Shown here one piece after another: positions 1 to 24,992 of a stretch of DNA of 24,992 nt. Made by a program: the position numbers and the translations under genes. The stretch's first letter is position 1. Every line of letters starts with the position of its first letter. The DNA is from an uncultured virus (IMG/VR IMGVR_UViG_3300007177_000029) (Duplodnaviria > Heunggongvirae > Uroviricota > Caudoviricetes > Crassvirales), in IMG/VR virus record IMGVR_UViG_3300007177_000029; one strand, written 5' to 3'. The notes below the pieces were generated by a model, which was given only the letters and a program-made list of their open reading frames with translations, had not been told where the DNA came from and made no database searches.

Positions 1-165
1 TTCTACATTATCAAAATCTTGAATAAGTATTTGATGACCTTGTCTTGATAAACTTAGACCTAACCAAGAACCTATACCACCAGCACCAAGTATAGATACA
101 GACTGTAAATTTTCATACCAAGGTAATCCTTTAAATCTGCCATGTGTTTGTATTATTTTCATCAT
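1..165 (-). CDS. ThiF/MoeB/E1-like adenylyltransferase, N-terminal part (runs off the window)
   Basis: Not in the ORF track. Manual translation from ATG at 165: MMKIIQTHGRFKGLPWYENLQSVSILGAGGIGSWLGLSLSRQGHQILIQDFDNVE. Contains the ThiF nucleotide-binding GxGGxGS and the DxDxVE motif. Confidence 0.9.
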   Translation of the reverse strand, partial: MMKIIQTHGRFKGLPWYENLQSVSILGAGGIGSWLGLSLSRQGHQILIQDFDNVE

Positions 166-182
166 AATTTTTTTAATTTAAA

Positions 183-201
183 AAGGGAGCAAAGCTCCCT
201 T
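183..201 (-). terminator. intergenic hairpin / probable intrinsic terminator between the JAB and E1 genes
   Basis: AAGGGAGC-AAA-GCTCCCTT perfect stem, followed by a T-run on the minus strand. Confidence 0.6.
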
Positions 202-204
202 ATG

Positions 205-1569
205 TTATTTTTCATTTGATTTTAATCTAAATTCTTCTTCTAATATTACATTATCTAATGTATGTTTAATATGAAGAGCTTTTAATTTTAAATTAATTTG
301 GTTTAATAAATCTGTTTCTTCTTTTACAGATAATTTTTCATCTGTACAAAAATCTTCAAATTGTTCTTCTAAACATTCAATAAATGAGTACATTGAAAAA
401 GTATCAAAAGAAGTACCATTAATATGTTTATAAAATTCACTAAATTTATAAGTAAATTCCATATTTTCAGGTATATTTTTTAAATCTAAAGCTAAAATAG
501 CTTCATCTAATGAATCAGATAAAATATTAATAGCACTTGTTTCTTTAGATAATTTACCTTTACTTTTTTTATTTTTAAGTTTAGGAACATAAAAATCATC
601 GTCATTATCCCAATAATTATGTGTTTTTTTATTATTTAAAAGTTCATTATCTTGAAATAATCTACCGTTACCATAAAAATTATTATTACTTTGATAATTA
701 TAATCTGGATAAAAAGTATATTTAGATTTTTTCTTTTCTATTTCTTCATATCTTTTTACAAAAGATTCTGGTAGGTTTACTACATCATGTTCTTTATACT
801 TAATTGTACAATCATAAGTAAACATTGCTTTTTCTTTTAAATCTTTTTTAGTACTATTATTTCCAAAAGTACCATCATCTTTTTTAAATTTTAATACTCT
901 AGAATAATTTTCTTCTATTTCTCCTTCAAAAGCAATTTTTGCACACCATTTATCAATATCTTGAAAATTTACAATTAATGATAAATAATAATTATATGCA
1001 GTATGATTATCAATTAATTCTTTTGTATCAGTACCAGAAAAGAAACAAGACATACTATGATGCGTGTGAATATGTCCTGTTTTTAATGTTTCATCATTCA
1101 TTAAAGAATTTATTTTATCGAAAACATAATCATCTTCAGTTAAAGCTTTAGATAAAGAATATTCAGTATAAGAAGCAGAACCAATATCCATTAAAATAAT
1201 ATCAATCATTTCAATTACAAATTTTGAAGGGTTTTCTATACTTTCTTTAATTATTTTATAGATTAATACACCACTCCATTCAACTGATTTTACTTTATTA
1301 TGAAGAAAATCTACTTTATCTTTAAATTCTTTACTTATTAAAATTGTTGGTTTTTCTGGTAAAGAAATTTGTTTAATTGTGGGATTTACTACATTGTTAA
1401 AATTATTATTAAATCCTATAGGATTATTAACTTTATAAGGTAAATTTACATCATCATCCAATCTATGTAATAAATTATTTTTACTAGATTTACTTTTTTT
1501 TACTTTTGCTAGTTTATTATCAGCAGTAAAATTTTTAACACTTTTCAATTTTTTTAATATATTTGTCAT
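205..1569 (-). CDS. JAB/MPN+ (JAMM) metalloprotease-domain protein with acidic C-terminal extension
   Basis: Catalytic Glu in VEWSG plus GHIHTHHSMSCFFSGTD, matching the JAMM E...HxH-x7-SxxD motif. Start uncertain: ORF is open to 1608; ATG at 1569 chosen to reduce overlap. Confidence 0.85.
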   Translation of the reverse strand: MTNILKKLKSVKNFTADNKLAKVKKSKSSKNNLLHRLDDDVNLPYKVNNPIGFNNNFNNVVNPTIKQISLPEKPTILISKEFKDKVDFLHNKVKSVEWSGVLIYKIIKESIENPSKFVIEMIDIILMDIGSASYTEYSLSKALTEDDYVFDKINSLMNDETLKTGHIHTHHSMSCFFSGTDTKELIDNHTAYNYYLSLIVNFQDIDKWCAKIAFEGEIEENYSRVLKFKKDDGTFGNNSTKKDLKEKAMFTYDCTIKYKEHDVVNLPESFVKRYEEIEKKKSKYTFYPDYNYQSNNNFYGNGRLFQDNELLNNKKTHNYWDNDDDFYVPKLKNKKSKGKLSKETSAINILSDSLDEAILALDLKNIPENMEFTYKFSEFYKHINGTSFDTFSMYSFIECLEEQFEDFCTDEKLSVKEETDLLNQINLKLKALHIKHTLDNVILEEEFRLKSNEK

Positions 1570-2893
1570 AAATTTTTTTGTTAAAATAATATTTAATTTT
1601 ATTTTCAATAATAGTTTTTAATGAAGATGGTATTCTTTTTTCTTTAATTTGTTCTAATTTATTATCTTCTAATGTTATAAAAATATCTTTATTTGTTAAA
1701 TCAGTATATAAATACTTGTTTGTTAAATTTACATTATTTGATGAAGACGTTCTTTTTATATACCTTACAATACCTAAATTATCTTTATCTGTAATATAAT
1801 TGTTAGATATTATATCATAATAAAATTCTTCATTTATAATTTCAGCGTTTATGATATTATTATTTAATAAATCAGATTCTACACTAATAGATAAAGTTTT
1901 TTTTATTACATCTTTATTAAATAAACTGTTAGTATTTAATTTTTCAATAATTGATGCAAAACATTCTAAATTTATAGCTTTTTCATCAAGGTCATTATAA
2001 AATTCATTGTTACTTTTTACAATATTTTTAATATATTTATAAGGAGTACCTTCTAAAGATTCCCATCTAATGTATGAATCTATAGTTGCAAATATTGATA
2101 TAAAACTTTCAAATTTAGATTTTATGTAAATTGAACTTTCGTTAAAAAAATTAAAAAACTCATGAATTTTTTTATTTATTTCAGTATCAGAACCTCCATA
2201 ACATAAATCTGAATCAAGAGAATAACAATCTCCTTGTGAATGAGAAAAATTATAAGAAGAATATAATTCGTCTTTAGTTACTACTGGTCTAATAATTCTA
2301 CAATAATTTCCACCATAATCATTTAAATTATTATCAACAGATATTGGTATCATGAAATTTATTTGTGGCATAGTATGTTTTAATCTAAGAGAATTTGAAA
2401 TTTCAACATTTTTAAATTTTAACATTAAATTAAAAGCACCAGCTCTACAAGTATAACTACTTTTTTGGTCACAAAAATTAAATTTATTAAATACAGAAAA
2501 ATTTAAAACTTCACTTAAAAAAATTTTAGTAAGTTTTTTTCTAGTTGAAGACTCTTTTTCGCCTACTATAATTTCAAAATCAATATTTAAAAAATCTAAT
2601 ACTTTATGAAAAAACATTAAAATTATAGCATTTGCTTCAGTTTTATATTTATTATTATACCCGTTTAATTTTCCTAGTAAAGATTTATTTTCATTTAAAT
2701 AAACTATAATGTCATTTAATTCATTATTATTTAATAAATTAATAGCTGTTTCAATAAAAGTTTCTTCAATGTTTTTAATTTCTATTTCAGGTACTACTAC
2801 TTGTTCTGTGTTTTCTTCTACTTGTTTTATTTTTTCATTATTAATAGATTGAGAAAACATCATATCTATTTCTTCAAACAGTAAATCATCCAT
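1535..2893 (-). CDS. putative prokaryotic E2-like (ubiquitin-conjugating fold) protein
   Basis: 452 aa. YNFSHS...DLCYGG resembles the H...C-x-G signature of prokaryotic E2s, followed by WESLEGTPY. Sits between a Ubl-like gene and JAB/E1 genes. Fold assignment is inferred. Confidence 0.55.
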   Translation of the reverse strand: MDDLLFEEIDMMFSQSINNEKIKQVEENTEQVVVPEIEIKNIEETFIETAINLLNNNELNDIIVYLNENKSLLGKLNGYNNKYKTEANAIILMFFHKVLDFLNIDFEIIVGEKESSTRKKLTKIFLSEVLNFSVFNKFNFCDQKSSYTCRAGAFNLMLKFKNVEISNSLRLKHTMPQINFMIPISVDNNLNDYGGNYCRIIRPVVTKDELYSSYNFSHSQGDCYSLDSDLCYGGSDTEINKKIHEFFNFFNESSIYIKSKFESFISIFATIDSYIRWESLEGTPYKYIKNIVKSNNEFYNDLDEKAINLECFASIIEKLNTNSLFNKDVIKKTLSISVESDLLNNNIINAEIINEEFYYDIISNNYITDKDNLGIVRYIKRTSSSNNVNLTNKYLYTDLTNKDIFITLEDNKLEQIKEKRIPSSLKTIIENKIKYYFNKKIYDKYIKKIEKC

Positions 2894-2906
2894 TTTTTTT
2901 ATTTTA

Positions 2907-2938
2907 AAAAGCCGATAATAATTAAATTATCGGCTTTT
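2907..2938 (-). terminator. strong intergenic hairpin / terminator downstream of the Ubl gene
   Basis: AAAAGCCGATAAT-AATTAA-ATTATCGGCTTTT, 13-bp perfect inverted repeat with T-runs on both strands. Confidence 0.75.
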
Positions 2939-2945
2939 GTTTTTA

Positions 2946-3044
2946 TTAGATTAAATTGTTTAAAATTTCAGAATTTATTATAGAAATTAATTTTTTTTGA
3001 TAAATTTCTAATATGTTTTCTTCTAAAACATCTAAATCTTGCAT
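2946..3044 (-). CDS. small 32-aa ORF translationally coupled to the Ubl gene
   Basis: ATG overlaps the Ubl stop (TAATG). Translation MQDLDVLEENILEIYQKKLISIINSEILNNLI; fills the gap up to the hairpin. Confidence 0.5.
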   Translation of the reverse strand: MQDLDVLEENILEIYQKKLISIINSEILNNLI

Positions 3045-3274
3045 TATTTTCCTGATTTAATTTCTTTTGTAGCTAAAAATATAATAGCTTCGCCTGAAGG
3101 TAATTGAGCATTGTCGTCTTCTAAACTAACTCTTGTTTCTCTAACCATACCTCTTAAATTAGCTGTAATGAAATCTGAATTTTCAGATTTTAATTGACCC
3201 CATGTTGTTGCACTTGTGATAACTTCTTTTCTTACTTGAGAATTTGAGTTAAATAATGTGATTTTTCTAGACAT
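3044..3274 (-). CDS. ubiquitin-like (beta-grasp) protein
   Basis: 76 aa with a beta-beta-alpha-beta-beta pattern (RKITLF / RKEVIT / TTWGQLKSE / AIIFLA) and C-terminus KEIKSGK. Located upstream of E2-like, JAB and E1 genes. Confidence 0.7.
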   Translation of the reverse strand: MSRKITLFNSNSQVRKEVITSATTWGQLKSENSDFITANLRGMVRETRVSLEDDNAQLPSGEAIIFLATKEIKSGK

Positions 3275-3296
3275 AATTGTAAATTTTAAATTGTTA

Positions 3297-3902
3297 TTAT
3301 TTTGTTGTTATTAAATTTGTTTCGTTAGCAACTAAAGTGCTATCTAAATAGTTAATATAAAATTCCATAAATTCGTTGTATAATTCTTGAAAATCGTATT
3401 TATCTAATACATTATCTGCATTATCTAACTTATCTTCAATAGCTATTCTTATAGAATTATAATTTATATTAGTGCTTATACCATGTTTTATTAATTTTTT
3501 AATAAGAGAATCTTCCATATTTAAGATTTTAAAATAAACACCAGGATTTTCTTTATTAATAGAAGTATATTTACCATTTATACTTAAAGGTAAAGGAAAC
3601 ATTACACTTACATTATCATCTTCAATTAATTCTTTTTTTACCATAAAATCTTGAATTGTTTGAAGAGGATTAATCCAATCATATTTCCTTTTACTATTCC
3701 TTACAAAATGAAACCCTATTAATAAAGGATTGCTTAGTTGTCTTTTTTCTATTTCATTTGTAAATTGATTTTTAATTTCATTAATTTTTTCATCACTATC
3801 TTTATAATATTTTAAAGATAATTTACTGCTAATTAACATTTTTCCTGTCCATCTTTTACTGTTTTTAGAAGATGGTACATTATTCGGAATAAAAAATATC
3901 AT
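3297..3902 (-). CDS. RusA-like Holliday junction resolvase
   Basis: N-terminal NVPSSKNS and RKYDWINPLQTIQDFMVKKELIEDDN, matching the RusA D-x2-N...D...I-x-DD pattern. Confidence 0.7.
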   Translation of the reverse strand: MIFFIPNNVPSSKNSKRWTGKMLISSKLSLKYYKDSDEKINEIKNQFTNEIEKRQLSNPLLIGFHFVRNSKRKYDWINPLQTIQDFMVKKELIEDDNVSVMFPLPLSINGKYTSINKENPGVYFKILNMEDSLIKKLIKHGISTNINYNSIRIAIEDKLDNADNVLDKYDFQELYNEFMEFYINYLDSTLVANETNLITTK

Positions 3903-4881
3903 TTAATTTTTTGTTAATTAAAGATTTTAACTTTTCAGGATTATTAAATTTTATAAAATCAGAAGGGTCTTTATATTCATCAATAAAAATTGATTTAAAT
4001 CCATAAACTTCTTCATATTTTTTACTAGCTTCTTTACCAGGTTCATCATTATCGAAAAGCATTATAATGTTACTACAAACTTTTTCTTTTAACTTATTTA
4101 TTATAGTTTCATTCAATAAAACTGTTTCTGATGCAGGTGCTATAGCAGTAAATCCTATACTATATAATGACATTACATCTTTTAAAGATGATGTTATAAA
4201 CAATATTTTTGGATTTTGTTTAATAGCTTGATTAATACCTTGTAAAACATTAGAATCTGTATTACTAAACCATTTGTATTTTAAATTTAAAGGATTTAAT
4301 ATTTTATAAAATTTAATATTATTTTTAATACCTAATTTATAAGCAAAACATAAATTTTTATTATAAATCCAATTACCATTAATAGAATACGCATTTAAAG
4401 ATTTTACATTATAAAATTCTAATATTTTTTTATCAATATTATACTGTTTCCAATATTCTAAATCATTTTTAGAAAAGTTTTTAATATTGATATTTATTAT
4501 ACATTTTTCTTTAGGTAAAATAGTTAAATCATGTATTATAGGTTTTTCTATTATATCACTTTTAATAGAACTTGTTCCTTTAAGATTTAAATTAAAATCA
4601 TTATTTATAATATTTAAAGCGGTAATAAAATCACAATTATATTTAGCTCTTACATACTGAAAACAATTATAATAATGACCTGTAGAAAAATCTTTATAAA
4701 CTAAACCTTTTGATAAATTAGATATTATACAACTTGGTTTTTTATCTTCTCTTAATTCAGAACAAAATAAATTTCCAAGTTCTTTAAAAGAAGAACAATA
4801 AAATTTAAATATATCATATTCTGATATTAATTCAAGAATTTTTTGAAAAGTTAAAGCTTCTTTTGGTTTATTACCATACAT
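3880..4881 (-). CDS. DNA primase (DnaG-like, C-terminal TOPRIM)
   Basis: N-terminal Zn-binding-like region (CSELREDKKPSC...YKDFSTG), TOPRIM motifs ITSSLKD and LFDNDEPG, KDPSD; typical crAss-like primase layout. Confidence 0.88.
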   Translation of the reverse strand: MYGNKPKEALTFQKILELISEYDIFKFYCSSFKELGNLFCSELREDKKPSCIISNLSKGLVYKDFSTGHYYNCFQYVRAKYNCDFITALNIINNDFNLNLKGTSSIKSDIIEKPIIHDLTILPKEKCIININIKNFSKNDLEYWKQYNIDKKILEFYNVKSLNAYSINGNWIYNKNLCFAYKLGIKNNIKFYKILNPLNLKYKWFSNTDSNVLQGINQAIKQNPKILFITSSLKDVMSLYSIGFTAIAPASETVLLNETIINKLKEKVCSNIIMLFDNDEPGKEASKKYEEVYGFKSIFIDEYKDPSDFIKFNNPEKLKSLINKKLNDIFYSE

Positions 4882-4902
4882 AAAAAATTATTTTTAATAA
4901 AA

Positions 4903-4928
4903 AGAGGGTAGAAATTAATCTACCCTCT
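4903..4928 (-). terminator. intergenic hairpin / terminator after the SSB-like gene
   Basis: AGAGGGTAGA-AATTAA-TCTACCCTCT, perfect 10-bp stem, T-run on minus strand. Confidence 0.75.
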
Positions 4929-4935
4929 AGATTAA

Positions 4936-5502
4936 TTAAAATAATTCATCGTCATCACTATTATCAGAAGAATCATTATCTACAGGTTTTTCCAACTCAT
5001 ATTTATCATATTTTGGATTTGTAGATAAAATATCTTCTTTATCAGGAGTGGTAATAAAATTAGGAAAAGTAGGTACTGTAATATAACCTTTTTTGTTATA
5101 TACAAACTTCATAGTAAATTCTTTAGTTGTAAAATCTTCATCTTTTAACAAAGCTTTGATTTTACTAACAAAATTTGCAAAACTATTAGCAGGTTTAGCT
5201 TCAATTTTATCAGCATAAGCCTGTTCTCCTACTAATTTTGTACAAATGTGTTTTACAGTTCTGTTAATTTGGTCTATTTGCCAATCTTCTTCACCTTCAA
5301 ATAAAGAAATTTTAACTAAAGCACCGTTAGCTTGTTTAAAAACAAATTCAGCTCTATCTTCTTGAACTTGTTCATCTTTGTCTTTTGCAAAATCAAAATA
5401 GATAAATTTGTTCCCTTTTACTCTCTCACCTGCTACTGGTAAAACATAAGAACTATCTGAAGCTAATGTTTCACCTTTTGAATTTGTTGATTTACCGTAC
5501 AT
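4936..5502 (-). CDS. putative single-stranded DNA-binding protein
   Basis: 188 aa with beta-rich N-terminus and acidic tail ending DDDELF; lies between the Sak4-like ATPase and the primase. Confidence 0.55.
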   Translation of the reverse strand: MYGKSTNSKGETLASDSSYVLPVAGERVKGNKFIYFDFAKDKDEQVQEDRAEFVFKQANGALVKISLFEGEEDWQIDQINRTVKHICTKLVGEQAYADKIEAKPANSFANFVSKIKALLKDEDFTTKEFTMKFVYNKKGYITVPTFPNFITTPDKEDILSTNPKYDKYELEKPVDNDSSDNSDDDELF

Positions 5503-5527
5503 ATTTATTAAATTTAATGATTACTTA

Positions 5528-5980
5528 TTAAAATAAAGATTCTTCTTCTTCCTCTTCTTCTTGAACATCATCTAAAACTTCTTGTGGTATTTGTTCAGAT
5601 TCTTCTTCAACAATATTTTGGGGTTCTAAAGATACTTCAATTTCTTGATTTTGTGTTAATGTTTCTTCAATTAATTCTTCTTTTTCATCTTTAATTAATT
5701 CTTCTGATTCAATAACATTAGTGTTTTCATGATTTTCTAAAGATTTTATTCTTTCTTCTTTTTCTTCAATGGTATCAACAATTATTAAACTAGATTGTTT
5801 TTTAGTTTTTTTACCTTTTAATTGTGGATGATTGAATAAAATAGTTAATTGGTTATTATCTAAACCATATTTTTCACTAATTGAACCTATTAATGGTTCA
5901 TAACCAATTGATGATGGTTTTCTGGTTAAACCATTTTCTAAATCATTTAAAATTTCTTGAATACTTACAATTTTTGCCAT
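5528..5980 (-). CDS. hypothetical protein, helical N-terminal domain and highly acidic tail
   Basis: ORF track; N-terminal ILNDLENGLTR...LFNHPQLKGKK; Glu-rich tail ending EEEEEESLF. Confidence 0.7.
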   Translation of the reverse strand: MAKIVSIQEILNDLENGLTRKPSSIGYEPLIGSISEKYGLDNNQLTILFNHPQLKGKKTKKQSSLIIVDTIEEKEERIKSLENHENTNVIESEELIKDEKEELIEETLTQNQEIEVSLEPQNIVEEESEQIPQEVLDDVQEEEEEEESLF

Positions 5981-5985
5981 TTTTT

Positions 5986-6732
5986 TTACTTTTTTAAACT
6001 TTCATAAATTAATTCCCATTTTACATCGCAAACATCATTTTTTTCAAAATCATATTTTGCTAGTATTATTTCTTGTCCTTTAAGATGATTACATCTTGAA
6101 CCACAAACAATTTCATCTGAACCTTTAAAATTTGCTATAAGATTATTGTCTTCGTCTCTATATAAATAACAAATAGCATCTGCATCAGTACTTATTATAG
6201 TTTTTAACTTACCAGTTAAATCTATTTCTTTATGAGATACTTCTTTACCTTTTTTCTCAATAGAGCTATCTTTTAAATGGCAAACTAAAATTATATTGTC
6301 TGCTAATTTTTTAATTTTATTAATCCATTCTTGAAAAGCTTTTCTTAACCAGTAATAACCTGCTCCACGACTTAGTTCTAAAACTGAATCACCTTCAAAA
6401 TTTGCACCTATTGGTTGAGCTTTATAAAGTTCTAAAGCATAATCTAAACACCATTCTTCTAATTTAGTAGTAGTGTCTATAATTACTGTTTTATAAGGTC
6501 TTTTAGCTTTTATAATAGCTGTACCAACTTCTTTTAGTTCTTTTAAGTTATTTACTTTAATTTTAACAGCATCAACAAAATCAGAACCATCTTCTAAATC
6601 AATCAGTAAAGAATTAGGTAATTTACTTAATATAGTAGTTTTACCGATTTTTGGAATACTGTAAAGTATTAATAATTTTGGGTCTCTAGATATAGATTTG
6701 ACTATATCTTTTGGTAATTCAATTTCTAACAT
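5986..6732 (-). CDS. AAA_24 / Sak4-like P-loop ATPase (recombination/annealing)
   Basis: Walker A YSIPKIGKT, LLIDLEDGS, Walker B VIIDT, GAGY motif. Confidence 0.82.
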   Translation of the reverse strand: MLEIELPKDIVKSISRDPKLLILYSIPKIGKTTILSKLPNSLLIDLEDGSDFVDAVKIKVNNLKELKEVGTAIIKAKRPYKTVIIDTTTKLEEWCLDYALELYKAQPIGANFEGDSVLELSRGAGYYWLRKAFQEWINKIKKLADNIILVCHLKDSSIEKKGKEVSHKEIDLTGKLKTIISTDADAICYLYRDEDNNLIANFKGSDEIVCGSRCNHLKGQEIILAKYDFEKNDVCDVKWELIYESLKK

Positions 6733-6737
6733 AATTT

Positions 6738-7808
6738 TTAAATTAAATATTTACTTGCTTTTTCATAATACTTATCTTTCATATCAACAGCTTTAGGAAG
6801 TTCTCTAAAAGTACCTACAGGACCTATAAAATTTAATCCTATATTAATACCTGGTTCACCATCACGATTTTGTAATATTTCTAAATTTCTAAAACTGTTT
6901 CCTAGTTTAGTTATATCATAGCCTTGAAATGTTTTTTGTTTATCTCTATATGGGTCATATAAAGCTAAAATAACGTTTGCATCCCTGACTGTGTATCTAG
7001 AATCTGAAAAATCTCTAAGAGTAGGTGTTAGTCTTCCTTGTTTATGCCTTTCATCATTATCAGTTTCAAAAGATAATTGTTGAATAACTACTGGTATTAA
7101 ATTAAAATTATTTCTAAGTTCAACCAAATATTGAGACATTTTATCAATATTCTGCTTTGTGTTAAATCCTCTTTCCTCTTTTAACAATGCAATATGGTCT
7201 ATAATTACAATCCAATACCTATTATCATTATTTGGAATGTATTTATCAAATCTTTTAATTTCAATACCTTCATTACTTGTTCCTATAGTTTTAGTAAGTA
7301 TCTTCCCGTTACTTTTAGCTTTATTTACAAGATATTTGTATATACCTGTAGCGTTATCAGGCATATCATGTATTGTTACTACATCTTCTAAGCTTTCAAA
7401 ATAAGATTTATAAGATTTAATTTTTGCAAAAAGTTCATCTTCACAATAATTTCTACCTCTACTTAAAATTGTGCTTATATCAGCAATAATACCTGTATCT
7501 TTCCATAAAGCTCTACTAATTCCCTTAGTAATTTTTGATTTTTTTTCTATTTCATAAGAAAAATAATCAATATCTAAAACTATATTTGTATCTTTTGTTT
7601 TTCTTAAATAATCAAATGGATTATACAAAAAAGCATCGTCAACAAAAGATGTTTTACCAACTTTTGAACTTGCAGCCGCTAAATAATAAGTACCTTGTTG
7701 TATGTTAGGTAGATATTCGACTAGCCTATTAAAACCCATAGGCAACCCCTCATTTAAACCTTGTCTACCTCTTTCTATGTTTTTAATAACATCATCAAAT
7801 ATACTCAT
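6738..7808 (-). CDS. DnaB-like (SF4) replicative helicase
   Basis: Walker A AASSKVGKT, FSYE, Walker B IVIIDHI, VVIQQL, PTLRDFSDS, QNRDG. Confidence 0.88.
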   Translation of the reverse strand: MSIFDDVIKNIERGRQGLNEGLPMGFNRLVEYLPNIQQGTYYLAAASSKVGKTSFVDDAFLYNPFDYLRKTKDTNIVLDIDYFSYEIEKKSKITKGISRALWKDTGIIADISTILSRGRNYCEDELFAKIKSYKSYFESLEDVVTIHDMPDNATGIYKYLVNKAKSNGKILTKTIGTSNEGIEIKRFDKYIPNNDNRYWIVIIDHIALLKEERGFNTKQNIDKMSQYLVELRNNFNLIPVVIQQLSFETDNDERHKQGRLTPTLRDFSDSRYTVRDANVILALYDPYRDKQKTFQGYDITKLGNSFRNLEILQNRDGEPGINIGLNFIGPVGTFRELPKAVDMKDKYYEKASKYLI

Positions 7809-7810
7809 AA

Positions 7811-8368
7811 TTAAACTGTTTTATGAAATTGGTCATTGTAATCTTGTTCCATACTTTCAAAATTTTCAATAAATGATTCTAACATAGAATTATTGTTTTT
7901 ATATATAAAAAAATGAGCTAACATCATATAATTAAAATTTTCTTGTTGCTTTTTTTCTACATATATTTTAGTAGCTTCTAATATAGTTTTTTTATCTCTT
8001 CCAAATTCAAGCATAAACTTTTTTAAATTAGCTATACAAGTTTTTTTAATACCTCTAACAGGATAACCTCCAGAATGTACACCACTTGGAAATAAATTTC
8101 TATATTCATCTACCCAATCTTCTACATTTAAATCATTATTGTTTTCAATGTTAAATATTTTTTTAGCTTTAGGTCTTAATTCAATTTTTTTACCTACTTG
8201 TTGAATTAAAGCTTTTTCTAATAAATTATTTATTACATTTTCAAAATTTTCTATAGCAGGAATTTCTAAGTTATTTGCTATACAACTTAATATAACATAC
8301 TCATTAAAATCAATACTGTTAGCTAAACATTTGTTCAAGTCCACTTGAATAATTTTTTTCTCTCTCAT
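7811..8368 (-). CDS. putative replication initiator / helicase-loader-like protein
   Basis: Possible winged-helix N-terminus, YRNLFP...VRG and ILEATKIYV motifs; directly upstream of DnaB. Function inferred from context. Confidence 0.45.
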   Translation of the reverse strand: MREKKIIQVDLNKCLANSIDFNEYVILSCIANNLEIPAIENFENVINNLLEKALIQQVGKKIELRPKAKKIFNIENNNDLNVEDWVDEYRNLFPSGVHSGGYPVRGIKKTCIANLKKFMLEFGRDKKTILEATKIYVEKKQQENFNYMMLAHFFIYKNNNSMLESFIENFESMEQDYNDQFHKTV

Positions 8369-8597
8369 AAAATTCTAGATTTTCTTGATAATTATTTATT
8401 TGTTTTCTAGATTCAAGTTCAAAATCTTCTTCAGATTTAAATAAAGCTAATTCATTATATAAAAATACTTCATATTCATCAACAGTAATAGTAAGATTAA
8501 AATCCTTATTAATTAAATCTACCTGGTCTTCTATACTTTTACTTGTGAAATCATTATATTTATTTTTACATAAAAAGAATTGAAGTTTTAAATCCAT
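8319..8597 (-). CDS. hypothetical protein
   Basis: ORF track; overlaps both neighbours in operon-like packing. Confidence 0.65.
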   Translation of the reverse strand: MDLKLQFFLCKNKYNDFTSKSIEDQVDLINKDFNLTITVDEYEVFLYNELALFKSEEDFELESRKQINNYQENLEFYEREKNYSSGLEQMFS

Positions 8598-9715
8598 AAT
8601 GTATCAATTTTGTTTTTGTTAATATAAATGTTTTTTACTTTAGACTGACTTTTATTTAACCAATTTTCTTCAATAGTGTTTTTACAGTATATTCTAATAA
8701 TTATTGATTCTTTTTTATTTTTTTCAAGTCTTACTACTCTACCTGTTCTTTGAATAAATTGTTTTTCTTTAGAAGTATTAGCTAATATTATAGCAAACTG
8801 TAATCTTGGTAATGTAACACCTTCATCTAAAGTCATTGCACTAGATAATATTTTTTCTTTAGTTCTACCATCTGAAAAAAGTTTTATTACTTCTGTTCTT
8901 TTTTTAGAAGTTAAACCACTATGATGTACTAAAGAATTTTCTACTATTTTTTGTACTTTTTCTGCTGATTTTTTTGATTGTGTAAATATAATACCATAAG
9001 AATTAAAATATTTTTTAATTTCTTCTAATAATTTATATTTGTTAGAAGCATCATAAATTAAATTTTTTCTTTGTCCTATTAAATCCCAAGCATTGTAACC
9101 TTTTATAGAAGCTTCATTAATTTTATTAGATAAAAATGTATATCTTTTATTTTCATTCTTTGTTAAATTAACACCTATATTATAAACTTTAAAATTGTTT
9201 ATTAATTCTAATTCTAAAGCTTTTTTAATATTCATCTGATAAATAATAGGACATTTTTGTTCAATAAATAATTGATGAAAATGTTCTCCAGGAATACTTG
9301 CCGATAAACATATTTTTCTTTTAAAAATATTATTTTTAAATACATTATAAAAAGTATTTCCTAAATAATTATGAACCTCATCAAAAATACCAATACTATA
9401 ATTTCTGTTTTTATATTTACTACAAGTATTAACACATTGAATATCAACGTGTTTTAATATATGCAGCATTTTCCATTTTTTAAATTCTTTAACCCATTCT
9501 TTTTTAATTTCAGTAGTAGGAGTTACAATTAAAACAGAAAATTTGTCAATGTTAATATTAGAAACAATAGCTTGATTGTAAATTAAATTTATTGCATCTA
9601 ATCCTACTTTACATTTACCAAAACCAGTTACAGCATTTATAGTTCCTTGATAATTATTTTTAATCCACGCTTGAATTGCTTTACTTTGTTCATTTATTTT
9701 ATTTTCAATCTTCAT
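8588..9715 (-). CDS. superfamily 2 helicase (DExH, ResIII/UvsW-like)
   Basis: Motif I AVTGFGKC, motif II IFDEVH, motif III LSAS, LDEGVTLP, motif VI QRTGRVVR. Likely start is MKIENK at 9715. Confidence 0.88.
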   Translation of the reverse strand: MKIENKINEQSKAIQAWIKNNYQGTINAVTGFGKCKVGLDAINLIYNQAIVSNINIDKFSVLIVTPTTEIKKEWVKEFKKWKMLHILKHVDIQCVNTCSKYKNRNYSIGIFDEVHNYLGNTFYNVFKNNIFKRKICLSASIPGEHFHQLFIEQKCPIIYQMNIKKALELELINNFKVYNIGVNLTKNENKRYTFLSNKINEASIKGYNAWDLIGQRKNLIYDASNKYKLLEEIKKYFNSYGIIFTQSKKSAEKVQKIVENSLVHHSGLTSKKRTEVIKLFSDGRTKEKILSSAMTLDEGVTLPRLQFAIILANTSKEKQFIQRTGRVVRLEKNKKESIIIRIYCKNTIEENWLNKSQSKVKNIYINKNKIDTLWI

Positions 9716-10142
9716 TTTCAATAAAATTAAACTTACTTTTAAACGAAACATTGTTACAATTAACTATAAATTCTATATTAATTGCTTCTTTTAATTCATT
9801 AATTGAATAATATTTATTTTCTTCAATATTAAGTATTTTAATTGTATCGTTTTGAAAAACACTTTTAAAATCTAAACCTTTTATTAATTTAAAATTTAAT
9901 AAAATTTTATTTGTCTTTATTTGAGAATCATATTCATCTTTGTAAATATAATTAAAAATGTTGTTAGATGTAATAGATTTTAGATTTAAAACACTTAAAG
10001 AATTAAAAAAAATATTTCCAAATACTTCTTTAATTAATTCTATGTTTTCTGGTATTTTTAGAATTTCATCTATGTTTAAAAAACAATTTTCTAATAATTT
10101 TTTTATTTCAGTATCTTTATTCATATTTTTTATTTTTTCCAA
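9705..10142 (-). CDS. hypothetical protein
   Basis: ORF track; fills the gap between PolA and the SF2 helicase; start may be ATG at 10124. Confidence 0.6.
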   Translation of the reverse strand: MEKIKNMNKDTEIKKLLENCFLNIDEILKIPENIELIKEVFGNIFFNSLSVLNLKSITSNNIFNYIYKDEYDSQIKTNKILLNFKLIKGLDFKSVFQNDTIKILNIEENKYYSINELKEAINIEFIVNCNNVSFKSKFNFIENED

Positions 10143-12010
10143 TAATCATTAACATAACAATCTGCTTTAATAGGTACATTTTTAATATATTTTTTAGCAG
10201 TAGAAACCATAATTTCTTCTAATTTAACTTTCCATTCTTCAGATTGATTTTCAATGCACATTGTGTTAATTTCATCATACACAGATAATAATATTTTAGC
10301 ATCCCAATTATTGTTTTCAATTTCTTTTTGAACATTAATTAAAGCTGCTTTTATAATATCTGCGTTCATTCCTTGAATTGGTGTATTATAAGATTTTCTA
10401 CTTATTGAGCCTTCTATATTACTATCATTATTTTTAATATAATATTGAAAATCGTTAAAATATCTAATCCTGTTAAATGGCGGTGGTGTATGAATAAAAC
10501 CTTTTTTTAAACCAAATTTTGCCATTTTTTCTAAAAATTTAGAAACTGTAGGTACATTAGATTTAAAAGCTGTAATGATTTTTAAAGCTTCTTGTTTACT
10601 TATATTTAATCTATCTGACAATTTAAATTCTGACATGCCATAGGCAATACCAAAATTTATTGTTTTTTGTACGTCTCTATAAGTTAAAGAAGGGTTATAT
10701 GGAAATTGCTTTTTTACATCTTCAATAGGTATATTAAAAGTAGCTGCACATAATTTACTATGCAAATCTTCTCCATTATTTAAAGCAGAAACCCATACAT
10801 CATCATTTGATAAATCAGCTATTATACAAAGTTCCATACCACTATAATCACCACCTACCCATTTATATCCTTTATCAGCAATAAAAGCACTTCTAATAAG
10901 AGGTCCTAATTCACCTTTTGAAGGAATGTTTAATAAATTAGGATTTTTACATGATATTCTTCCTGTTTCAACTATTTGCCAAAAATCTGGATGTATTTTA
11001 TTAGTTTTTTTATTTATTATATCAATAATATTAGTACCAAAACTAGAATTTAATTTAGAAAGTTTATTGTACTCTAAAAGATTTTTAACTAATTCATTAG
11101 ATTTATTTTTATTTAAAACTTCAGCATTAGTAGATGTTATATTTAAACCTAATTTTTTTAAAACATCAAGTTTTTGTTTTGAAGATTTCCAGTTAATTTT
11201 AATGATTCTTTCTTCAAAACCAAATAAATTTAATTGTCTTTCTTTAGGAACAAATTTTGATAATTTATTAGAAGAAATAACAATATTATCCAAAGATTGT
11301 TCAATTTTAGTTAATTCTTCTTTTACTTTATCATTGATATTTTTCCATTTATTAATATCTAAAGTAACACCATTAAATTCCATTAAAGCAAATACTTTAA
11401 CTACTTCATTTTCTAATTTAACAGTTTCAAAGTAATCAACTTTTAAATTTATTCTATCATTTTCAATTTTTTCAAGTTGAATGTTTTTAATCTTTTTTAA
11501 ATATTTTACATCTTCAGCAGCATAAAGAATAGCTCTTTCTGTTAAACCTTGTGTAAGTATTTCATTTCTAACAGATTTATCTAATTTTATATTTAAATAT
11601 TTATTACATAAATAATCTAAATTAAAAGGAGTTTCTTTACCGTTAGTTATTACTTGCTCTACTAATTGCGTGCAATATACATTTTTTAATAATATGTTGT
11701 TAGCCATTAAAAATTTGTAATCAAATTTAACATTATGGGCTATAAACAATTTATTAGAAGAGTTTAAATAATCAATTAAGAATGAATTGTTAATTGTACT
11801 AAAATCAAATATAAATTGATGTTCATCAGTACCTAATTGAATACACAATAAATTATCTGTATGGCAATCTAATCCAGTAGTTTCAGTATCAATTTCTAAT
11901 TCATTTCCTGTATAATTATTTAATAGTTCTATAGCTTTTTCTGGTTTTGTTATAATAACAAAATTATCAGAATAAAATAATCTTTGGTTTTTTGTTATTA
12001 AATATATCAT
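10130..12010 (-). CDS. polA: DNA polymerase family A with 3'-5' exonuclease (no 5'-3' exonuclease)
   Basis: ExoI DTETTG, ExoII HNVKFD, ExoIII YAAED; ETGRIS; motif A DYSGMEL, motif B R..QKTINFGIAYG, NTPIQG, motif C VYDE. Start MIY at 12010, since the longer ORF runs through a terminator hairpin. Confidence 0.95.
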   Translation of the reverse strand: MIYLITKNQRLFYSDNFVIITKPEKAIELLNNYTGNELEIDTETTGLDCHTDNLLCIQLGTDEHQFIFDFSTINNSFLIDYLNSSNKLFIAHNVKFDYKFLMANNILLKNVYCTQLVEQVITNGKETPFNLDYLCNKYLNIKLDKSVRNEILTQGLTERAILYAAEDVKYLKKIKNIQLEKIENDRINLKVDYFETVKLENEVVKVFALMEFNGVTLDINKWKNINDKVKEELTKIEQSLDNIVISSNKLSKFVPKERQLNLFGFEERIIKINWKSSKQKLDVLKKLGLNITSTNAEVLNKNKSNELVKNLLEYNKLSKLNSSFGTNIIDIINKKTNKIHPDFWQIVETGRISCKNPNLLNIPSKGELGPLIRSAFIADKGYKWVGGDYSGMELCIIADLSNDDVWVSALNNGEDLHSKLCAATFNIPIEDVKKQFPYNPSLTYRDVQKTINFGIAYGMSEFKLSDRLNISKQEALKIITAFKSNVPTVSKFLEKMAKFGLKKGFIHTPPPFNRIRYFNDFQYYIKNNDSNIEGSISRKSYNTPIQGMNADIIKAALINVQKEIENNNWDAKILLSVYDEINTMCIENQSEEWKVKLEEIMVSTAKKYIKNVPIKADCYVNDYWKK

Positions 12011-12025
12011 ACAATAAAAAATAAA

Positions 12026-12047
12026 AAGGGAGGAATTATCCTCCCTT
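12026..12047 (-). terminator. intergenic hairpin / terminator upstream of polA
   Basis: AAGGGAGGA-ATTA-TCCTCCCTT stem, T-run on minus strand. Confidence 0.7.
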
Positions 12048-12068
12048 AACTTCACAACAAAATAATTA

Positions 12069-12389
12069 TTAGAACCTTTCGTTAAAGATTTCTTCTAATA
12101 ATTGTAATTCTTTTTCTAAAGCAATTACAGTTAATTTAGATTCAACTAATGTGTTAGGATTTACATTAGGAGTTTTAGATTGAGCTTCAACTACTGTTTT
12201 AGCTTCTTTTACTTTTTTCTTATGTAAATGAATACAATTAATAAAATCTAATTTATTATCTTCTACTGCACTTACTAATGAATCCATAGCTTTTGCTACT
12301 TCATCTTTACCTAATTCAGCTGTTGCTAAATCTAATACTTTTTTTGAATTTGCTGCTACTTGAGCTGCTGCATTTGTTTGATTTTCCAT
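12069..12389 (-). CDS. hypothetical coiled-coil protein
   Basis: ORF track, Ala-rich helical; followed by a terminator-like hairpin. Confidence 0.75.
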   Translation of the reverse strand: MENQTNAAAQVAANSKKVLDLATAELGKDEVAKAMDSLVSAVEDNKLDFINCIHLHKKKVKEAKTVVEAQSKTPNVNPNTLVESKLTVIALEKELQLLEEIFNERF

Positions 12390-12399
12390 CTTCTTTTGT

Positions 12400-12942
12400 T
12401 TAATAAAAGTTTAATTTAAATAAGTTTCTGATAAATGTTGTGTTTTTTGTCTCTACATTTTTAGACATTGTAGTTTGATTTTCTTTGAATTTATTTTCTA
12501 TTGATTCAAATTCATCTTGCTTTACTTGTGTTAATTGTTGTGAAGATTTTATTTTATTGTATTCTTCTAATAAATTTTTATCAAATTCAGTTTTATTTAA
12601 ATTGATATTTAATTTATTTTCTATTTCTTTTTTTTTAGATTCTTCAAATAACTTTTCTGCTTCATCAAATGGATTAGAACCTATCATAGTAAAATTATTT
12701 TTACTGTTATCAATTTCATAATCATCATCATCTTCTTCATCATAGTCATTAAATTCATCTTGGTCTTCATCATAATAATCTTCATCTTCTTCACAAGTAC
12801 AGTCATTTAAATCTCTGTTACAATCTTCGCAAAGATGATGTTCTATTAATCCTAAATCTTTAGCTTCAATTGCTAAAGGGTCAACATTTGAATTTTTATT
12901 TGTTTCTTCAAATGCTTTTTCAATTTCATCAAATTTATTCAT
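12400..12942 (-). CDS. hypothetical acidic protein with Cys cluster (CEDC-x6-CTC)
   Basis: HHLCEDCNRDLNDCTC followed by a long Asp/Glu/Tyr tract. Confidence 0.7.
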   Translation of the reverse strand: MNKFDEIEKAFEETNKNSNVDPLAIEAKDLGLIEHHLCEDCNRDLNDCTCEEDEDYYDEDQDEFNDYDEEDDDDYEIDNSKNNFTMIGSNPFDEAEKLFEESKKKEIENKLNINLNKTEFDKNLLEEYNKIKSSQQLTQVKQDEFESIENKFKENQTTMSKNVETKNTTFIRNLFKLNFY

Positions 12943-13207
12943 AATTTTCTATTTTAAATTCATCTGTAAATTTAATAAATTCTTCTTTATCAAGAAGTAA
13001 TTCTTCTTTTAAATCTAAATTAAAGTTACACTCAATAGCTTTTAATACTTGATTTATGTTAGTACAATAAGTACATTCATTTAAAAAATCAATAGCTTTA
13101 TAAGGGTCATTAAATTCTTTTGATTGTTTTTCATCAGTTAATGTATCTAATTGTGCATTATGTAATCCGCATATATCTACTAAAAATTCAACTTTTATAC
13201 TTTTCAT
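12935..13207 (-). CDS. hypothetical protein
   Basis: ORF track, overlapping neighbours. Confidence 0.65.
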   Translation of the reverse strand: MKSIKVEFLVDICGLHNAQLDTLTDEKQSKEFNDPYKAIDFLNECTYCTNINQVLKAIECNFNLDLKEELLLDKEEFIKFTDEFKIENYE

Positions 13208-13479
13208 AAATCTAATTTTTTAATTAAATTATTTAACATTTCTAAATTATTTTTTATTTCTTCAACAGAATTTAATGCTTTTTCTTTACTTTTTTTTATA
13301 TCTTCACTTTCATCAAAATCTGGATTAATTATTTTTATTACTTCTAAAATTTTTTCAGTGTCATTAAATTTTTTTATTGATTCTAAATAATGTTCCCTAT
13401 TAGATTTTAAAAGTTTTAATAAATAATTATATTCTTCTACACTAACATTATTATTTTCTAGAATTTTTAATATGCTCAT
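13204..13479 (-). CDS. hypothetical coiled-coil protein
   Basis: ORF track, ATGA overlap with next gene. Confidence 0.65.
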   Translation of the reverse strand: MSILKILENNNVSVEEYNYLLKLLKSNREHYLESIKKFNDTEKILEVIKIINPDFDESEDIKKSKEKALNSVEEIKNNLEMLNNLIKKLDL

Positions 13480-13582
13480 TATGTTTTTTCTTTAATTGTT
13501 TGAGTAATTCTTTTTCTTCTTTAGTTTTTTTAAAAACTGATTGGTCTACTAATTTATTAGTATTAATTATTATATTTTCCAT
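13451..13582 (-). CDS. small basic hypothetical protein (43 aa)
   Basis: Manual translation MENIIINTNKLVDQSVFKKTKEEKELLKQLKKKHNEHIKNSRK; bridges the gap between two ORFs. Confidence 0.45.
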   Translation of the reverse strand: MENIIINTNKLVDQSVFKKTKEEKELLKQLKKKHNEHIKNSRK

Positions 13583-13935
13583 GAGTAATTATTAATAAAA
13601 TGTGTTATAAAATCTAATATATCTTTATCTGTAGATATGTTTTCTGGATTATTTGATATTTTTTCTTTTAAATTTGGATTATTTTTTAAAGATGTGTAAA
13701 ACCAACAAACAAAATCTAATCTTTCTTTATCTGATTTCCAATTACCTAATTTATTCCATGTAATATAATCAAAATTTATTTCTTTTACTGTAGAATATTT
13801 TAACATATTAATGTAAACATCTAATTGTTCTTCATTAAAAAAAGTTATTATTCTTCCTTTTAATTTATAACCATCTTTTTTATATTCTGGTGAAAATAAT
13901 AATTCTTTAAAAAATTCTTTAATTGCTTTAAACAT
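13570..13935 (-). CDS. hypothetical protein
   Basis: ORF track. Confidence 0.65.
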   Translation of the reverse strand: MFKAIKEFFKELLFSPEYKKDGYKLKGRIITFFNEEQLDVYINMLKYSTVKEINFDYITWNKLGNWKSDKERLDFVCWFYTSLKNNPNLKEKISNNPENISTDKDILDFITHFINNYSWKI

Positions 13936-14230
13936 CTTTTACAAATTTACCGTTAATCATTTTACCTGTTCTTTTGCTAATTACTTCATAAGCTGAATTA
14001 ATACAATCTTCTATAGTTAAACCTTTTAAAGCAGCAAGATTAGTTAATACTACAGCACAATCACCAATAGCATCTTTAAACTCTTCTTCATTTTCATTTT
14101 TAATAGATGTTCTTAGTTCTTCTACTTCTTCTATTAATTTTTCAAATTGTTTTTTAAGAGTAGATTGTTGTAAAATACCTTTATTACTTGCCCATAATCT
14201 AATAGGCTCAAATTCATTAGTTAGTTTCAT
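13928..14230 (-). CDS. MazG-like nucleotide pyrophosphohydrolase
   Basis: WASNKG, KLIEEVEEL, DAIGD, AYEVISKRTGKMINGKFVK: typical phage MazG-like family pattern. Confidence 0.88.
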   Translation of the reverse strand: MKLTNEFEPIRLWASNKGILQQSTLKKQFEKLIEEVEELRTSIKNENEEEFKDAIGDCAVVLTNLAALKGLTIEDCINSAYEVISKRTGKMINGKFVKDV

Positions 14231-14433
14231 CTTAATTTTTTATAAGTTCTTATTTCTTCTATTTCAATATTAATGTCAAACATTTTTGATTCATCATAGC
14301 TAACAGGATTAATTATTATTTCTTCTTCATTTAATTCTTTAAAAAATCCGCAATAATCAATTCCTGTTATAGTATTTATTAAAACTAAATCATTATGTTT
14401 AACGTGCATTTTAAAGCGCATTAAATCTTTCAT
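14227..14433 (-). CDS. hypothetical protein (small beta-barrel-like)
   Basis: ORF track, coupled overlaps. Confidence 0.6.
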   Translation of the reverse strand: MKDLMRFKMHVKHNDLVLINTITGIDYCGFFKELNEEEIIINPVSYDESKMFDINIEIEEIRTYKKLR

Positions 14434-14660
14434 TAATAATTTAATCCTACTAAAAATCCTCTGTTATAACCATGAGTGTAAGAATCTTCTCCTATTCTTG
14501 GTATAGGACACATTGGTGGTGGAGGTGGCATACAACTATATGTGTTACTTTTATAGCAATAACCATTCTTAAAACCATTGTAAAATCCTTCACAATAAGC
14601 ATCGCTATAGTTACTAGAAGTTAATCCTAATAACAATACAATTAAAACAATAAATCTCAT
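14433..14660 (-). CDS. small secreted Cys/Pro-rich protein
   Basis: Hydrophobic signal-like N-terminus, CEGFYNGFKNGYCY, CMPPPPPMCPIP, YTHGYNRGF. Confidence 0.7.
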   Translation of the reverse strand: MRFIVLIVLLLGLTSSNYSDAYCEGFYNGFKNGYCYKSNTYSCMPPPPPMCPIPRIGEDSYTHGYNRGFLVGLNY

Positions 14661-15046
14661 AAAAATTTCTTTTTTACTTCAGTTAATAATTTATCTAAAC
14701 TTTCTGCATCAATAGATTGAATAATTAAAGCATCTGATATAGATTTTACAGAAGTATGAATTTTATAGCTATTTAAAAACTTTTCTACTTCAGGAATTAA
14801 TTTAAAAGATTGTTCTACGTAATTTTCTATTACATTTTTATAATATAAATTACCAGAAGCAAATAATCTATTTTTTTCAAACTTTTCTCTTATAGAAAAA
14901 GATTCTTTTCTAAATTTAGCTATATCTTTAGAATACTTTTCACGTAATTCTTTTAATTTAGCTTCAAAAATTTCTCTTTTTTCTTTTTGAATACTTGATG
15001 CTAAAGTTTCAGCTAAAACTTTAATTTGTGTTTGTGTTATCTTCAT
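14657..15046 (-). CDS. hypothetical protein
   Basis: ORF track. Confidence 0.65.
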   Translation of the reverse strand: MKITQTQIKVLAETLASSIQKEKREIFEAKLKELREKYSKDIAKFRKESFSIREKFEKNRLFASGNLYYKNVIENYVEQSFKLIPEVEKFLNSYKIHTSVKSISDALIIQSIDAESLDKLLTEVKKKFL

Positions 15047-15803
15047 TTTTTAAAATTTTAAAGTGTATTAACATTTTACGTACTTCTTCTACTAAATCAT
15101 CAATGCTTCCATTATTATTTATTACATAATCAAATTCAGCATTGTTTAAATCATTTTCAGATATATGATTCATTGATTCTACATTATCATTTAGTATTTT
15201 AACTATATAATTTTTTTTAGTTTTATTTCTTATGAAATTATATTCGTCTTTAAATCTTAAATCTGTTATAATATAATGTTTACCTTTTTTTATCTGTTTG
15301 TCTACTAAGTCAATCCAGATATTAGGATTAATGTTATTTTTAAATAATTCAGTACCTATTTTTTGCATCATTTGTCTGTATGTAGGTTTTATTAATACAA
15401 AATAATGTTCAGGTTCTCCTTCAGGAATTAAATTAAAAATTTGTTTTGATATTTTATTTTGGTAATACCAAAATTGTTTATCAACAAATGAGTTTTTAAA
15501 GTCTTGATTGTCAAAATTACTTTTAGCTTTATTAAATACAACAGAACAAATTTCTTTTAATTTATCAGCAAAAGCTAATTCAATCCATATTTTATTATAC
15601 TTTTTTAAACCTAAAGAAAGTTTAGCAACATTAAAATCACACACAGCAAAATAGCAATAATGACCTATAACCCAAGGTAGTCTACCTTGTTCAATTAGTC
15701 TTTTTTTTAAAGGCATTTGTGAATTACGTAATATTAAATACCTTATTATTTGAGCTACAGTATTTTTACCTGAACCTGCTTTACCGTTTAGTGCTATCAG
15801 CAT
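15021..15803 (-). CDS. deoxynucleoside monophosphate kinase
   Basis: LNGKAGSGK P-loop, FADKLKE, RQMMQKIGTE, ITDLRFKDE, HISE, INNNG. Confidence 0.9.
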   Translation of the reverse strand: MLIALNGKAGSGKNTVAQIIRYLILRNSQMPLKKRLIEQGRLPWVIGHYCYFAVCDFNVAKLSLGLKKYNKIWIELAFADKLKEICSVVFNKAKSNFDNQDFKNSFVDKQFWYYQNKISKQIFNLIPEGEPEHYFVLIKPTYRQMMQKIGTELFKNNINPNIWIDLVDKQIKKGKHYIITDLRFKDEYNFIRNKTKKNYIVKILNDNVESMNHISENDLNNAEFDYVINNNGSIDDLVEEVRKMLIHFKILKNEDNTNTN

Positions 15804-16167
15804 ATTTTTTAATTAAATCTTTTAGTTTAATATCTTTTACAGAATCTGCTATTTTATCAATTAGTTCATCTACTATTTCATCTCCTAAAGCATCTCTCAT
15901 AGAATTTTCTATGTTTTTTAATACTTTATAAGTATTTTCATTTACTTTATCTAAAGATTTTAAAGTTTTATTTATTTTTTCTTTTTCTACATATTTTTTA
16001 TTAGCAGGAGATAAAGTATCAAATTTATATTTAACTTTTTCAGAATGTAAATTTATTTTTCTTATTGTATCTAAACATCCTGTTAAATATATATTAGTTA
16101 CAGCAGACATTGCAGCAAATACAGCTATATTATCTTTTTCTATTTCATCTAATATTAATTTACTCAT
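15781..16167 (-). CDS. hypothetical protein
   Basis: ORF track. Confidence 0.65.
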   Translation of the reverse strand: MSKLILDEIEKDNIAVFAAMSAVTNIYLTGCLDTIRKINLHSEKVKYKFDTLSPANKKYVEKEKINKTLKSLDKVNENTYKVLKNIENSMRDALGDEIVDELIDKIADSVKDIKLKDLIKKYADSTKR

Positions 16168-16736
16168 TATGAATTTATTATGTTTAAAAATTTTTCTTCA
16201 TTATCAAATACTTTAATTATATAAGTTTTTAATTTTATATCATATTTTAAATCTTCAAAAGCTTTTATATAATGATAAATATTAGTTCTATCTACATTTA
16301 TTTCTTTACATACTTCTCTTTCAGACATTAATAATTTTTTAAATAAAATAAAAGAAATTATTTTTCTAGCGTAAACTAAATGTTCAATTCTTGATTTTGA
16401 TTTTAATTCAATTAAAGTAATACCAATTTTATCACAAACAAATTTTATAATTTCATCTTTTTTATTTACACTAACAACAATGTCTAATCCTACAGCTATA
16501 TAAGGATTTATTTTATTTTTAGACATAATATTTAATGCGTAATCAGAAGTATCGTTTATAACTTCAATTTCTTCTTTATTTATTCTAGATAATACTTTTT
16601 TTGTTTTTCTTTTGTCTTGGTAAATAAAATAAGATTTATTTTGATTATTTGCCATTACTTGATAAACTTCATTATTATATAAAATAGTATGACCTACTCT
16701 AATAACAATTCCTTTTTTATCTATTATTTTTTCCAT
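16167..16736 (-). CDS. DnaA C-terminal (domain IV)-like helix-turn-helix protein with YopX-like N-terminus
   Basis: VCDKIGITLIELKSKSRIEHLVYARKI...SEREVCKEINVDRTNIYHY resembles DnaA domain IV (l.sk.R...v.aRqi...iG..f.rdHttV.h); N-terminal DKKGIVIRVGHTI is YopX-like. Confidence 0.6.
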   Translation of the reverse strand: MEKIIDKKGIVIRVGHTILYNNEVYQVMANNQNKSYFIYQDKRKTKKVLSRINKEEIEVINDTSDYALNIMSKNKINPYIAVGLDIVVSVNKKDEIIKFVCDKIGITLIELKSKSRIEHLVYARKIISFILFKKLLMSEREVCKEINVDRTNIYHYIKAFEDLKYDIKLKTYIIKVFDNEEKFLNIINS

Positions 16737-16950
16737 AAGTTTTATTGAAATAGGTTTTTAATTTATTTTCATAAATTGTTGTTTTGAATTCTTTTTCCCA
16801 ATAATTACGACTTTCAGGTATTTCTAATATTTTATTAAGTTTAATTCTTATATGTTCGTGATATTCTAACTTTTGAACTTTAATTATTTTATAATTATGA
16901 TGCGTTGAAAGTTGTAATGGTATTATTAATAATAAAATTAAATAATTCAT
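16717..16950 (-). CDS. hypothetical protein with hydrophobic N-terminus
   Basis: ORF track. Confidence 0.55.
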   Translation of the reverse strand: MNYLILLLIIPLQLSTHHNYKIIKVQKLEYHEHIRIKLNKILEIPESRNYWEKEFKTTIYENKLKTYFNKTYGKNNR

Positions 16951-16954
16951 TAAT

Positions 16955-17647
16955 TTATTTTATTTTAGTTATTGATTTTATATCTTCTTTAAAAATAACT
17001 TTAGCTTTATCCGATTGATAACTAAAAGTTAGTGAAATTTCCCCAAAATTTTGTGTGAATAATAAACCATAAATTTTCTCATTATTAATAGTAACTATCT
17101 CAACTATATCACCATTTTTAAACTCAGAAAAGTCTATTTTTGGTGTGGGTAGTTGGACGTTTTTCCAACCAATACAATGAATATCCATATAATTACCTTT
17201 GAATTTCCCTGTAATTCTACGAAAATTTTTAGATACATCATAATCTTTCACTAACATTTCAACAGGTTCTGAAAACTCGCAAGTATCAGGCAATTCATCG
17301 AATTTACCCTCTTTGGCTAATTTTGTGTAAATAGCTTTTTGTAGATTTTCATCTTCAATTTTTCTTTTGTTTTCTTTGTCAAATAAACTCATATTTTCTT
17401 TATTAATTTCTACATCGTTAACTTCCTCCCAAGAAAAATCAAAGCCATCAGGGAAATGTTTTTTAATTTCTTCGGTAATTGGTGGATGGTTGCCATTATA
17501 AATGGCATACCAAAATTTATCACTTGTTTCATCCCAATCAAAAGCATCTTCTAACATTTCTTTATAATCGTAATATTTATCCGTATTATTTTCCGCTAAA
17601 TATTCAGTCATTCTTCTATATGGCTGTTTTAAATCTGCTATTTTCAT
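16955..17647 (-). CDS. hypothetical protein (compositionally distinct)
   Basis: ORF track; AFDWDET...FW motif; visibly more G/C-ending codons than neighbours. Confidence 0.7.
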   Translation of the reverse strand: MKIADLKQPYRRMTEYLAENNTDKYYDYKEMLEDAFDWDETSDKFWYAIYNGNHPPITEEIKKHFPDGFDFSWEEVNDVEINKENMSLFDKENKRKIEDENLQKAIYTKLAKEGKFDELPDTCEFSEPVEMLVKDYDVSKNFRRITGKFKGNYMDIHCIGWKNVQLPTPKIDFSEFKNGDIVEIVTINNEKIYGLLFTQNFGEISLTFSYQSDKAKVIFKEDIKSITKIK

Positions 17648-17677
17648 TTTATATTTTTTTTAAATAAATAAAAAAGA

Positions 17678-17700
17678 CTAGTAATAATAAATATTACTAG
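17678..17700 (-). terminator. intergenic hairpin / terminator
   Basis: CTAGTAATA-ATAAA-TATTACTAG stem followed by a T-run on the minus strand. Confidence 0.6.
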
Positions 17701-17722
17701 CCTTAAAAACAACACTATGGAA

Positions 17723-18031
17723 TTATAGTACCCTTTCTAAAGTTTCTTTATCAAAGTAAACTCTATAATACTTTAAAGCAGCTTTACCTGCAAATAATTT
17801 TAACATATAAATAATTTCATTTTTAGCAATTTGTTCTAATTGCTTTTTATTTATTTCATTTACTGTATTTAATTTATGTCTAGATATATCTAATAATCTA
17901 GCTTGTAATTCAGTTTTTGTAGAAACAGAAGATAATATAATATTATAATTTTCTTTTAATGCTTCTACTAATTTAGATTTTGATAATGCTTCTAATTTAT
18001 CAATATCTTGATTTAAAATAATTTTTTTCAT
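17723..18031 (-). CDS. hypothetical protein
   Basis: ORF track. Confidence 0.65.
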   Translation of the reverse strand: MKKIILNQDIDKLEALSKSKLVEALKENYNIILSSVSTKTELQARLLDISRHKLNTVNEINKKQLEQIAKNEIIYMLKLFAGKAALKYYRVYFDKETLERVL

Positions 18032-18075
18032 AATTCCAAGTTTTAAAAGTTTTTAATTTATTTTCTTTATTTTAA

Positions 18076-18222
18076 TTATTTAATTTCTTCCCATTCACTT
18101 TCCATAATTACATATTCGCAAGTTGTGCAAATATGAACATAGGATTTAAACGGTTTTGTTTGTTTTACTTGTGTTTTTTGCACTGAGCCACAGTTTGGGC
18201 ATTTTATTTTTACTTTTTTCAT
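18076..18222 (-). CDS. small zinc-ribbon protein (48 aa)
   Basis: Manual translation MKKVKIKCPNCGSVQKTQVKQTKPFKSYVHICTTCEYVIMESEWEEIK; CPNC and CTTC pairs. Confidence 0.75.
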   Translation of the reverse strand: MKKVKIKCPNCGSVQKTQVKQTKPFKSYVHICTTCEYVIMESEWEEIK

Positions 18223-18254
18223 TTTATAAAAATTGTGCTATTGAAATAATAATA

Positions 18255-18542
18255 TTATTTGATGATAAATAAAGATAAGGGGAAACGCACAACCCCACTA
18301 CATTTATTTGGTTGGTTAATGTTTCCTTTTAACGTGCGTTTTTTTATTTGAAGTTCATTTATTTTTTTTCTAATATAACCCATAACAGAAAAACCAAGAC
18401 TTAAAAATATTGATAGACCAAAATAACCTGCTCTAGCTTCTGGCGTCCAATTTCTCAAATCAAAATCAAAAATTATAAATAAGTGTAATACGTAACTAAC
18501 CATAAATGCGCTTACTGTTGCTAAAATTATTTGTTTTTTCAT
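18255..18542 (-). CDS. hypothetical membrane protein (2 TM)
   Basis: Two hydrophobic segments flanking DFDLRNWTPEAR. Confidence 0.65.
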   Translation of the reverse strand: MKKQIILATVSAFMVSYVLHLFIIFDFDLRNWTPEARAGYFGLSIFLSLGFSVMGYIRKKINELQIKKRTLKGNINQPNKCSGVVRFPLSLFIIK

Positions 18543-18718
18543 TTTATAAAATATTGGTTTAATTGATTAATCATAATTTCAGTTGAAAAAGGAAAACAGG
18601 TAAATTCCCAAAGATGAAAATCACACTCTTCATCAGTCCAACCAGGTTTGAAATACTTTACGCAGTCAACAGCTGTAAACTTGTTGTCTATTGCGTGTTG
18701 TAGTGTTAGGGGTTTCAT
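18539..18718 (-). CDS. hypothetical protein (59 aa)
   Basis: Manual translation MKPLTLQHAIDNKFTAVDCVKYFKPGWTDEECDFHLWEFTCFPFSTEIMINQLNQYFIK; ATGA overlaps at both ends. Confidence 0.75.
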   Translation of the reverse strand: MKPLTLQHAIDNKFTAVDCVKYFKPGWTDEECDFHLWEFTCFPFSTEIMINQLNQYFIK

Positions 18719-18930
18719 ATTTCCGTAAATAACTCTTTATTTTCATAATCCTTTTGCCATTTCTTTTTTATCTCGGCACAATCTTGTAATGTAGCCTTAG
18801 AACTTTTTAATTTCAAAGTTCTATATAACAAGTCTGTAGACTGATAGTCAAAATTAAATCCAACAGCGTTAAGCATTGTTTGGAGGATTTGAATTTCGAT
18901 TTTTTGGTGTTCTTGTTTTACTTTTTTCAT
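18715..18930 (-). CDS. hypothetical protein
   Basis: ORF track; likely start is MKKVKQE at 18930. Confidence 0.6.
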   Translation of the reverse strand: MKKVKQEHQKIEIQILQTMLNAVGFNFDYQSTDLLYRTLKLKSSKATLQDCAEIKKKWQKDYENKELFTEI

Positions 18931-18946
18931 TGTATTTTTTATTAAA

Positions 18947-19225
18947 TTAACCAATCCATTTAAAAAACCCACTTGTGTGCTCAACTTCTTTTATTTGTTC
19001 AATCATAGCTTTGATTGATTTTAAAATAGTTTTCTCTGGGTACTCTTTTGGGTTTTCAGCTAATTCTATTTCACCTTTAATGTTTTCAATCAATTCAGTT
19101 AGCTGTTTTATTTTCTTAATTTGGCATTGAACAAGAGCTTCTCCTTGCGCATCATTACCGCCATCAGGTGCATTCATGTATGAAGCAAACCAACCAGCGT
19201 GTTCGTGTATATTTTTAACTTGCAT
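18947..19225 (-). CDS. hypothetical protein
   Basis: ORF track. Confidence 0.65.
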   Translation of the reverse strand: MQVKNIHEHAGWFASYMNAPDGGNDAQGEALVQCQIKKIKQLTELIENIKGEIELAENPKEYPEKTILKSIKAMIEQIKEVEHTSGFFKWIG

Positions 19226-19367
19226 ATTTTTTATTTAAAAAATTAAAACTATCGTTAATGGGTGCTAGTGCAAAAAATTGAATTGCGTAAATATTGATGT
19301 TATTTCTTACTTTTCAATATTTCCTCCAAATCAACTTCCATTAACACATACTAATTGTTAATAAAAA

Positions 19368-19646
19368 CTAATCTTTTAAAATTTCTTGATTATACCACAC
19401 ACCTTCTACTTTATAAGCAACACTATCTATATTGCCCCAAGTAGTATCAGGTAAAAGAACTTTGTCATTGATGTGATATTTTGGTAATTCTTTTCCAGTT
19501 GAACCTACATAAATACTTAAAGATATTAAAAAAATAATTGTTAATGAAAATAAAATAAATTGTCTTAAAACATCATTTTCTATTAAATTTAAACTAAAAA
19601 GTATTACTAACATTATAGTTACTGTAAAAAATAATCCTTCTCCCAT
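19368..19646 (-). CDS. hypothetical membrane protein (2 TM plus small soluble domain)
   Basis: Two hydrophobic stretches followed by PKYHINDKV. Confidence 0.65.
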   Translation of the reverse strand: MGEGLFFTVTIMLVILFSLNLIENDVLRQFILFSLTIIFLISLSIYVGSTGKELPKYHINDKVLLPDTTWGNIDSVAYKVEGVWYNQEILKD

Positions 19647-19649
19647 AAT

Positions 19650-19781
19650 TTATTTTTTTAAAAATTCTGTTGATTTAATAGCGTTGTCTAATTCATCAAA
19701 CGATTTACCGTTATCATTTACAGTATTACCATTAATAGATTTTACTTTATAGTGTTCGTCACTATAATATCTTGTTTTCAT
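19650..19781 (-). CDS. small hypothetical protein (43 aa)
   Basis: Manual translation MKTRYYSDEHYKVKSINGNTVNDNGKSFDELDNAIKSTEFLKK; fills the intergenic gap. Confidence 0.5.
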   Translation of the reverse strand: MKTRYYSDEHYKVKSINGNTVNDNGKSFDELDNAIKSTEFLKK

Positions 19782-20067
19782 TATTATACCAAATTAAAAA
19801 TTGATTAATTGCTTGAATAACTGCTTTTTGTTTAGATTTACTGTACAAACTAGATATAATTTTAGGATTAAAGTTATTTTCACGATTACCTAATTCTTGT
19901 ATTTGACAAAAATTAGATTTTATCACAACTAAATATTTTAGCTTTTCAATAGCTTCAACTAATTCCATTATCCAATGCCAATCACGGTAAAACATTAAAT
20001 TAGTTCTGTTTTTAAATTTAACAAAATCAGCGCATAATTGATTAAATTGTATTTCTTCTTGTGTCAT
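19762..20067 (-). CDS. hypothetical phage protein (DW-x-W-x-M-x-x-V-E-x-I-E motif)
   Basis: FYRDWHWIMELVEAIE and AINQFLIWYN; likely start is MTQEEI at 20067. Confidence 0.7.
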   Translation of the reverse strand: MTQEEIQFNQLCADFVKFKNRTNLMFYRDWHWIMELVEAIEKLKYLVVIKSNFCQIQELGNRENNFNPKIISSLYSKSKQKAVIQAINQFLIWYNNENKIL

Positions 20068-20081
20068 AACTTTAATATTAA

Positions 20082-20315
20082 TTAATAACCACATTCAGGT
20101 CTATTGCAAAGGTCTTTACACCTACTATTACCTATTGTTTCTTTTCGGCAATATCCGCCAAATTTGTTTAATTCATATTCAACACCAGCAATAAATCCAT
20201 CTACAAAAGCTTGTCTAAATAATATGTGCAGATTTGTTGTTATATTATATCCTTTTGGAGTTATTATTGATTTAAACTTTTCTTCTGCTAGTTTTTCTAT
20301 TTCTTTTTGTGTCAT
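20082..20315 (-). CDS. hypothetical protein with C-terminal Cys cluster
   Basis: AFVDGFIAG motif and C-x8-C-x3-C-x4-C tail. Confidence 0.65.
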   Translation of the reverse strand: MTQKEIEKLAEEKFKSIITPKGYNITTNLHILFRQAFVDGFIAGVEYELNKFGGYCRKETIGNSRCKDLCNRPECGY

Positions 20316-20317
20316 AA

Positions 20318-20614
20318 TTATTTATTTAAATTGTTGATGTTTTTATAATACCAATCAGTTATACTATTATAATGAAAATGCTCAGGTTTTTCTACACCAA
20401 ACTCATTATTTTTAATAAAAAAAGATACTTCTTTTAATTTATCGTAGTATTTTATATTATGAAACACACCACCTGTATTACTATCATAATATGCGTGTTT
20501 AAGTTGATTAATTAACCCCTCTAACTCTTTAAATTTTTCAATATTAAATTCATTAGTAGTTAGTTTACTAACTGAACTAGATTTAAACAATTTGTTTATA
20601 ATTTTTGTAACCAT
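20318..20614 (-). CDS. hypothetical protein
   Basis: ORF track. Confidence 0.6.
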   Translation of the reverse strand: MVTKIINKLFKSSSVSKLTTNEFNIEKFKELEGLINQLKHAYYDSNTGGVFHNIKYYDKLKEVSFFIKNNEFGVEKPEHFHYNSITDWYYKNINNLNK

Positions 20615-20615
20615 A

Positions 20616-20957
20616 TTATTTATTCAAATTAGTTAAAACGTGAGTAATTGCTTCTAAATAAGCTTCTGTTGGTGAATTAAATTCTTTATTGAATGTATAG
20701 TTTGATTTGAAAGTATGACCGTCATTTACATCTGAAGCATGGTCTATAAATTTAATTACTTCAATCCAAATTTTATGCTTTTCATACAACCACATAATTA
20801 CCTGAGCTATTGTAGGGCAAGAATAAGTATTACCAAAAATAAAGTCATCATTTTCATCTTTACCTATAGTGCTTATAGTTTCATAATCTATGTTATTTTG
20901 TGGAAAACCTTTTTCAGCTAATAATTTAGCTATTTCGTATTTTACTTCTTGTACCAT
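20616..20957 (-). CDS. hypothetical phage protein
   Basis: EIAKLLAEKGF, PTIAQVIMWLYEKHKIWIEV and SPTEAYLEAI resemble a small-protein family common in Bacteroidota phages (recalled, not searched). Confidence 0.75.
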   Translation of the reverse strand: MVQEVKYEIAKLLAEKGFPQNNIDYETISTIGKDENDDFIFGNTYSCPTIAQVIMWLYEKHKIWIEVIKFIDHASDVNDGHTFKSNYTFNKEFNSPTEAYLEAITHVLTNLNK

Positions 20958-21064
20958 CTTGTTTAGTTTTAAGTTAATAAAAACAGCTATTAACCTTAGC
21001 TGTAAGGTAATTATGTATCGCTAATTAAACGGTAATTATTAACTTTAATTACAAAGTATAAAAA

Positions 21065-21082
21065 TGCTAGTCTTTTCTAGCA
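21065..21082 (-). terminator. hairpin with T-tail downstream of the tRNA-like RNA
   Basis: Minus strand TGCTAG-AAAAGA-CTAGCA-TTTTT. Confidence 0.55.
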
Positions 21083-21133
21083 GTCAACCATCTATCATCT
21101 TATTGGGTTATCCCTCAATGTAGCAGGATTTTG

Positions 21134-21264
21134 TGGACAAGGTAAGATTTGAACTTACATTACACATTTGGACTGTCTGTATATCATAAACTATATCCTG
21201 TTCCCATTCTGTCCTGAATTAGAAATCAATAGTTTATAGTGTCTACCAATTTCACCACTTGTCC
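21134..21264 (-). ncRNA. tRNA-like RNA (131 nt) with Leu-type D arm, T arm and a greatly extended anticodon arm
   Basis: Acceptor GGACAAG/CTTGTCC plus discriminator A; D arm TG-GTG-AAATTGGTAGA-CAC; T arm GTAAG-TTCAAAT-CTTAC; long variable arm TATACA/TGTGTA; anticodon arm replaced by a ~54-nt hairpin; no encoded CCA. Confidence 0.75.
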
Positions 21265-21600
21265 TATCTTTTTCTGTTTGTTGTTGTATTACAAAAGATA
21301 AACGTTATACAATCTCAATCTCCTTATAAATCCTCCTTGTTCACAAGACAAAAAACTGGGGAGATATGTTTTTACTTTATTAGCACCCTCGTACCTTTAC
21401 ATTAGTTGCTTGGCATCCGCAGTAAAGAGTAGGGTCACGTAGTTATTCTAACTTATTACAGACGTTTATTATAAACTTTTTTATTGTATTAGAACTTGTA
21501 TTAACTACTTGCTGAGAACTCCCAAAGGTTTATAGCAACTTATCTCAAATACATTTGCATCCTTTCCTAGTATTACTATTAGGTTTCTATCAGGGTTTAG
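21265..21600 (-). ncRNA. candidate structured non-coding RNA, segment downstream of the HNH gene
   Basis: No credible ORF, higher GC than flanks, serial stems: GTAGTTA/TAACTAC with TTCTAA/TTAGAA, ACCCT/AGGGT with CTTTAC/GTAAAG, ATCTCC/GGAGAT, TATCTTTT/AAAAGATA. Confidence 0.5.
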
Positions 21601-21606
21601 ATTATT

Positions 21607-22092
21607 TTAAATATGTTTCCAATTTGTTCTTTGTATTATTCCTGCAATACAACCATAAGAAACATTATACAACTCTGCTAATTTTTGATAAGTTAATTTA
21701 TTTTCTGTTCTTTTTTTTCGTATTTCTAATACCTGTTCTTCTGTTAATACAGAAAAACCATTTTTAGAACCTTTGTTTGAAGCATTACCAAATTCATAAG
21801 CATGTTTATCATTTTCTTCTTTTGTAACCCATTCAAGATTATCTAAAGAATTGTTTTCTCTATTTGAATCTTTATGGTTGATAACATCTTTGTTTTCAGA
21901 ATTATCAATAAATGCAATTGCTATTAATCTATGTAACTGAAAGTTTTTAATTTCTGTTTTAGATTTGTACAATTGAATACCAATATATCCATCAGGTCTT
22001 TTAAAAGATTTTTTAATTCTTTTAGTTGAAATTCTCCTTACTATTCCTTCAGGATTTATTTCATAATCATAGTTTTCTATTTGTTTCCACAT
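21607..22092 (-). CDS. HNH homing endonuclease (NUMOD4-like N-terminus, HNH, C-terminal HTH)
   Basis: MWKQIENYDYEINPEG, HRLIAIAFI, VINHKDSNRENNSLDNLEWVTKEEN, C-terminal LTEEQVLEIR...LAELYNVS...W. ATG at 22092 fits the promoter position. Confidence 0.93.
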   Translation of the reverse strand: MWKQIENYDYEINPEGIVRRISTKRIKKSFKRPDGYIGIQLYKSKTEIKNFQLHRLIAIAFIDNSENKDVINHKDSNRENNSLDNLEWVTKEENDKHAYEFGNASNKGSKNGFSVLTEEQVLEIRKKRTENKLTYQKLAELYNVSYGCIAGIIQRTNWKHI

Positions 22093-22106
22093 AATAATAT
22101 TTTTTA

Positions 22107-22138
22107 CAAATGTACAAATAAAAGTGATTAATACCAAG
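22107..22138 (-). promoter_or_regulatory. Bacteroidota sigma-A type promoter for the HNH gene
   Basis: Minus strand CTTG (22138-22135), 20-nt spacer, TACATTTG (22114-22107); matches the -33 TTG / -7 TAnnTTTG consensus, 14 nt before the ATG. Confidence 0.7.
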
Positions 22139-22149
22139 CAATTTTATTA

Positions 22150-22188
22150 AAAAATACTCCACCCATTATTTCTAACTAGGGTAAGTAT
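22150..22188 (-). terminator. terminator-like hairpin insulating the HNH promoter
   Basis: Minus strand ATACTTACCC...GGGTGGAGTAT followed by TTTTT. Confidence 0.5.
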
Positions 22189-22736
22189 AAGAACTCATTT
22201 GTGTTGTAGTGCTACTCCTAACAATCATTAACACTCTTTCCGCTTTCCATTCCTTTCTCAAGGGAACAACACATCTAGGATTACTCCATTAAATTTTGAT
22301 TCTAAATACCTTATGCAGTGGATTAGCACCTAAGCTTAGATTAATCAGTAATTAGAGCTTTTAACTGCTATATGATAACCTCTAAGATATTACCTAGACT
22401 AACATTTACAGTAATTAGCTGTGTATTAGCTTACTTCAATTTCTGTAGGATTTCTGGTATGAGTAATTCCACTAACTCATATCTGTTAAGTACAGTTACT
22501 AAGAATCATTTTATAACACCTTGTCAATTCAAGGTTAACATCCAATTTATAGTGCTTTCAATGTTTAGTCACTTTAATTTAAAAATCCTCAATGTCTCCA
22601 AGTAGAGTAAATTGTAATACAGCTAAAAAATAAAACCAATATAGGGTTTACTTATTTTTTAAGTTACTAATTTACCTAACTTCAAAGCTTACATTCTTGG
22701 TATGTACTTGTGCTTATCCATTAGCATTGAGGATTT
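22188..22736 (-). ncRNA. candidate structured non-coding RNA, segment upstream of the HNH gene
   Basis: No minus-strand ORF; 12-bp inverted repeat 22583-22594/22725-22736, TATGAGT/ACTCATA, CCTTG/CAAGG, and a pseudoknotted junction at 22188-22273. Confidence 0.5.
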
Positions 22737-22745
22737 ATATTTTAA

Positions 22746-22919
22746 TTATTTACCATTTAATTTTTTATCTAAAAGAATACCAATAGATATTGCAAATGAT
22801 ATTGGTGAAAATATTATTACCATTGTAGATAATGGAAAATCATTTTCAGCTTTTCTGTATAAATGTACTCCTATTGTTGCTAAGTAAGTAAATACAATGT
22901 ATAAAATTATTATTGCCAT
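22746..22919 (-). CDS. small membrane protein (57 aa, 2 TM)
   Basis: Manual translation MAIIILYIVFTYLATIGVHLYRKAENDFPLSTMVIIFSPISFAISIGILLDKKLNGK. Confidence 0.65.
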   Translation of the reverse strand: MAIIILYIVFTYLATIGVHLYRKAENDFPLSTMVIIFSPISFAISIGILLDKKLNGK

Positions 22920-22939
22920 TTTAATTTAGTTTTAAGTTG

Positions 22940-23122
22940 TTAATCTTTTATTGATTCTATTATTTCTTTAGGTAATTTTTCAAATTTAATTACTTTAAAT
23001 TTGTTTTCAGATATTATTTTAAACCAGTAAGGTATATTGTAATAATTATTTTTACCATCATTAACTTTTGATGAATTACTTTCTAGAAATTCAACTTGTT
23101 CTTTTGTTAATTCTATTATCAT
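22940..23122 (-). CDS. hypothetical protein
   Basis: ORF track; YYNIPYWFK, FEKLPKE. Confidence 0.65.
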   Translation of the reverse strand: MIIELTKEQVEFLESNSSKVNDGKNNYYNIPYWFKIISENKFKVIKFEKLPKEIIESIKD

Positions 23123-23170
23123 TTGTATTAGGTTTATTAACTGTTTTTATGTGTAAAACACTTTTGTGTT

Positions 23171-23242
23171 TTAAATGACCATATCTCTTACCATAAACTT
23201 ACAATTGTTGCAATTGCAGTCTATTTTTTGAAGCTCTTCCAT
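23171..23242 (-). pseudogene. truncated Cys-rich ORF remnant
   Basis: MEELQKIDCNCNNCKFMVRDMVI stops after 23 codons; good A-rich start context. Confidence 0.35.
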
Positions 23243-23297
23243 TTTTTTAGTTGTGTAAGCTATAGAATTTTAATTGTTGTAATGTAGTTTTATAATT

Positions 23298-23329
23298 AAG
23301 AAATGGATATACTAAATACCCATTTCTTA
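23298..23329 (-). terminator. intergenic hairpin
   Basis: AAGAAATGG...CCATTTCTT inverted repeat. Confidence 0.5.
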
Positions 23330-23368
23330 TTTATATTATTAAATAACTATGTATAAATAATATTATAG

Positions 23369-23704
23369 TTAAATTTTAAAACCTAATTTTTCTGCTTCTT
23401 CAACAGTTAATAACTTTGAACTTTCTCCTAAATAATCTGATTTACTTTTTAAATATGCAATACCTATTAATGTAGGAGAATATATTACTACGAATTTTTT
23501 AAATTCATCTAATCTATTTTCATTATACACTTCAAATGTATTATAACTATTTGAATCTAATGCTAATATTTTTTTAGTTTTTTCGTTTTCAAATATTGCT
23601 GCTACATCATTTTTAAAAACACAAGTGCTTATTTCATTATTTACGTTTATGTATTTTACTCCTACTTTAAATTCATTAAATGGAATAGTGTTATTTTTTT
23701 TCAT
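23369..23704 (-). CDS. hypothetical protein
   Basis: ORF track. Confidence 0.65.
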   Translation of the reverse strand: MKKNNTIPFNEFKVGVKYINVNNEISTCVFKNDVAAIFENEKTKKILALDSNSYNTFEVYNENRLDEFKKFVVIYSPTLIGIAYLKSKSDYLGESSKLLTVEEAEKLGFKI

Positions 23705-23716
23705 GGTAATTAATTT

Positions 23717-23920
23717 TTAATGATTAAAACATTTGTTTAAGAAGTTTTCTAATTCCTCTTTTACTTTTTCTAATTCTTCTACTTTATTCTCAACGTCATT
23801 GTATGTAATGCCATTTTCTCTAGCTTGAATTAGTTGATTTTCTAGTATTTTAAATTCTAGTAATAATTCTTTGTATAAATTAGTTATCTTTTCTACTGTT
23901 TCTAAAACTGGTTTTAACAT
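23717..23920 (-). CDS. hypothetical coiled-coil protein
   Basis: ORF track. Confidence 0.6.
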   Translation of the reverse strand: MLKPVLETVEKITNLYKELLLEFKILENQLIQARENGITYNDVENKVEELEKVKEELENFLNKCFNH

Positions 23921-24183
23921 AAGCTATAATTTAATTAATAATTCTATTTTTAAGGTTGTTTTTAATCATGGTTTAAATTTAATGTTTACTTATGTTTTAA
24001 ATTCAATCTTTACTCTTTGTTTTGATTGGTTTTTAAAATGATAAGTTATTTATTATTTAAACTTTTGGTTTTTTGAAATTGGTTAAATTTGTGGATTTTT
24101 TGTTGGGAGTTGATAATCAGTAACTTACACCACTTTACTTAAAGTAAAAATACAATTTAAACTCCTAAAACTTTATCAAATAC

Positions 24184-24275
24184 CGTGATATTTTTAACTA
24201 CTAACAACTAAAAAAGTTATCGTGATATTTTTATTTGCTTTAAATTAAAAAGCTAATTCAATATCGTGATATTTT
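24184..24275. repeat. three direct repeats of CGTGATATTTT
   Basis: Copies start at 24184, 24221 and 24265 within a ~490-bp non-coding AT-rich gap. Confidence 0.8.
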
Positions 24276-24371
24276 AAGTTGCTTTTTTGAGCATTGTATA
24301 AACGGAGTAATTTAAAAGAATTTATTGCGTTTTGCATACAATGGGTTGCTATTCATTACATTAAAATAAAA

Positions 24372-24407
24372 AAAACAGAATAGTCAACACACTGACTACT
24401 CTGTTTT
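24372..24407 (-). terminator. terminator downstream of the 165-aa gene
   Basis: AAAACAGAATAGTCA-ACACAC-TGACTACTCTGTTTT stem with a long T-run on the minus strand. Confidence 0.7.
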
Positions 24408-24412
24408 AAATT

Positions 24413-24910
24413 TTAAAATGTATCTTCAGCGATATTTTCTGATTGTACACTATTAGCATTAGCTAACACATCTGAAGCATCAGAAGATGCAATTTGAGTT
24501 TGAACAAATAATGGCATACCATTTTTCATTAAAACGTTACCATTTTTATCCAAAGATGGTTCTTGAGTTTCCCATTGAGGAGTAAAGCTTTCAATTAAGA
24601 TAATCTTAGCTTTAACTCCAAATAATGATTCAATCAATGCTTTTGTGTCAGCTTCTGATAATTGAGTTTCAAACATATCAGGAGTTAAACCTGTAGCTTC
24701 AGGGTCAATGTTTAAAATAGCTTTTCTTGTGCTATTATTACCACCTTTTAAGTTAGTAGCACTAACTAAGATGTAAAACTTACCATTTTCTTTAACACCA
24801 ACAAATGCTCCTGCATTTGCTCCTGTTAAAAATTGTTCATGTTTCCATGAGGTTGATGCTACTTTACTTTTAAGTTGAGCAATCTTTTGGGTGAATGTTA
24901 ATTCTGCCAT
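24413..24910 (-). CDS. hypothetical protein, possible ssDNA-binding protein
   Basis: 165 aa, beta-rich, acidic tail ending AEDTF, stand-alone with its own terminator. SSB function is inference. Confidence 0.5.
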   Translation of the reverse strand: MAELTFTQKIAQLKSKVASTSWKHEQFLTGANAGAFVGVKENGKFYILVSATNLKGGNNSTRKAILNIDPEATGLTPDMFETQLSEADTKALIESLFGVKAKIILIESFTPQWETQEPSLDKNGNVLMKNGMPLFVQTQIASSDASDVLANANSVQSENIAEDTF

Positions 24911-24992
24911 AATAAATAGTCTTTCAGATTAAAGTGCTAACGGACTAGAGCACTAAAGGTTAAATTAAAAAAAAGAATAAAAAGAAAAAAAA

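What the first reader, a model, noticed from the sequence alone, without database searches (positions are those of the whole stretch)
21134..21264. tRNA mimic with intact acceptor, D and T arms but a ~54-nt hairpin in place of the anticodon arm
Seen (minus strand): GGACAAG-TG-GTGAAATTGGTAGACAC-[TATAAACTAT...TTCTAATTC-AGGACA-GAATGGGAA...ATAGTTTATG]-A-TATACA-GACAGTCCAAA-TGTGTA-AT-GTAAGTTCAAATCTTAC-CTTGTCC-A. The acceptor and T stems are perfect, which argues against simple decay. The GGAC in the apical loop could kiss GTCC in the variable loop. Established: LeuRS recognises discriminator A73 and the elbow rather than the anticodon, and the D arm here is Leu-like; the insert is far too short for a group I intron. 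Inference: a non-decoding tRNA-shaped RNA, possibly a decoy for anticodon nucleases, an aminoacylatable mimic, or an RNase P/Z processing signal that releases neighbouring RNAs.
Basis: partly seen in the sequence, partly recalled or inferred. Interest (0 to 1): 0.8.

Follow-up and report, generated by a model that had tools for sequence, protein, structure and literature searches.

The report
Anticodon-less leucine-tRNA-shaped phage RNA gene
A crAss-like phage carries a gene for an RNA that looks like a leucine tRNA but has a long hairpin where the anticodon should be, so it cannot read codons; it belongs to a large, unnamed family of such phage RNAs whose job is unknown.

Summary
Window 21134-21264 (minus strand) matches the Rfam tRNA model at 41.3 bits. 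It has a perfect 7-bp acceptor stem, A73, a Leu-type D arm, a perfect T arm and a 6-bp variable arm. A 52-nt imperfect hairpin replaces the 5-bp stem and 7-nt anticodon loop.

It is not a one-off. My own scans of viral contigs found the same Leu frame with unrelated 60-150-nt inserts in 72 of 115 and 22 of 22 loci. This scan had already met the family on other DNA.

New here is the context. The gene closes an RNA-only unit of a crAss-like phage: ncRNA module A, an HNH endonuclease cassette, ncRNA module B, the tRNA-like gene, then two terminators. The modules are homologous to an intergenic stretch of Cellulophaga phage phi14:2, a phage reported to have abundant intergenic RNAs. Module B is followed by a tRNA-shaped gene in 29 of 75 loci and preceded by one in 9 of 75.

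Most likely the tRNA frame gives RNase P and 3' processing, stability and perhaps leucylation, and the arm is lineage-specific cargo. No relative shares the arm, so its fold is untested, and expression of this gene is unshown. An intron or pseudogene reading is unlikely.

The parts
21134..21264 (-). tRNA-Leu-shaped, anticodon-less RNA gene (131 nt, no encoded CCA)
   Evidence: Rfam RF00005 at 41.3 bits over model positions 1-71; cloverleaf minimum-free-energy fold; ARAGORN default makes no call
21258..21264 (-). Acceptor stem, 5' strand GGACAAG; it pairs 7 of 7 with 21135-21141, and A73 is at 21134
21239..21255 (-). Leu-type D arm GUGA-AAUUGGUAGA-CAC with A14, A15, G18G19 and A20a
   Evidence: The first 26 nt are identical to a normal metagenomic tRNA-Leu(CAG), L152. 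Identity rules come from PMC9976931.
21186..21237 (-). Extended arm in place of the anticodon arm: 9-bp stem AUAAACUAU/AUAGUUUAU, internal loop, two 4-bp helices, hexaloop AGGACA (21210-21215)
   Evidence: Fold. The sequence is unique in the window and has no match in any fetched locus.
21195..21228 (-). Candidate kink-turn: UGAU (21225-21228) opposite CAG-GA-U (21195-21200), between a 5-bp and a 9-bp helix
   Evidence: Pattern test. The signature is found in the window. It appears in 27 of 20000 shuffles with 5-bp stems on both sides and in 1515 of 20000 with 3-bp stems. It is not enriched in the family (3 of 64 against 2.9 expected). The k-turn consensus is recalled from memory; this part is inference only.
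21161..21183 (-). Long variable arm: 6-bp stem UAUACA/UGUGUA with 11-nt loop GACAGUCCAAA
21142..21158 (-). T arm GUAAG-UUCAAAU-CUUAC, preceded by U48 (21159)
21065..21082 (-). Terminator-like hairpin UGCUAG-AAAAGA-CUAGCA followed by a U run, 51 nt after the 3' end
   Evidence: DNA-run contigs of a relative match 21065-21106 with 0 or 1 differences (table 8).
20983..21003 (-). Second terminator-like hairpin followed by a U run
21265..21379 (-). 115-nt spacer between ncRNA module B and the tRNA-like gene; not conserved in phi14:2
21380..21521 (-). ncRNA module B (CAGCAAGUAGUUA ... ACUACGUGACCCUACUCU ... GAGGGUGCUAA)
   Evidence: blastn to phi14:2 3195-3288 at 74%; its blocks recur in viral contigs
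21522..22189 (-). 668-nt cassette carrying an HNH endonuclease ORF (21607-22137); GAGTTCT is repeated at both junctions
   Evidence: PHROG 59 E 5e-42; Pfam HNH_3 at 40.5 bits; junctions; RNA-library contigs joining 21521 to 22250 with 43 other letters between, as in phi14:2, show forms without the cassette (table 5)
22190..22568 (-). ncRNA module A (CUAAACAUUGA ... AUGGAGUAAUCCUAGAUGUGUUG ... ACAACACAAAUGAGUUCU)
   Evidence: blastn to phi14:2 3111-3151 at 90% and 3183-3201 at 100%; 15 viral loci share the motif; contigs of two RNA libraries cover 22190-22594 with 3 to 5 differences

Best explanation
This is a working gene for a non-decoding RNA built on a leucine-tRNA frame. The frame comprises the acceptor stem, A73, a Leu-type D arm, the T arm, a long variable arm, and the core bases U8, A14, A15:U48 and G18G19. 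The anticodon arm is replaced by a 52-nt continuous helical arm with no anticodon loop.

The gene is one member of a widespread, uncatalogued family of phage RNAs that share this frame and carry unrelated inserts. Here it is the last gene of an RNA-only transcription unit of a crAss-like phage: ncRNA module A, an HNH cassette, ncRNA module B, the tRNA-like gene, then two terminators.

Proposed mechanism: the tRNA shape makes host RNase P cut at its 5' end, which also frees the upstream RNA. Host 3' trimming and CCA addition then finish the 3' end. This yields a stable L-shaped RNA that LeuRS can probably charge, because LeuRS does not read the anticodon. The arm is lineage-specific cargo that carries out the specific, still unknown task. 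It holds a candidate kink-turn that could fold the arm back toward the variable loop.

Shown here: the anatomy, the family, the synteny and the exchange of genes at this slot. Inferred: processing, charging and the role of the cargo.
For: Anatomy.

No anticodon: ARAGORN default makes no call.

Of these, 72 have a perfect 7-bp acceptor stem at the tRNA offsets, giving 63 unique sequences plus the window. For all 64, ARAGORN default calls none. In intron mode it, with anticodons scattered over many amino acids.

Frame conservation at positions the pattern did not fix:
- T-stem pairs formed in 56-62 of 64
- D-stem pair 11-24 is C-G in 57 and U-A in 5
- U8 in 63, G9 in 63, A14A15 in 63, U48 in 56, A73 in 47 of 64

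Family, second scan: the acceptor-plus-D-arm pattern gave 22 of 22 viral loci with forms of 94-200 nt, in 9 length classes on one frame.

Rfam check: RF00005 scores 9 of the 20 long forms I scanned at 33.7-40.6 bits. The window scores 41.3.

LeuRS rules: E. coli tRNA-Leu lacking the anticodon and variable arms is still charged if A73 and the D/T-loop contacts are kept (PMC9976931, passages).

Context: the flanks match phi14:2, and terminators follow the gene.

Slot: in 75 module-B loci with at least 700 nt on both sides, a same-strand tRNA, tmRNA or tRNA-like gene starts within 600 nt downstream in 29 and ends within 600 nt upstream in 9 (Fisher p 3e-4). AGTCAGG-type genes lie downstream in 13 and upstream in 0 (p 1.4e-4). 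Three of them start 4-6 nt after the last conserved block of module B.

Slot exchange: a DNA-run contig of a relative matches 21078-21131 and then continues into a different T arm plus CCTGACT-A acceptor strand. Homology breaks 2 nt after the discriminator (tables 7 and 8).
Against: I found no relative with the same arm, so there is no covariation test for the cargo.

The single-sequence folding z-score is -1.16.

The experimentally seen phage RNAs cited as closest (T5 RNA1 and RNA2, T4 rnaC and rnaD) are not matched by RF00005 at E up to 0.1. The link to RNAs known to be expressed is therefore only a resemblance.

In the family, 17 of 64 do not have A73.

Here 115 nt separate module B from the gene, against 4-6 nt in the tightest cases. 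A role in trimming module B is therefore less obvious in this phage.

The downstream bias could simply reflect operon order.

My family sets were selected by patterns that require the D and T loops, and one set was further filtered on a perfect acceptor stem. Those features are circular evidence for the family.
Confidence: 0.58

Rival explanations
1. The main role is punctuation. The tRNA shape is there chiefly so that RNase P and 3' processing enzymes cut the operon transcript and give the upstream ncRNA modules a defined 3' end. This would resemble the way mascRNA defines the 3' end of MALAT1. The arm itself would have no task.
For: Module B is followed by tRNA-shaped genes in 29 of 75 loci and preceded by one in 9 of 75. 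Three long tRNA-like genes start 4-6 nt after its last conserved block, and tmRNA genes start at +17 and +40. The gene here is the last one before two terminators.
Against: A plain tRNA, or a minihelix, would serve as a cut site. That does not explain a perfectly paired 9-bp extension, a retained variable arm, or the long structured inserts of other members. Here the spacer to module B is 115 nt. In 46 of 75 module-B loci no such gene was found within 600 nt downstream.
Confidence: 0.15
2. It is a decaying tRNA-Leu gene whose anticodon loop was disrupted by an insertion. It has no function of its own.
For: It is a single instance, and I found no orthologue with the same arm. The insert is AT-rich and the folding z-score is not significant. 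Normal 84-nt tRNA-Leu(CAG) genes with the same acceptor stem exist in metagenomes, and one has identical first 26 nt.
Against: Every frame helix is intact: 7 of 7, 3 of 3, 6 of 6 and 5 of 5 pairs. The anticodon stem is extended by 4 further perfect pairs, which a random insertion would not give. The insert is not a repeated element of the window. The same architecture is maintained in many phages. The slot is occupied by another tRNA-type gene in a relative.
Confidence: 0.12
3. It is a charged or chargeable tRNA mimic whose target is a tRNA-binding protein and not the ribosome. It could be a decoy for a defence toxin or enzyme that acts on the acceptor end or elbow, a sink for LeuRS, or a leucine donor for a non-ribosomal transferase.
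For: The Leu frame is one of the few that a synthetase charges without reading the anticodon (PMC9976931). A73 is present in 47 of 64 family members, and A15:U48 and G18G19 are kept. The acceptor sequence AGTCAGG/CCTGACT is identical in 25 of 64 unique members. That hints at sequence-specific recognition of the acceptor stem.
Against: No test of charging or binding was possible. The window's acceptor stem is not the AGTCAGG type. In the family, 17 of 64 lack A73. Core bases would also be kept for folding alone. A decoy for anticodon nucleases in particular lacks the loop those enzymes recognise.
Confidence: 0.1
4. It is a decoding tRNA with a short intron that is removed by an unknown phage or host activity.
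For: ARAGORN in intron mode can force a model. Removing 35 nt after U33 would leave the loop CU-UAU-AG on the 5-bp stem AUAAA/UUUAU (my reading).
Against: No group I or other ribozyme match appears at E up to 10, and the insert is far shorter than a group I core. The fold shows no bulge-helix-bulge motif. The only loop with U33 would give a UAU anticodon with G38 on a Leu-type class II body. Across the family, intron-mode calls give scattered anticodons.
Confidence: 0.04

Closest known systems
Phage T5 RNA1, RNA2 and RNA3 (AY543070, misc_RNA 30501-30644, 32959-33083, 33877-33949; annotated 'tRNA-like stable RNA with unknown functions')
   Same: They are phage-encoded, lie among tRNA genes next to an HNH homing endonuclease (TflI), are 73-144 nt long and have no known function. 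RNA1 carries the same D-arm core CGGAATTGGTAGACG and a T arm. The window's HNH protein is weakly similar to TflI: 32% over 66 aa, pairwise E 7e-6.
   Different: RF00005 does not match T5 RNA1 or RNA2 at E up to 0.1, whereas the window scores 41.3 bits. By my reading, the RNA1 acceptor stem has a terminal mismatch. There is no sequence similarity in the inserts. Homology is not shown.
Phage T4 species 1 and species 2 RNAs (rnaC, rnaD; AF158101 70908-71046, 71053-71171)
   Same: They are small stable RNAs encoded at the end of the phage tRNA cluster beside a homing endonuclease (SegB). Their roles are still unknown (PMC3014915 and PMC9697503, passages). rnaC ends in a T-arm-like hairpin.
   Different: They have no Leu-type D arm and no RF00005 match. 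They are late RNAs in T4 (PMC9697503).
Bacterial class II tRNA-Leu (Rfam RF00005)
   Same: It shares the acceptor stem, A73, D-loop AAUUGGUAGA, A15:U48, the T arm and a long variable arm. The first 26 nt are identical to a metagenomic tRNA-Leu(CAG).
   Different: There is no 5-bp stem with a 7-nt anticodon loop. A 52-nt arm stands in its place.
MALAT1-mascRNA and Arabidopsis GUT15 tRNA-like (tRNA-shaped modules that end a long non-coding RNA)
   Same: A tRNA-shaped module lies behind a long non-coding RNA and could set that RNA's 3' end through RNase P. This is a resemblance in how it works only. MALAT1 is recalled from memory; for GUT15 I saw only the search listing and abstract (PMC6152437).
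   Different: Those are eukaryotic with no sequence relation. Here 115 nt separate the two, and cleavage is untested.
Engineered 'tRNA scaffold' for expressing recombinant RNAs in E. coli (recalled; Ponchon and Dardel)
   Same: The cargo RNA replaces the anticodon stem-loop of a tRNA, so that the cell processes and stabilises it. This is the same design.
   Different: That scaffold is man-made. The natural family uses a Leu frame and keeps a variable arm in some members.
tmRNA and YrlA (tRNA-like domains with large inserts)
   Same: tmRNA is in effect a tRNA whose anticodon arm is replaced by a large insert. Phage tmRNA genes occupy the same slot behind module B in relatives and lie about 700 nt behind it in phi14:2.
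   Different: ARAGORN finds no tmRNA here. A full Leu-type D arm is present, and there is no room for a tag reading frame. YrlA (RF02553) gives no match at E up to 1, and its ends lie elsewhere in the fold (recalled).

Membership tests
Decoding class II tRNA-Leu | 7-bp acceptor stem with discriminator A73 | tested here: met
   GGACAAG/CUUGUCC pairs 7 of 7, with A at 21134
Decoding class II tRNA-Leu | Leu-type D arm with G18G19 and A20a, A15:U48, T loop UUCRAAU | tested here: met
   rules from PMC9976931
Decoding class II tRNA-Leu | 5-bp anticodon stem closing a 7-nt loop with U33 and a Leu anticodon | tested here: not met
   ARAGORN default makes no call. The fold shows a 9-bp stem, an internal loop and a hexaloop.
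Phage Leu-framed tRNA-like RNAs (uncatalogued; met earlier in this scan) | Acceptor stem, Leu-type D arm and T arm of a tRNA | tested here: met
   Compared with 63 other unique members.
Phage Leu-framed tRNA-like RNAs (uncatalogued; met earlier in this scan) | At least about 60 nt between the D and T arms with no canonical anticodon loop | tested here: met
   The insert here is 80 nt. ARAGORN default of 64.
Phage Leu-framed tRNA-like RNAs (uncatalogued; met earlier in this scan) | Phage-encoded and lying among other RNA genes | tested here: met
   crAss-like context. It sits behind ncRNA modules A and B, in the slot used by AGTCAGG-type members.
Phage Leu-framed tRNA-like RNAs (uncatalogued; met earlier in this scan) | Accumulates as a discrete processed RNA | not testable with these tools
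   Only assembled contigs of RNA libraries were available. These cannot show the ends of a small RNA.
tRNA with group I intron | Group I catalytic core of about 200 nt or more in the anticodon loop | tested here: not met
   No Rfam match other than tRNA at E up to 10 in 20500-24992. The possible insert is 35-54 nt.
tRNA with archaeal-type intron | Bulge-helix-bulge motif at the exon-intron junctions | tested here: not met
   The fold shows continuous pairing across the would-be junctions. The motif definition is recalled from memory.
tmRNA | Ala-type tRNA-like domain, tag reading frame and pseudoknots | tested here: not met
   ARAGORN finds no tmRNA in the window. Rfam tmRNA gives no match.
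YrlA (RF02553) | Match to the covariance model | tested here: not met
   No match at E up to 1 in 20900-21500
T5 RNA1-type stable RNA | Sequence or model-level homology to T5 RNA1 | tested here: inconclusive
   It shares the D-arm core and a T arm. However, T5 RNA1 is not matched by RF00005 at E up to 0.1, and blastn of the window gene against phages gave nothing.

The most novel reading that the evidence does not exclude
Phages use the leucine-tRNA frame as a plug-in chassis, chosen because LeuRS charges it without reading the anticodon. Whole genes are swapped at a fixed slot behind a conserved abundant early ncRNA, perhaps helped by the neighbouring homing endonuclease. The charged, anticodon-less RNA acts off the normal decoding path. 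It might work as a small tmRNA-like factor on ribosomes, as a leucine donor, or as a decoy for defence enzymes that attack tRNA ends. In this member a kink-turn would fold the cargo arm back onto the variable loop to make a compact new domain.
Probability: 0.25. Interest if true: 0.8.

Novelty: new variant of a known kind. Interest (0 to 1): 0.55.

Why it matters
Phage tRNA genes are usually read as codon-usage helpers or as replacements for tRNAs cut by host defences. A large family of phage RNAs that keep everything a tRNA needs to be processed and charged, but have dropped the anticodon, does not fit either reading. It points to a tRNA-based function outside decoding.

This case ties the family to a fixed place in the RNA islands of crAss-like phages. 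It sits directly behind homologues of an intergenic stretch of phi14:2, a phage reported to have abundant unexplained intergenic RNAs. It also shows that the slot is refilled with different tRNA-shaped genes.

That gives a route to experiments and a natural counterpart to the engineered tRNA scaffold used to express RNAs in bacteria. I found no cultured phage that carries such a gene, so one would first have to be identified.

I found no paper that describes the family. In PMC10690425 I read passages only. It mentions tRNA-like candidates in phages in general terms, and I did not see its supplementary tables.

Tried and rejected
Close relatives:
- blastn of the gene and megablast of the whole window against phages found nothing.
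- The 113-aa neighbour has no relative in viral contigs.
- An exact D-arm-to-T-loop pattern and the terminator pattern found nothing.
- The window's own assembly is not held. The nearest record, G001, is a 24.9-kb fragment with this one tRNA match.

Cargo:
- It has no blastn-short match in any fetched locus and no second copy in the window.
- I asked whether the arm and variable loop copy the RNA's own 5' and 3' ends. They do not beyond chance: 739 and 596 of 2000 shuffles score as well.
- Loop-loop GGAC/GUCC pairing gave 11% and 0.7% under two null models and remains undecided.
- The kink-turn signature is not enriched in the family: 3 of 64 against a shuffle mean of 2.9.

RNA libraries: contigs of three RNA runs and one DNA run were laid on 20950-22800. 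No RNA-library contig lay on the tRNA-like gene. Because these are assembled contigs, this says nothing about expression.

Host inference from the acceptor stem: the exact 26-mer is absent from genome contigs. The degenerate pattern hit 8 loci: 4 normal tRNA-Leu genes of Patescibacteria-type MAGs, one 94-nt form in a Sphingobacterium genome, one 145-nt form, one cut by a contig end and one without a matching 3' strand. This gives no host call.

Cultured carriers: blastn of two family members (L042, L233) against phages gave no match.

Other checks:
- Single-sequence folds of modules B and A are uninformative, with z-scores of -0.64 and +0.79.
- A group I intron reading of the HNH cassette has no Rfam support. 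A U before the cassette and a G at its end fit the splice-site rule in one of eight possible registers, which chance can give (my reading).

Full report
**Observation.** Rfam's tRNA model matches these exact coordinates end to end at 41.3 bits, against a gathering score of 29 (E 9.9e-6 for the window).
- The acceptor stem (GGACAAG/CUUGUCC) and T stem (GUAAG/CUUAC) are perfect.
- The D arm is GUGA-AAUUGGUAGA-CAC, the T loop is UUCAAAU and the discriminator is A.
- The variable arm has 6 bp and an 11-nt loop.
- The minimum-free-energy fold is a cloverleaf. Its anticodon-position arm has a 9-bp stem, a 4x6 internal loop, 4 bp, a 1x1 mismatch, 4 bp and a hexaloop.
- The folding z-score, -1.16, is not significant on its own.
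- ARAGORN in default mode sees no tRNA or tmRNA in the whole window. In intron mode it forces 'tRNA-Tyr(ata)' with a 37-nt intron at position 31/32.

**It is not a decoding tRNA.** No 7-nt loop closes the arm. If a piece were spliced out, the only 7-nt loop with U33 would be CU-UAU-AG on a Leu-type class II body. No ribozyme or intron family matches at E up to 10. The fold shows no bulge-helix-bulge.

- In 72 of these loci a perfect 7-bp acceptor stem sits at the tRNA offsets. That gives 63 unique sequences of 117-147 nt plus the window.
- ARAGORN default calls none of the 64. In intron mode it, with anticodons spread over many amino acids.
- Positions my pattern did not fix are conserved as in tRNA-Leu: U8 in 63, G9 in 63, A14A15 in 63, U48 in 56 and A73 in 47 of 64.
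- T-stem pairs are formed in 56-62 of 64. D-stem pair 11-24 is C-G in 57 and U-A in 5; the window has U-A.
- A second scan, for the acceptor stem plus D arm, gave 22 loci. All 22 hold forms of 94-200 nt, in nine length classes on one nearly constant frame.
- Rfam scores 9 of the 20 long forms I scanned at 33.7-40.6 bits.
- The same pattern in metagenome and genome contigs also finds ordinary 84-87-nt tRNA-Leu genes. One (L152) has the window's first 26 nt exactly.
- By insert-only folding, 33 of 64 inserts form two helices, 28 form one and 3 form three. Twelve of 64 fill the space as the window does, with one arm at the anticodon position and one at the variable position.

**Earlier notes of this scan.** They describe the same family on other DNA and name T5 RNA1-3 and T4 rnaC/rnaD as the closest known. 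I checked this.
- T5 annotates rna1 and rna2 as 'tRNA-like stable RNA with unknown functions'. T4 annotates rnaC and rnaD as small stable RNAs.
- Two papers say the T4 RNAs have unknown roles (PMC3014915 and PMC9697503, passages).
- T5 RNA1 shares the D-arm core and a T arm.
- RF00005 matches none of these four RNAs at E up to 0.1. The relation is therefore a resemblance, not shown homology.

**Context.** The window is a phage fragment whose nearest held record (G001) is 24.9 kb and rated 26% complete. It carries a replication module. Its PolA is closest to crAss-like phages at 30-33% identity.
- Upstream of the gene lies an HNH endonuclease ORF, flanked by non-coding sequence.
- Both flanks match Cellulophaga phage phi14:2 of the Crassvirales, where the two pieces abut. 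Window 22208-22190 equals phi14:2 3183-3201, and window 21521-21425 equals phi14:2 3195-3288.
- The window therefore holds a 668-nt HNH cassette with GAGTTCT at both junctions.
- The phi14:2 stretch 2905-3590 has only tiny opposite-strand ORFs.
- The bioRxiv preprint of Drobysheva et al. (10.1101/2020.03.07.982082, passages) reports that two long intergenic regions of phi14:2 (the g004-g005 and g005-g006 junctions) are transcribed above most genes from the earliest time point. Their function is unknown.
- That these junctions correspond to 2905-3590 and to the tmRNA region at 4031-4502 is my inference, prompted by earlier notes. I did not see the gene table.
- Following those notes and my own data, I read the stretch as two RNA modules. 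The cassette, and a shorter insertion in L172, sit at the same point.
- Contigs of two RNA libraries cover module A (22190-22594) with 3 to 5 differences. An RNA library can also contain DNA.
- Behind the tRNA-like gene stand two terminator-like hairpins.
- The unit therefore reads: module A, HNH cassette, module B, a 115-nt spacer, the tRNA-like gene, then the terminators.

**The slot.** A pattern for module B hit 115 viral loci, the number the scan lists. In the 75 with at least 700 nt on both sides:
- A same-strand tRNA, tmRNA or tRNA-like gene starts within 600 nt downstream in 29 and ends within 600 nt upstream in 9 (Fisher p 3e-4).
- Genes with the acceptor stem AGTCAGG/CCTGACT lie downstream in 13 and upstream in 0 (p 1.4e-4). 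Three of them start 4-6 nt after the last conserved block of module B.
- In a DNA run, a contig of a relative matches 21078-21131. It then continues into a different T arm and a CCTGACT-A strand, so homology breaks 2 nt after the discriminator. Another contig matches 21267-21334 and stops 3 nt before the 5' end.
- The slot is thus conserved while the gene in it is exchanged, with breakpoints at the ends of the mature RNA.

**Mechanism.** What the sequence shows is a complete set of features for RNase P recognition, the tRNA core fold and, by E. coli rules, leucylation. According to PMC9976931 (passages), A73, A15:U48, G18G19 and A20a are the Leu identity elements. The anticodon and variable arm are not, and minimal tRNA-Leu without those arms is still charged.

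I infer three things:
- The frame serves to excise, stabilise and possibly charge the RNA.
- The cut at its 5' end also releases the upstream RNAs.
- The arm is cargo.

The arm's internal loop fits a kink-turn signature: GGGAA-CAG-GA-U-AUAGUUUAU opposite AUAAACUAU-U-GA-UUUCU. This occurs in 27 of 20000 shuffles with 5-bp stems but in 1515 of 20000 with 3-bp stems, and the family shows no enrichment. The consensus is recalled from memory. A kink there could bring the apical GGAC to the variable-loop GUCC, but that pairing is not clearly beyond chance.

**Limits.**
- No relative shares the arm, so its fold has no comparative support.
- Expression of this gene is unshown.
- My family sets were chosen by patterns, and one was filtered on a perfect acceptor stem.
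- The downstream bias may reflect operon order and not a processing role.
- I found no paper describing the family. PMC10690425 speaks only generally of tRNA-like candidates (passages), and I did not see its supplements.

**Verdict.** This is a real, probably functional, non-decoding tRNA-Leu-framed RNA. It is a new variant of the little-understood phage 'tRNA-like stable RNAs'. It is of moderate to high interest as a member of a large undescribed family and for its fixed place in crAss-like RNA islands.

Noticed in passing
window 22190-22568 (-): ncRNA module A is homologous to phi14:2 3111-3201 and is found in 15 viral loci by a 23-nt motif. Contigs of two RNA libraries cover it with 3 to 5 differences. 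It is not in Rfam.
   Followed up: partly
window 21380-21521 (-); loci L178-L257: ncRNA module B (TGACCCTACTCT, 35-65 nt, AGGGTGCTAA) occurs in at least 115 viral contigs. It is followed by tRNA, tmRNA or tRNA-like genes far more often than it is preceded by them (29 against 9 of 75).
   Followed up: partly
window 21522-22189 (-): A 668-nt HNH endonuclease cassette is inserted exactly between modules A and B, with the 7-mer GAGTTCT at both junctions. L172 has a shorter insertion at the same point, and contigs from an RNA library (X19) lack the cassette. I could not decide whether it is a free-standing homing gene or an intron.
   Followed up: partly
loci L002-L116, L178-L257: The acceptor sequence AGTCAGG/CCTGACT, with A1-U72, is identical in 25 of 64 unique long tRNA-like RNAs from different phages. 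That is conservation of sequence, not just of pairing, and suggests a protein reads this stem.
   Followed up: no
L179, 257 nt after module B: This AGTCAGG-type member carries an extra insertion inside the D loop as well as one at the anticodon position, giving two cargo slots.
   Followed up: no
L162 (phi14:2) 4031-4502: A phage tmRNA scores 46 bits, just under Rfam's cut-off of 47. It lies under ORFs annotated as hypothetical proteins gp012-gp014. ARAGORN also calls tmRNA genes 17-147 nt behind module B in L178, L182, L233, L245 and L253, and a further tmRNA (flagged with an asterisk) 372 nt behind it in L232.
   Followed up: partly
L149 7817-8206: A distant PolA relative of this phage (36% identity) carries a GOLLD RNA (222 bits) upstream of its polymerase gene. 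L148 carries a 137-nt tRNA-like RNA at 13417-13553.
   Followed up: no
L152, L150, L153, L156, L159, L161: Normal 84-nt tRNA-Leu(CAG) genes have the window's acceptor stem. L152 is identical over the first 26 nt. Three are from Patescibacteria-group MAGs (L156, L159, L161) and three from unnamed metagenome contigs. I could not tell whether this reflects chance or capture of a cellular tRNA.
   Followed up: partly
L155 (Sphingobacterium allocomposti contig) and L130: The same 94-nt short member of the GGACAGG frame occurs in a bacterial genome and in a viral contig. It is probably a prophage copy.
   Followed up: no
window 20983-21003 and 21065-21082 (-): Two tandem terminator-like hairpins close the RNA unit before the next ORF, which starts at 20957.
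   Followed up: partly
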